64,000 nt of DNA, from assembly GCF_058153355.1 (NCBI RefSeq), contig NZ_CM177019.1. The stretch is one strand, 5' to 3'. This document shows, piece by piece, positions 1-64,000 of the stretch. Made by a program: the position numbers and the translations under genes. Position 1 is the stretch's first letter; each line of letters opens with the position of its first letter. The notes under the pieces were generated by a model. The model was not told the origin of the DNA. It searched no databases and worked only from the letters and a program-made list of their open reading frames with translations.

Positions 1-1
1 G

Positions 2-1915
2 ACCAGCAAAGAGACGATTTTGCCGCTGTTTGGCGCGTTGATTCTGGTCGGTTGCAGTATTTACTCACGCCGCTATTTCACCCGTTTTCTTGAACGTTCG
101 GCGGCGAAAGTCGGCAAAGTGACTCAGGATCACTTCTGGCTGACGTTGCGCACCCTTTTCTGGTCGATTCTCGTCGCATCACCGCTACCGGTGCTGTGGA
201 TGACGCTGGGTTACGGCTTGCGCGAGGCGTGGCCTTATCCGCTGGCGGTCGCAATTGGTGATGGCGTAACGGCCACCGTACCGCTGCTGTGGGTAGTGAT
301 GATTTGCGCCACCTTTGCCCGTCCGAACGGCTTGTTTATCGCTCATTTCGGCTGGCCACGCGAACGGGTTTCCCGTGGGATGCGTTACTACCTGATGAGC
401 ATCGGGCTTATTGTGCCGCTGATTATGGCGCTGATGATGTTCGATAACCTCGACGACCGTGAATTCTCCGGTTCGCTGGGACGGCTTTGTTTTATCCTCA
501 TTTGCGGTGCACTGGCGGTGGTCACCCTCAGCCTGAAAAAGGCCGGGATTCCGTTGTATCTCAACAAAGAAGGCAGCGGCGACAACATTACCAACCATAT
601 GCTGTGGAACATGATGATTGGCGCGCCGTTGGTAGCCATCCTGGCGTCGGCGGTGGGTTATCTGGCAACGGCGCAGGCACTGTTAGCAAGGCTTGAAACC
701 TCAGTTGCCATCTGGTTCCTACTATTAGTGGTTTATCACGTTATCCGCCGCTGGATGCTGATCCAACGCCGCAGGCTGGCGTTTGACCGGGCGAAGCATC
801 GCCGGGCAGAGATGTTAGCGCAGCGTGCGCGTGGCGAAGAGGAAGCGCATCATCACAGTAGCCCGGAAGGGGCAATTGAAGTCGATGAAAGTGAAGTCGA
901 TCTCGATGCCATCAGTGCACAATCCTTGCGGCTGGTGCGCTCAATCCTGATGTTGATCGCCCTACTTTCAGTCATTGTGCTGTGGTCAGAAATCCATTCC
1001 GCTTTCGGCTTCCTCGAAAATATTTCGCTGTGGGATGTCACTTCCACGGTACAGGGCGTGGAAAGCCTGGAGCCGATTACCCTCGGTGCGGTGCTAATTG
1101 CCATTCTGGTGTTTATCATCACCACGCAGCTGGTGCGCAACCTGCCCGCGCTGCTGGAACTGGCGATTTTACAGCACCTCGATTTAACGCCGGGTACCGG
1201 CTACGCCATCACCACCATCACCAAATATCTGCTGATGCTGATTGGCGGGCTGGTCGGCTTCTCAATGATTGGTATTGAGTGGTCGAAATTACAGTGGCTG
1301 GTCGCCGCGCTCGGTGTTGGTCTGGGCTTTGGTTTGCAGGAAATTTTCGCCAACTTTATCTCTGGCCTGATCATCCTGTTCGAAAAACCGATTCGTATTG
1401 GCGATACGGTGACGATCCGCGATCTCACCGGTAGCGTGACGAAAATTAACACCCGCGCCACCACCATCAGCGACTGGGACCGCAAAGAAATTATCGGGCC
1501 GAACAAGGCGTTTATTACCGAGCAGTTTATCAACTGGTCGCTCTCTGACTCGGTCACGCGCGTGGTGTTGACGATTCCGGCCCCTGCCGATGCCAACAGT
1601 GAAGAAGTGACGGAAATCCTGCTCACCGCAGCGCGTCGCTGCTCGCTGGTGATCGACAACCCGGCGCCGGAAGTCTTCCTGGTGGATCTGCAGCAGGGGA
1701 TTCAGATTTTCGAGCTGCGTATTTACGCCGCTGAGATGGGTCACCGTATGCCGCTACGCCATGAGATCCACCAGCTGATTCTGGCAGGATTCCATGCCCA
1801 CGGTATTGATATGCCATTCCCGCCCTTCCAGATGCGTCTGGAAAGCCTCAACGGTAAACAAACGGGGAGAACATTAACTTCTGCGGGCAAAGGTCGTCAG
1901 GCGGGAAGTTTGTAA
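2..1915 (+). CDS. mscM: Miniconductance mechanosensitive channel MscM (YjeP), C-terminal part; 5' end lies outside the window
   Basis: Frame open from window edge to stop at 1913-1915; MscS-type channel core (…GDTVTIRDLTGSVTKINTRATTISDWDRKEIIGPNKAF…); synteny with yjeO/yjeM/epmA. Confidence 0.85.
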   Translation, partial: TSKETILPLFGALILVGCSIYSRRYFTRFLERSAAKVGKVTQDHFWLTLRTLFWSILVASPLPVLWMTLGYGLREAWPYPLAVAIGDGVTATVPLLWVVMICATFARPNGLFIAHFGWPRERVSRGMRYYLMSIGLIVPLIMALMMFDNLDDREFSGSLGRLCFILICGALAVVTLSLKKAGIPLYLNKEGSGDNITNHMLWNMMIGAPLVAILASAVGYLATAQALLARLETSVAIWFLLLVVYHVIRRWMLIQRRRLAFDRAKHRRAEMLAQRARGEEEAHHHSSPEGAIEVDESEVDLDAISAQSLRLVRSILMLIALLSVIVLWSEIHSAFGFLENISLWDVTSTVQGVESLEPITLGAVLIAILVFIITTQLVRNLPALLELAILQHLDLTPGTGYAITTITKYLLMLIGGLVGFSMIGIEWSKLQWLVAALGVGLGFGLQEIFANFISGLIILFEKPIRIGDTVTIRDLTGSVTKINTRATTISDWDRKEIIGPNKAFITEQFINWSLSDSVTRVVLTIPAPADANSEEVTEILLTAARRCSLVIDNPAPEVFLVDLQQGIQIFELRIYAAEMGHRMPLRHEIHQLILAGFHAHGIDMPFPPFQMRLESLNGKQTGRTLTSAGKGRQAGSL

Positions 1916-1945
1916 GGTCTTTGTGGCCGGATGAACCCATCCGGC

Positions 1946-2260
1946 TCACAAGCAAAACTGATAGCGCAGAAAAAACTGCCACAACCAGTAGCCGAAAATA
2001 GCCAGCGCGGTGGCGTACATAAACCAGCCGCGTTTTTTTCGCCACAAAGCGAACCAGAGAAAAGGGAAAAAGAGCGGTAACGTTATTATCACACCGACAT
2101 CGCGAGTATCGTCATCTTCGAGATACATCAAAACATCACAGACGTTGTTAATCCCGCGTCCATCAATCATCCACTCTTTGTCCAGCGCGGAGGTAATGGT
2201 TATCCAGAGGAACGCCACAACAAACCAGATGCAGCACAAGACAAACATGCGCGCACTCAT
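1946..2260 (-). CDS. yjeO: Inner membrane protein YjeO (104 aa)
   Basis: 104-aa hydrophobic ORF MSARMFVLCCIWFVVAFLW…; position between mscM and yjeM. Confidence 0.8.
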   Translation of the reverse strand: MSARMFVLCCIWFVVAFLWITITSALDKEWMIDGRGINNVCDVLMYLEDDDTRDVGVIITLPLFFPFLWFALWRKKRGWFMYATALAIFGYWLWQFFLRYQFCL

Positions 2261-2357
2261 GAGATAATCGGTCGCTTAATTTCGCTATAGCGCATACGAA
2301 ATCCCGCTAATTCCCTGTCATTGCGCCCTATCGTCAGGCAGACGATAGGGCATCGGG

Positions 2358-3860
2358 TTATTCCACCGCCCACTGCGGATTTTTTGCCACTCTGCTGCAA
2401 TAGTTCTGGTAAATCGCCATCGCTAACAGCGAGAAGAAGACAGGGCCGCCAATCATCCACAATGTGCTGTCCCAGTCTCCGGCTTCAACCACAGGTTGAA
2501 TGATGGTGAAGACGTTCGCAAATGTCACCACCAGTACGACAACCACCGTCGCAATCATTGCCGACATACGCGTTTTGAAAATCACAAACGGTCTGTCGAG
2601 ATCCTGACGTGCTTTAAAGAATGGGAAAGCCAGCGCGAGGAACAAGTAAGGAAGCGTCATAGACACGTTCGCCATCAGCGTCAGCTTGTTAAAGAACGCC
2701 GATGCGGTACCGCCACCAAACGAAACCAGCAGGATGAAGACAGTAACCAACCCGCACTGCATCCACATCGCGATAGATGGCATGCCCATCGCATTCAGCC
2801 GCGTCATCGGTTCCGGCCACAACGCTTTCGGCGTCCCCTGGATGATAGCTTTCAACGGTGAATAGCAAAGCGTAAAGAACGCGCCAGTGTAAGCGAGGAA
2901 CATCGAAAGCCCGGTAATACGCGCAAACCATACACCCAGCGACAATGACGCTTCAGGTGACAAATGCAATGCGTTACCCAGCGTCAACCCGAGGCTCTTC
3001 ATCAGCACATAGGTAATATTGCCGAGGTTAACGGAACCATTACTTAATACCTGCTGCCAGTTTGTGCTGACGCCCCATAAAAATATTGCCAGCGAATAAC
3101 CGATTGAAATAACAATAGCGGCAAAAACAATACCTTTGGCAAAGTTCTTTTCTGGATTTTCCGTTTTATCGACCAGACCACCCACCGCTTCAATTCCGCC
3201 ATAGGCAAAAATGGCAAATACCACAAACGATAGCATCGCCAGACCGGATTGATATCCAGGGTTCGGTGATGCAAGGAAATTAATATCCTGCGCGAAATGC
3301 CCACCGTTTAATAACAAAATAGCAATGCTTACTAACAGCAATACTAAATTAAGACACATTACTGCAATACCGCCCACCGCAGTAATACGGGCAATTTTAT
3401 TAATCCCTTTTGAAGCAACGACGGTGACCAGAATCATCCATGCCACTGCCAGCAGACCAACTACCTGCGTAGGCTCCAGTCCGGCAATACGCCAGTGCTG
3501 GGTCATGTCGCTTCCATAGAGGAATGTTGAGAACGGTACCCAAACTTTAGCGGAGGTGCTCACCATCCAGATGATATAAGAGGAAAACCACATAAACGTA
3601 CCAATGAAGGCAAAACGTGGTCCGACACTATTATTCATCCAGGAATAGATACCGCCTTCTTCTTTGCGATACGCAGCGCCCATTTCAGCCATCATTAAGG
3701 CGAATGGAATAAAGAATAACAATGCAGAAAATATATAAAAGGGAATCGCACTATAACCCATTAAGTAATAAGCCGATGGGCTATTGGCAAATCCAAATAC
3801 GGAAGTAAAGATCATCAATATGAGTCCTATCAGACTCATCTTTTTTATCGTGTGAGGCAT
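2358..3860 (-). CDS. yjeM: APC-family inner membrane transporter YjeM (500 aa)
   Basis: ORF-track frame 2358..3902 trimmed to the Met preceded by AAGGA (MPHTIKKMSLIGLILM…); polytopic membrane protein. Confidence 0.85.
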   Translation of the reverse strand: MPHTIKKMSLIGLILMIFTSVFGFANSPSAYYLMGYSAIPFYIFSALLFFIPFALMMAEMGAAYRKEEGGIYSWMNNSVGPRFAFIGTFMWFSSYIIWMVSTSAKVWVPFSTFLYGSDMTQHWRIAGLEPTQVVGLLAVAWMILVTVVASKGINKIARITAVGGIAVMCLNLVLLLVSIAILLLNGGHFAQDINFLASPNPGYQSGLAMLSFVVFAIFAYGGIEAVGGLVDKTENPEKNFAKGIVFAAIVISIGYSLAIFLWGVSTNWQQVLSNGSVNLGNITYVLMKSLGLTLGNALHLSPEASLSLGVWFARITGLSMFLAYTGAFFTLCYSPLKAIIQGTPKALWPEPMTRLNAMGMPSIAMWMQCGLVTVFILLVSFGGGTASAFFNKLTLMANVSMTLPYLFLALAFPFFKARQDLDRPFVIFKTRMSAMIATVVVVLVVTFANVFTIIQPVVEAGDWDSTLWMIGGPVFFSLLAMAIYQNYCSRVAKNPQWAVE

Positions 3861-4078
3861 GAAACCATCCTTCATTTCAGCGCGTGTATAAAACGCGCCC
3901 ACTGAACTGCACCGCCCAACATTGAGCGGGCAGCGTAAAAACCAATACAGAATTGATACCTGGATGATATCAAATATCCAGTCTTAAATTGTGGCCTTTA
4001 GCGGAAAAATGAAAACATATGCTACAGAATGGCGCTCATCACGCCATTCTTCGCGGTTAATTCAGTAATTTTTCAGAA

Positions 4079-5056
4079 TTATGCCCGGTCAACGCTAAAG
4101 GCGATGACTTCAGCCAGTGTCTCCGCGCCCAGCGCCAACATCACCAGACGATCAACGCCTAATGCCACGCCGGAACAGTCAGGCATACCGACTTTCAAGG
4201 CTTCAATAAGATTCTGGTCAATGGGGTGCTGCGGCAAACCGCGCGCCGCGCGCTTACGGTTATCTTGTTCAAAACGTTGTTGCTGCTCACGGGCATCCGT
4301 CAATTCATGGAAACCATTCGCCAGCTCAATACCTTTATAATAAACCTCAAAGCGTTCAGCGACCCGATGATCTTCGGTACTGATTTGCGCCAGTGATGCC
4401 TGGCTGGCCGGAAAGTGGTACACAAAGGTCGGTTTTTCTTTGCCAATATTTGGCTCTACGCCAAAGGTAAACAGCAGTTGTAACAGCGTGTCGCGGTCTT
4501 CTTCGGTATCGGCAACGTTGCTCAAATCCAGTTTCGCTGCCACTTCCCGCAGTTGCGTTTTGTCGGCAGAGAGCGGGTCAATTTCCAGATAACGCAAGAA
4601 AGCTTGTTGATAAGAAAGACTTTCTGCTGCCGGGCAGTCCAGCACCTGTTGCAAGAGATCGTCCACCTCGTTCATCAACCGGTACATATCATAGTGCGGT
4701 CGATACCACTCCAGCATAGTGAATTCAGGGTTGTGATAACGCCCCATCTCTTCATTACGGAAGCTGCGACACAGCTGGAAAACCGGCCCACAACCGGCAA
4801 CCAGCAGGCGTTTCATATGGTATTCCGGGCTGGTCATTAACCAGAGATTCATCCCCTGCGAATGCCCGGGGCCAACGAAACGCGTCTCAAACGGGACCAA
4901 ATGAATATCGGTTACCGTCGCCTGGCTCATACAAGGCGTCTCCACCTCCAGCACTCCACGATCGGCAAAGAAACGACGGATCTCCGCCATAATCGCCGCG
5001 CGTTTTAATAAGTTAGGAATGGATGCGCTCGGCTGCCAGGATGCCGTTTCGCTCAT
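4079..5056 (-). CDS. epmA: EF-P lysine34 (R)-beta-lysine ligase EpmA (PoxA/YjeA), 325 aa
   Basis: [30 protein letters not shown]… class II LysRS-like catalytic core; ORF-track frame trimmed to the internal Met. Confidence 0.93.
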
Positions 5057-5228
5057 AGTTAAATCTCCATTTTTTGACAAGGGCACGAAGTCTACTCGCA
5101 ACGCGGCGGCGAGACAAATTTTACGCAGGTATCAATCAACGGTGGGCGGTGACTAAAAAAAGCACGATCTGATGGTTTAGTAATTAAATTAATCATCTTC
5201 AGTGATAATTTAGCCCTCTTGCGCACTA

Positions 5229-5277
5229 AAAAAATCGATCTCGTCAAATTTCAGACTTATCCATCAGACTATACTGT
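5229..5277 (+). promoter_or_regulatory. frdABCD promoter region with FNR-type half sites (ATCGAT-N4-GTCAAA) and candidate -10 TATACT
   Basis: aaaATCGATctcgTCAAAtt at 5229-5248 resembles the TTGAT-N4-ATCAA FNR consensus; TATACT at 5271-5276; about 100 bp upstream of frdA GTG start. Confidence 0.5.
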
Positions 5278-5380
5278 TGTACCTATAAAGGAGCAGTGGA
5301 ATAGCGTTCGCAGACCGTAACTTTCAGGCACTTACCCTGAAGTACGGGGCTGTGGGATAAAAACAATCTGGAGGAATGTC

Positions 5381-7181
5381 GTGCAAACCTTTCAAGCCGA
5401 TCTTGCCATTGTAGGCGCCGGTGGCGCGGGATTACGTGCTGCAATTGCTGCCGCGCAGGCAAATCCAAATGCAAAAATCGCACTAATCTCAAAAGTATAC
5501 CCTATGCGTAGCCATACCGTAGCTGCAGAAGGGGGCTCCGCCGCTGTCGCGCAGGATCATGACAGCTTCGAATATCACTTTCACGATACAGTAGCGGGTG
5601 GCGACTGGTTGTGTGAGCAGGATGTCGTGGATTATTTCGTCCACCACTGCCCAACCGAAATGACCCAACTGGAACTGTGGGGATGCCCATGGAGCCGTCG
5701 CCCGGATGGTAGCGTCAACGTACGTCGCTTCGGCGGCATGAAAATCGAGCGTACCTGGTTCGCCGCCGATAAAACCGGCTTCCATATGCTGCACACGCTG
5801 TTCCAGACCTCTCTGCAATTCCCGCAGATCCAGCGTTTTGACGAGCACTTCGTACTGGATATTCTGGTTGATGATGGTCATGTTCGCGGCCTGGTGGCAA
5901 TGAACATGATGGAAGGCACGCTGGTGCAGATCCGTGCTAACGCGGTCGTTATGGCTACCGGCGGTGCAGGTCGCGTTTATCGTTACAACACCAACGGCGG
6001 CATCGTTACCGGTGACGGTATGGGTATGGCGCTAAGCCACGGCGTTCCGCTGCGTGACATGGAATTCGTTCAGTATCACCCAACCGGTCTGCCAGGTTCC
6101 GGTATCCTGATGACCGAAGGCTGCCGCGGTGAAGGCGGTATTCTGGTCAACAAAAATGGCTACCGTTATCTGCAAGATTACGGCATGGGCCCGGAAACTC
6201 CGCTGGGCGAGCCGAAAAACAAATATATGGAACTGGGTCCACGCGACAAAGTTTCTCAGGCCTTCTGGCACGAATGGCGTAAAGGCAACACCATCTCCAC
6301 GCCGCGTGGCGATGTAGTTTATCTCGACCTGCGTCACCTCGGCGAGAAAAAACTGCATGAACGTCTGCCGTTCATCTGCGAACTGGCGAAAGCGTACGTT
6401 GGCGTCGATCCGGTTAAAGAACCGATTCCAGTACGTCCGACCGCACACTACACCATGGGCGGTATCGAAACCGATCAGAACTGTGAAACCCGCATTAAAG
6501 GTCTGTTCGCCGTCGGTGAATGTTCCTCTGTTGGTCTGCACGGCGCAAACCGTCTGGGCTCCAACTCCCTGGCGGAACTGGTGGTCTTCGGTCGTCTGGC
6601 CGGTGAACAAGCGACAGAACGTGCAGCAACTGCCGGTAATGGCAACGAAGCGGCAATTGAAGCGCAGGCTGCTGGCGTTGAACAACGTCTGAAAGATCTG
6701 GTTAACCAGGATGGCGGCGAAAACTGGGCGAAGATCCGCGACGAAATGGGCCTGGCTATGGAAGAAGGTTGCGGTATCTACCGTACGCCGGAACTGATGC
6801 AGAAAACCATCGACAAGCTGGCTGAGCTACAGGAACGCTTCAAGCGCGTGCGCATCACCGACACCTCCAGTGTGTTCAACACCGACCTGCTCTACACCAT
6901 TGAACTGGGCCACGGTCTGAACGTTGCTGAATGTATGGCGCACTCTGCAATGGCACGTAAAGAGTCTCGCGGCGCGCACCAGCGTCTGGACGAAGGTTGC
7001 ACCGAGCGTGACGACGTCAACTTCCTCAAACACACCCTCGCCTTCCGCGATGCTGATGGCACTACTCGCCTGGAGTACAGCGACGTGAAGATTACTACGC
7101 TGCCGCCAGCTAAACGCGTTTACGGTGGCGAAGCGGATGCAGCCGATAAGGCGGAAGCAGCCAATAAGAAGGAGAAGGCGA

Positions 7182-7189
<8 letters not shown>
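5381..7189 (+). CDS. frdA: Fumarate reductase flavoprotein subunit FrdA (GTG start)
   Basis: 602-aa [29 protein letters not shown]… with FAD-binding GxGxxG and the covalent-FAD motif [10 protein letters not shown]. Confidence 0.97.
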
Positions 7190-8322
<1,133 letters not shown>

Positions 8323-8332
8323 GGAGCCTGAG

Positions 8333-9888
<1,556 letters not shown>

Positions 9889-9897
9889 AATTTCATC

Positions 9898-9921
9898 GGG
9901 TCCGAATTTTCGGACCTTTTC
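9898..9921 (+). terminator. ampC rho-independent terminator
   Basis: GGGTCCGAA-TTTT-CGGACC hairpin followed by TTTTCT. Confidence 0.7.
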
Positions 9922-9976
9922 TCCGCTTTTCCTTGCTGTCATCTACACTTAGAAAAAAACCAGTAAGGAAACATTT

Positions 9977-10510
9977 ATGCGCCTGCTCCCTCTCGTTGCC
10001 GCAGCGACAGCTGCATTTCTGGTCGTTGCCTGCAGTTCTCCTACGCCGCCGCGTGGCGTGACAGTAGTGAATAATTTCGACGCCAAACGTTATCTCGGTA
10101 CCTGGTATGAGATTGCCCGTTTTGATCACCGCTTTGAACGTGGACTGGAAAAAGTCACCGCAACATACAGTCTGCGGGATGATGGCGGCCTGAATGTCAT
10201 TAATAAAGGCTATAATCCTGACAGAGAAATGTGGCAGCAGAGTGAAGGGAAAGCGTACTTTACCGGCGCACCAACTCGCGCTGCGCTGAAAGTGTCATTC
10301 TTTGGCCCTTTCTATGGCGGCTATAACGTCATTGCACTTGATCGGGAATACCGCCATGCGCTGGTTTGCGGCCCGGACCGCGACTACCTGTGGATACTCT
10401 CCCGCACGCCAACCATTTCTGACGAAGTGAAACAGGAGATGCTGGCAGTCGCGACCCGGGAAGGGTTTGATGTCAGTAAGTTTATTTGGGTACAGCAGCC
10501 CGGTAGTTAG
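9977..10510 (+). CDS. blc: Outer membrane lipoprotein Blc (bacterial lipocalin)
   Basis: 177-aa ORF with lipobox LVVAC|SS and lipocalin signature …[24 protein letters not shown]…. Confidence 0.95.
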
Positions 10511-10824
10511 TGAGTGCTGAGTTTCAGACCAATAATCCCCAATACGATTAACGCCAGGCTCGCCAGGCGCATCGGGTTAGCGGACTCACCGAGCAGCACA
10601 ATACCGGTGATGGCCGCGCCGACTGCGCCAATACCCGTCCACACGGCATAAGCCGTCCCTACCGGTAGCGATTTCATCGCCCAGGCAAGTAGCGCCATAC
10701 TGACAATCATCGCCGTCACGGTAATAACACTTGGCGTCAAACGACTAAAGCCGTGGGTATATTTCAGGCCAACGGCCCATACCACTTCCAGCAGGCCAGC
10801 AATAACTAAGATAATCCAGGACAT
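10507..10824 (-). CDS. gdx: SMR-family guanidinium exporter Gdx (SugE), 105 aa
   Basis: [26 protein letters not shown]… four-TM SMR protein; ORF-track frame trimmed to this Met. Confidence 0.93.
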
Positions 10825-10998
10825 ATCAGGCTCCGGAGAATTGGGGCCGTCCCCGGTGAAAAGAGGCGTTTGCAGGTCGTCCTGCAAAGCTGATGGTTGA
10901 ACGGGTATTTTGCCAGGTGGCAGGGGAATTTCAACTATTACCTTAGTGACTATCGCAAAAAAACAAACGGCACGACACAGCTGTCGTACCGTTATTGC

Positions 10999-11145
10999 TT
11001 ACTGCTGCGCTTTCGTTGCTGCGCCAGAAATCGCGTTACCGCCATCAGAAATGTCTTCACCAACGCCACGCGTGGTGTTGCAAGCAGTTAATACTGTTGA
11101 AAGCACCAGAACAGAAAAGATCGCTGCAATTGTCTTCTTCACCAT
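10999..11145 (-). CDS. ecnB: Entericidin B lipoprotein (48 aa)
   Basis: Hand-translated minus-strand [51 protein letters not shown]; lipobox LTAC; below the ORF-track size cutoff. Confidence 0.9.
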
Positions 11146-11255
11146 AACGTCTTCCTTTTAGGTAATGTTATTTATGTTTGCCTATAGCAAATTAATAATA
11201 GACAACATCGCCAAAAATGACGGAAATCTGATGATTTTTCGGAAGAGAAGAAAAA

Positions 11256-11381
11256 CTAGCTGGCAGCGCGGGAGATTGAGTTGCCGAGATGTTTGATATC
11301 TTCGCCGAAACCGCGAGCGGTATTACAGCCCGTGAGCAGCGTGCTGGCAAGCAAAACAAGAACGATAAGGCGTTTCATCAT
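11256..11381 (-). CDS. ecnA: Entericidin A lipoprotein (41 aa)
   Basis: Hand-translated minus-strand [44 protein letters not shown]; lipobox LTGC; paralogous to ecnB. Confidence 0.9.
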
Positions 11382-11432
11382 CTCTGACCAGAATAAGTGA
11401 TGGTGCAGCCAACAGGCCGCACCAAAACCGCA

Positions 11433-11999
11433 TTACTTCACGCGAGAGACGTATTCACCAGAGCGGGTATCCACTTTGATGACTTCTCCGATCTGTACGA
11501 ACAGCGGAACTTTAACCACTGCACCAGTAGACAGGGTAGCCGGTTTGCCGCCAGTACCTGCGGTATCCCCTTTCAGGCCTGGATCGGTATCAACGATTTC
11601 CAGTTCAACAAAGTTCGGCGGAGTAACGGAGATCGGCTGACCATTCCACAGAGTTACGATACACTCTGCCTGATCCAGCAACCATTTGGCGTTGTCGCCA
11701 ATTGCTTTTGCATCAGCAGACAGTTGCTCGAAAGTTTCGTTGTTCATGAAGTGCCAGAACTCACCGTCGTTGTACAGGTAAGTCAGGTTCATATCGACAA
11801 CATCAGCGCCTTCAGCGGAATCAGTAGATTTGAAGGTTTTTTCTACGCGAGTACCGGTCAGCAGACGACGCAGTTTAACGCGAGCAAATGCCTGGCCTTT
11901 ACCCGGTTTTACGAATTCACTCGCTTCAACCGCGTAAGGTTCGCCGTCTAACATGATTTTAAGACCAGCACGAAAATCGTTGCTATAGTACGTTGCCAT
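11433..11999 (-). CDS. efp: Translation elongation factor P
   Basis: 188-aa [45 protein letters not shown]… including the modified-lysine loop KPGKGQA. Confidence 0.97.
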
Positions 12000-12040
12000 A
12001 AGGCCCTCTGAAATTTGTTAATTGGTAGCTAAGCCACAAA

Positions 12041-13069
12041 ATGGCGCATATTGTAACCCTAAATACCCCATCCAGAGAAGATTGGTTAACGCAACTTGCC
12101 GATGTTGTGACCGATCCTGATGAACTTCTGCGTCTTTTGAATATAGACGCGGACGAAAAACTGTTGGCCGGACGCAGCGCCAAAAAGCTGTTTGCCCTGC
12201 GTGTGCCCCGCTCATTTATCGATCGCATGGAGAAAGGCAATCCGGACGATCCACTTTTGCGTCAGGTACTTACCTCGCAAGATGAGTTTGTCGTCGCGCC
12301 CGGATTCTCCACCGACCCGCTGGAAGAACAGCACAGCGTAGTGCCAGGTTTGTTGCATAAATACCACAACCGGGTGCTTTTGCTGGTCAAAGGCGGCTGC
12401 GCGGTAAATTGCCGCTATTGCTTTCGTCGCCATTTCCCGTATGCCGAAAATCAGGGCAACAAGCGTAACTGGCAGACTGCACTTGAGTATGTTGCTGCGC
12501 ATCCGGAACTGGACGAGATGATTTTCTCCGGCGGCGATCCGCTGATGGCGAAAGATCACGAGCTGGACTGGTTGCTTACACAACTGGAAGCCATCCCGCA
12601 TATCAAACGTCTGCGGATTCACAGCCGTCTGCCGATTGTGATCCCGGCACGCATCACAGATGCGCTGGTTGAACGCTTTTCACATTCTACGCTGCAAATC
12701 TTGCTGGTGAATCACATCAACCATGCCAATGAGGTAGATGAAACATTCCGCCAGGCGATGGCTAAGTTGCGCCGGGTAGGCGTTACTTTGCTGAACCAGA
12801 GCGTTCTGTTACGTGGTGTGAATGATAACGCACAAACGCTGGCAAACCTGAGTAATGCGTTGTTCGATGCGGGCGTGATGCCGTATTACCTGCATGTGCT
12901 CGATAAAGTACAGGGCGCGGCGCATTTTATGGTGAGTGATGACGAAGCACGGCAGATTATGCGTGAGCTGCTGACGCTGGTATCTGGATATATGGTGCCG
13001 AAACTGGCGCGCGAGATTGGCGGCGAACCCAGTAAAACGCCACTGGATCTCCAGCTACGTCAGCAGTAA
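12041..13069 (+). CDS. epmB: EF-P beta-lysylation protein EpmB (lysine 2,3-aminomutase-like radical SAM enzyme)
   Basis: 342-aa ORF; radical-SAM motif CAVNCRYCFRR; divergent from efp. Confidence 0.95.
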   Translation: MAHIVTLNTPSREDWLTQLADVVTDPDELLRLLNIDADEKLLAGRSAKKLFALRVPRSFIDRMEKGNPDDPLLRQVLTSQDEFVVAPGFSTDPLEEQHSVVPGLLHKYHNRVLLLVKGGCAVNCRYCFRRHFPYAENQGNKRNWQTALEYVAAHPELDEMIFSGGDPLMAKDHELDWLLTQLEAIPHIKRLRIHSRLPIVIPARITDALVERFSHSTLQILLVNHINHANEVDETFRQAMAKLRRVGVTLLNQSVLLRGVNDNAQTLANLSNALFDAGVMPYYLHVLDKVQGAAHFMVSDDEARQIMRELLTLVSGYMVPKLAREIGGEPSKTPLDLQLRQQ

Positions 13070-13303
13070 CTGATTAAACAGGGAAGTTTAATCTTTGCAC
13101 GTTGCATAACCTTTAATTATTCATATACATTGCTGTTATTACTTTTTATATAACCAACACCAATAATTAACCTTTCTTTTCTGTTTATATAGAGTGAGCA
13201 CGGCTATTTATGTTATTTTAACAACTATTACTACCAAGCCCATTTATCTGGCTTATAAATTAAAATTAATTATTTAATTGAGAAATGGTTAGGGAGAACC
13301 TAC

Positions 13304-14173
13304 ATGGCCATAAGCATCAAGGGAGTTAATACCGGTGTTATTCGCAAGAGTAATAATTTCATTGCACTGGCGCTGAAAATTAAAGAGCCTCGCAATAAAG
13401 AATCGTTGTTCTTTCTGTCTGTCATGGAACTGCGCGACCTGCTGATTGCGCTGGAAAGCCGTCTGCATCAAAAGCATAAACTGGATGCTGCAGCACGCCT
13501 TCAGTATGAGCAAGCTCGCGATAAAGTCATTAAGAAAATGGCAGAAAATATCCCAGAAATTCTGGTTGATGAGCTTAAAAATGCCGATATTAATCGTCGA
13601 GTTAACACGCTGGAACTTACCGATAATCAGGGTGAAAATCTTACCTTCGTATTAACGCTACATGACGGTAGCAAATGTGAGTTAGTCATCAATGAATTGC
13701 AGATTGAAATGCTGGCGCGAGCAATCATTCATGCAATTAATAATGCGGAAATGCGTGAACTGGCATTACGTATTACCTCACTGTTAGATTTCCTGCCGTT
13801 ATACGACGTTGACTGCCAGGACAATGGCAATCTGGAATATGACACCTATTCCCAACCGGAATGGAAACATAACTTGTTCAACCATTATCTGGCAGTGCTT
13901 TATCGCTTTAAAGATGAAAATGGCAAAGAACAATTTAGCGGCGCAGTGGTGAAAACGCGTGAAGCAACGCCGGGTAAAGAAGTGGAGGCGATCACTCGCC
14001 GAATGCTTGATTTCAGCCCACGACTGAAAAAACTCGCGGGTGTACCATGTCAGGTATATGTTCGCACCGTAGCAGCAAATAACGCCCAACCGCTAACCCA
14101 GGATCAATGCTTACGCGCGCTACATCACTTACGTGTTCAGTCCATCAGCAAAAGTGCACCACAAGCGAAATAA
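13304..14173 (+). CDS. yjeJ: Uncharacterized protein YjeJ (289 aa)
   Basis: ORF MAISIKGVNTGVIRKSNNFIALALKIK…; preceded by about 220 bp of very AT-rich DNA. Confidence 0.8.
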   Translation: MAISIKGVNTGVIRKSNNFIALALKIKEPRNKESLFFLSVMELRDLLIALESRLHQKHKLDAAARLQYEQARDKVIKKMAENIPEILVDELKNADINRRVNTLELTDNQGENLTFVLTLHDGSKCELVINELQIEMLARAIIHAINNAEMRELALRITSLLDFLPLYDVDCQDNGNLEYDTYSQPEWKHNLFNHYLAVLYRFKDENGKEQFSGAVVKTREATPGKEVEAITRRMLDFSPRLKKLAGVPCQVYVRTVAANNAQPLTQDQCLRALHHLRVQSISKSAPQAK

Positions 14174-14222
14174 TCTCATCTTTGCTAATGCGAGGCTGGA
14201 GTCATCCAGCCTCTGAATCACA

Positions 14223-14576
14223 TCAATTCGGGCACTTATATACCTGGCCGATAATCTGGCTATCCGTCGGGACAAAACTGGACAACATTCCCTGCGACGG
14301 GCTGCTGATACCATAAATCACGTTACCACCCATTGCCGCTGCCTGGTTGCGCAGATCGTTTGCCGCACCACGCATAGAACCGCCTTCTTCACCGTGTTGC
14401 CCGGAAAGCCAGTTACTTTGCTTACCTGTCGCAGTACCAATCAGCTGGCACTCTGCGCCTGGCTGCTCGTCCACAATGCGTACACTCTGACCGGCAGCAC
14501 TCAATTCGTTGCTGGAGCTACAACCCGCCATCAGTAGCGCGGCACCGACAATCCCTGCTAAGTATTTTACGTGCAT
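14223..14576 (-). CDS. yjeI: Lipoprotein YjeI (117 aa)
   Basis: MHVKYLAGIVGAALLMAGCSSS… lipobox; ORF-track frame trimmed to this Met. Confidence 0.85.
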   Translation of the reverse strand: MHVKYLAGIVGAALLMAGCSSSNELSAAGQSVRIVDEQPGAECQLIGTATGKQSNWLSGQHGEEGGSMRGAANDLRNQAAAMGGNVIYGISSPSQGMLSSFVPTDSQIIGQVYKCPN

Positions 14577-14654
14577 GTTATTCCCCATAATCAATGAGCT
14601 GGACGCCACTCGCGTCGTCCGTGTCTGAATCTTATACTAGAAAGATGACTAAAA

Positions 14655-14690
14655 GAAAAACCCCCAGACATTTCTGCCCGGGGGTTTGTT
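14655..14690 (-). terminator. groESL rho-independent terminator
   Basis: Minus-strand read gives a CCCCC…GGGGG stem followed by TTTTTCTTTT just downstream of groL stop. Confidence 0.6.
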
Positions 14691-14713
14691 TATTTCTGCG
14701 AGTTGCAGGGCAA

Positions 14714-16372
<1,659 letters not shown>

Positions 16373-16403
16373 TTAAATTCGTATGTTCAGTGTCGTGCGC
16401 GGA

Positions 16404-16748
<345 letters not shown>

Positions 16749-16774
16749 TTACGTGGTTTCCCGGCTGGTGACCA

Positions 16775-16810
16775 GAGAAATGGGGGTGAGGCTTCGCCCC
16801 TTCAAGGGGG
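16775..16810 (-). promoter_or_regulatory. sigma-32 heat-shock promoter of groESL
   Basis: Minus-strand read: CCCCCTTGAA (-35) … 14 nt … CCCCATTTCT (-10), matching the sigma-32 consensus CTTGAA / CCCCATnT. Confidence 0.8.
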
Positions 16811-16972
16811 AAAATGAAAAAAAATTCTGATCAGCACAAAATCGGGTGAAAACACTGATTCACCTCACATTTCATCGCAATTTATTCATCGCCGTCATAA
16901 GCGAATCTGATTGTGCTACCATCGAAAATCTACGCAGTTGCCCAAGATTTGGGCGCAATCGGACATCAACCC

Positions 16973-18229
16973 ATGAGTGGACTCAAACAAGAACTGGGGC
17001 TGGCCCAGGGCATCGGCCTGCTATCGACGTCATTATTAGGCACTGGCGTGTTTGCCGTTCCTGCGTTAGCTGCACTGGTAGCAGGCAATACCAGCCTGTG
17101 GGCATGGCCCGTTTTGATTATCTTAGTGTTCCCGATTGCAATTGTGTTTGCGATTCTGGGTCGCCACTATCCCAGTGCAGGCGGCGTCGCACACTTCGTC
17201 GGTATGGCGTTTGGTTCGCGGCTTGAGCGAGTCACCGGCTGGTTATTTTTATCGGTCATTCCCGTGGGTTTACCTGCCGCGCTACAAATTGCTGCCGGGT
17301 TCGGCCAGGCGATGTTTGGCTGGCATAGCTGGCAACTGTTGTTATCAGAACTCGGTACGCTGGCGTTGGTGTGGTATATCGGTACTCGCGGTGCCAGTTC
17401 CAGTGCTAATCTACAAACGGTCATTGCCGGGCTTATCGTCGCGCTGATTGTCGCTATCTGGTGGGCGGGCGATATCAAACCTGCGAATATCCCCTTCCCT
17501 GCACCTGGTAATATCGAACTTACCGGGTTATTTGCTGCGTTATCAGTGATGTTCTGGTGCTTTGTCGGTCTGGAAGCATTTGCCCATCTTGCCTCGGAAT
17601 TTAAAAATCCAGAGCGTGATTTTCCTCGCGCGTTGATGATTGGTCTGCTGCTGGCAGGATTAGTCTACTGGGGCTGTACGGTAGTCGTCTTACACTTCGA
17701 CGCCTACGGTGAAAAAATGGCAGCGGCAGCATCGCTTCCAAAAATTGTGGTGCAGCTGTTCGGTGTAGGGGCGTTATGGATTGCCTGCGTGATTGGCTAT
17801 CTGGCCTGCTTTGCCAGTCTCAACATTTATATACAGAGCTTCGCCCGCCTGGTCTGGTCGCAGGCGCAACATAATCCTGACCACTACCTGGCACGCCTCT
17901 CTTCTCGTCATATCCCGAATAATGCCCTCAATGCGGTGCTCGGCTGCTGCGTGGTGAGCACGTTGGTGATTCATGCTTTAGAGATCAATCTGGACGCACT
18001 TATCATCTATGCCAATGGCATCTTTATTATGATTTATCTGTTATGCATGCTGGCAGGTTGTAAATTATTGCAAGGACGTTATCGACTACTGGCGGTGGTT
18101 GGCGGGCTGTTATGCGTTCTGTTACTAGCAATGGTCGGCTGGAAAAGTCTCTATGCGCTGATCATGCTGGCGGGGTTATGGCTGTTTCTGCCAAAACGAA
18201 AAACGCCGGAAAATGGCATAACCACATAA
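16973..18229 (+). CDS. yjeH: APC-family amino acid (L-methionine) exporter YjeH (418 aa)
   Basis: MSGLKQELGLAQGIGLLSTSLLGTGVFAVPALAA…; ORF-track frame trimmed to this Met. Confidence 0.9.
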   Translation: MSGLKQELGLAQGIGLLSTSLLGTGVFAVPALAALVAGNTSLWAWPVLIILVFPIAIVFAILGRHYPSAGGVAHFVGMAFGSRLERVTGWLFLSVIPVGLPAALQIAAGFGQAMFGWHSWQLLLSELGTLALVWYIGTRGASSSANLQTVIAGLIVALIVAIWWAGDIKPANIPFPAPGNIELTGLFAALSVMFWCFVGLEAFAHLASEFKNPERDFPRALMIGLLLAGLVYWGCTVVVLHFDAYGEKMAAAASLPKIVVQLFGVGALWIACVIGYLACFASLNIYIQSFARLVWSQAQHNPDHYLARLSSRHIPNNALNAVLGCCVVSTLVIHALEINLDALIIYANGIFIMIYLLCMLAGCKLLQGRYRLLAVVGGLLCVLLLAMVGWKSLYALIMLAGLWLFLPKRKTPENGITT

Positions 18230-18244
18230 TCCGGCGTTTCGGCA

Positions 18245-18721
18245 TTAATCCTGGCGATCGTCTTTATGATCAAGGCGGTCGCGCTCATCATCCTTTCGCT
18301 GGTACTCACCATCAAAAGTATTACCGCCACCGGTCCCGGCGCTAAAACCGCCGCCTGGCATGCGAGAAAAGCGCAAATGCGGCATCAACTTCACTGTCAG
18401 ATGCTTTTGCACCGGCGGTAATAAAAGCAGAAGACCGAGGAAGTCGGTGAAAAAGCCCGGTAATAAAAGCAGCAAACCGGCAATGATCAGCGAAACACTT
18501 TTAATCATCTCCGCCGCTGGGTTTTCACCTGCCGCCATTTTTTGCTGCATCAGCACGAAATTCTTAAAGCCCTGGTTACGTACCAGTGACATACCAATAA
18601 CTGACGTGAATATAACCAGCACGAGGGTCAGCAATACCCCCAATACATGGGCAACCTGAATAAAGATTGAAATCTCAATATAGACATAAAGGAAAATGGC
18701 AATAAAAGGTAACCAGCGCAA
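18245..18721 (-). CDS. fxsA: Inner membrane protein FxsA (suppressor of F exclusion of phage T7)
   Basis: 158-aa ORF MRWLPFIAIFLYVYIEISIFIQVAHVLGVLL… with acidic C-terminal tail. Confidence 0.93.
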   Translation of the reverse strand: MRWLPFIAIFLYVYIEISIFIQVAHVLGVLLTLVLVIFTSVIGMSLVRNQGFKNFVLMQQKMAAGENPAAEMIKSVSLIIAGLLLLLPGFFTDFLGLLLLLPPVQKHLTVKLMPHLRFSRMPGGGFSAGTGGGNTFDGEYQRKDDERDRLDHKDDRQD

Positions 18722-19057
18722 AGGTTTCTCCTGTAATAGCAGCCGGTTAAACCCGGCTACCTGAATGGGTTGCGAATCGCGTTCAGCTTATATTGTGGTC
18801 ATTAGCAAAATTTCAAGATGTTTGCGCAACTATTTTTGGTAGTAATCCCAAAGCGGTGATCTATTTCACAAATTAATAATTAAGGGGTAAAAACCGACAC
18901 TTAAAGTGATCCAGATTACGGTAGAAATCCTCAAGCAGCATATGATCTCGGGTATTCGGTCGATGCAGGGGATAATCGTCGGTCGAAAAACATTCGAAAC
19001 CACATATATTCTGTGTGTTTAAAGCAAATCATTGGCAGCTTGAAAAAGAAGGTTCAC

Positions 19058-20494
19058 ATGTCAAACAACATTCGTATCGAAGAAGATCTGTTGGGTACCA
19101 GGGAAGTTCCAGCTGATGCCTACTATGGTGTTCACACTCTGAGAGCGATTGAAAACTTCTATATCAGCAACAACAAAATCAGTGATATTCCTGAATTTGT
19201 TCGCGGTATGGTAATGGTTAAAAAAGCCGCAGCTATGGCAAACAAAGAGCTGCAAACCATTCCTAAAAGTGTAGCGAATGCCATCATTGCCGCATGTGAT
19301 GAAGTCCTGAACAACGGAAAATGCATGGATCAGTTCCCGGTAGACGTCTACCAGGGCGGCGCAGGTACTTCCGTAAACATGAACACCAACGAAGTGCTGG
19401 CCAATATCGGTCTGGAACTGATGGGTCACCAGAAAGGTGAATATCAGTACCTGAACCCGAACGACCATGTTAACAAATGTCAGTCCACTAACGACGCCTA
19501 CCCGACCGGTTTCCGTATCGCAGTTTACTCTTCCCTGATTAAGCTGGTAGATGCGATTAACCAACTGCGTGAAGGCTTTGAACGTAAAGCTGTCGAATTC
19601 CAGGACATCCTGAAAATGGGTCGTACCCAGCTGCAGGACGCAGTACCGATGACCCTCGGTCAGGAATTCCGCGCTTTCAGCATCCTGCTGAAAGAAGAAG
19701 TGAAAAACATCCAACGTACCGCTGAACTGCTGCTGGAAGTTAACCTTGGCGCAACAGCAATCGGTACTGGTCTGAACACGCCGAAAGAGTACTCTCCGCT
19801 GGCAGTGAAAAAACTGGCTGAAGTCACTGGCTTCCCATGCGTACCGGCTGAAGACCTGATCGAAGCGACCTCTGACTGCGGCGCTTATGTTATGGTTCAC
19901 GGCGCGCTGAAACGCCTGGCTGTGAAGATGTCCAAAATCTGTAACGACCTGCGCTTGCTCTCTTCTGGTCCACGTGCCGGCCTGAACGAGATCAACCTGC
20001 CGGAACTGCAGGCGGGCTCTTCCATCATGCCAGCTAAAGTAAACCCGGTTGTTCCGGAAGTGGTTAACCAGGTATGCTTCAAAGTCATCGGTAACGACAC
20101 CACTGTTACCATGGCAGCAGAAGCAGGTCAGCTGCAGTTGAACGTTATGGAGCCGGTCATTGGCCAGGCTATGTTCGAATCCGTTCACATTCTGACCAAC
20201 GCTTGCTACAACCTGCTGGAAAAATGCATTAACGGCATCACTGCTAACAAAGAAGTGTGCGAAGGTTACGTTTACAACTCTATCGGTATCGTTACTTACT
20301 TGAACCCGTTCATCGGTCACCACAACGGTGACATCGTGGGTAAAATCTGTGCCGAAGCCGGTAAGAGTGTACGTGAAGTCGTTCTGGAACGCGGTCTGTT
20401 GACTGAAGCGGAACTTGACGATATTTTCTCCGTACAGAATCTGATGCACCCGGCTTACAAAGCAAAACGCTATACTGATGAAAGCGAACAGTAA
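19058..20494 (+). CDS. aspA: Aspartate ammonia-lyase AspA (478 aa)
   Basis: [30 protein letters not shown]…; fumarase/aspartase signature [10 protein letters not shown]. Confidence 0.98.
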
Positions 20495-20520
20495 TCGTAC
20501 AGGGTAGTACAAATAAAGAA

Positions 20521-20547
20521 GGCACGTCAGATGACGTGCCTTTTTTC
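20521..20547 (+). terminator. aspA rho-independent terminator
   Basis: GGCACGTCA-GA-TGACGTGCC hairpin followed by TTTTTTCTT. Confidence 0.85.
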
Positions 20548-20611
20548 TTGTGAGCAGTAACTTAAAAATAACAATCTAATATCAACTTGTTAAAAAACAA
20601 GGAAGGCTAAT

Positions 20612-21913
20612 ATGCTAGTTGTAGAACTCATCATAGTTTTGCTGGCGATCTTCTTGGGCGCCAGATTGGGGGGAATAGGTATTGGTTTTGCAGGCGGATT
20701 GGGGGTGCTGGTTCTTGCCGCTATTGGCGTTAAACCCGGTAACATCCCGTTCGATGTCATTTCCATTATCATGGCGGTTATCGCCGCTATTTCTGCCATG
20801 CAGGTTGCTGGCGGTCTGGACTATCTGGTTCATCAGACAGAAAAGCTGCTGCGCCGTAACCCGAAATACATCACGATCCTCGCACCGATCGTGACCTATT
20901 TCCTGACTATCTTTGCTGGTACTGGCAACATCTCTCTGGCGACACTGCCAGTTATCGCTGAAGTTGCGAAGGAACAAGGCGTTAAACCTTGCCGTCCGCT
21001 GTCTACTGCAGTGGTATCCGCGCAGATTGCGATCACCGCATCGCCAATCTCAGCAGCAGTGGTTTACATGTCTTCCGTGATGGAAGGTCATGGCATCAGC
21101 TACCTCCATCTGCTCTCCGTGGTCATCCCGTCCACCCTGCTGGCGGTTCTGGTGATGTCCTTCCTGGTCACTATGCTGTTCAACTCCAAACTCTCTGACG
21201 ATCCGATTTATCGCAAGCGTCTGGAAGAGGGCCTGGTTGAACTGCGCGGTGAAAAGCAGATTGAAATCAAATCCGGTGCAAAAACGTCCGTCTGGCTGTT
21301 CCTGCTGGGCGTAGTTGGCGTTGTTATCTATGCAATCATCAACAGCCCAAGCATGGGTCTGGTTGAAAAACCGCTGATGAACACCACCAACGCAATCCTG
21401 ATCATCATGCTCAGCGTTGCAACTCTGACCACCGTTATCTGTAAAGTCGATACCGACAACATCCTCAACTCCAGCACCTTCAAAGCAGGTATGAGCGCCT
21501 GTATTTGTATCCTGGGTGTTGCGTGGCTGGGCGATACTTTCGTTTCCAACAACATCGACTGGATCAAAGATACCGCTGGTGAAGTGATTCAGGGTCATCC
21601 GTGGCTGCTGGCCGTCATCTTCTTCTTTGCTTCTGCTCTGCTGTACTCTCAGGCTGCAACCGCAAAAGCACTGATGCCGATGGCTCTGGCACTGAACGTT
21701 TCTCCGCTGACCGCTGTTGCTTCTTTCGCTGCGGTGTCTGGTCTGTTCATTCTGCCGACCTACCCGACGCTGGTTGCTGCGGTACAGATGGATGACACGG
21801 GTACTACCCGTATCGGTAAATTCGTCTTCAACCATCCGTTCTTCATCCCGGGTACTCTGGGTGTTGCCCTGGCCGTTTGCTTCGGCTTCGTGCTGGGTAG
21901 CTTCATGCTGTAA
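20612..21913 (+). CDS. dcuA: Anaerobic C4-dicarboxylate transporter DcuA
   Basis: 433-aa ORF MLVVELIIVLLAIFLGARLGGIGIGFAGGLGV…; paralogous to dcuB at 41132. Confidence 0.97.
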   Translation: MLVVELIIVLLAIFLGARLGGIGIGFAGGLGVLVLAAIGVKPGNIPFDVISIIMAVIAAISAMQVAGGLDYLVHQTEKLLRRNPKYITILAPIVTYFLTIFAGTGNISLATLPVIAEVAKEQGVKPCRPLSTAVVSAQIAITASPISAAVVYMSSVMEGHGISYLHLLSVVIPSTLLAVLVMSFLVTMLFNSKLSDDPIYRKRLEEGLVELRGEKQIEIKSGAKTSVWLFLLGVVGVVIYAIINSPSMGLVEKPLMNTTNAILIIMLSVATLTTVICKVDTDNILNSSTFKAGMSACICILGVAWLGDTFVSNNIDWIKDTAGEVIQGHPWLLAVIFFFASALLYSQAATAKALMPMALALNVSPLTAVASFAAVSGLFILPTYPTLVAAVQMDDTGTTRIGKFVFNHPFFIPGTLGVALAVCFGFVLGSFML

Positions 21914-21922
21914 TGACCAATC

Positions 21923-21948
21923 GCGGGGCTTCAGGCCCCGCTTTCTTT
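21923..21948 (+). terminator. dcuA rho-independent terminator
   Basis: GCGGGGC-TTCAG-GCCCCGC hairpin followed by TTTCTTT. Confidence 0.8.
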
Positions 21949-22027
21949 CCCGCCGACTAACATCCTTCCCCCGTCCGTTGTATAGTGACCTCTCTCTTGC
22001 GGTTCCATCTGTTCTTGCGAGGTGTTT

Positions 22028-22366
22028 ATGCTTGATGAAAAAAGTTCGAATACCGTGTCTGTCGTGGTGCTATGTACCGCACCGGATGAAGCGACAGCCC
22101 AGGATTTAGCCGCCAAAGTGCTGGCGGAAAAACTGGCAGCCTGCGCGACCTTGATCCCCGGCGCGACCTCTCTCTATTACTGGGAAGGTAAGCTGGAGCA
22201 AGAATACGAAGTACAGATGATTTTAAAAACTACCGTATCTCACCAGCAGGCACTGCTGGAATGCCTGAAGTCTCATCATCCATATCAAACCCCGGAACTT
22301 CTGGTTTTACCTGTTACACACGGAGACACAGATTACCTCTCATGGCTCAACGCATCTTTACGCTGA
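22028..22366 (+). CDS. cutA: Divalent-cation tolerance protein CutA (112 aa)
   Basis: [54 protein letters not shown]…. Confidence 0.95.
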
Positions 22367-24039
22367 TCCTGCTACTTTGCAGCACTTCCGTTTTTGCCGG
22401 ATTATTCGACGCGCCGGGACGTTCGCAATTTGTCCCCGCGGATCAAGCCTTTGCTTTTGATTTTCAGCAAAACCAACATGACCTGAATCTGACCTGGCAG
22501 ATCAAAGACGGTTACTACCTCTACCGTAAACAGGTCCGTATTACGCCGGAACACGCGAAAATTGCCGACGTGCAGCTGCCGCAAGGCGTCTGGCATGAAG
22601 ATGAGTTTTACGGCAAAAGCGAGATTTACCGCGATCGGCTGACACTTCCCATAACCATCAACCAGGCGAGTGCAGGAGCGACGTTAACGGTGACCTACCA
22701 GGGCTGCGCTGATGCCGGTTTCTGTTATCCGCCAGAAACCAAAACCGTTCCGTTAAGCGAAGTGGTCGCCAACAACGCAGCGTCACAGCTTGTGTCTGTT
22801 CCGCAGCAAGAGCAGCCCACCGCGCAATTGCCCTTTTCCGCGCTCTGGGCGTTGTTGATCGGTATTGGTATCGCCTTTACGCCATGCGTGCTGCCAATGT
22901 ACCCACTGATTTCTGGCATCGTGCTGGGCGGTAAACAGCGGCTCTCCACTGCCAGAGCATTGTTGCTGACCTTTATTTATGTGCAGGGGATGGCGCTGAC
23001 TTACACGGCACTGGGTCTGGTGGTTGCCGCCGCAGGGTTACAGTTCCAGGCGGCGCTACAGCACCCATACGTGCTCATTGGCCTCGCTATCGTCTTTACC
23101 TTGCTGGCGATGTCAATGTTTGGCTTGTTTACCCTGCAACTCCCCTCTTCGCTGCAAACGCGCCTCACGCTGATGAGCAATCGCCAACAGGGCGGCTCAC
23201 CTGGCGGTGTGTTTGTTATGGGGGCGATTGCCGGACTGATCTGTTCACCATGCACCACCGCACCGCTTAGCGCGATTCTGCTGTATATCGCCCAAAGCGG
23301 GAACATGTGGCTGGGCGGCGGCACGCTTTATCTCTATGCGTTGGGCATGGGCCTGCCGCTGATGCTAATTACCGTCTTTGGTAACCGCTTGCTGCCGAAA
23401 AGCGGTCCGTGGATGGAACAAGTCAAAACCGCGTTTGGTTTTGTGATCCTCGCACTGCCGGTCTTCCTGCTGGAGCGAGTGATTGGTGATATATGGGGAT
23501 TACGCTTGTGGTCGGCGCTTGGCGTCGCGTTCTTTGGCTGGGCCTTTATCACCAGCTTACAGGCCAAACGTAGCTGGATGCGCATTGTACAAATTATTCT
23601 GCTGGCGGCGGCGCTGGTTAGCGTGCGCCCATTACAGGATTGGGCATTTGGTGCAACTAACATTGCGCAAACTCAGGCGCATCTCAACTTTACGCAAATC
23701 AAAACGGTGGATGAATTAAATCAGGCACTCGCCGAAGCCAAAGGTAAACCAGTGATGTTAGATCTCTATGCTGACTGGTGCGTCGCCTGTAAAGAGTTCG
23801 AGAAATACACCTTCAGCGACCCTCAGGTGCAAAAAGCGTTAGCAGACACGGTCTTACTTCAAGCCAACGTCACTGCCAACGACGCCCAAGATGTGGCGCT
23901 GTTAAAACATCTCAATGTCCTTGGCCTACCGACAATTCTCTTTTTTGACGGACAAGGCCAGGAGCATCCGCAAGCGCGTGTCACGGGCTTTATGGATGCT
24001 GAAACCTTCAGCGCACATTTGCGCGATCGCCAACCGTGA
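22342..24039 (+). CDS. dsbD: Thiol:disulfide interchange protein DsbD (565 aa)
   Basis: [20 protein letters not shown] signal peptide; C-terminal thioredoxin-like CVACK motif; overlaps cutA 3' end. Confidence 0.96.
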
Positions 24040-24051
24040 ACGACACTTGCA

Positions 24052-24651
24052 GTGGGAAAGACGGAGGAAAATAGCGTGCAACGTGAAGATGTACTGGGAG
24101 AAGCCCTGAAATTATTAGAATTACAAGGGATTGCCAACACCACGCTGGAGATGGTTGCTGAACGTGTGGATTATCCACTGGACGAGCTACGCCGCTTCTG
24201 GCCAGACAAAGAGGCAATCCTCTATGATGCGCTGCGCTATCTTAGCCAACAGATAGATGTCTGGCGTCGTCAGCTGATGCTGGACGAAACGCAAACCGCC
24301 GAACAAAAGCTGCTGGCACGTTATCAGGCGTTATCGGAGTGCGTTAAAAACAACCGCTATCCGGGCTGTCTGTTTATCGCTGCCTGTACGTTTTATCCCG
24401 ATCCTGGCCACCCTATTCATCAACTGGCCGATCAGCAAAAAAGCGCGGCCTACGATTTCACCCACGAACTGTTAACCACGCTGGAAGTTGACGATCCGGC
24501 GATGGTAGCAAAGCAGATGGAACTGGTGCTGGAAGGCTGTTTAAGCCGAATGCTGGTGAATCGTAGCCACGCGGATGTCGACACCGCACATCGGCTGGCA
24601 GAAGATATCCTGCGCTTCGCTCGCTGCCGCCAAGGTGGCGCACTGACCTGA
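24052..24651 (+). CDS. yjdC: TetR-family transcriptional regulator YjdC
   Basis: N-terminal HTH-like region …[46 protein letters not shown]…; the true start may be the GTG at 24076. Confidence 0.85.
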
Positions 24652-24757
24652 CAGAAACACAGAAAAGAAGCGATTTGCCGCAATCTTAAGCAGTTGAATC
24701 GCTTTTACTGAAATTAGGTTGACGAGATGTGCAGATTACGGTTTAATGCGCCCCGTT

Positions 24758-24833
24758 GCCCGGATAGCTCAGTCGGTAGAGCAGGGGATTGAAAATCCCC
24801 GTGTCCTTGGTTCGATTCCGAGTCCGGGCACCA
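24758..24833 (+). tRNA. pheU: tRNA-Phe (anticodon GAA)
   Basis: GCCCGGATAGCTCAGTCGGTAGAGCAGGGGATTGAAAATCCCCGTGTCCTTGGTTCGATTCCGAGTCCGGGCACCA; cloverleaf with GAA anticodon and encoded CCA. Confidence 0.98.
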
Positions 24834-24843
24834 AATTCATATA

Positions 24844-24870
24844 AACGGACCTCCACGGAGGTCCGTTTTT
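24844..24870 (+). terminator. pheU rho-independent terminator
   Basis: AACGGACCTCC-ACG-GAGGTCCGTT hairpin followed by TTTTCGTTT. Confidence 0.85.
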
Positions 24871-25464
24871 CGTTTCAGGACGCCATGTGATTTAAGCGTT
24901 CTGCCTTCAAATCATTTCTAACAATCTCAACCAAATTTTCCCACATCGCCAGCATGTTGCGGGTATACCCCAGCTCTGGGAAATTTATCCCTAAGCTATG
25001 AATGACTCTCACGAAATGTCGTGCGGCTGCGTGATGCAGTTGAAAATCAAATGATGTCATCAAGAGCTTAACGGTATCGTTGCCGATGACATATATAAAG
25101 CACAACCTCGGGCAGAACGCCGACTGATGAGATTTTCTGAATGAGAACAAAGAGAAATGTATCAGTCCGCTTGCTCATGCAAAGACTAACAATCCATTAA
25201 AATAGTAAGCGCTCCGGGCAATTTTCCATGGATTATTTTCTGCACATTTTTCTTTGGCAAAGATGATGAATAATGATGGTAAGGTAAATTACTTCTGGTG
25301 CTCATTAAACTCCTTTCGTAATACTATGTAATCAAGAAGTTTATGGCGGGTAAAAATAACGTCTTACATTCACCAATAATATGTAAATAAACCCATCTAT
25401 AGATGGTAAAAATAGGTCATGGCAATTATCATTGAACCATTCCCTTTTCGAATGAGTTTCTATT

Positions 25465-27003
25465 ATGCAACAACCTGTAGTTCGCGTTGGCGAATGGCTT
25501 GTTACTCCGTCCATAAACCAAATTAGCCGCAATGGGCGTCAACTTACCCTTGAGCCGAGATTAATCGATCTTCTGGTTTTCTTTGCTCAACACAGTGGCG
25601 AAGTACTTAGCAGGGATGAACTTATCGATAATGTCTGGAAGAGAAGTATTGTCACCAATCACGTTGTGACGCAGAGTATCTCAGAACTACGTAAGTCATT
25701 AAAAGATAATGATGAAGATAGTCCTGTCTATATCGCTACTGTACCAAAGCGCGGCTATAAATTAATGGTGCCGGTTATCTGGTACAGCGAAGAAGAGGGA
25801 GAGGAAATAATGCTATCTTCGCCTCCCCCTATACCAGAGGCGGTTCCTGACACAGATTCTCCCTCCCAAAGTCTTAACATTCAAAACACCGCAACACCAC
25901 CTGAACAATCCCCAGTTAAAAGCAAACGATTCACTACCTTTTGGGTATGGTTTTTTTTCCTGTTGTCGTTAGGTATCTGTGTAGCACTGGTAGCGTTTTC
26001 AAGTCTTGATACACGTCTTCCTATGAGCAAATCGCGTATTTTGCTCAATCCACGCGATATTGACATTAATATGGTAAATAAAAGTTGTAACAGCTGGAGT
26101 TCCCCGTATCAGCTCTCTTACGCGATAGGCGTGGGTGATTTGGTGGCGACATCACTTAACACCTTCTCCACCTTTATGGTGCATGACAAAATCAACTACA
26201 ACATTGATGAACCGAGCAGTTCCGGTAAAACATTATCTATTGCGTTTGTTAATCAGCGCCAATACCGTGCTCAACAATGCTTTATGTCGGTAAAATTGGT
26301 AGACAATGCAGATGGTTCAACCATGCTGGATAAACGTTATGTCATCACTAACGGTAATCAGCTGGCGATTCAAAATGATTTACTGGAGAGTTTATCAAAA
26401 GCGTTAAACCAACCGTGGCCACAACGAATGCAGGAGATGCTCCAGCAAATTTTGCCTCATCGTGGTGCGTTATTAACTAATTTTTATCAGGCACATGATT
26501 ATTTACTGCATGGCGATGATAAATCATTGAACCGTGCCAGTGAATTACTAGGTGAGATTGTTCAATCATCCCCCGAATTTACCTACGCGAGAGCAGAAAA
26601 AGCATTAGTTGATATCGTGCGCCATTCTCAACATCCTTTAGATGAAAAACAATTAGCAGCACTGAATACAGAAATAGATAACATTGTTACACTGCCGGAA
26701 TTGAACAACCTGTCCATTATATATCAAATAAAAGCGGTCAGTGCTCTGGTAAAAGGTAAAACAGATGAGTCTTACCAGGCGATAAATACTGGCATTGATC
26801 TTGAAATGTCCTGGCTAAATTATGTGTTGCTTGGCAAGGTTTATGAAATGAAGGGGATGAACCGGGAAGCAGCTGATGCATATCTCACCGCCTTTAATTT
26901 ACGCCCAGGGGCAAACACCCTTTACTGGATTGAAAATGGTATATTCCAGACTTCTGTTCCTTATGTTGTACCTTATCTCGACAAATTTCTCGCCTCAGAA
27001 TAA
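25465..27003 (+). CDS. cadC: Membrane-integrated pH-responsive transcriptional activator CadC (ToxR-like)
   Basis: 512-aa ORF MQQPVVRVGEWLVTPSINQISRNGRQLTLEPRLIDLLVFF… winged-helix OmpR-like N-domain, single TM, periplasmic sensor. Confidence 0.97.
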   Translation: MQQPVVRVGEWLVTPSINQISRNGRQLTLEPRLIDLLVFFAQHSGEVLSRDELIDNVWKRSIVTNHVVTQSISELRKSLKDNDEDSPVYIATVPKRGYKLMVPVIWYSEEEGEEIMLSSPPPIPEAVPDTDSPSQSLNIQNTATPPEQSPVKSKRFTTFWVWFFFLLSLGICVALVAFSSLDTRLPMSKSRILLNPRDIDINMVNKSCNSWSSPYQLSYAIGVGDLVATSLNTFSTFMVHDKINYNIDEPSSSGKTLSIAFVNQRQYRAQQCFMSVKLVDNADGSTMLDKRYVITNGNQLAIQNDLLESLSKALNQPWPQRMQEMLQQILPHRGALLTNFYQAHDYLLHGDDKSLNRASELLGEIVQSSPEFTYARAEKALVDIVRHSQHPLDEKQLAALNTEIDNIVTLPELNNLSIIYQIKAVSALVKGKTDESYQAINTGIDLEMSWLNYVLLGKVYEMKGMNREAADAYLTAFNLRPGANTLYWIENGIFQTSVPYVVPYLDKFLASE

Positions 27004-27129
27004 GTGACTCCCGGGTTGACTCATGCTCGAGAATATTTGTTGTTGATTTTTTGTATGTTATTGTTGGTATAATATGTTGCGGCAATTTATTTGCCGCATA
27101 ATTTTTATCACATAAATTTAACCATGGAA

Positions 27130-27340
27130 TATTCTGCAATCTATTGTAAACATTGAATGTTTATCTTTTCATGATATCAACTTGCGATCCTGATGTGTTA
27201 ATAAAAAACCTCAAGTTCTCACTTACAGAAACTTTTGTGTTATTTCACCTAATCTTTAGGATTAATCTTTTTTTTTGAGTAATCTTGTCGCCAGTTTGGT
27301 CTGGTCAGTAAATAGTTACGCATCATGACCCGGACTCCAA
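27130..27340 (+). promoter_or_regulatory. cadBA promoter (Pcad) region with expected CadC binding sites
   Basis: AT-rich intergenic region between cadC stop and cadB start; individual sites not resolved by eye. Confidence 0.4.
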
Positions 27341-27367
27341 ATTCAAAAATGAAATTAGGAGAAGAGC

Positions 27368-28702
27368 ATGAGTTCTGCCAAGAAGATCGGGCTATTTGCC
27401 TGTACCGGTGTTGTTGCCGGTAATATGATGGGGAGCGGCATTGCATTATTGCCTGCGAACCTTGCAAGTATCGGTGGTATTGCTATCTGGGGTTGGATTA
27501 TCTCTATTATTGGTGCAATGTCGTTGGCTTATGTATATGCCCGACTGGCAACAAAAAACCCGCAACAAGGTGGCCCAATTGCTTATGCCGGAGAAATTTC
27601 TCCTGCATTTGGTTTTCAGACAGGTGTTCTTTATTACCATGCTAACTGGATTGGTAACCTGGCGATTGGTATTACCGCTGTATCTTATCTTTCCACCTTC
27701 TTCCCTGTATTAAATGATCCTGTTCCGGCGGGTATCGCTTGTATTGCTATCGTCTGGGTATTTACCTTTGTAAATATGCTCGGCGGTACCTGGGTAAGCC
27801 GTTTAACCACTATTGGTCTGGTGCTGGTTCTTATTCCTGTAGTTATGACTGCTATTGTTGGCTGGCATTGGTTTGATGCTGCAACTTATGCTGCTAACTG
27901 GAATACCGCAGGTACTACTGATGGTCATGCGATCATTAAAAGTATTCTGCTCTGCCTGTGGGCCTTCGTGGGTGTTGAATCCGCAGCGGTAAGTACTGGT
28001 ATGGTTAAAAACCCGAAACGTACCGTTCCGCTGGCAACCATGCTGGGTACTGGTTTAGCAGGTATTGTTTACATCGCTGCGACTCAGGTGCTTTCCGGTA
28101 TGTATCCGTCTTCTGTAATGGCAGGCTCCGGTGCTCCGTTTGCAATCAGTGCTTCTACTATCCTGGGTAACTGGGCTGCGCCGATGGTTTCTGCATTCAC
28201 CGCTTTTGCGTGCCTGACTTCTCTGGGCTCCTGGATGATGCTGGTAGGTCAGGCAGGTGTGCGTGCCGCTAACGACGGTAACTTCCCGAAAGTTTATGGT
28301 GAAGTCGACAGCAACGGTATTCCGAAAAAAGGTCTGCTGCTGGCTGCAGTGAAAATGACTGCCCTGATGATCCTCATCACTCTGATGAACTCTGCCGGTG
28401 GTAAAGCATCTGACCTGTTCGGTGAACTGACCGGTATCGCAGTACTGCTGACTATGCTGCCGTACTTCTACTCTTGCGTTGACCTGATTCGTTTTGAAGG
28501 CGTTAACATCCGCAACTTTGTCAGCCTGATCTGCTCTGTACTGGGTTGCGTGTTCTGCTTCATCGCGCTAATGGGCGCAAGCTCCTTCGAGCTGGCAGGT
28601 ACCTTCATCGTCAGCCTGATTATCCTGATGTTCTACGCTCGCAAAATGCACGAGCGCCAGAGCCACTCAATGGATAACCACACAGCGTCTAACGCACATT
28701 AA
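27368..28702 (+). CDS. cadB: Lysine:cadaverine antiporter CadB
   Basis: 444-aa APC-family [37 protein letters not shown]…. Confidence 0.97.
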   Translation: MSSAKKIGLFACTGVVAGNMMGSGIALLPANLASIGGIAIWGWIISIIGAMSLAYVYARLATKNPQQGGPIAYAGEISPAFGFQTGVLYYHANWIGNLAIGITAVSYLSTFFPVLNDPVPAGIACIAIVWVFTFVNMLGGTWVSRLTTIGLVLVLIPVVMTAIVGWHWFDAATYAANWNTAGTTDGHAIIKSILLCLWAFVGVESAAVSTGMVKNPKRTVPLATMLGTGLAGIVYIAATQVLSGMYPSSVMAGSGAPFAISASTILGNWAAPMVSAFTAFACLTSLGSWMMLVGQAGVRAANDGNFPKVYGEVDSNGIPKKGLLLAAVKMTALMILITLMNSAGGKASDLFGELTGIAVLLTMLPYFYSCVDLIRFEGVNIRNFVSLICSVLGCVFCFIALMGASSFELAGTFIVSLIILMFYARKMHERQSHSMDNHTASNAH

Positions 28703-28781
28703 TTAAAAGTATTTTCCGAGGCTCCTCCTTTCATTTTGTCCCATGTGTTGGGAGGGGCCTTTTTTACCTGGAGATATGACT

Positions 28782-30929
28782 ATGAACGTTATTGCAATAT
28801 TGAATCACATGGGGGTTTATTTTAAAGAAGAACCCATCCGTGAACTTCATCGCGCGCTTGAACGTCTGAACTTCCAGATTGTTTACCCGAATGACCGTGA
28901 CGACTTATTAAAACTGATCGAAAACAATGCGCGTCTGTGCGGTGTTATTTTTGACTGGGATAAATATAATCTCGAGCTGTGCGAAGAAATTAGCAAAATG
29001 AACGAGAACCTGCCGTTGTACGCGTTCGCTAATACGTATTCCACTCTCGATGTCAGCCTGAATGACCTGCGTTTACAGATTAGCTTCTTTGAATATGCGC
29101 TGGGTGCTGCTGATGATATTGCTAACAAGATCAAGCAGACCACTGACGAATATATCAACACTATTCTGCCTCCGCTGACCAAAGCACTGTTTAAATATGT
29201 TCGTGAAGGTAAATATACTTTCTGTACTCCTGGTCACATGGGCGGTACTGCATTCCAGAAAAGCCCGGTAGGTAGCCTGTTCTATGATTTCTTTGGTCCG
29301 AACACCATGAAATCTGATATTTCCATTTCAGTATCTGAATTGGGTTCTCTGCTGGATCACAGCGGTCCGCACAAAGAAGCAGAACAGTACATCGCTCGCG
29401 TATTTAACGCAGATCGCAGCTACATGGTGACCAACGGTACTTCCACTGCGAACAAAATTGTTGGTATGTACTCTGCTCCGGCAGGCAGCACCATTCTGAT
29501 TGACCGTAACTGCCACAAATCGCTGACCCACCTGATGATGATGAGCGATGTTACGCCAATCTATTTCCGCCCGACCCGTAACGCTTACGGTATTCTTGGT
29601 GGTATCCCACAGAGTGAATTCCAGCACGCTACCATTGCTAAGCGCGTAAAAGAAACACCAAACGCGACCTGGCCGGTACATGCCGTAATTACTAACTCTA
29701 CCTATGATGGCCTGCTGTACAACACCGACTTCATCAAGAAAACACTGGATGTAAAATCCATCCACTTTGACTCCGCGTGGGTGCCTTACACCAACTTCTC
29801 ACCGATTTACGAAGGTAAATGCGGTATGAGCGGTGGCCGTGTAGAAGGGAAAGTGATTTACGAAACCCAGTCTACTCACAAACTGCTGGCGGCGTTCTCT
29901 CAGGCTTCCATGATCCACGTTAAAGGTGATGTAAACGAAGAAACCTTTAACGAAGCCTACATGATGCACACCACCACTTCTCCGCACTACGGTATCGTGG
30001 CGTCCACTGAAACCGCTGCGGCGATGATGAAAGGTAATGCTGGTAAGCGTCTGATCAACGGTTCCATTGAACGTGCGATCAAGTTCCGTAAAGAGATCAA
30101 ACGCCTGAGAACGGAATCTGATGGCTGGTTCTTTGATGTATGGCAGCCGGATCATATCGATACCACTGAATGCTGGCCGCTGCGTTCTGACAGCTCCTGG
30201 CACGGCTTCAAGAACATCGACAATGAGCACATGTATCTTGACCCGATTAAAGTCACCCTGCTGACCCCGGGGATGGAAAAAGACGGCACCATGAGCGACT
30301 TTGGTATTCCGGCCAGCATCGTGGCGAAATACCTCGACGAACATGGCATCGTTGTTGAGAAAACCGGCCCGTATAACCTGCTGTTCCTGTTCAGCATCGG
30401 TATTGATAAGACCAAAGCATTGAGCCTGCTGCGTGCTCTGACTGACTTCAAACGTGCGTTCGACCTGAACCTGCGTGTGAAAAACATGCTGCCGTCTCTG
30501 TATCGTGAAGATCCTGAATTCTATGAAGATATGCGTATTCAGGAACTGGCTCAGAATATCCACAAACTGATTGTTCACCACAATCTGCCGGATCTGATGT
30601 ATCGCGCATTTGAAGTTCTGCCGACAATGGTTATGACTCCGTATGCGGCGTTCCAGAAAGAGCTGCACGGTATGACCGAAGAAGTTTACCTCGACGAAAT
30701 GGTAGGTCGTATTAACGCCAATATGATCCTTCCGTATCCGCCGGGAGTTCCTCTGGTAATGCCGGGTGAAATGATCACCGAAGAAAGCCGTCCGGTGCTG
30801 GAGTTCCTGCAGATGCTGTGTGAAATCGGCGCTCACTATCCGGGCTTTGAAACCGATATTCACGGTGCATACCGTCAGGCTGATGGCCGCTATACCGTTA
30901 AGGTATTGAAAGAAGAAAGCAAAAAATAA
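28782..30929 (+). CDS. cadA: Inducible lysine decarboxylase CadA (715 aa)
   Basis: MNVIAILNHMGVYFKEEPIREL…; PLP-lysine motif STHKLL; ORF-track frame trimmed to this Met. Confidence 0.98.
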   Translation: MNVIAILNHMGVYFKEEPIRELHRALERLNFQIVYPNDRDDLLKLIENNARLCGVIFDWDKYNLELCEEISKMNENLPLYAFANTYSTLDVSLNDLRLQISFFEYALGAADDIANKIKQTTDEYINTILPPLTKALFKYVREGKYTFCTPGHMGGTAFQKSPVGSLFYDFFGPNTMKSDISISVSELGSLLDHSGPHKEAEQYIARVFNADRSYMVTNGTSTANKIVGMYSAPAGSTILIDRNCHKSLTHLMMMSDVTPIYFRPTRNAYGILGGIPQSEFQHATIAKRVKETPNATWPVHAVITNSTYDGLLYNTDFIKKTLDVKSIHFDSAWVPYTNFSPIYEGKCGMSGGRVEGKVIYETQSTHKLLAAFSQASMIHVKGDVNEETFNEAYMMHTTTSPHYGIVASTETAAAMMKGNAGKRLINGSIERAIKFRKEIKRLRTESDGWFFDVWQPDHIDTTECWPLRSDSSWHGFKNIDNEHMYLDPIKVTLLTPGMEKDGTMSDFGIPASIVAKYLDEHGIVVEKTGPYNLLFLFSIGIDKTKALSLLRALTDFKRAFDLNLRVKNMLPSLYREDPEFYEDMRIQELAQNIHKLIVHHNLPDLMYRAFEVLPTMVMTPYAAFQKELHGMTEEVYLDEMVGRINANMILPYPPGVPLVMPGEMITEESRPVLEFLQMLCEIGAHYPGFETDIHGAYRQADGRYTVKVLKEESKK

Positions 30930-30942
30930 TTAGCTCGTACAA

Positions 30943-30970
30943 GGGAAGTGGCTTGCCACTTCCCTTTTTT
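30943..30970 (+). terminator. cadBA rho-independent terminator
   Basis: GGGAAGTGGC-TTGC-CACTTCCC hairpin followed by TTTTTTG. Confidence 0.85.
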
Positions 30971-30987
30971 GCTCATAAGGAGAACAC

Positions 30988-32445
30988 ATGAAAACACCCT
31001 CACAGCCGCGCGCGATATACTATATCGTGGCGATCCAAATCTGGGAGTACTTCAGTTTTTACGGCATGCGTGCCTTACTCATTCTCTATCTCACCCATCA
31101 GCTTGGTTTTGATGATAACCATGCCATCAGCCTGTTCAGCGCATATGCATCTCTGGTTTACGTTACCCCTATTCTCGGCGGCTGGCTTGCCGACCGCCTG
31201 CTCGGCAATCGTACTGCGGTAATTGCCGGCGCGCTGTTAATGACCCTTGGCCATGTAGTGCTGGGCATTGATACAAATTCAACCTTTAGCCTGTATCTGG
31301 CGCTGGCAATCATTATTTGTGGCTACGGTTTATTCAAATCAAACATCAGCTGTTTGCTTGGCGAGCTCTACGACGAGAACGATCATCGACGTGATGGCGG
31401 TTTTTCGCTGCTGTATGCTGCGGGCAATATCGGTTCTATCGCAGCCCCCATCGCCTGCGGTCTGGCTGCTCAGTGGTATGGATGGCATGTTGGCTTTGCC
31501 CTTGCGGGTGGTGGCATGTTTATCGGTTTGTTGATTTTCTTAAGCGGTCATCGTCATTTCCAGTCAACGCGTAGTATGGATAAAAAAGCGCTCACTCGCG
31601 TGAAATTTGCCTTACCGGTATGGAGCTGGTTAGTGGTGATGCTCTGTTTAGCCCCAGTATTTTTTACCCTGCTGCTGGAGAACGACTGGTCCGGATATTT
31701 GCTGGCGATCGTTTGCCTTATTGCTGCACAAATCATTGCCCGCATGATGATCAAATTCCCCGAACACCGCCGTGCTCTTTGGCAAATTGTATTGTTGATG
31801 TTTGTCGGGACGTTGTTCTGGGTACTGGCACAACAGGGTGGCAGTACCATCAGCTTGTTTATCGATCGCTTTGTGAATCGTCAGGCATTCAATATTGAAG
31901 TACCTACTGCACTATTCCAGTCAGTGAACGCAATTGCGGTGATGCTCGCTGGGGTTGTTCTGGCCTGGCTGGCGTCGCCAGAAAGCCGCGGCAATTCAGC
32001 ATTGCGCGTCTGGCTGAAGTTTGCCTTTGGCTTACTGCTGATGGCTTGTGGCTTTATGTTGCTGGCATTTGATGCCCGACATGCAGCGGCTGGCGGTCAA
32101 GCGTCAATGGGCGTGATGATATCCGGGCTGGCGCTAATGGGCTTTGCTGAACTCTTTATTGACCCGGTGGCGATTGCGCAAATCACGCGTCTGAAAATGT
32201 CTGGCGTATTAACCGGTATTTATATGCTGGCAACAGGCGCGGTCGCCAACTGGCTGGCAGGCGTCGTGGCACAGCAGACGACAGAGTCGCAAATTAGCGG
32301 TATGGCAATTGCAGCTTACCAGCGATTCTTTTCTCAGATGGGAGAGTGGACGTTGGCTTGTGTCGCGATCATCGTGGTATTGGCCTTTGCTGTCCGTTTT
32401 CTGTTTAGCACGCCGACGAATATGATACAGGAGAGCAACGATTAA
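30988..32445 (+). CDS. dtpC: Dipeptide/tripeptide:H+ symporter DtpC (YjdL), POT family
   Basis: 485-aa [39 protein letters not shown]… (POT-family signature). Confidence 0.95.
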
Positions 32446-32681
32446 CTGTCGTAAAAACAATTGGTTATGAATAAATTAACTTTCAGTTTATCACACTAAT
32501 AAATCGAGATTAATAAGTCATTTAAACCATTTTGATGGTTATTTATTAGTGATATCAACTTGAGGTAAGCGTTAGTTTCGATAAGATAAACTGAGTTATT
32601 AATAGTCGAGGCAGATAATACAGTGTACCGATCTGTCTCTTTATCTACGCTAAATTGAAAGCTGGATTTAGAGGAACCAAA

Positions 32682-34199
32682 ATGTCTGAACGAGAAACAC
32701 GGGGAGCCAATGAGGCTATTGATTTTAACGATGAACTGAGAAATCGCCGCGAAAAACTGGCGGCACTGCGTCAGCAAGGTGTGGCGTTTCCTAATGATTT
32801 TCGCCGCGACCATACCTCTGACCAGTTGCACGAAGAGTTTGATGCGAAGGATAACCAGGAACTGGAATCCTTAAACATTGAAGTCTCGGTTGCTGGCCGA
32901 ATGATGACCCGTCGTATCATGGGGAAAGCCTCCTTTGTAACGTTGCAGGATGTCGGTGGCCGTATTCAACTGTACGTTGCACGAGATAGCCTGCCAGAAG
33001 GTGTTTATAACGATCAGTTTAAAAAATGGGACCTCGGCGACATTATCGGTGCCCGCGGTACGCTGTTTAAGACGCAAACTGGTGAGCTTTCCATTCACTG
33101 TACTGAGTTACGCCTGCTGACTAAGGCACTGCGTCCATTGCCGGATAAATTCCATGGCTTACAGGATCAGGAAGTCCGTTATCGTCAACGTTATCTGGAC
33201 CTCATCGCTAACGATAAATCCCGTCAAACGTTTGTTGTCCGTTCAAAAATTCTGGCCGCTATCCGTCAGTTCATGGTCGCTCGCGGTTTTATGGAAGTAG
33301 AAACCCCAATGATGCAGGTAATTCCAGGTGGGGCATCTGCTCGCCCGTTTATTACCCATCATAATGCTCTGGATTTGGATATGTACCTGCGTATTGCGCC
33401 GGAGCTATATCTGAAACGTCTGGTTGTAGGTGGTTTTGAACGGGTATTCGAAATCAACCGTAACTTCCGTAATGAAGGTATTTCTGTTCGTCATAATCCT
33501 GAGTTCACGATGATGGAACTCTACATGGCGTATGCGGATTACCACGATTTGATTGAACTGACGGAATCACTGTTCCGCACTCTGGCACAAGAGGTACTGG
33601 GTACCACTAAAGTCACTTATGGCGAGCATGTGTTTGATTTCGGCAAACCGTTTGAAAAACTCACCATGCGCGAAGCAATCAAAAAATATCGTCCAGAAAC
33701 CGATATGGCGGACCTGGATAATTTTGATGCTGCTAAAGCATTAGCTGAATCTATCGGAATTACGGTAGAGAAAAGCTGGGGGCTGGGACGCATTGTCACG
33801 GAGATCTTTGATGAAGTGGCAGAAGCACATCTGATTCAGCCAACCTTTATCACGGAATATCCGGCAGAAGTGTCACCGCTGGCGCGCCGTAATGATGTTA
33901 ACCCGGAAATCACCGACCGTTTTGAATTCTTCATCGGTGGTCGTGAAATCGGTAATGGTTTTAGCGAATTAAACGACGCAGAAGATCAGGCTGAACGTTT
34001 CCAGGAACAGGTTAACGCTAAAGCTGCAGGTGACGACGAAGCCATGTTCTATGACGAAGATTACGTGACTGCGCTGGAATATGGTCTGCCGCCAACCGCG
34101 GGTCTGGGTATTGGTATCGACCGAATGATTATGCTGTTTACTAACAGTCATACTATTCGCGACGTTATTCTCTTCCCGGCGATGCGTCCACAGAAATAA
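32682..34199 (+). CDS. lysU: Lysyl-tRNA synthetase, heat-inducible isoform LysU (505 aa)
   Basis: [33 protein letters not shown]…; class II aaRS motifs; assigned to lysU rather than lysS by synteny with cadA/dtpC. Confidence 0.95.
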
Positions 34200-34209
34200 A
34201 TTTCATTTT

Positions 34210-34244
34210 AACGAACGAAGCAGTCAGACGACTGCTTCGTTCGT
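34210..34244. terminator. Perfect 16-bp-stem hairpin between convergent lysU and ghoT; probable bidirectional terminator
   Basis: AACGAACGAAGCAGTC-AGA-CGACTGCTTCGTTCGT inverted repeat. Confidence 0.6.
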
Positions 34245-34317
34245 CGTTCCACAAATCCAGTTTCGAGGAGAGACGCTTCGTTTCAAGATAACCAGCGGGT
34301 CCACTCAACTACAGCTC

Positions 34318-34423
34318 CTAAAAGAGAGAAAAAAGTAATGCCACAGGCAGGCTCATTGGCCAGGTTATTCCGACCAGGAATGCACTAAGTAAACGAATAT
34401 GTGTTTTCTCATGTGAGATAAAC
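34318..34423 (-). pseudogene. ghoT: ghoT 3' fragment (codons ~24-57 plus stop) separated from its 5' part by the IS66-family insertion
   Basis: Minus-strand translation …SHEKTHIRLLSAFLVGITWPMSLPVALLFSLF* continues in frame from the fragment at 36893-36968 once the IS and one copy of the 8-bp duplication are removed. Confidence 0.85.
34416..34423. repeat. Target-site duplication AGATAAAC (left copy) of the IS66-family insertion
   Basis: Identical 8-mer directly flanks both ends of the element (34416-34423 and 36893-36900). Confidence 0.9.
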
Positions 34424-34498
34424 GTAAGCGTCTTATCAGGACCGTCTGGCAAATTCCCGATGCTTTGGACAAAGTATCCACCACTAAATTAATAGTGG

Positions 34499-34927
34499 GT
34501 GATAAAAATGTCAGATATACAAAAAAATGCCTCTCCGGGAAGGCCTAAAGGGTGCCTGAATTATCCTCCTGAATTCAAACAACGACTCATAGAAGCATCA
34601 TTCCAGCCAGGTGTTTCAATTTCCAGACTGGCCCTGGACAATGGTATTAATGCCAATCTGTTGTTCAAATGGCGTCAGAAATGGCGGCAGGGGAAGATAA
34701 AATTGCCATCATCAGAATCAGGCAGAGAATCTCAGTTAATTCCTGTCACTATTGATGCCCAACTCCCAACTGCTCCGGCTAATGAGCCACTGACCGCAAG
34801 ACCGTCAGTAACACCGGAAATACACAGCATCTCCTGTGAGATTACGTTCAGAAACGGCACCCTTCGGTTGAACGGGGCAGTGAATGAAAATCTGCTGTCC
34901 TTGCTTATACAGGAGCTGAGACGGTGA
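34499..34927 (+). CDS. tnpA: IS66-family accessory protein TnpA (OrfA)
   Basis: 142-aa ORF MIKMSDIQKNASPGRPKGCLNYPPEFKQRLIEASFQPGVSISRLALDNGINANLLFKWRQKWRQG… (HTH-like); the true start may be the Met at 34508. Confidence 0.85.
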   Translation: MIKMSDIQKNASPGRPKGCLNYPPEFKQRLIEASFQPGVSISRLALDNGINANLLFKWRQKWRQGKIKLPSSESGRESQLIPVTIDAQLPTAPANEPLTARPSVTPEIHSISCEITFRNGTLRLNGAVNENLLSLLIQELRR

Positions 34928-35271
34928 TATCTCTCCCTGCAGGTTCGCGTATCTGGCTGGTTGCAGGTATCACCGATATGCGAAATGGCTTTAACGGCCT
35001 GGCCTCAAAAGTTCAGAACGTCCTGAAGGATGACCCGTTCTCCGGGCATCTGTTCATCTTCCGCGGACGCCGGGGTGACCAGATAAAAGTGTTGTGGGCT
35101 GACAGTGACGGACTGTGCCTCTTCACCAGACGCCTGGAGCGGGGCCGCTTCGTCTGGCCGGTCACCCGTGACGGCAAGGTGCACCTTACTCCGGCCCAGT
35201 TATCCATGCTTCTTGAGGGCATCGACTGGAAACACCCGAAACGAACGGAACGCGCTGGCATCCGCATATAA
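34924..35271 (+). CDS. tnpB: IS66-family TnpB (OrfB)
   Basis: 115-aa ORF MISLPAGSRIWLVAGITDMRNGFNGLASKVQNVLKDDPFSGHLFIFRGRRGDQIKVLWADSDGLCLF…; GTG start overlapping tnpA stop by 4 bp. Confidence 0.85.
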   Translation: MISLPAGSRIWLVAGITDMRNGFNGLASKVQNVLKDDPFSGHLFIFRGRRGDQIKVLWADSDGLCLFTRRLERGRFVWPVTRDGKVHLTPAQLSMLLEGIDWKHPKRTERAGIRI

Positions 35272-35290
35272 CCCGTTGTAAAGTGAGGAT

Positions 35291-36862
35291 ATGGACACCT
35301 CACTTGCTCATGAGAATGCCCGCCTGCGGGCACTGTTGCAGACGCAACAGGACACCATCCGCCAGATGGCGAAATACAACCGCCTGCTCTCACAGCGGGT
35401 GGCGGCTTATGCTTCCGAAATCAACCGGCTGAAGGCGCTGGTTGCAAAACTGCAGCGCATGCAGTTCGGTAAAAGCTCAGAAAAACTTCGTGCAAAAACC
35501 GAACGGCAGATACAGGAAGCACAGGAGCGAATCAGCGCTCTTCAGGAAGAAATGGCGGAAACGCTGGGTGAGCAATATGACCCGGTACTGCCATCTCCCC
35601 TGCGCCAGTCTTCAGCCCGTAAACCGTTACCTGCCTCACTTCCCCGTGAAACCCGGGTCATCCGTCCGGAAGAGGAATGCTGCCCGGCCTGTGGTGGCGA
35701 ACTCAGTTCTCTGGGATGTGATGTGTCAGAGCAACTGGAGCTTATCAGCAGCGCCTTTAAGGTTATCGAAACACAACGTCCGAAACTGGCCTGTTGCCGG
35801 TGCGACCATATCGTGCAGGCTCCGGTGCCTTCAAAACCCATTGCACGCAGTTATGCCGGAGCGGGGCTTCTGGCCCATGTTGTCGCTGGAAAATATGCAG
35901 ACCATCTGCCGTTATACCGCCAGTCAGAAATATACCGTCGTCAGGGCGTGGAGCTGAGCCGTGCCACACTGGGGCGCTGGACAGGTGCTGTTGCTGAACT
36001 GCTGGAACCGCTGTATGACATCCTGCGCCAGTATGTGCTGATGCCCGGTAAAGTCCATGCCGATGATATCCCCGTTCCGGTCCAGGAGCCGGGCAGCGGT
36101 AAAACAAGGACTGCCCGGCTGTGGGTCTACGTTCGTGATGACCGTAACGCCGGTTCGGAAATGCCTCCGGCGGTCTGGTTCGCGTACAGCCCGGACCGGA
36201 AAGGTATCCATCCACAGAATCATCTGGCCGGTTACAGCGGAGTGCTTCAGGCCGATGCTTACGGTGGTTACCGGGCGTTGTACGAATCCGGCAGAATAAC
36301 GGAAGCCGCATGTATGGCTCATGCCCGGAGAAAAATCCACGATGTGCATGCAAGAGTGCCCACCGACATCACCACGGAAGCCCTGCAGCGTATCGGTGAA
36401 CTGTATGCCATCGAGGCAGAGGTCCGGGGCTGTTCAGCAGAACAGCGTCTGGCGGCAAGAAAAGCCAGAGCCGCGCCACTGATGCAGTCACTGTATGACT
36501 GGATACAGCAACAGATGAAAACACTGTCGCGTCACTCGGACACGGCAAAAGCGTTCGCATACCTGCTGAAACAGTGGGATGCACTGAACGTGTACTGCAG
36601 TAATGGCTGGGTGGAAATCGACAACAACATCGCAGAGAACGCCTTACGGGGAGTGGCCGTAGGCCGGAAAAACTGGCTCTTCGCGGGTTCTGACAGCGGT
36701 GGTGAACATGCTGCGGTGTTGTACTCGCTGATCGGCACATGCCGTCTGAACAATGTGGAGCCAGAAAAGTGGCTGCGTTACGTCATTGAACATATCCAGG
36801 ACTGGCCGGCAAACCGGGTACGCGATCTGTTGCCCTGGAAAGTTGATCTGAGCTCTCAGTAA
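35291..36862 (+). CDS. tnpC: IS66-family DDE transposase TnpC
   Basis: 523-aa ORF with N-terminal coiled-coil/leucine-zipper region, Cys pairs CPACGG…CCRCDH and a DDE-type core. Confidence 0.88.
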
Positions 36863-36892
36863 ATATCAATACGGTTCTGGCGAGCCGCTTAC

Positions 36893-36900
36893 AGATAAAC
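36893..36900. repeat. Target-site duplication AGATAAAC (right copy) of the IS66-family insertion
   Basis: Identical to 34416-34423. Confidence 0.9.
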
Positions 36901-36968
36901 CAGATAATGACAAAGTATATGTTCACACCAATCACATAAAAAATTAATATTTTAGAGAATAGTGCCAT
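36893..36968 (-). pseudogene. ghoT: ghoT 5' fragment (start codon plus about 25 codons) truncated by the IS66-family insertion
   Basis: Minus-strand ATG at 36966-36968; MALFSKILIFYVIGVNIYFVIIWFI then reads straight into the IS right inverted repeat. Confidence 0.85.
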
Positions 36969-36995
36969 TTTTTATGTTCTTCTTATCCTTCCTGA

Positions 36996-37292
36996 CTACT
37001 TGTAAAACTGACGGAAATAGTCATCAACTGTCATAATGTTGAGGTCAAAATCAATATCCGGTAAGTCTAAGCATTTGAGCCTGATTAAATCTTCGATTTC
37101 ACTTGCGGCTAACGATGTCGTTATTGCGAAGGAATTTTCATTCAATTGTCGTGGTATCCCATATTCATCAGCCACGATAGAGGAGAAATTCATATCATAC
37201 ATCAATGATCTTAACCTTAAGAACACTGAGGAATAAGATGATGGATAATCAAAAGAAACAACATAAGTATTGAACTTGTTTTTACCTTCCAT
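36996..37292 (-). CDS. ghoS: Type V antitoxin GhoS (YjdK), sequence-specific endoribonuclease, 98 aa
   Basis: MEGKNKFNTYVVSFDYPSSYSSVFLRLRSLMYDMNFSSIVADEYGIPRQLNENSF…; immediately upstream of ghoT on the same strand. Confidence 0.88.
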   Translation of the reverse strand: MEGKNKFNTYVVSFDYPSSYSSVFLRLRSLMYDMNFSSIVADEYGIPRQLNENSFAITTSLAASEIEDLIRLKCLDLPDIDFDLNIMTVDDYFRQFYK

Positions 37293-37518
37293 AATATGAC
37301 TCCTATCAATATTAAACGCTCTGGGGACGCACAACTTATTAACCCCGATCGATGATTCTCATATAGGAGATATTCTTTTTTTTGCTCAGTAAAGGGGATG
37401 ACTTGGGACAAGAAAACGCTCTCTCTGACCATTCTTTGTGCATCCCCCTACCCTTCAGATGCTCTCCTGCATCACACCGCGGAGAGCATGAAAAATATCG
37501 TGACTCTGTACTCTCCCA

Positions 37519-37791
37519 TCAACTGCGAATATCATCATACTCCCGTGTTTTATCAAATTCGTGTTTCGCAAATGGACATAATGGGATAATTTTTCGTTTT
37601 TCCCGACGCATTTTTTCCACGACTTTCGCAACCAGCTGTTTACCAATCCCTTGTCCTTTCAGGCTTTCATCGACATCGGTATGTTCGATAATCGCTAAAT
37701 TCTCTCCGGTCGGCACAAAGACAATTTCAGCGATTTGCTTGCCCTGTTCGTCATTAATGTAAAATTTATTGTGGCCTTCGTGTATTTCCAT
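37519..37791 (-). CDS. yjdJ: Putative GNAT-type acetyltransferase YjdJ (90 aa)
   Basis: [57 protein letters not shown]…. Confidence 0.85.
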
Positions 37792-37802
37792 TTTACCCTC
37801 GC

Positions 37803-38033
37803 TTATTTATGACGGTATTTCAGCGCGCCGCTCGGGCACGTATCAATCACTTTAACCACAGTGGCAACGTCGACTTCATCCGGCATGATCCACGGCTTTC
37901 GTTTGAGATTAAATAACTTGCCGTTGCCACGTACGCAATTGCCAGAATGCTGACATATCGCAGTGTTGAAATAGACATCGATCTTTTCGCCGGTATAACA
38001 GCGATAACCCCCGTCCAGTAGCGCCTGATCCAT
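37803..38033 (-). CDS. yjdI: Small cysteine-rich (putative Fe-S) protein YjdI (76 aa)
   Basis: [59 protein letters not shown]… with four conserved Cys. Confidence 0.85.
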
Positions 38034-38213
38034 GACCTTCCCTCTCTCATCAGTATGGTTTTCACTATAAGCATAGCCCTGGAATCTTCATACAGCACTG
38101 GCAGTTTCCGTTGCCAGAGTCTCTTCCCCTATATAGCCAATCATTCTTACTCCCTTTGAATTACCCGCCTCATCAGAGATAATGCTTAAGAAATTTGTCA
38201 CACAAGGAAGCTG

Positions 38214-39845
38214 ATGAGACATTCATTGCCCTACCGCATATTACGCAAACGTCCGATGAAATTGAGTACCACTGTGATCTTAATGGTCAGCGCGGTACTG
38301 TTCTCGGTGCTATTGGTGGTGCATCTGATTTACTTCTCGCAAATCAGTGATATGACGCGAGACGGGCTAGCCAACAAGGCACTGGCAGTGGCGCGTACTC
38401 TCGCCGACTCGCCGGAAATCCGTCAGGGCTTGCAGAAAAAACCGCAGGAGAGCGGCATCCAGGCCATCGCGGAAGCCGTGCGCAAACGCAACGATCTGCT
38501 GTTTATTGTCGTTACCGATATGCAAAGTCTTCGCTACTCGCATCCTGAAGCCCAGCGTATTGGTCAGCCATTTAAAGGTGATGACATCCTTAAAGCGCTG
38601 AATGGCGAAGAAAATGTCGCTATCAATCGCGGTTTTCTGGCGCAGGCTTTACGCGTATTTACCCCCATCTACGATGAAAATCATAAACAAATTGGCGTGG
38701 TGGCGATCGGCCTTGAGTTAAGTCGCGTGACCCAACAGATCAATGACAGTCGCTGGAGCATCATCTGGTCGGTATTATTTGGCATGCTGGTCGGGCTGAT
38801 TGGCACCTGCATTCTGGTTAAGGTACTGAAAAAAATCCTTTTCGGCCTGGAACCCTACGAAATCTCCACGCTGTTTGAGCAACGCCAGGCCATGTTGCAG
38901 TCGATCAAAGAAGGCGTCGTTGCCGTGGACGATCGCGGCGAGGTCACGCTGATCAACGATGCCGCACAAGAATTGCTGAATTACCGTAAGTCGCAGGACG
39001 ATGAGAAACTGTCGACGCTAAGCCACTCGTGGTCACAGGTGGTAGATGTCTCGGAAGTGTTACGCGACGGTACCCCGCGGCGCGACGAAGAGATTACGAT
39101 TAAAGACCGGCTATTACTGATCAACACCGTTCCGGTGCGCAGTAATGGCGTTATCATCGGTGCCATTTCAACCTTCAGGGACAAAACTGAAGTACGTAAA
39201 CTGATGCAGCGACTCGATGGTCTGGTCAACTATGCTGACGCACTTCGTGAACGATCCCACGAATTTATGAATAAATTGCATGTGATTCTCGGATTATTGC
39301 ATCTGAAGAGTTATAAGCAGTTGGAAGATTACATTCTCAAAACAGCCAATAACTATCAGGAAGAGATTGGCTCTCTGCTGGGTAAGATCAAATCTCCGGT
39401 TATCGCTGGTTTTTTAATCAGCAAGATTAACCGCGCGACCGATTTAGGCCATACGCTGATTTTAAACAGTGAAAGCCAGCTGCCAGACAGCGGCAGTGAG
39501 GACCAGGTCGCGACGCTGATTACCACGTTGGGAAATCTGATAGAAAACGCGCTGGAAGCATTAGGGCCGGAACCCGGTGGCGAAATTAGCGTAACATTGC
39601 ACTACCGTCACGGCTGGCTGCACTGTGAAGTTAACGATGATGGACCGGGGATCGCACCCGACAAAATCGATCACATTTTTGACAAAGGTGTCTCGACAAA
39701 AGGAAGCGAGCGAGGCGTCGGTTTAGCACTTGTCAAACAACAGGTAGAAAATCTCGGCGGCAACATCGCCGTGGAATCGGAACCCGGGATTTTCACACAA
39801 TTTTTTGTCCAGATACCCTGGGACGGGGAGAGGTCGAACAGATGA
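38214..39845 (+). CDS. dcuS: C4-dicarboxylate sensor histidine kinase DcuS
   Basis: 543-aa ORF; two TM segments, periplasmic PAS-like domain, H-box and ATPase motifs (…GLGLALVKQ…). Confidence 0.96.
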   Translation: MRHSLPYRILRKRPMKLSTTVILMVSAVLFSVLLVVHLIYFSQISDMTRDGLANKALAVARTLADSPEIRQGLQKKPQESGIQAIAEAVRKRNDLLFIVVTDMQSLRYSHPEAQRIGQPFKGDDILKALNGEENVAINRGFLAQALRVFTPIYDENHKQIGVVAIGLELSRVTQQINDSRWSIIWSVLFGMLVGLIGTCILVKVLKKILFGLEPYEISTLFEQRQAMLQSIKEGVVAVDDRGEVTLINDAAQELLNYRKSQDDEKLSTLSHSWSQVVDVSEVLRDGTPRRDEEITIKDRLLLINTVPVRSNGVIIGAISTFRDKTEVRKLMQRLDGLVNYADALRERSHEFMNKLHVILGLLHLKSYKQLEDYILKTANNYQEEIGSLLGKIKSPVIAGFLISKINRATDLGHTLILNSESQLPDSGSEDQVATLITTLGNLIENALEALGPEPGGEISVTLHYRHGWLHCEVNDDGPGIAPDKIDHIFDKGVSTKGSERGVGLALVKQQVENLGGNIAVESEPGIFTQFFVQIPWDGERSNR

Positions 39846-40561
39846 TCAATGTATTAATTATCGATGACGACGCAATGGTCGCGGAGCTGAATCGCCGATA
39901 CGTGGCACAAATCCCAGGCTTTCAATGCTGTGGAACAGCCTCGACGCTGGAGAAAGCCAAAGAGATTATCTTCAATAGCGATACGCCTATCGACCTGATA
40001 TTGCTCGATATCTATATGCAAAAAGAGAACGGGCTCGATTTACTGCCTGTCCTGCATAACGCGCGTTGCAAAAGTGATGTGATTGTCATCTCCTCCGCAG
40101 CCGATGCGGCAACCATTAAAGATTCGCTGCATTACGGTGTCGTGGATTACCTGATCAAACCCTTCCAGGCTTCCCGCTTTGAAGAGGCGCTCACCGGCTG
40201 GCGGCAAAAGAAAATGGCGCTGGAAAAACATCAGTATTATGACCAGGCCGAGCTTGATCAGCTAATCCACGGCAGCAGCTCCAACGAGCAGGATCCTCGT
40301 CGCTTGCCAAAAGGCTTAACGCCGCAGACGTTACGCACGCTGTGCCAGTGGATTGACGCGCATCAGGACTATGAGTTTTCAACCGACGAGCTGGCTAACG
40401 AGGTTAACATCTCGCGTGTTTCCTGCCGTAAATACCTCATTTGGCTGGTCAACTGCCACATCTTGTTCACCAGTATCCATTATGGCGTCACGGGGCGTCC
40501 AGTTTACCGTTACCGTATTCAGGCAGAACACTACTCACTACTGAAACAATATTGCCAATAA
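39842..40561 (+). CDS. dcuR: C4-dicarboxylate response regulator DcuR
   Basis: 239-aa ORF MINVLIIDDDAMVAELNRRYVAQIPGF… receiver domain plus HTH; start overlaps dcuS stop by 4 bp. Confidence 0.96.
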   Translation: MINVLIIDDDAMVAELNRRYVAQIPGFQCCGTASTLEKAKEIIFNSDTPIDLILLDIYMQKENGLDLLPVLHNARCKSDVIVISSAADAATIKDSLHYGVVDYLIKPFQASRFEEALTGWRQKKMALEKHQYYDQAELDQLIHGSSSNEQDPRRLPKGLTPQTLRTLCQWIDAHQDYEFSTDELANEVNISRVSCRKYLIWLVNCHILFTSIHYGVTGRPVYRYRIQAEHYSLLKQYCQ

Positions 40562-41131
40562 CGGATCGCTGGTTATCTGTAAGTAATAATTATTACCGTA
40601 ATGCAAAATACCCCTGGCACAAGTTACATCGTTCATCAGTAAAACTTGTGCCAGATCAAATATAATTATCCCTCCATCATCGCTAAAAATTAATATCTCT
40701 TCAGGTGAACGGTGTTTTTAATTTCAAAACGCTAACAAAAGTTAATTAACTATTATGTCACCCACATTATGTATATTTTTACCCACAAATGGGTAGATCA
40801 GATTAATCTATAAACCTAATGATATCTGCCCTGAGAACAAAAAACAGACCGATAAATATCAATAAGATAACAGCAAACAAAACATTAACATCTGCGTAGT
40901 ACAAACTATAAACCCATCGCCAGAGAGTATTTCTCTCTGAAAAAACCGCTTATCACAGTGCATAAATTTGCCGCTGCTTTAATCAGCCAATATTCACTGT
41001 GAGGTATTTACTCAAGCCGGTAACGACCAAACGGATATTTAGTCAAGCTCTGAAAACAGTTCATACAAAACAGAACGTGACTGTGATCTATTCAGCAAAA
41101 ATTTAAATAGGATTATCGCGAGGGTTTACAC

Positions 41132-42472
41132 ATGTTATTTACTATCCAACTTATCATAATACTGATATGTCTGTTTTATGGTGCCAGAAAGGGCGGTATC
41201 GCGCTGGGTTTATTAGGCGGTATCGGCCTGGTCATTCTGGTCTTCGTCTTCCACCTTCAGCCAGGTAAACCACCGGTTGATGTCATGCTGGTTATCATTG
41301 CGGTGGTGGCGGCCTCGGCGACCTTGCAAGCTTCGGGCGGTCTTGATGTCATGCTGCAAATTGCCGAGAAGCTGCTGCGCCGCAATCCGAAATATGTCTC
41401 CATTGTCGCACCGTTTGTAACCTGCACGCTGACCATTCTTTGCGGTACGGGCCACGTGGTTTACACCATTCTGCCGATCATCTACGACGTTGCTATTAAG
41501 AACAACATCCGTCCGGAACGTCCGATGGCGGCAAGTTCTATCGGTGCACAGATGGGGATTATCGCAAGCCCAGTGTCGGTTGCGGTCGTATCTCTGGTTG
41601 CGATGCTGGGTAATGTCACCTTTGATGGTCGCCATCTTGAGTTCCTCGACCTGCTGGCAATCACCATTCCATCGACGTTAATCGGTATCCTGGCGATCGG
41701 TATCTTCAGTTGGTTCCGCGGTAAAGATCTGGATAAAGATGAAGAGTTCCAGAAATTCATCTCCGTACCGGAAAACCGTGAGTATGTTTACGGTGATACC
41801 GCGACGCTGCTGGATAAAAAACTGCCGAAAAGCAACTGGCTGGCAATGTGGATCTTCCTCGGGGCAATCGCTGTAGTTGCACTTCTTGGTGCTGATTCGG
41901 ACCTGCGTCCATCCTTCGGTGGCAAACCGCTGTCGATGGTACTGGTTATTCAGATGTTTATGCTGCTAACCGGGGCGCTGATTATTATCCTGACCAAAAC
42001 CAATCCTGCGTCTATCTCAAAAAACGAAGTCTTCCGTTCCGGTATGATCGCCATCGTGGCGGTGTACGGTATCGCATGGATGGCGGAAACCATGTTCGGT
42101 GCGCATATGTCTGAAATTCAGGGCGTACTGGGTGAAATGGTGAAAGAGTATCCGTGGGCCTATGCCATTGTTCTGCTGCTGGTTTCCAAGTTTGTAAACT
42201 CTCAGGCCGCGGCGCTAGCGGCGATTGTTCCGGTCGCGCTGGCGATCGGCGTTGACCCGGCATACATCGTGGCTTCAGCACCGGCTTGCTATGGTTATTA
42301 CATCCTGCCGACTTATCCGAGCGACCTGGCAGCGATTCAGTTTGACCGTTCCGGCACCACCCACATCGGTCGCTTCGTCATCAACCACAGCTTTATTCTG
42401 CCGGGGTTGATTGGTGTGAGCGTATCGTGCGTCTTCGGCTGGATCTTCGCTGCGATGTACGGGTTCTTATAA
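41132..42472 (+). CDS. dcuB: Anaerobic C4-dicarboxylate (fumarate/succinate) antiporter DcuB
   Basis: 446-aa [36 protein letters not shown]…; about 570 bp of AT-rich regulatory DNA upstream. Confidence 0.97.
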
Positions 42473-42549
42473 ATGCACTTTGCGTGCCGCCCGTGACTGC
42501 GCGGCACGCCATTTTCGAATAACAAATACAGAGTTACAGGCTGGAAGCT

Positions 42550-44196
42550 ATGTCAAACAAACCCTTTATCTACCAGGCACCTTTCCCGATGGGGAAAGAC
42601 AATACCGAATACTATCTACTCACGTCCGATTACGTTAGCGTTGCCGACTTCGACGGCGAAACCATCCTGAAAGTGGAACCAGAAGCCCTGACCTTGCTGG
42701 CGCAGCAAGCCTTCCACGACGCTTCTTTCATGCTCCGCCCGGCACACCAGAAACAGGTCGCGGCTATTCTTCAAGATCCAGAAGCCAGCGAAAACGACAA
42801 GTACGTGGCGCTGCAATTCTTAAGAAACTCAGAAATCGCCGCCAAAGGCGTGCTGCCGACCTGCCAGGACACCGGCACCGCGATCATCGTCGGTAAAAAA
42901 GGTCAGCGCGTGTGGACCGGTGGCGGCGATGAAGAAGCGCTGTCGAAAGGTGTCTATAACACCTATATCGAAGATAACCTACGTTACTCACAAAACGCGC
43001 CGCTGGACATGTACAAAGAGGTCAACACCGGCACGAACCTGCCTGCGCAAATCGACCTGTACGCGGTAGATGGCGACGAATACAAATTCCTCTGCGTCGC
43101 CAAAGGCGGTGGCTCTGCCAATAAAACGTATCTCTACCAGGAAACCAAAGCTTTGCTGACTCCCGGCAAACTGAAAAACTTCCTCGTCGAGAAAATGCGT
43201 ACACTCGGTACTGCAGCCTGCCCGCCGTACCATATCGCGTTTGTGATTGGCGGTACGTCTGCGGAAACCAACCTGAAAACCGTCAAGTTAGCAAGCGCTC
43301 ACTATTACGATGAACTGCCGACCGAAGGGAACGAACATGGTCAGGCGTTCCGCGATGTCCAGCTGGAACAGGAACTGCTGGAAGAGGCCCAGAAACTCGG
43401 CCTTGGCGCGCAGTTTGGCGGTAAATACTTCGCGCACGACATCCGCGTGATCCGTCTGCCACGTCACGGCGCATCCTGCCCGGTAGGTATGGGCGTCTCC
43501 TGCTCCGCTGACCGTAACATTAAAGCGAAAATCAACCGCGAAGGTATCTGGATCGAAAAACTGGAACACAATCCAGGCCAGTACATTCCACAAGAACTGC
43601 GTCAGGCCGGTGAAGGCGAAGCGGTGAAAGTCGACCTTAACCGCCCGATGAAAGAGATCCTCGCCCAGCTTTCGCAATACCCGGTATCCACCCGCTTGTC
43701 GCTCACCGGCACTATTATCGTGGGTCGCGATATTGCACATGCCAAGCTGAAAGAGCTGATTGACGCCGGTAAAGAGCTGCCGCAGTACATCAAAGATCAC
43801 CCGATCTACTACGCGGGTCCGGCGAAAACGCCTGCCGGTTATCCATCAGGTTCACTTGGCCCAACCACCGCAGGTCGTATGGACTCCTACGTGGATCTGC
43901 TGCAATCCCACGGCGGCAGCATGATCATGCTGGCGAAAGGTAACCGCAGTCAGCAGGTTACCGACGCGTGTCATAAACACGGCGGCTTCTACCTCGGTAG
44001 TATCGGCGGCCCGGCGGCGGTACTGGCGCAGCAGAGCATCAAGCATCTGGAATGCGTCGCTTATCCGGAGCTGGGTATGGAAGCTATCTGGAAAATCGAA
44101 GTAGAAGATTTCCCGGCGTTTATCCTGGTCGATGACAAAGGCAACGACTTCTTCCAGCAAATCGTCAACAAACAGTGCGCGAACTGCACTAAGTAA
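42550..44196 (+). CDS. fumB: Class I (Fe-S) fumarate hydratase FumB
   Basis: 548-aa [58 protein letters not shown]…. Confidence 0.97.
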
Positions 44197-44318
44197 CCTC
44201 TTCGGCCCAGCGCCTGGCAGCATGCTGCCAGGTGATCCCCCTGGGCCACCTCTTTTGCGATTGTAATTTCACGCTTGCTGGTGAATAGTCAGTATTTTCC
44301 CTGACTTGCGAACTCACC

Positions 44319-44969
44319 ATGACCCGCACACTCAAGCCGTTAATTCTTAACACCGGCGCACTGGCGCTAACGTTAATCCTGATTTATACCGGCATTTCGG
44401 CCAATGACAAACTCACCTGGCTGATGGAAGTGACACCGGTGATTATTGTCGTGCCGCTACTGCTTGCCACCGCCAGACGTTACCCGTTAACGCCGCTGCT
44501 CTATACGCTCATTTTCTTTCATGCCATCATCCTGATGGTCGGCGGGCAATACACCTACGCGAAAGTCCCCGTTGGTTTTGAGGTGCAGGAATGGCTGGGG
44601 TTGAGCCGTAATCCGTATGACAAGCTGGGGCATTTTTTCCAGGGGCTGGTGCCTGCACTGGTGGCGCGAGAAATTCTCGTTCGCGGGATGTACGTGCACG
44701 GACGTAAAATGGTGGCGTTTCTGGTCTGCTGCGTGGCGCTGGCGATAAGCGCGATGTATGAATTAATCGAGTGGTGGGCAGCGCTGGCAATGGGTCAGGG
44801 AGCGGATGATTTTCTCGGCACCCAGGGCGACCAGTGGGACACACAATCCGATATGTTCTACGCGCTACTTGGTGCATTAACTACGGTGATATTCCTTGCT
44901 CGCTTTCATTGCCGCCAGCTACGGCGCTATGGCTTAATCACCAGAGCGCCGGAAGCGATTACCTCTTAA
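44319..44969 (+). CDS. yjdF: Inner membrane protein YjdF (DUF2238 family)
   Basis: 216-aa hydrophobic ORF MTRTLKPLILNTGALALTLILIYTG…; the 3' end abuts melA, so the C-terminus may be altered by the melB-removing event. Confidence 0.85.
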   Translation: MTRTLKPLILNTGALALTLILIYTGISANDKLTWLMEVTPVIIVVPLLLATARRYPLTPLLYTLIFFHAIILMVGGQYTYAKVPVGFEVQEWLGLSRNPYDKLGHFFQGLVPALVAREILVRGMYVHGRKMVAFLVCCVALAISAMYELIEWWAALAMGQGADDFLGTQGDQWDTQSDMFYALLGALTTVIFLARFHCRQLRRYGLITRAPEAITS

Positions 44970-46321
44970 CGGTGTAACCAGCCTGGCAGCCAGTCGCCGT
45001 GGGCGGCAATCAGGTCGTCAACAAGAGCATATATTTCGTCAATGCCCAGCACGGCGGCAGTATGCGGGTCCATCATCGCGGCGTGGTAAACACGGTCGCG
45101 ATTTTCTGTGAGAATGGCTTCCGTCAGCAGTGTCTGTACGTTGATATTGGTTTGCATCAGGGCGGCCAGATGCGAAGGTAGCGTACCGACTTTGGTCGGC
45201 TGAATGCCATTAGCATCAACCAGACAGGCCACTTCCACACAACATCCTTGTGGCAGGTTATCAATCAAACCATCGTTACGGACGTTGCCATAAATCACAC
45301 TCGGCTCGCCAGTCCAGATAGCGTTCATGATTGTGCTGGCATATTCCCGTGACGGTTTAATATCAATCCGGGAGGCGTTCTTATACTCCTCCAGCTCTTT
45401 ATGCCAGTTCGCCAGCTGCTCGACGCAGCGTTTCGGGTACTCATCCAGCGGTACTTTATAACGCTCAATCAAATCCTCACGACCTGGCTTAATAAACCAC
45501 GGTGTGTACTCAGCAAAATGTTCTGACGATTCCGTGACGAAGTAGCCCAGCTTTTTGAACATTTCGTAACGCACAATATTCTGGCAGCGAGTATTACCAT
45601 GAATATTTGGCTTCGGTGCCTGCCCTGCTTCATAAGCCGCCAGCAGTTCCGGGTAGAGATTCACGTAACTGCCGTCGGCGGTTTTGCGCTCCAGTTCCAG
45701 GTAAAACGCCATATGGTTGATACCCGCACAACGGTAACGCAGCGTAGCCGGGTCGATATTGAGGTCACGCGCCAGCTCTTCCGCCGTTCCCTGCACCGAA
45801 TGACACAGCCCTACCTGTTTGATATGCGGATAACGGGCATACATCGCCCAGGTATTCATCGCCATTGGGTTAACATAGTTGAGCATGGTGGCATCGGGGC
45901 AGACTTCCGTCATGTCCTCGCAAATTTGCCACAGGTGAGGAATGGTACGTAGCGCGCGCATAATACCGCCCGGCCCCAGCGTATCGGCAATGGTTTGTTC
46001 CAGACCGTGGCGCTTACAGACCTCGAAATCAGTCACCGTGCAAGGTTCATAACCGCCAATCTGAAATGCCACCACGACAAAATCGGCATCCTGTAAGGCT
46101 TCTTTCTGTTGGGTGTGGCAGGTGATTTTGCCGCTGGCCCCTGCTGAATCCATCAGCTTGCGCACCACAATATGCGACTCTTCCAGGCGGGTGGGATCAA
46201 TGTCCATCAGGGCAATATGCGCCGTTTTCAGCGCCTCGCGATGGAACACATCACCAAGAATATTTTTAACGAAAATCGTCGAACCAGCGCCGATAAATGT
46301 AATTTTGGGTGCAGACATCAT
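44966..46321 (-). CDS. melA: Alpha-galactosidase MelA (NAD/Mn-dependent GH4 family)
   Basis: 451-aa ORF MMSAPKITFIGAGSTIFVKNILGDVFHREAL… with Rossmann-type GxGS motif. Confidence 0.97.
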   Translation of the reverse strand: MMSAPKITFIGAGSTIFVKNILGDVFHREALKTAHIALMDIDPTRLEESHIVVRKLMDSAGASGKITCHTQQKEALQDADFVVVAFQIGGYEPCTVTDFEVCKRHGLEQTIADTLGPGGIMRALRTIPHLWQICEDMTEVCPDATMLNYVNPMAMNTWAMYARYPHIKQVGLCHSVQGTAEELARDLNIDPATLRYRCAGINHMAFYLELERKTADGSYVNLYPELLAAYEAGQAPKPNIHGNTRCQNIVRYEMFKKLGYFVTESSEHFAEYTPWFIKPGREDLIERYKVPLDEYPKRCVEQLANWHKELEEYKNASRIDIKPSREYASTIMNAIWTGEPSVIYGNVRNDGLIDNLPQGCCVEVACLVDANGIQPTKVGTLPSHLAALMQTNINVQTLLTEAILTENRDRVYHAAMMDPHTAAVLGIDEIYALVDDLIAAHGDWLPGWLHR

Positions 46322-46603
46322 GCAGATCTCCTGGCTTGCTTGAATAACTTCATCATGGCAGGCGAATCTGCAGAAAACCTCCGGCTTCCAGGTTGAGCAT
46401 TCCCATAAACTCAGATCCTGCGTGAAGTGTCAGTAAATCTGAGTTTATGGGAATAAATTACCTGAAAAGCAGAGTTTTCGGCCTCATGGTACTCGGATGA
46501 TCCCTTCGCCCCTCTGGCAAGAGGGCGAAAACCGTGCTCCCACTCGCAGTCATCCTCCCTCACTCCTGCCATAATTCTGATATTCCAGGAAAGAGAGTCA
46601 TCC

Positions 46604-47512
46604 ATGAATACAGATACGTTTATGTGCAGCAGCGACGAAAAACAGACCCGCAGCCCGCTGTCGCTGTATTCGGAATACCAGCGGATGGAGATTGAGTTTC
46701 GCGCACCGCATATCATGCCCACCAGCCACTGGCATGGTCAGGTCGAAGTGAATGTGCCTTTCGATGGCGATGTGGAATACCTGATCAACAATGAAAAAGT
46801 GAGTATCAATCAGGGACATATCACGCTGTTCTGGGCCTGTACACCGCACCAACTAACAGATACCGGAACCTGTCAGAGCATGGCGATTTTTAATCTGCCG
46901 ATGCATCTGTTTCTCTCCTGGCCGCTGGATAAAGACCTGATTAACCACGTCACTCACGGCATGGTGATCAAATCACTGGCGACACAGCAACTTAGCCCGT
47001 TTGAAGTGCGCCGCTGGCAGCAGGAATTGAACAGTCCGAACGAGCAAATTCGCCAGCTCGCCATTGATGAAATTGGCCTGATGCTCAAGCGATTTAGCCT
47101 CTCTGGCTGGGAACCGATTCTGGTCAATAAAACCTCGCGCACACACAAAAACAGCGTCTCGCGCCATGCGCAATTTTATGTCAGCCAGATGCTGGGCTTT
47201 ATTGCCGAAAACTATGATCAGGCGCTGACCATCAACGATGTGGCTGAGCACGTCAAACTTAACGCCAACTATGCAATGGGGATATTCCAGCGGGTCATGC
47301 AATTGACGATGAAACAGTACATTACTGCGATGCGCATCAACCACGTTCGTGCGTTACTGAGCGATACCGATAAAAGTATTCTCGATATTGCCCTGACGGC
47401 AGGCTTTCGTTCGAGTAGCCGTTTTTACAGCACGTTCGGCAAATATGTCGGCATGTCACCGCAACAATACCGCAAACTTAGCCAACAGCGCCGCCAGACG
47501 TTTCCCGGCTAA
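46604..47512 (+). CDS. melR: AraC-family melibiose operon activator MelR
   Basis: 302-aa ORF; C-terminal AraC-type HTH (…ILDIALTAGFRSSSRFYSTFGKYVGMSPQQYR…). Confidence 0.96.
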   Translation: MNTDTFMCSSDEKQTRSPLSLYSEYQRMEIEFRAPHIMPTSHWHGQVEVNVPFDGDVEYLINNEKVSINQGHITLFWACTPHQLTDTGTCQSMAIFNLPMHLFLSWPLDKDLINHVTHGMVIKSLATQQLSPFEVRRWQQELNSPNEQIRQLAIDEIGLMLKRFSLSGWEPILVNKTSRTHKNSVSRHAQFYVSQMLGFIAENYDQALTINDVAEHVKLNANYAMGIFQRVMQLTMKQYITAMRINHVRALLSDTDKSILDIALTAGFRSSSRFYSTFGKYVGMSPQQYRKLSQQRRQTFPG

Positions 47513-47710
47513 AGACGATATCAGTATCAGCCAAAAAAATAGTTTAGCCGTCGATAATAAGCAGTGAAAATAAATCAAAATAATCACATAACATATTGTT
47601 TATAAAAATGAATATTTAAAAAATGTTTGTTTTTCATGCGCTTTACAGCCCGAAAAGGCCGGAAGATACTTGCCCGCAACGAAGATTCCTTCATAACCGG
47701 GTAAGCAATG

Positions 47711-49978
47711 ATGAAAGTATTAATTGTTGAAAGCGAGTTTCTCCATCAGGACACCTGGGTCGGTAACGCCGTTGAGCGTCTGGCAGATGCTTTAAGCCAG
47801 CAAAATGTTACCGTGATTAAATCCACCTCCTTTGATGATGGCTTTGCCATTCTCTCTTCAAACGAAGCCATTGACTGCCTGATGTTCAGCTATCAAATGG
47901 AACATCCGGACGAACATCAAAACGTCAGACAATTGATCGGTAAGCTTCATGAGCGCCAACAAAACGTGCCGGTCTTCCTGTTGGGCGATCGGGAAAAAGC
48001 CCTCGCCGCAATAGACCGAGATCTGCTGGAGCTTGTCGATGAATTCGCCTGGATTCTGGAAGATACCGCCGACTTTATCGCCGGACGCGCCGTTGCCGCA
48101 ATGACCCGCTACCGCCAGCAGCTGTTGCCGCCACTGTTCAGCGCGCTGATGAAATATAGCGACATCCATGAATATTCCTGGGCAGCGCCAGGCCACCAGG
48201 GCGGCGTTGGCTTTACCAAAACACCCGCCGGACGTTTCTACCATGACTACTATGGTGAAAATCTGTTCCGCACCGACATGGGCATCGAACGGACTTCCCT
48301 CGGTTCTTTGCTTGACCATACTGGCGCATTTGGCGAAAGCGAAAAATATGCCGCACGCGTATTTGGTGCCGATCGCTCCTGGTCGGTAGTCGTCGGTACT
48401 TCCGGCTCTAACCGTACCATCATGCAGGCTTGCATGACCGATAACGATGTAGTGGTCGTTGACCGTAACTGCCATAAATCCATCGAACAAGGCTTGATGC
48501 TGACAGGCGCGAAACCGGTCTACATGGTGCCAAGCCGCAACCGCTACGGCATTATCGGGCCAATTTATCCGCAGGAAATGCAACCTGAAACCTTGCAGAA
48601 GAAAATCAGTGAAAGCCCGCTGACCAAAGACAAAGCCGGGCAAAAACCGTCTTACTGCGTGGTAACCAACTGCACCTATGACGGCGTGTGTTATAACGCT
48701 AAAGAAGCGCAGGATCTGCTGGAAAAAACTTCCGATCGTCTGCACTTTGACGAAGCCTGGTACGGCTATGCACGTTTCAACCCGATCTATGCCGATCACT
48801 ATGCCATGCGCGGTGAACCTGGCGATCACAACGGTCCTACCGTTTTCGCCACCCACTCAACCCACAAACTGCTGAATGCGCTGTCACAGGCCTCTTACAT
48901 TCATGTGCGTGAAGGTCGTGGGGCGATTAACTTCTCCCGCTTCAACCAGGCATACATGATGCATGCCACCACCTCCCCGCTGTATGCCATCTGTGCATCT
49001 AACGACGTGGCGGTGTCGATGATGGACGGCAACAGCGGCCTGTCACTGACCCAGGAAGTGATCGACGAAGCGGTTGATTTCCGTCAAGCGATGGCACGGC
49101 TGTATAAAGAGTTCACCCATGACGGTAGCTGGTTCTTCAAACCGTGGAACAAAGAAGTGGTCACCGATCCACAAACCGGCAAAACCTACGACTTTGCTGA
49201 CGCGCCAACCAAACTGCTGACCACCGTTCAGGACTGCTGGGTAATGCATCCGGGCGAAAGCTGGCACGGCTTCAAAGATATTCCGGATAACTGGAGTATG
49301 CTCGACCCAATTAAAGTCAGCATTCTCGCACCAGGAATGGGTGAAGATGGTGAACTGGAAGAAACCGGTGTTCCGGCGGCGCTGGTCACTGCCTGGCTTG
49401 GTCGCCACGGCATTGTGCCTACCCGCACCACTGACTTCCAAATTATGTTCCTGTTCTCTATGGGCGTAACCCGTGGGAAATGGGGAACTCTGGTTAACAC
49501 CCTTTGCTCCTTCAAACGCCACTACGACGCCAACACACCGCTGGCGCAGGTGATGCCGGAACTTGTTGAACAATATCCTGACACTTACGCGAATATGGGG
49601 ATTCACGATCTGGGTGACACCATGTTTGCCTGGCTAAAAGAAAATAACCCTGGCGCACGGTTGAACGAAGCCTATTCCGGCCTGCCGGTGGCGGAAATCA
49701 CCCCGCGTGAAGCGTACAACGCAATTGTCGATAACAATGTCGAACTGGTATCCATTGAAAATCTGCCTGGACGCATCGCGGCAAACTCAGTTATCCCGTA
49801 TCCGCCAGGAATCCCGATGCTACTGTCTGGTGAAAACTTCGGCGATAAAAACAGTCCACAGGTAAGTTATTTACGCTCCCTGCAATCCTGGGACCATCAT
49901 TTCCCTGGATTTGAACACGAAACTGAAGGGACTGAAATTATTGACGGTATTTACCACGTCATGTGTGTGAAAGCGTAA
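47711..49978 (+). CDS. adiA: Biodegradative (acid-inducible) arginine decarboxylase AdiA
   Basis: 755-aa ORF MKVLIVESEFLHQDTWVGNAVERLADAL…; PLP motif THSTHKLL; an extra in-frame Met one codon upstream (47708) is possible. Confidence 0.97.
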   Translation: MKVLIVESEFLHQDTWVGNAVERLADALSQQNVTVIKSTSFDDGFAILSSNEAIDCLMFSYQMEHPDEHQNVRQLIGKLHERQQNVPVFLLGDREKALAAIDRDLLELVDEFAWILEDTADFIAGRAVAAMTRYRQQLLPPLFSALMKYSDIHEYSWAAPGHQGGVGFTKTPAGRFYHDYYGENLFRTDMGIERTSLGSLLDHTGAFGESEKYAARVFGADRSWSVVVGTSGSNRTIMQACMTDNDVVVVDRNCHKSIEQGLMLTGAKPVYMVPSRNRYGIIGPIYPQEMQPETLQKKISESPLTKDKAGQKPSYCVVTNCTYDGVCYNAKEAQDLLEKTSDRLHFDEAWYGYARFNPIYADHYAMRGEPGDHNGPTVFATHSTHKLLNALSQASYIHVREGRGAINFSRFNQAYMMHATTSPLYAICASNDVAVSMMDGNSGLSLTQEVIDEAVDFRQAMARLYKEFTHDGSWFFKPWNKEVVTDPQTGKTYDFADAPTKLLTTVQDCWVMHPGESWHGFKDIPDNWSMLDPIKVSILAPGMGEDGELEETGVPAALVTAWLGRHGIVPTRTTDFQIMFLFSMGVTRGKWGTLVNTLCSFKRHYDANTPLAQVMPELVEQYPDTYANMGIHDLGDTMFAWLKENNPGARLNEAYSGLPVAEITPREAYNAIVDNNVELVSIENLPGRIAANSVIPYPPGIPMLLSGENFGDKNSPQVSYLRSLQSWDHHFPGFEHETEGTEIIDGIYHVMCVKA

Positions 49979-50301
49979 CCACTATTCCGCTGAAGGCGTA
50001 ATTGTTAAATAACATTACGCCGCCTGGCTTGAGGCCTTTTTAGTATGGCAACGTTTTCATAAAAATTGCTGCAAACAAAAATGTCATACTTTTTGCGCGG
50101 TCCCACCCCGCGCTTTTTTTCGCCTGTTATTTATCCTGTAAAAAAATATGTACATGAGAAATTACTATAAAAATTTGTAATATTAGTAAAACTCGTTATT
50201 TTTATGCATGTTTATATTCATCATACAATTATATAACCATTTCCCGGTATCGCTTTGCTTTAGCGAGAACTGGTCTTTTATTCGCACTCAGGAGTACATG
50301 T

Positions 50302-51063
50302 ATGAGGATTTGCAGCGACCAACCTTGTATTGTCTTATTGACTGAAAAAGATGTCTGGATAAGGGTGAATGGGAAAGAACCTATTAGCCTTAAAGCTAAC
50401 CATATGGCGTTATTAAATTGTGAAAATAATATTATCGACGTCTCCTCTCTTAATAACACTTTGGTTGCTCATATTAGTCACGACATCATCAAAGATTACC
50501 TCCGGTTTCTGAATAAAGATCTCTCGCAAATACCAGTATGGCAACGTAGTGCTACGCCCATCCTCACCCTGCCATGCCTGACGCCAGACGTCTTTCGCGT
50601 TGCCGCGCAACATAGCATGATGCCCGCTGAAACTGAGTCAGAAAAGGAACGAACACGTGCATTATTATTCACTGTGCTATCCCGTTTTCTCGACAGTAAA
50701 AAATTCCTTTCATTAATGATGTATATGTTACGTAATTGTGTAAGTGACAGCGTTTATCAAATTATTGAAAGCGATATCCACAAAGACTGGAATCTTAGTA
50801 TGGTAGCCAGTTGTTTATGTCTTAGCCCAAGTCTGTTAAAGAAAAAGCTGAAAAGCGAAAACACCAGTTATAGCCAAATAATCACCACCTGCCGCATGCG
50901 TTATGCCGTCAATGAATTAATGATGGACGGTAAAAATATCTCTCAGGTCTCACAGTCGTGTGGCTACAACAGTACGTCGTACTTTATTTCTGTCTTTAAA
51001 GACTTCTACGGTATGACGCCTCTGCATTATGTTAGTCAGCACAGAGAACGCACTGTCGCCTGA
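50302..51063 (+). CDS. adiY: AraC-family regulator AdiY
   Basis: 253-aa ORF MRICSDQPCIVLLTEKDVWIRVNGKEPI…; AT-rich upstream region. Confidence 0.95.
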   Translation: MRICSDQPCIVLLTEKDVWIRVNGKEPISLKANHMALLNCENNIIDVSSLNNTLVAHISHDIIKDYLRFLNKDLSQIPVWQRSATPILTLPCLTPDVFRVAAQHSMMPAETESEKERTRALLFTVLSRFLDSKKFLSLMMYMLRNCVSDSVYQIIESDIHKDWNLSMVASCLCLSPSLLKKKLKSENTSYSQIITTCRMRYAVNELMMDGKNISQVSQSCGYNSTSYFISVFKDFYGMTPLHYVSQHRERTVA

Positions 51064-51199
51064 TTTTTAACCTTAACGAAGAGCTATATTAATAACGGCA
51101 TCAGCGATAACCCGGTCGATAATAATTCAACTATCGAATGCAGGCGTATGATATGACGTAATTTATTGTCACGAAGCTCGCCTTCGCAGGAGTTTAATT

Positions 51200-52537
51200 A
51201 TGTCTTCGGATGCTGATGCTCACAAAGTGGGCTTAATCCCCGTCACCCTGATGGTGTCGGGGAATATTATGGGGTCAGGTGTTTTTCTGTTACCTGCAAA
51301 CCTGGCCTCCACTGGCGGGATTGCCATTTATGGATGGTTGGTGACGATTATCGGTGCGCTGGGGCTCTCGATGGTATACGCCAAAATGTCGTTCCTCGAC
51401 CCAAGTCCTGGTGGTTCTTACGCTTACGCCCGCCGCTGCTTTGGCCCGTTTCTCGGTTATCAAACCAACGTCCTCTACTGGCTGGCCTGCTGGATCGGCA
51501 ATATCGCCATGGTGGTCATTGGCGTTGGATATTTAAGTTACTTCTTCCCGATTCTGAAAGATCCACTGGTATTAACCATCACCTGCGTCGTGGTGCTGTG
51601 GATCTTCGTCCTGCTGAACATTGTCGGTCCGAAAATGATCACCCGCGTGCAGGCCGTTGCCACCGTGCTGGCGCTGATCCCCATCGTCGGGATTGCCGTA
51701 TTTGGCTGGTTCTGGTTCCGTGGTGAAACCTATATGGCGGCATGGAACGTCAGCGGCCTGGGCACCTTCGGCGCGATTCAAAGTACCCTTAACGTTACGC
51801 TGTGGTCGTTCATCGGTGTGGAAAGTGCCTCCGTTGCCGCAGGTGTGGTGAAAAACCCGAAACGCAACGTCCCTATCGCCACCATTGGTGGGGTATTGAT
51901 TGCCGCCGTTTGCTATGTGCTCTCCACCACCGCGATTATGGGGATGATCCCTAATGCCGCACTGCGCGTTTCTGCCTCGCCATTCGGTGATGCCGCACGG
52001 ATGGCGTTGGGTGACACCGCCGGGGCCATTGTTTCCTTCTGCGCAGCTGCGGGTTGCTTAGGTTCACTGGGCGGCTGGACGTTGCTGGCGGGTCAAACGG
52101 CGAAAGCCGCTGCCGATGACGGGCTGTTCCCACCGATTTTTGCCCGTGTAAACAAAGCGGGTACGCCAGTGGCAGGGCTGATTATCGTCGGTATTTTGAT
52201 GACCATCTTCCAGCTCAGTAGCATTTCGCCAAACGCGACTAAAGAGTTCGGTCTGGTTTCTTCCGTGTCGGTCATCTTTACACTGGTGCCATATCTTTAC
52301 ACCTGTGCGGCGTTACTGCTGCTCGGCCACGGTCACTTTGGTAAAGCACGCCGGGCATATCTGGCAGTTACTACCATTGCCTTCCTCTACTGCATCTGGG
52401 CCGTGGTGGGGTCCGGGGCGAAAGAGGTTATGTGGTCATTTGTCACCCTGATGGTCATCACCGCCATGTATGCGCTGAATTACAACCGGCTGCATAAAAA
52501 CCCGTATCCCTTAGATGCACCAATAAGCAAAGATTAA
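51200..52537 (+). CDS. adiC: Arginine:agmatine antiporter AdiC
   Basis: 445-aa APC-family [40 protein letters not shown]…; paralogous to cadB. Confidence 0.97.
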
Positions 52538-52577
52538 TTCCCCTTAATCCAGCAAACATAAAAGCCAACCTTAAGAA

Positions 52578-52594
52578 CTTAAGGTTGGCTTAAT
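52578..52594 (+). promoter_or_regulatory. PmrA (BasR) box upstream of eptA: CTTAAG-N5-CTTAAT
   Basis: CTTAAGGTTGGCTTAAT about 45 bp upstream of eptA start; a further CTTAAG half-site lies immediately upstream. Confidence 0.7.
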
Positions 52595-52640
52595 TTTGCT
52601 TTGCGAGCATATGCGCACTTTGTTCGATGGAAACACCGTG

Positions 52641-54284
52641 ATGTTGAAGCGCCTACTAAAAAGACCCTCTTTGAATTTACTCGCCTGGCTATTGTTGGCC
52701 GCTTTTTATATCTCTATCTGCCTGAATATTGCCTTTTTTAAACAGGTGTTGCAGGCGCTGCCGCTGGACTCGCTGCATAACGTACTGGTTTTCTTGTCGA
52801 TGCCGGTCGTCGCTTTCAGCGTGATTAATATTGTCCTGACACTAAGCTCTTTCTTATGGCTTAATCGACCGCTGGCCTGCCTGTTTATTCTGGTTGGCGC
52901 GGCTGCACAATATTTCATAATGACTTACGGCATCGTCATCGACCGCTCGATGATTGCCAATATTATTGATACCACCCCAGCAGAAAGTTATGCGCTGATG
53001 ACACCGCAAATGTTATTAACGCTGGGATTCAGCGGCGTGCTTGCTGCGCTGATTGCCTGCTGGATTAAAATCAAACCTGCCACCTCGCGCCTGCGCAGTG
53101 TTCTTTTCCGTGGAGCCAATATTCTGGTTTCTGTGCTCCTGATTCTGCTGGTCGCCGCACTGTTTTATAAAGACTACGCCTCGCTGTTTCGCAACAACAA
53201 AGAGCTGGTGAAGTCCTTAAGCCCCTCTAACAGCATTGTTGCCAGCTGGTCATGGTACTCCCATCAGCGACTGGCAAATCTGCCGCTGGTGCGAATTGGT
53301 GAAGACGCGCACCGCAACCCGTTAATGCAGAACGAGAAACGTAAAAATTTGACCATTTTGATTGTCGGCGAAACCTCGCGGGCGGAGAACTTCTCCCTCA
53401 ACGGCTACCCGCGTGAAACTAACCCGCGGCTGGCGAAAGATAACGTGGTCTATTTCCCTAATACCGCATCTTGCGGCACGGCAACGGCAGTTTCAGTACC
53501 GTGCATGTTCTCGGATATGCCGCGTGAGCATTACAAAGAAGAGTTGGCACAGCACCAGGAAGGCGTGCTGGATATCATTCAGCGAGCGGGCATCAACGTG
53601 CTGTGGAATGACAACGATGGTGGCTGCAAAGGTGCCTGCGATCGCGTGCCTCACCAGAACGTCACTGCGCTGAACCTGCCTGGTCAGTGTATCAACGGCG
53701 AATGTTATGACGAAGTGCTTTTCCACGGGCTGGAAGAGTACATCAATAACCTGCAAGGTGATGGCGTAATTGTCTTACACACCATCGGCAGTCACGGCCC
53801 GACCTATTACAATCGCTATCCGCCACAGTTCAGGAAATTTACCCCTACCTGCGACACCAACGAGATCCAGACCTGTACCCAAGAGCAACTGGTGAACACT
53901 TACGACAACACGCTGGTCTACGTCGACTATATTGTTGATAAAGCGATTAATCTACTGAAAGAACATCAGGATAAATTTACCACCAGCCTGGTTTATCTTT
54001 CTGACCACGGTGAATCGTTAGGTGAAAATGGCATCTATCTGCACGGTTTGCCTTATGCCATCGCCCCGGATAGCCAAAAACAGGTGCCGATGCTGCTGTG
54101 GCTGTCTGAGGATTATCAAAAACGGTATCAGGTTGACCAAAGTTGCCTACAGAAACAGGCGCAAACGCAACACTATTCACAAGACAATTTATTCTCCACG
54201 CTATTGGGATTAACTGGCGTTGAGACGAAGTATTACCAGGCTGCGGATGATATTCTGCAAACTTGCAGGAGAGTGAGTGAATGA
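52641..54284 (+). CDS. eptA: Lipid A phosphoethanolamine transferase EptA (PmrC), 547 aa
   Basis: [33 protein letters not shown]…; N-terminal TM domain plus sulfatase-like periplasmic domain. Confidence 0.96.
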
Positions 54285-54949
54285 AAATTCTGATTGTTGA
54301 AGACGATACGCTGTTATTGCAGGGATTGATTCTGGCGGCGCAAACCGAAGGCTACGCGTGCGATGGCGTGACAACCGCGCGGATGGCGGAACAAAGCCTT
54401 GAGACCGGTCATTACAGCCTGGTGGTACTGGATTTAGGGTTACCCGACGAAGATGGGCTGCATTTTCTCGCCCGAATCCGGCAGAAAAAATACACCCTGC
54501 CGGTGTTAATTCTCACCGCCCGCGATACCCTTACCGACAAAATCGCCGGGCTGGATGTCGGTGCCGATGACTACCTGGTGAAGCCTTTTGCGCTGGAAGA
54601 GTTACATGCCCGTATCCGCGCCCTGCTACGACGCCATAATAATCAGGGTGAAAGTGAGCTGATTGTTGGCAATCTGACGCTGAATATGGGTCGCCGTCAG
54701 GTATGGATGGGCAGTGAAGAGTTGATTCTGACGCCCAAAGAATATGCTCTGCTATCACGGTTAATGCTCAAAGCAGGCAGTCCGGTGCATCGGGAAATTC
54801 TCTACAACGACATCTATAACTGGGACAATGAACCCTCGACCAACACCCTGGAAGTGCATATCCACAATCTGCGCGACAAAGTGGGCAAAGCCCGTATCCG
54901 CACCGTGCGCGGCTTTGGCTATATGCTGGTCGCGAATGAGGAAAACTAA
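54281..54949 (+). CDS. basR: Response regulator BasR (PmrA)
   Basis: 222-aa OmpR-family [40 protein letters not shown]…; ATGA overlap with eptA stop. Confidence 0.97.
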
Positions 54950-54958
54950 TTGAATCTG

Positions 54959-56050
54959 ATGCGTTTTCTGCGCCGACCAATATCGCTGCGCCAACGGCTG
55001 ATATTGACCATCGGGGCCATTTTGTTGGTGTTTGAGCTGATCAGCGTCTTCTGGCTATGGCATGAAAGTACCGAGCAGATTCAGCTGTTTGAGCAGGCGC
55101 TACGCGACAATCGTAACAACGATCGCCACATCATGCGTGAGATCCGCGAGGCGGTCGCCAGCCTGATTGTCCCTGGCGTCTTTATGGTCAGCCTGACGCT
55201 ATTTATCTGCTATCAGGCGGTACGCCGCATCACCCGCCCGCTGGCGGAGCTGCAAAAAGAGCTGGAAGCGCGCACCGCCGACAACTTAACGCCCATTGCC
55301 ATTCACAGCGCCACCCTCGAAATCGAAGCGGTGGTTTCAGCGTTAAACGATCTGGTCAGTCGCCTGACCAACACGCTGGATAACGAAAGGTTGTTTACCG
55401 CTGACGTCGCGCACGAACTGCGAACGCCACTGGCGGGGGTGCGTTTGCATCTGGAACTGCTGGCGAAAACGCATCACATTGATGTAGCACCGTTAGTGGC
55501 ACGACTTGATCAGATGATGGAGAGTGTCTCCCAGCTACTGCAACTGGCGCGTGCCGGACAGTCATTTTCTTCCGGTAATTATCAACATGTAAAACTGCTG
55601 GAAGATGTCATTCTCCCCTCGTATGACGAACTCAGTACCATGCTCGACCAGCGCCAGCAAACCCTGCTATTGCCAGAGAGCGCCGCCGACATCACCGTTC
55701 AGGGTGATGCAACCCTGCTGCGGATGTTATTGCGAAACCTGGTAGAAAACGCCCATCGTTACAGCCCGCAAGGCAGCAACATTATGATTAAGCTGCAAGA
55801 CGATGGCGGAGCGGTCATGGCCGTTGAAGATGAAGGGCCGGGTATTGATGAGAGTAAATGTGGAGAGTTGAGTAAAGCGTTTGTACGAATGGACAGCCGT
55901 TATGGCGGGATTGGTCTGGGGTTAAGTATTGTCAGCCGCATTACACAGTTGCATCACGGGCAGTTTTTCCTGCAAAACCGGCAAGAGACTTCTGGCACAC
56001 GGGCCTGGATACGGCTGAAAAAAGATCAGTACGTGGCAAACCAGATATAA
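54959..56050 (+). CDS. basS: Sensor histidine kinase BasS (PmrB), 363 aa
   Basis: MRFLRRPISLRQRLILTIGAILLVFELISVFWLWHES…; H-box ADVAHELRTPL; the ORF track used an upstream TTG. Confidence 0.95.
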   Translation: MRFLRRPISLRQRLILTIGAILLVFELISVFWLWHESTEQIQLFEQALRDNRNNDRHIMREIREAVASLIVPGVFMVSLTLFICYQAVRRITRPLAELQKELEARTADNLTPIAIHSATLEIEAVVSALNDLVSRLTNTLDNERLFTADVAHELRTPLAGVRLHLELLAKTHHIDVAPLVARLDQMMESVSQLLQLARAGQSFSSGNYQHVKLLEDVILPSYDELSTMLDQRQQTLLLPESAADITVQGDATLLRMLLRNLVENAHRYSPQGSNIMIKLQDDGGAVMAVEDEGPGIDESKCGELSKAFVRMDSRYGGIGLGLSIVSRITQLHHGQFFLQNRQETSGTRAWIRLKKDQYVANQI

Positions 56051-56115
56051 AGAAAGCTGCTGACCACCAGCACGCTGAACACGGTAGTTAAACTTTCATA
56101 AACACGGTTTTTCAT
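56026..56115 (-). CDS. pmrR: Small membrane peptide PmrR (29 aa), antisense to and overlapping the basS 3' end
   Basis: Hand-translated minus-strand ORF MKNRVYESLTTVFSVLVVSSFLYIWFATY*; strong RBS GGAGGAG 7 nt upstream; PmrA box just upstream. Confidence 0.8.
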   Translation of the reverse strand: MKNRVYESLTTVFSVLVVSSFLYIWFATY

Positions 56116-56159
56116 TGCACTCTCCTCCGTTAACCTGGAGGAGAGTATGCGCGTCAGAG

Positions 56160-56176
56160 ATTAAGTGAACCTTAAG
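56160..56176 (-). promoter_or_regulatory. PmrA (BasR) box upstream of pmrR: CTTAAG-N5-CTTAAT on the minus strand
   Basis: Minus-strand read CTTAAGGTTCACTTAAT, about 45 bp upstream of the pmrR ATG. Confidence 0.7.
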
Positions 56177-56226
56177 AGTTCAATTGGCCTAATAAGACAG
56201 CGTCACATCAGGCCATCCGTTTCAGC

Positions 56227-57729
56227 TTATTCATCAATTCGCGGATGCTGCTGCACCAGGCGGGTACGTTTCGCCTGCAAATCGGCAATCTCGTGGTCAA
56301 TATCATCGATTTTCTGCTCGATATTATCGTAATGCTCGACGAGAATTTCCTTCGCTTCCTGTATATCTGACGCCGCCGGTGTCGCACCTTTCAACGGACG
56401 ATTCGCCGTCTCTTTCATGGTTACGCCGGTGATTAAACCAACCACCGCCACTACCATCAGGTAATAGGCAGGCATCATCAGATTCTGCGAGCTTTCGACC
56501 AGCCAGGCCGCCAACGTTGGCGTCAGACCGGCAACCAGCACCGAAATATTAAATGCCGCCGCCAGCGCGCTGTATCGGATATGCGTCGGGAACATCGCTG
56601 GCAAGGTAGAAGCCATAACGCCCGTAAAGCAGTTAAGGATCACCGCCAGCATCAGTAACCCGGCAAAAATCAGGCCGATGACGTTACTGTTAATCAGAAT
56701 AAACGCCGGGATCGCCAACACAAACAGTGCAACACTACCAAGTAGCACAAACGGACGACGGCCAAAACGGTCACTCAGCAAGCCCATCACCGGCTGGACA
56801 AACAGCATACCGATCATAATGGCGATAATAATCAGCACCCCGTGGTCTTCGGAGTAATGCAGGTTATGCGACAAATAACTCGGCATATAGGTCAGCAACA
56901 TGTAGTAAGTCACGTTGGTGGCAATTACCAGACCAATACATGTCAACAGGCTGCGCCAGTATTTAGTGGCAATCTCTTTAAACGAGACTTTCGGGCCATC
57001 CTGCAAACCTTCGCGGTCGCCCTGTTCCAGTTTATCAACATGCTGCTGGAACGCCGGAGTTTCTTCCAGCGCATGGCGCAGGTAAAGCCCGATAATCCCT
57101 AACGGCAGAGCAATAAAGAACGGAATACGCCAGCCCCAGTCGAGGAAGTTCGCTTCGCCGACAATGGTCGAAATTAACACCACCACGCCCGCACCCAGCA
57201 CAAACCCGGCAATAGAACCGAAGTCCAGCCAGCTGCCCATAAAGCCACGTTTACGGTCAGGGGAGTATTCCGCAACAAATATCGACGCCCCGGTATATTC
57301 ACCGCCGACCGAGAAACCTTGTGCCATCTTACAGATCAACAGCAGAATCGGTGCCCAAATACCAATCGTGTCGTAGGACGGTATTAAGCCAATACAGAAC
57401 GTACTGATCGACATAATCACAATAGTGATAGCGAGGATCTTCTGGCGACCATATTTATCGCCCAACATACCAAAGAAGAGTCCGCCAAGCGGTCGAATCA
57501 GAAAGGGAACGGAGAAAGTGGCAAGTGCAGCAACCATCTGCACGCTGGGGTCAGCCCCCGGGAAAAAAACTTTACCTAATGCGTAAGCAACAAAACCATA
57601 AACACCAAAATCGAACCATTCCATTGCATTACCCAGTGATGCTGCGGTAATGGCTTTACGCAGTTTACCGTCATCAATAATAGTGACATCACGAAGGGTA
57701 ATCGGTTTTACTTTTTTCCTTTTCAGCAT
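56227..57729 (-). CDS. proP: Osmosensing proline/glycine betaine:H+ symporter ProP (500 aa)
   Basis: MLKRKKVKPITLRDVTIIDDGKLRKAITAASLGNAMEWFDFGVYG…; MFS with C-terminal coiled coil (…IDDIDHEIADLQAKRTRLVQQHPRIDE). Confidence 0.96.
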   Translation of the reverse strand: MLKRKKVKPITLRDVTIIDDGKLRKAITAASLGNAMEWFDFGVYGFVAYALGKVFFPGADPSVQMVAALATFSVPFLIRPLGGLFFGMLGDKYGRQKILAITIVIMSISTFCIGLIPSYDTIGIWAPILLLICKMAQGFSVGGEYTGASIFVAEYSPDRKRGFMGSWLDFGSIAGFVLGAGVVVLISTIVGEANFLDWGWRIPFFIALPLGIIGLYLRHALEETPAFQQHVDKLEQGDREGLQDGPKVSFKEIATKYWRSLLTCIGLVIATNVTYYMLLTYMPSYLSHNLHYSEDHGVLIIIAIMIGMLFVQPVMGLLSDRFGRRPFVLLGSVALFVLAIPAFILINSNVIGLIFAGLLMLAVILNCFTGVMASTLPAMFPTHIRYSALAAAFNISVLVAGLTPTLAAWLVESSQNLMMPAYYLMVVAVVGLITGVTMKETANRPLKGATPAASDIQEAKEILVEHYDNIEQKIDDIDHEIADLQAKRTRLVQQHPRIDE

Positions 57730-57992
57730 AGCTTTCCTCGCAGAGTTGGCCCATTTCCGCAAACGCCAGAAAAATCAGCGCGACGGCCGCAAAAGGGGAG
57801 CGGGAATTGCAGGATGCAATCTCTGTAACAAGCGTAGCGGGTTTGCTTACACCCTCCGGTTAAGGAATGTACAATCAAACCAGTTGACGCCTGAATTGGG
57901 CAGTTAATGAGCTTTTTACCCTACCAGTGTTTAAATTTGTGATCAACTTCACACATGATTTTCGTTTAGGAGTCATTGATGTAACTGATTAT

Positions 57993-58871
57993 TTACACCA
58001 AATTTACAGAGAAGATTTCCTCGACCATTGCCCCCGCCAGACGCTGCGCTGAACAGAGTCGTGGCATCCCCAGTGCGACAGTTTGCCAGCGTTGGGTCAC
58101 TGACCAGCAAACGGGTTGTTTATCTGCCGTGGTCCACTTTCCCAGCCAACTTAAAAAATCAGCATGATCCCCACCCGTCGGGGCGGTTGAATAGGTAAAC
58201 CACTGATGGTAATAGTGACGAGTGGTCGTTGCCGCATTAATACTCTCTGCCAGATGTTGTGTCGCTTTCACGCGCAAATCATCAAGCAACAACGCCACCG
58301 CTTGCGGGCTTCCCAGACGGCAGGCATCGCCAAATGCCCCCCAGCGCAACTCCTCCAGAACGATAAAACAGCGCCCAGGCAACGACCAGGCGTTATACGC
58401 CCCAGCACGCCAGCGGGTAAAAATTTGCTCACTCTGATCACCGGCCTGTACCAGTAATCCTCGTTGCGTTAACGCCTTTTCCTTCCAGCGACAACGGGCT
58501 GAAAACAACTCATACAAGGCGGCAATTTGCTGGGGGAGCTCCGGGAAAGCAGAGTGCTGGCGGTGATCCATTTTTTGCAACAGCGCCAAATGTTGCGCGA
58601 TCTGCGTCAGCGCCAGATGACCGGGATCCAGCATCGACGCCAGTTTTTCCACCAATGTCAGACGCAGGCTAAGCGGCGCATTTAACATGCCGCCGTTCGT
58701 CCATGCCTGAAGCTGCACGCGCGCAAGAAGTTCCTGCATCAGTCGTTCACGAAACTGCTGCTGATGGGCTTGTGGATGGCGGGCATCATCGCCCTGCGCC
58801 AGATCCACTAAAAAGCGGGAATGAATCGACTCCAGCACGCGACCGGGGCCGTCCAGTAACGTCTTGGTCAA
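57993..58871 (-). CDS. yjcZ: Uncharacterized protein YjcZ (292 aa)
   Basis: ORF MTKTLLDGPGRVLESIHSRFLVDLAQGDDARHP…; 4-bp overlap with crfC stop suggests co-transcription. Confidence 0.85.
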   Translation of the reverse strand: MTKTLLDGPGRVLESIHSRFLVDLAQGDDARHPQAHQQQFRERLMQELLARVQLQAWTNGGMLNAPLSLRLTLVEKLASMLDPGHLALTQIAQHLALLQKMDHRQHSAFPELPQQIAALYELFSARCRWKEKALTQRGLLVQAGDQSEQIFTRWRAGAYNAWSLPGRCFIVLEELRWGAFGDACRLGSPQAVALLLDDLRVKATQHLAESINAATTTRHYYHQWFTYSTAPTGGDHADFLSWLGKWTTADKQPVCWSVTQRWQTVALGMPRLCSAQRLAGAMVEEIFSVNLV

Positions 58872-61096
58872 TATCGTTCTGCCGTGAAAAGTGTTTGAAT
58901 ATCATCGCGTAACAGCTGAGCGTCGATGTAAATCCAGCCATGAGTCATCACAGTCTGCTGCAATTGCTGCTGCATCAGCCTGACCACCGATTCATTTTGT
59001 TGACGCAGAGCCAGACTTTCGCGTAAACGCGTCTGTAATTCCGTCAAACATGAAGCGAACTCAGCGAAAAAAGTATTCATGCCTGCCGTAACAGATTCAT
59101 CGACCTGCTCTGCCAGAACTTTAGCCATTTGTTGGCAATAAAGATCGACTTCTGCGCTTAATGCTCGTTGCAACGCACTGTAATCAACCGTCTCTATCGG
59201 GGATTTCTCATTTCCCCGTCCCCAGTCGGGCTGATTCAACCAGCGCGAAAAAGTCTCACGCACAACGCCTAAACGCGTGCTCTGCTCGTCCATTGCGTCC
59301 TGGCGCGAAATGACTTCACTGAACAGCTGGCGAGTGTTGAAGTGGGGAACTGCGCCGTGAAAAACAGGAAAATGAAACCCAGGACGAAACCCTGACTCGC
59401 TCAATTCCATTTTGACTTGTTGCTCAATGGGCCGAATAACATCGGTTAACACCCGGCAAAGAGTGGATTCAAGCTCGGCAAAACGCAGCGTAAAGTCGCG
59501 ACTGATGGTGTTCTGCGCCGTCTGTAACAGTGTCTCACAGCAGGTACGAATCTCGCTTAATGACCCCGAATCATCCTGAAACAACGCGGCTAACTGGGCA
59601 TTCACCGCATCTTGCTGTTGACGCAGAAAGAGGTTGGCGGAGGTCAGGGCCAGCTCGATTTCATGTTTAATCTCGCCGCTCACCTGAGCCTGATTGAGTT
59701 GAAATAGCTGCAAACTTTCTTCGATCTGGTGGATATTTTGCCGCAATTGTTCACAAGCGACGTTTAACCCGTGCGCACGAAAATCCAGGTATTCCCGCGC
59801 CTGCTGCGCGTAATTCAACAGTTTATGCGCGGCAGATCGCAGAGCATACAACGAGGCGTTAGCGTAAGCGGCATGAAGCAACGCCTGAATTGGCTGGGCG
59901 AACAGCGAATCTTCCCACAACTGATCGGCAGCATGACGAATATGTTCGAGGTCCGCCAGGTCGGCATGACGCCAGCGCCTGCCGAGCGCGGCATGGGCAA
60001 AATCCTCCACCCAGCGTTGTTGCTCTGGCGCGGGTAACTTACCGTTGTTGGCTAACTCATTACGCGCCCGATTCGCCAGGTAGCCCCACATCGACGACAC
60101 TGGAAATATCTGCTGTGGCGTAATACAGCCTTTCATCAGCGTCCCGGAAATCAGTGCCCGCACCTGGTCGGCGTCGTCACTGTTACGATCCTGTTGATCG
60201 AACTTATTGACCAGCACATACAGCGGCACCGATTGCCCCACCGCCAAAATCGCCTCACGGACCTCTTCATCGGAGATCGATTTCAGTTGCGTATAATCCA
60301 GCACCGCCAGTACCGCCGAGGCGCGAGCCAGCTGCTGGTTAAGCATTTTTTGCAGATGCGGTTGCCCGGCTTCATTTGGCCCAGGGGTATCCAGTAACGT
60401 CAACTGACCGGGATAACTCTCCAGCCCCGCCAGATGGACAAACTCCACTTCAATCACGGGAATATGCTCAATGGCGGCGTAAGCAGAAAAAGGAAAATCG
60501 ACGTCCAGCGCCTTCGCCAGTCGCACCAAATCATTCAAACTTTTCAGACAATGAAAAATAGGCTGGGCACCCAGATAATATTTTTCGAAAGCGACGCCAT
60601 TTTCGATCCGCAGCATAAGCGCACGCATATCTTTATCTATTTCCAGCACATCGGTCAGATGCTTAATATCGCAGTCACGCAGGCGCTGTTGTAATTGTTG
60701 AATTAAACAGTCGATTGGCGCGACATGTGAAAAATGCAGTACCGGTTCTTTTTGCCCGGGCGTATGGCGAATAAGCGTCGGCAGCGCAGTCATTGGGCGA
60801 TTGCGATTAGGCAGAACCTCCGTACCAACAATGGCATTAATGGTGGTTGATTTCCCTGCTTTCATAGTACCGACAATCGCCAGCACCATTTCCAGTCGGG
60901 AAATTTTACGCAACTCATTATTCAGCATCGCGTGACGTTCGGCGATATTAGGCTGACTCCAGGGTAAAGCCAGTTGTGGCGCATCGTCTCCGGGTACAGA
61001 GAGAGGCATTTTTTCCAGTAACTGCAACTGTTGGCGAGAAAGCTGTAACAGGCGTTCAGCCTCCTGACTTAACTCATACAGGGTCTGTGTGTACAT
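58868..61096 (-). CDS. crfC: Dynamin-like GTPase CrfC (YjdA)
   Basis: 742-aa ORF with P-loop GTMKAGKST and DTPG motif; MYTQTLYELSQEAERLLQLSRQQLQLLEKMP…. Confidence 0.93.
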   Translation of the reverse strand: MYTQTLYELSQEAERLLQLSRQQLQLLEKMPLSVPGDDAPQLALPWSQPNIAERHAMLNNELRKISRLEMVLAIVGTMKAGKSTTINAIVGTEVLPNRNRPMTALPTLIRHTPGQKEPVLHFSHVAPIDCLIQQLQQRLRDCDIKHLTDVLEIDKDMRALMLRIENGVAFEKYYLGAQPIFHCLKSLNDLVRLAKALDVDFPFSAYAAIEHIPVIEVEFVHLAGLESYPGQLTLLDTPGPNEAGQPHLQKMLNQQLARASAVLAVLDYTQLKSISDEEVREAILAVGQSVPLYVLVNKFDQQDRNSDDADQVRALISGTLMKGCITPQQIFPVSSMWGYLANRARNELANNGKLPAPEQQRWVEDFAHAALGRRWRHADLADLEHIRHAADQLWEDSLFAQPIQALLHAAYANASLYALRSAAHKLLNYAQQAREYLDFRAHGLNVACEQLRQNIHQIEESLQLFQLNQAQVSGEIKHEIELALTSANLFLRQQQDAVNAQLAALFQDDSGSLSEIRTCCETLLQTAQNTISRDFTLRFAELESTLCRVLTDVIRPIEQQVKMELSESGFRPGFHFPVFHGAVPHFNTRQLFSEVISRQDAMDEQSTRLGVVRETFSRWLNQPDWGRGNEKSPIETVDYSALQRALSAEVDLYCQQMAKVLAEQVDESVTAGMNTFFAEFASCLTELQTRLRESLALRQQNESVVRLMQQQLQQTVMTHGWIYIDAQLLRDDIQTLFTAERY

Positions 61097-61497
61097 AGAA
61101 AATTTTTCCTTAAAGCAAATTTTATTACTTTTATTTAGCCAGATTGTTTTTGAGTTCTGTTTTCGGCTTTTATAATTACTGCAAGAAATAATTTTATATT
61201 TAGAGTGTTGTTTTTTATTAGAATAAATAACGTCTTCCGATACGTTTAAAATGTCAGAAAGATAAAAATATCATTTGAATTAAAAAAAGAACAAGTAGAG
61301 CATTAACCTTATCTTAAATAATAAATGGAGGCAAAAAGATTATTTTCTTTTTGCGTTTCCTTTCAAATGAAAACGATCGTCGTCTAAAATCAGCAGTACC
61401 CCCGACAAACTCAGGGATTTTGTGTATAATTGCGGCCTTTTTCGGCAATCTGCCGTTTTTTGGCGCTTTTGCCCTGCTGACTTTTGAGGAAATCCAC

Positions 61498-61833
61498 ATG
61501 TCATTACCACACTGCCCAAAATGCAACTCCGAATACACCTACGAAGATAACGGCATGTACATCTGCCCGGAATGTGCCTACGAATGGAACGACGCAGAAC
61601 CTGCACAGGAAAGCGATGAACTGATCGTTAAAGATGCAAACGGCAATCTTCTGGCTGATGGCGACAGCGTTACCATCATTAAAGATCTGAAGGTGAAAGG
61701 TAGCTCTTCGATGCTGAAGATCGGTACCAAAGTGAAAAACATTCGCCTGGTTGAAGGCGACCACAACATCGATTGCAAAATCGACGGTTTTGGTCCGATG
61801 AAACTGAAATCTGAGTTTGTGAAAAAGAACTGA
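61498..61833 (+). CDS. phnA: Zinc-ribbon protein PhnA (YjdM), 111 aa
   Basis: [30 protein letters not shown]… with CxxC…CxxC zinc ribbon; ORF-track frame trimmed to this Met. Confidence 0.93.
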
Positions 61834-61865
61834 TTGTATTGCTCAATGTAATATTGGCACATGAT

Positions 61866-63170
<1,305 letters not shown>

Positions 63171-63200
63171 CATGCCTGCAATCTGGGAAACCGGGGTAGA

Positions 63201-63292
<92 letters not shown>

Positions 63293-63352
63293 GCTCATCT
63301 GTATAATTTTCGAACTACACTTAACTGGCTTCTCTTAACTGAGGTCACCATC

Positions 63353-63796
63353 ATGCCGTTAAGTCCCTACCTCTCTTTTGCCGGTAACTGTTCCGACGCG
63401 ATTGCCTATTATCAACGTACGTTGGGCGCGGAACTGCTCTATAAAATCAGCTTCGGCGAAATGCCGAAATCAGCGCAGGACAGCGCCGAGAACTGCCCTT
63501 CCGGTATGCAATTTCCCGATACCGCTATCGCCCATGCTAACGTGCGTATTGCCGGAAGCGATATCATGATGAGCGATGCCATACCGTCAGGAAAAGCCAG
63601 CTACTCCGGTTTTACACTGGTACTCGATTCGCAACAGGTCGAAGAAGGAAAACGCTGGTTTGACAACCTTGCCGCTAACGGAAAAATCGAAATGGCCTGG
63701 CAGGAAACTTTCTGGGCGCATGGCTTCGGCAAAGTCACCGATAAATTTGGCGTACCGTGGATGATTAATGTCGTCAAACAACAACCAACGCACTAA
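63353..63796 (+). CDS. phnB: PhnB (YjdN), glyoxalase/bleomycin-resistance-fold protein
   Basis: 147-aa ORF MPLSPYLSFAGNCSDAIAYYQRTLGAELLYKISFGEMPKSAQDSAEN…. Confidence 0.93.
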   Translation: MPLSPYLSFAGNCSDAIAYYQRTLGAELLYKISFGEMPKSAQDSAENCPSGMQFPDTAIAHANVRIAGSDIMMSDAIPSGKASYSGFTLVLDSQQVEEGKRWFDNLAANGKIEMAWQETFWAHGFGKVTDKFGVPWMINVVKQQPTH

Positions 63797-63928
63797 CCCG
63801 CCGGGAGGCCCGCCCTCCCGCACTGTCATCGAATTCCCGTTAACTCTTCATCTGTTAGTCACTTTTAGTTAACAAAATCGTCACGATAATCCGCCACGAT
63901 GGAGCCACTTTTTTAGGGAGGCTGCATC

Positions 63929-64000
63929 ATGCAAACGATTATCCGTGTCGAGAAGCTCGCCAAAACCTTCAATCAGCATCAGGCGCTGCACGCGGTTGAT
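63929..64000 (+). CDS. phnC: Phosphonate ABC transporter ATP-binding protein PhnC, N-terminal 24 codons (3' end outside window)
   Basis: ATG at 63929; MQTIIRVEKLAKTFNQHQALHAVD…; GGAGG RBS upstream. Confidence 0.8.
   Translation, partial: MQTIIRVEKLAKTFNQHQALHAVD

Follow-up and report, generated by a model that had tools for sequence, protein, structure and literature searches.

The pmrR Module Convergent with basS/pmrB: a Known Small Regulatory Gene and a Hairpin That Might Limit Its Expression to PmrA-Initiated Transcripts

Introduction

PmrR of Salmonella enterica and Escherichia coli goes back to Kato et al. (2012, Mol Cell 47:897), as that work is cited in PMC11429745 and PMC8004244. In the Salmonella model, as summarized in PMC8004244, PmrR inhibits LpxT, less Fe3+ is bound and PmrB is damped. 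The authors of PMC8004244 also found that the region 3′ of pmrB raises PmrB expression in E. coli, a result that they regard as conflicting with the Salmonella feedback model, and they mention a 90-bp ORF at this site together with its 25-bp overlap with pmrB. Both the overlap and the PmrA-box promoter of pmrR have been described previously (PMC8129183). In a PmrA-constitutive strain, deletion of the PmrA box alone rendered the cells polymyxin-susceptible and deoxycholate-resistant, and deleting lpxT in the box-deleted strain brought polymyxin resistance back; ectopic pmrR restored resistance as well, according to data that the authors did not show (PMC8129183). The gene, its PmrA box and the overlap with pmrB have already been studied for polymyxin and bile-salt resistance.

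A further report used Ribo-RET, a profiling of translation initiation sites, to find small proteins of E. coli that are induced when Mg2+ is low, PmrR being one of them, and detected PmrR-6xHis in the membrane fraction of E. coli (PMC11429745). Deletion of pmrR caused a growth defect at low Mg2+ that was complemented by plasmid-borne pmrR and not by a start-codon mutant. The growth defects seen upon deletion and upon overexpression of pmrR were both independent of lpxT, so that PmrR may have targets besides LpxT. Low Mg2+ had no effect on a pmrR promoter reporter, though RNA-seq had suggested more pmrR transcription under this stress (PMC11429745).

Results

Identity and Annotation of the Locus

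The window (the whole stretch of DNA analyzed, 64,000 nt of contig NZ_CM177019.1, RefSeq assembly GCF_058153355.1) contains a feature at positions 56026..56176 that a first-pass annotation had read as a 29-codon minus-strand gene with its own PmrA/BasR site, and had named pmrR. The genes at the locus are as follows.

54950..56050, plus strand: basS/pmrB sensor kinase gene, a 366-codon ORF convergent with pmrR (ORF list; RefSeq annotation of the matching E. coli locus)
56026..56115, minus strand: pmrR coding sequence, 29 codons plus stop, with an ATG start (ORF list; RefSeq and K-12 annotation; NCBIfam)
56227..57729, minus strand: proP, upstream of pmrR on the same strand (RefSeq annotation mapped from the E. 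coli locus; tblastn)

The name agrees with that given by RefSeq/PGAP, which places "pmrR: LpxT activity modulator PmrR" at exactly the same position between proP and pmrB, and with the K-12 MG1655 entry b4703, "small regulatory membrane protein PmrR". In one matching E. coli genome the gene is WP_000797657.1, flanked by proP and by pmrB-basR-eptA-adiC. Comparison with K-12 showed differences at 6 of 401 positions, none of them inside 56026..56176, so that the whole module is identical base for base. The 401-nt query around the site was matched in 5408 of 5426 complete E. coli genomes, with pmrB, pmrR and proP as the features under the match. The 151-nt module itself was found in 5408 of the 5426 genomes, and the identity was at least 99% in 5254 of 5409 matching records. 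This identifies the feature as pmrR, a known gene that had already been annotated and characterized by experiment. Its detection was a correct rediscovery and biologically nothing new, in which a real 29-codon regulatory gene and the site of its regulator were recovered from raw sequence alone.

Translation of the minus-strand ORF at 56026..56115 gave a peptide of 29 amino acids, MKNRVYESLTTVFSVLVVSSFLYIWFATY, and reading the minus strand across 55800..56400 gave the pmrR stretch aactCTTAAGGTTCACTTAATctctgacgcgCATACTctcctccaggttaacGGAGGAGagtgcaATGAAAAAC. The peptide scored 74.2 bits (cut-off, 30) with the NCBIfam equivalog family NF033224 (PmrR), residues 1-29 aligning with positions 1-29 of the 29-position profile; a Pfam search with the same peptide returned no meaningful match. 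It has one hydrophobic membrane-spanning segment (maximum of 1.94 in a 19-residue Kyte-Doolittle window), and the pmrR product is a small single-pass membrane protein. A terminator-like hairpin within the coding sequence (56072..56058) was not counted as a feature, since one such site was found against 0.5 expected by chance. The consensus of Rfam family RF02052 also draws a stem at this site.

The PmrA Box and the Predicted Promoter

The elements upstream of the start codon, together with a second PmrA box elsewhere in the window, are listed here.

56160..56176, minus strand: PmrA/BasR box CTTAAGGTTCACTTAAT, the direct repeat CTTAAG-GTTCA-CTTAAT (exact pattern match)
56144..56149, minus strand: candidate -10 hexamer CATACT (family consensus nAnACT), 10 nt after the box (alignment conservation)
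56122..56128, minus strand: Shine-Dalgarno sequence GGAGGAG, 6 nt before the pmrR ATG
52578..52594, plus strand: second PmrA box CTTAAGGTTGGCTTAAT, a known kind of site, 46 nt before the eptA ATG (eptA start from the RefSeq annotation)

Both regulatory elements claimed by the first-pass annotation were present: the strong GGAGGAG sequence (56128..56122), and a direct repeat that it had placed about 45 bp upstream, which is an exact box (56176..56160) whose last base lies 44 nt before the ATG. In the 64 kb, two sites fitted the exact pattern CTTAAK-N5-CTTAAK, 0.02 being expected, and a count of two or more was not reached in any of 100 shuffled sequences. When one mismatch was allowed, five sites were found in the window against 3.4 expected; this lack of enrichment means that only the exact box is informative.

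The candidate hexamer was examined in an alignment of 53 sequences, in which A2, A4, C5 and T6 of nAnACT were nearly invariant and the spacer between box and hexamer was 10 nt in 48 of the 53. CATACT is, on this conservation, the probable -10 hexamer of pmrR. An A occurred 7 nt past the hexamer in 32 of 53 sequences and would set the transcription start of pmrR at the loop of the hairpin described below; we infer a start at about 56135-56137. A scan for the sigma-70 consensus detected no promoter at pmrR, a result that was not counted against one because an activator-dependent promoter without a -35 element would escape such a scan. In promoters controlled by activators of the OmpR/PhoB type, the activator box usually stands in place of the -35 element, and the PmrA box would replace it at pmrR. 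The PmrA footprint at pbgP of Klebsiella pneumoniae, the one relevant result of a literature search on PmrA boxes and transcription starts, reaches -19/-22 and is indirectly consistent with a box ending near -24. A literature search for PmrA as a class II activator returned nothing useful.

Conservation across Enterobacteriaceae

Eighty loci from species-representative genomes were fetched with BasS as the query, a choice that is unbiased as to the presence of pmrR, and the DNA 3′ of basS was inspected. Loci with a BasS identity of at least 61% made up the Enterobacteriaceae set (63 loci), and the remaining 17 the outgroup set. The module was defined as a PmrA box with at most one mismatch (general form YTTAAK-N5-YTTAAK), followed after 41-46 nt by an ATG and a hydrophobic ORF of 28-33 codons ending near the pmrB stop. 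A pmrR module adjoining and convergent with pmrB was found in 55 of the 63 Enterobacteriaceae species, one locus starting with GTG 40 nt after the box, and in none of the 17 outgroup loci (among them Pectobacterium, Rahnella, Serratia, Ewingella and Rouxiella). The genera that carry it include Escherichia, Citrobacter, Klebsiella, Raoultella, Kluyvera, Kosakonia, Phytobacter, Pseudocitrobacter, Trabulsiella, Yokenella and Pluralibacter. The small ORF is thus conserved in related genomes.

Identity among the PmrR peptides falls to ~35%, with a hydrophobic core and a C-terminal W-x-x-[TS]-[YF] motif retained. Fifty-six loci combined the module with an ATG start, namely those of 54 related species, that of the window and that of one E. 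coli genome. The pmrR frame was open in all 56, and each of the other five frames was open in at most 18. Median pairwise dN/dS was 0.14 in the 29-codon group and 0.28 in the 30-codon group. The ORF is under purifying selection, which is more than chance would provide. These data bear on the possibility that ORF and box merely coincide in an intergenic region. Short ORFs are indeed common here, 90 ORFs of at least 20 amino acids overlapping the listed 6-kb region, but only 0.02 exact boxes are expected per window, the distance from box to ATG is fixed at 41-46 nt in 55 species, and the peptide has a match in NCBIfam, to which the published genetics of the locus (PMC8129183) can be added. Box rarity, family match, fixed spacing, and the conservation and dN/dS of the frame were together taken to rule out coincidence, to which we attach next to no weight.

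The Overlap with basS/pmrB

As the first-pass annotation had stated, pmrR overlaps the 3′ end of basS by 25 bp (56026..56050), the basS stop codon included. Across species the two genes are separated by up to 8 nt or overlap by up to 57 nt (-8 to +57 nt), the value being zero or less in many genera. The convergent adjacency of pmrR and pmrB is conserved; the antisense overlap is not, and the variation rules out the 25-bp overlap as a conserved functional element.

It could be argued that antisense transcription itself regulates basS, through convergent interference or RNA pairing, and that the peptide is secondary. RNA from the pmrR strand of K-12 does run far into antisense basS, with a 3′ terminus at 4332305 (window position 55926) and a Rho termination region at 4332468 (window ~55763; significance score 2.7e-37) that is annotated as antisense to basS; the effect of the region 3′ of pmrB on PmrB expression (PMC8004244) points the same way. 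Against this stand the variable overlap of the coding sequences and the genetics of PMC8129183, where ectopic complementation by pmrR (data not shown by the authors) and suppression by deletion of lpxT point to a trans-acting peptide. We consider regulation of basS by the antisense overlap unlikely.

A Small-RNA Family at the Same Locus

A search of Rfam returned one match that covers the locus.

56019..56184, minus strand: RF02052, "STnc630 enterobacterial sRNA", 182 bits against a gathering threshold of 55, full model 1-166

Such a score might be taken to mean that the locus is a non-coding sRNA in which the 29-codon ORF is incidental, as might the detection in K-12 of RNAs that end at the pmrR ATG and thus lack the ORF. 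The model, however, takes in promoter DNA, namely the PmrA box and the -10 hexamer, and its bounds therefore define no discrete sRNA. Moreover, all 56 loci preserve the frame, which is under purifying selection, despite the divergence of the peptides, and translation of pmrR and the failure of its start-codon mutant to complement have been published (PMC11429745). The conserved ORF under selection, together with translation and function as reported in PMC11429745, was held to rule out STnc630 as a non-coding RNA, and we regard this explanation as very improbable. A full-text literature search for STnc630 gave no match.

A Conserved Hairpin at the Shine-Dalgarno Sequence

The Shine-Dalgarno sequence of pmrR, whose GAGG/GGAG core is conserved in place in the alignment of 53 species, forms part of a conserved hairpin.

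56119..56146, minus strand: hairpin, arms ACTCTCCTCC and GGAGGAGAGT around the loop aggttaac (inverted repeat, covariation, Rfam RF02052 structure)

Its arms (56146..56137 and 56128..56119) are a perfect 10-bp inverted repeat separated by an 8-nt loop. The Shine-Dalgarno sequence itself makes up the 3′ arm, and the 5′ arm starts within the -10 hexamer. A 61-nt RNA containing the hairpin had a minimum free energy of -22.7 kcal/mol (z = -3.85), and RNA beginning at the predicted pmrR start folded at only -2.4 kcal/mol; the medians for the 53 species were -14.5 kcal/mol for the full stretch and -1.3 kcal/mol for RNA from the predicted start.

The stem is also supported by covariation. In the alignment, 87.9% of cells were paired, compared with 46-53% when the partner was slid by 1-3 columns, and the covariation score was matched by none of 500 shuffles. 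Five stem pairs were changed on both sides, and one pair occurred as CG in 18 sequences, AU in 17, GC in 6 and GU in 6. Within the inner nine pairs, G-U was seen in 35 cells and A-C in 9, the terminal pair being A-C in 18 sequences. The excess of G-U favors folding as RNA of the pmrR strand but is no more than suggestive, since the terminal pair points in the opposite direction. Pantoea sp. A4, the sole locus with a divergent nearest neighbor, is without the stem; it is a single case and has the least typical ORF.

RNA 3′ Ends and the Upstream Gene

Published data place RNA 3′ ends of K-12 immediately beyond the hairpin.

56114..56115, minus strand: published RNA 3′ ends in K-12, 4-5 nt past the hairpin (PMC7815308; PMC10687069)

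Term-seq located a 3′ end at 4332116 on the plus strand of K-12, classed as "internal pmrR" (PMC7815308, supplementary file 1); the flanking sequence printed there agrees with the window, in which this end is position 56115. TRS gave a 3′ terminus peak at 4332112-4332120 with a dominant position of 4332117 (PMC10687069, Supplementary Data 2), which corresponds to 56114. According to the latter paper, SEnd-seq also shows the upstream gene terminating within the pmrR coding sequence (PMC10687069). RNAs that end just past the hairpin must have begun upstream of it, and carry no pmrR ORF. The stem is not followed by a U-tract, which suggests a non-canonical terminator or a stop to trimming.

The likely source of the read-through RNA that ends at the hairpin is proP. 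A gene on the same strand lies upstream of pmrR in nearly all module loci, namely proP in Escherichia and Citrobacter amalonaticus, uvrB in most other genera, and another gene in a few loci; in some the stop codon of the upstream ORF overlaps the PmrA box. Since the upstream neighbor varies, the hairpin travels with pmrR and not with a particular neighbor. The module as such is retained across most Enterobacteriaceae whether that neighbor is proP or uvrB.

Discussion

The locus is, with near certainty, pmrR as known from the literature, that is, a PmrA box-activated promoter and a 29-residue inner-membrane peptide that inhibits LpxT, the features being observed here and the function taken from published work. 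Phosphorylated PmrA/BasR would bind the CTTAAG-N5-CTTAAT box and switch on transcription, and the short mRNA, with its strong Shine-Dalgarno sequence, would yield a single-pass inner-membrane peptide of 29 residues. LpxT attaches a second phosphate group at position 1 of lipid A; by blocking this enzyme, PmrR would leave that position free for addition of phosphoethanolamine by EptA. The surface would become less negative, with polymyxin resistance going up and deoxycholate resistance going down. In the proposal made for Salmonella, the lower surface charge would reduce the Fe3+ bound and damp PmrB, closing a negative feedback loop; such a loop may operate in E. coli as well. The first-pass annotation had described the locus as a feedback module overlapping the gene of its own regulator. 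The overlap is there in the window and is not a conserved trait, and the feedback was proposed for Salmonella, the E. coli data being partly discordant.

To this established picture our analysis makes two modest additions. Conservation extends to the module, whichever of proP and uvrB adjoins it, and not to the overlap with pmrB, and a covarying hairpin may limit PmrR to PmrA-initiated transcripts. The function of this hairpin is the one part that might be new, and we did not meet it in the accessible literature as an insulator of pmrR.

We put forward only tentatively, and with somewhat more doubt than confidence, that the hairpin insulates pmrR, hiding the Shine-Dalgarno sequence in read-through RNA, leaving it free in mRNA started by PmrA, and shielding basS from convergent read-through. 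The 5′ arm would lie upstream of the PmrA-dependent start, so that the pmrR mRNA would lack it, its Shine-Dalgarno sequence would be free and it would be translated. Read-through RNA, from proP in Escherichia and from uvrB in Klebsiella and many other genera, would hold both arms and hide the ribosome-binding site; it would end at the hairpin or be stopped further on by Rho. PmrR synthesis would then be confined to times of PmrA activity. If the hairpin acts in this way, it would explain how a small protein that is toxic upon overexpression (PMC11429745) is kept silent 3′ of an actively transcribed gene.

Among the systems with which the locus may be compared, PmrR of E. coli K-12 (b4703) is the same gene, with identical module DNA, position, box and 29-residue peptide and no sequence difference. 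Salmonella PmrR is the protein for which feedback on PmrB was proposed, a proposal that the E. coli data match only in part. MgrB, likewise a small single-pass membrane peptide, damps the two-component system that activates its gene (as in PMC11429745). The two sequences are unrelated, however, and whereas MgrB, which is PhoP-activated, acts directly on the sensor kinase PhoQ, the target of PmrR is a lipid A enzyme and feedback, if any, would run indirectly via surface charge. The Rfam family STnc630 (RF02052) is the same locus as pmrR, and its consensus structure includes the same Shine-Dalgarno hairpin; it is filed as a small-RNA gene, whereas our data and the literature describe a protein-coding mRNA plus its promoter.

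The hairpin itself may be compared with a different class of genes. In the fold-back inhibition of the IS10 and IS50 transposases, a hairpin covers the ribosome-binding site solely in RNA initiated outside the gene, since transcripts from the gene's own start begin downstream of the 5′ arm of the hairpin. The pmrR hairpin would resemble this arrangement: a stable hairpin that pairs the Shine-Dalgarno sequence and transcripts from upstream on the same strand are both present, and the arrangement as a whole would follow from the predicted start. Unlike the transposase genes, pmrR is a chromosomal regulon gene whose start is placed by prediction, and its hairpin coincides with a 3′ end of the upstream RNA.

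PmrA Boxes and Adjacent Hairpins

The PmrA box of eptA (52578..52594, + strand) was found to lie inside the 3′ arm of a terminator-like hairpin located downstream of the adiC stop at 52537, and the 5′ side of the same stem carries a third CTTAAG half-site, which is created by the stem itself.

52562..52594, + strand, terminator-like hairpin with a 13-bp stem: AAGCCAACCTTAAG-AA-CTTAAGGTTGGCTT, followed by AATTTTGCTT

Given this placement of the eptA box, both PmrA promoters of the locus therefore abut the 3′-end hairpin of the same-strand upstream gene.

Transcription Antisense to basS

Published maps of E. coli K-12, transferred to the window, place an RNA 3′ terminus (K-12 4332305) at 55926 (- strand) and a Rho termination region (K-12 4332468) at about 55763 (- strand), both well within antisense basS. 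From these mapped ends, the overlap antisense to basS therefore amounts to ~125-290 nt as RNA, versus 25 bp between the coding sequences. Annotations disagree on the basS start itself (54950..54958, + strand): PGAP uses the TTG at 54950 immediately 3′ of the basR stop (366 aa), whereas the K-12 annotation begins 9 nt downstream (363 aa).

RNA Family Matches

Rfam RF02052 ('STnc630 enterobacterial sRNA') matched 56019..56184 (- strand), a segment corresponding to the promoter and coding region of pmrR, and its listing as a non-coding RNA gene family looks like a misclassification. Other RNA family matches in the window include:

10842..10888, - strand, Guanidine-II (mini-ykkC) riboswitch, 50.4 bits (gathering threshold, 32)
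61871..61947, + strand, nucleoid-associated non-coding RNA naRNA4 (RF02564), 97 bits

Loci without pmrR downstream of pmrB and the proP-pmrR Interval

In seven Enterobacteriaceae loci (L009, L019, L032, L035, L046, L047, and L081), each with 400 nt present downstream of pmrB, neither a pmrR-like ORF nor a PmrA box (at most one mismatch, pmrR strand) was found in that downstream DNA. These loci, which include Superficieibacter, one Pluralibacter MAG, and 'Escherichia sp. ESNIH1', may have undergone loss or relocation of pmrR.

Between the pmrR PmrA box and the proP stop lies an inverted repeat whose halves pair as a stem when the 147-nt RNA is folded.

56185..56215, imperfect inverted repeat, 79% complementary: TGGCCTAATAAGAC / GTCACATCAGGCCA

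This repeat resembles a REP element.

Follow-up and report, generated by a model that had tools for sequence, protein, structure and literature searches.

The crfC/rdcA-rdcB operon of Escherichia coli feeds DgcE-dependent c-di-GMP signalling and nucleoid partition. The E. coli promoters silenced by H-NS (proU, bgl, hlyE and the set antagonised by SlyA/LeuO) have in common a low-GC stretch of 200-250 bp, dense in A/T runs, that is located directly upstream, and a stretch of this kind is likewise present upstream of crfC. For crfC-yjcZ the likeness to this set extends to published H-NS binding, derepression by hns deletion and induction by SlyA: H-NS was found to bind the crfC promoter region, with crfC mRNA "markedly increased" in an hns deletion strain (Taniguchi et al., PMC6374313, Fig. 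5B), and consensus elements of FliA, H-NS and DnaA were annotated in the 300 bp upstream of crfC (PMC6374313, Supplementary Figure 6); crfC-yjcZ is tabulated as H-NS-bound in Kahramanoglou 2011 and Oshima 2006 (Table 2 of Curran et al., PMC5797941), and was 2.6-fold up on SlyA overexpression (PMC5797941). H-NS silencing of crfC-rdcB as the explanation of the AT-richness is already published, and the proposal of an earlier note on this DNA that nucleoid-associated proteins bind here is borne out by these K-12 data (PMC5797941, PMC6374313), to which nothing new is added in the present analysis.

The window, i.e. the whole 64-kb stretch of DNA that was analysed, is part of an E. coli chromosome. 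Within it, crfC (yjdA/rdcA; 58868-61096, minus strand) and yjdM (phnA; 61498-61833, plus strand) are separated by a spacer of 401 bp as given by the ORF ends; crfC begins with a start codon read from the complement of 61094-61096, and yjdM with the ATG at 61498-61500, so that the earlier placement of the spacer borders was exact. The genes of this part follow one another in the order proP, rdcB (yjcZ) and crfC (all on the minus strand), yjdM (plus strand), a REP/naRNA4 unit, an IS element and yjdN. A 601-bp query covering 61000-61600 matched 5413 of 5426 complete E. coli genomes with 97-100% identity. The K-12 equivalent of the spacer (NC_000913.3, 4326735-4327134) is 98.3% identical to the sequence of the strain studied here, and neither PGAP nor the curated NC_000913.3 record (K-12) has an annotated feature inside it. 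The region is an ordinary, largely already-described divergent regulatory spacer; its features are compiled in Table 1.

Table 1. Position, strand and basis of the features in and around the spacer between crfC and yjdM (numbering of the 64-kb window).
Feature	Position	Strand	Basis
crfC/rdcA - yjdM/phnA divergent intergenic region	61097-61497		ORF ends and genome matches
AT-rich core with dense A/T runs, probable H-NS platform silencing crfC-rdcB	61097-61350		composition, tract excess; published K-12 data
Conserved block I, adjoining the crfC ATG; Shine-Dalgarno AAGGA (61107-61111), -10-like TAAAAT (61119-61124)	61107-61137	-	cross-genus comparison
Conserved block II, GTAATTATAAAAGCCGAAAA on the crfC strand; may serve as a regulator site or belong to the crfC promoter	61160-61179	-	cross-genus comparison
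Conserved block III, TATCTTAAATAAT	61310-61322		Escherichia and Citrobacter only
Perfect 9-bp inverted repeat, GCAAAAAGA-N6-TCTTTTTGC	61331-61354		terminator-like in scan
Sigma70-like TTGAAA-16-AATAAT toward crfC, unproven	61339-61366	-	10/12 match
Probable yjdM promoter (-35 CCGACA, 17-bp spacer, -10 TATAAT)	61402-61430	+	10/12 match, conservation
DnaA box TTATACACA with a full consensus match, overlaps the yjdM -10	61421-61429	-	consensus scan
Leader hairpin (CGGCAATCTGCCG + TTTTTT), beginning ~6 nt past the predicted transcription start of yjdM	61443-61461	+	terminator-like scan
yjdM Shine-Dalgarno GAGGA, spaced 7 nt from the ATG (61498)	61486-61490	+	direct reading

The spacer has a GC content of 30.9% compared with 49.9% for the 64-kb window. 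This low GC content is unevenly distributed (22.8% in 61097-61350, 44.6% in 61351-61497), and the segment 61096-61345 (22.8% GC) is the lowest-GC 250 bp in the entire window. The spacer contains 22 A/T runs of at least four bases versus 7.5 ± 2.4 in shuffles of the same composition (an approximately threefold excess); none of the other 401-bp stretches that were sampled in the window reaches this number. The two extended A/T tracts quoted in the earlier note are indeed present, at 61120 and 61265, and the excess of such tracts over the shuffles is real and non-random. The designation of the whole spacer as a leader is a misnomer: most of the AT-rich DNA is located upstream of both likely transcription starts, unless the minus-strand site at 61366-61339, which is confined to Escherichia, is used.

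Nine genera (Escherichia, Citrobacter, Yokenella, Leclercia, Scandinavium, Kosakonia, Cronobacter, Franconibacter and Mangrovibacter) have the dynamin-like gene and yjdM separated by a long spacer of 346-803 bp that is low in GC (31-45%); the flanking genes have 52-56% GC where measured. The AT-rich core differs among the genera in sequence and length, its GC content being low throughout. According to this comparison, the AT-rich spacer is an old and ancestral trait of Enterobacteriaceae and not imported DNA, and its freely varying central part fits an H-NS platform that depends on composition and not on a specific sequence. The locus deviates from the H-NS-silenced promoters named above, as the arrangement is ancestral to many genera of the Enterobacteriaceae instead of recently acquired, the AT-richness is limited to the spacer (crfC itself has ~50% GC), and no high-affinity motif of the Lang type was found. 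Such a motif is not obligatory for the binding of H-NS to long AT-rich DNA. At a threshold of two mismatches or fewer, the spacer contained 0 matches to the H-NS motif TCGATAAATT (Lang 2007), with 1.43 expected from shuffles. The flanking genes are differently arranged in some genera outside these nine: Klebsiella and Pluralibacter are devoid of crfC-rdcB and carry proP directly divergent from yjdM across a spacer of 544-721 bp, and thus the crfC-rdcB pair looks like an insertion or a deletion between proP and yjdM; in Serratia, yjdM follows miaB.

These features are, with good confidence, best accounted for by a shared control region composed of two modules, one serving crfC(rdcA)-rdcB(yjcZ) leftward and the other yjdM(phnA) rightward, whereby the H-NS evidence derives from K-12 and not from the strain of the window. 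The AT-rich module (~61097-61350) would constitute the platform over which H-NS oligomerises and holds the transcription of crfC-rdcB low, a repression that antagonists such as SlyA would lift; the 85 bp nearest to crfC would provide the ribosome-binding site together with an as yet unmapped core promoter or regulator site. The yjdM module (~61400-61497) would comprise a near-consensus sigma70 promoter and a leader of ~60 nt that opens with a small stem-loop. For both modules we infer the start sites, the bases touched by H-NS and the roles of the conserved blocks. The region illustrates H-NS silencing of a chromosomal, non-foreign operon; its significance is slight, and the only practical gain would consist in the exact mapping of the crfC promoter, the predicted FliA promoter having been rejected.

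The probable sigma70 promoter of yjdM is the best-supported element of the region, its placement being well supported by inference from the plus-strand consensus scan (10 of 12 positions matching) and from a comparison of 16 upstream sequences out of 11 genera, i.e. the nine genera listed above plus Klebsiella and Pluralibacter. A TATAAT-like -10 element was present in 16 of 16 sequences (CATAAT in Mangrovibacter), with four of its six positions invariant; the CCGACA -35 element was kept in most of them, including Klebsiella and Pluralibacter, where proP is the divergent neighbor. Escherichia and Citrobacter hardly differ over the entire segment 61417-61491, which runs from the -10 element to the ribosome-binding site, and the GAGGA Shine-Dalgarno sequence is common to Escherichia, Citrobacter, Leclercia, Kosakonia and Klebsiella. 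Transcription is predicted to start near 61437, which would result in a ~60-nt leader of ordinary GC content. The site resembles canonical sigma70 housekeeping promoters in its CCGACA-17-TATAAT arrangement ~67 nt before the ATG, its GAGGA sequence and its short 5' UTR; it differs from them in the unusually conserved leader that opens with a small GC hairpin and a U-run, the start from which this leader is counted being a predicted one. The DnaA box that overlaps the -10 element is probably incidental, its TGTG half outside the promoter being present only in Escherichia and Citrobacter.

The supplement texts of genome-wide start and 3'-end studies, among those reachable, contained no entry for yjdM, yjdA or crfC; the promoter placements rest on consensus, conservation and gene arrangement. 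The assumption that the spacer holds divergent promoters is sustained for yjdM by the 10/12 match and its conservation and for crfC by the gene arrangement, while a convincing core promoter of crfC was not found. In the consensus scan of both strands, the yjdM site is a good match on the plus strand, and the only good match on the minus strand (61366-61339) is specific to Escherichia.

By gene arrangement, the crfC promoter must necessarily be located within the spacer. The N-terminus and the start codon of the dynamin-like protein (CrfC) are conserved across genera, and the 85 bp upstream of crfC contain two deeply conserved blocks (61107-61137 and 61160-61179). In block I, ATTTGCGTTAAGGAAAG and TAAAAGTAATAAAAT are retained from Escherichia through Mangrovibacter; in block II, GCCGA is present in most genera. 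Direct reading of block I revealed no -35 match, a usable sigma70 -35 element was found in neither of the two blocks, and no convincing -35/-10 pair was present in the crfC-proximal block. The TTGAAA-16-AATAAT site farther upstream is kept only within Escherichia, and its -10 element lies in the loop of the perfect inverted repeat; if used, it would yield a crfC leader of ~235 nt that is rich in AT. The inverted repeat itself has a fold z of -4.8 on the plus strand and -5.7 on the minus strand; in other Escherichia species it persists with degraded outer pairs, and Citrobacter lacks it. Because the conserved blocks lack a usable -35 element and the only good minus-strand match is confined to Escherichia, the crfC core promoter was left unplaced.

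The conservation of the crfC-proximal 85 bp (GTAATTATAAAAGCCGAAA ... TAAAAGTAATAAAATTTGCGTTAAGG, in at least nine genera, with no recognisable sigma70 or sigma28 promoter) would also be consistent with a site for an activator yet to be described; this, and/or a function of the yjdM stem-loop as an RNA stability or attenuation element, would add undescribed cis-regulatory elements to the region, which we regard as unlikely. An activator site in the 85-bp block, if real, could explain the indirect FliA/FlhDC dependence of crfC/rdcA. A scan of the spacer with regulator consensus sequences gave no matches for IHF and Fis and, for CRP, the Pho box and Lrp, matches not above those in shuffles; an FlhDC half-site read by eye was a partial match only.

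Similarly improbable is a role of helically phased A-tracts whose curvature would act as a functional architectural element that activates or represses both promoters. According to the wedge model, curvature in the spacer is greatest at 61425, where the peak of 17.5 deg/turn is the fourth-highest in 64 kb and belongs to the top 0.2% of the window, and a second peak of ~13.6 deg/turn is predicted at 61320-61340 (98.9th percentile); the model was checked with only one positive and one negative control sequence (phased, 24.5 deg/turn; unphased, 1.0 deg/turn). The main peak coincides with the yjdM promoter and leader, whereas the quoted A/T tracts are situated in segments of average predicted curvature. 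The power of AA/TT dinucleotides is maximal at a period of 10.25 bp, a height that was reached by 3.7% of the shuffles in the 10-11.5 bp band but by 21% over all periods, and the peak is absent from the AT-rich core; likewise, the Rayleigh test of the tract centres gave p ~0.05 at the single period of 10.25 bp, with no signal at 10.0, 10.5 or 11 bp. Outside the conserved blocks, the positions of the tracts are not kept between genera. The phasing claimed in the earlier note is therefore reduced to a marginal signal of the whole spacer that is not significant over all periods and is lost in the AT-rich core; intrinsic curvature is weakly supported by the predicted peaks at 61425 and ~61330, although these do not fall on the quoted tracts and the periodicity is marginal.

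That crfC-rdcB is driven by a FliA (sigma28) class-3 promoter in block II, which would make the spacer part of the cis elements of the flagellar regulon, is improbable. Block II resembles such promoters in its -10-like sequence GCCGAAAA (61160-61167, minus strand), which agrees in 7 of 8 positions with the FliA -10 consensus GCCGATAA, and is the same as the -10 of the tsr FliA promoter in the table of PMC4183435; GCCGA is retained in most genera. A promoter of this kind was predicted by Zhao 2007, as cited in PMC6374313, and Table 2 of PMC4183435 shows yjdA RNA dropping from 111 to 11 upon deletion of fliA. The block differs from class-3 promoters by the lack of a -35 element TAAAGTTT at the right spacing: the corresponding position, 11 bp upstream of the -10 element, is occupied by TCTTGCAG (2 of 8 positions matching), and the full FliA pattern with five mismatches or fewer was found nowhere in the scan. 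Furthermore, the FliA ChIP-seq site was mapped only inside yjdA, where it drives yjcZ, the upstream promoter having been "incorrectly predicted" according to the authors (PMC4183435), and the RpoF genomic SELEX site is located inside yjdA as well (PMC5493296). According to PMC4183435, the functional FliA promoter of rdcB/yjcZ (TAAAGTTCTGGCAGAGCAGGTCGATGAA) is located within the 3' part of crfC. The peptide AKVLAEQVDES, which is encoded at the published site, was found in the CrfC protein of the window (region ~59100-59130).

On the yjdM side, the leader hairpin is a lead of uncertain significance. In the terminator-like pattern found by the scan, a 5-bp stem (CGGCA-AUC-UGCCG) is followed by U6, and it is rather doubtful that hairpin and U-run represent a conserved cis-regulatory RNA, either a promoter-proximal attenuator/terminator or an mRNA-stabilising 5' stem-loop. 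Besides the near-invariance of the whole leader between Escherichia and Citrobacter, such a function would be in line with compensatory-looking variants of the stem in Leclercia (CGACA/TGTCG), Kosakonia (AGGCA/TGCCT) and Klebsiella (CGGCT/AGCCG), and with C. amalonaticus S646, which is devoid of both the stem and the U-run. The covariation of the stem was, however, not above that of shuffles: 3 pairs were changed on both sides versus 1.9 ± 0.8 in shuffles, 101 of 500 shuffles scored at least as high in covariation, and 59 of 500 attained the same percentage of paired positions. In addition, the stem has only 5 bp, the fold z of the leader is only -1.6, Klebsiella and Cronobacter have a decayed U-run, Rfam gave no match, and the accessible supplement text of the 3'-end mapping study has no entry for yjdM.

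The spacer does not hold a known RNA family or a small-protein gene. A scan of 60500-62300 against Rfam 15 (E <= 1) gave nothing in the spacer, the only hits being those of naRNA4 at 61871-61947. A hidden small gene, either an sRNA that would end at the 61331-61354 hairpin or a 20-codon ORF (61326-61388), is very improbable: the strongly non-random fold of the hairpin (z -4.8 and -5.7), two promoter-like plus-strand sites upstream of it (61245-61274) and the readable ATG of the ORF in the window are set against an AT-rich hairpin that is followed by GTTTCCTTTC instead of a U-run, the loss of its outer pairs in other Escherichia species and its absence in Citrobacter, the lack of an Rfam hit and of an annotation in the curated K-12 record, and the ATA codon of K-12 in place of the ATG; the stretch of this ATG-initiated ORF is, moreover, not alignable in Citrobacter. 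The statement that the spacer contains no ORF of 60 aa or more is correct for ORFs wholly inside it, but mechanical ORFs of 74, 88 and 160 aa begin there and run into yjdM. The longest, a 160-aa in-frame upstream extension of yjdM, is non-coding because Citrobacter carries two 1-nt insertions in this part, and the conserved promoter is located inside it. Extended forms of yjdM are nevertheless predicted by many gene callers. YjdM is 85-95% identical across Enterobacterales; public gene calls vary from 108 to 190 aa compared with the usual 111 aa; this variable length represents a systematic annotation inconsistency arising from different choices of upstream start.

The DNA adjoining the spacer beyond yjdM showed some further features. 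Just 3' of yjdM, the REP unit at 61871-61947 corresponds to Rfam naRNA4 (RF02564; 97 bits, plus strand), i.e. the REP325 locus, which PMC4550694 and a 2026 preprint deal with; in the latter, yjdM mRNA was produced from a T5 promoter, and nothing on the native promoter is contained. The 326-aa ORF at 62141-63121 (plus strand) encodes the transposase of IS621, a bridge-RNA recombinase (full-length match to PDB 8wt6_A, E 4.5e-218); the REP cluster that separates yjdM from yjdN harbors the element, which neither K-12 nor strain TCM3e1 carries at this position. In E. coli AVS0747 (NZ_CP124467.1, ~5999-6013), a rearrangement breakpoint is located ~12 nt upstream of the yjdM ATG, and a truncated cupin gene together with the fadK/etf region is found in place of the whole spacer and the crfC side; since the spacer is replaced, yjdM of this strain has lost its conserved promoter.
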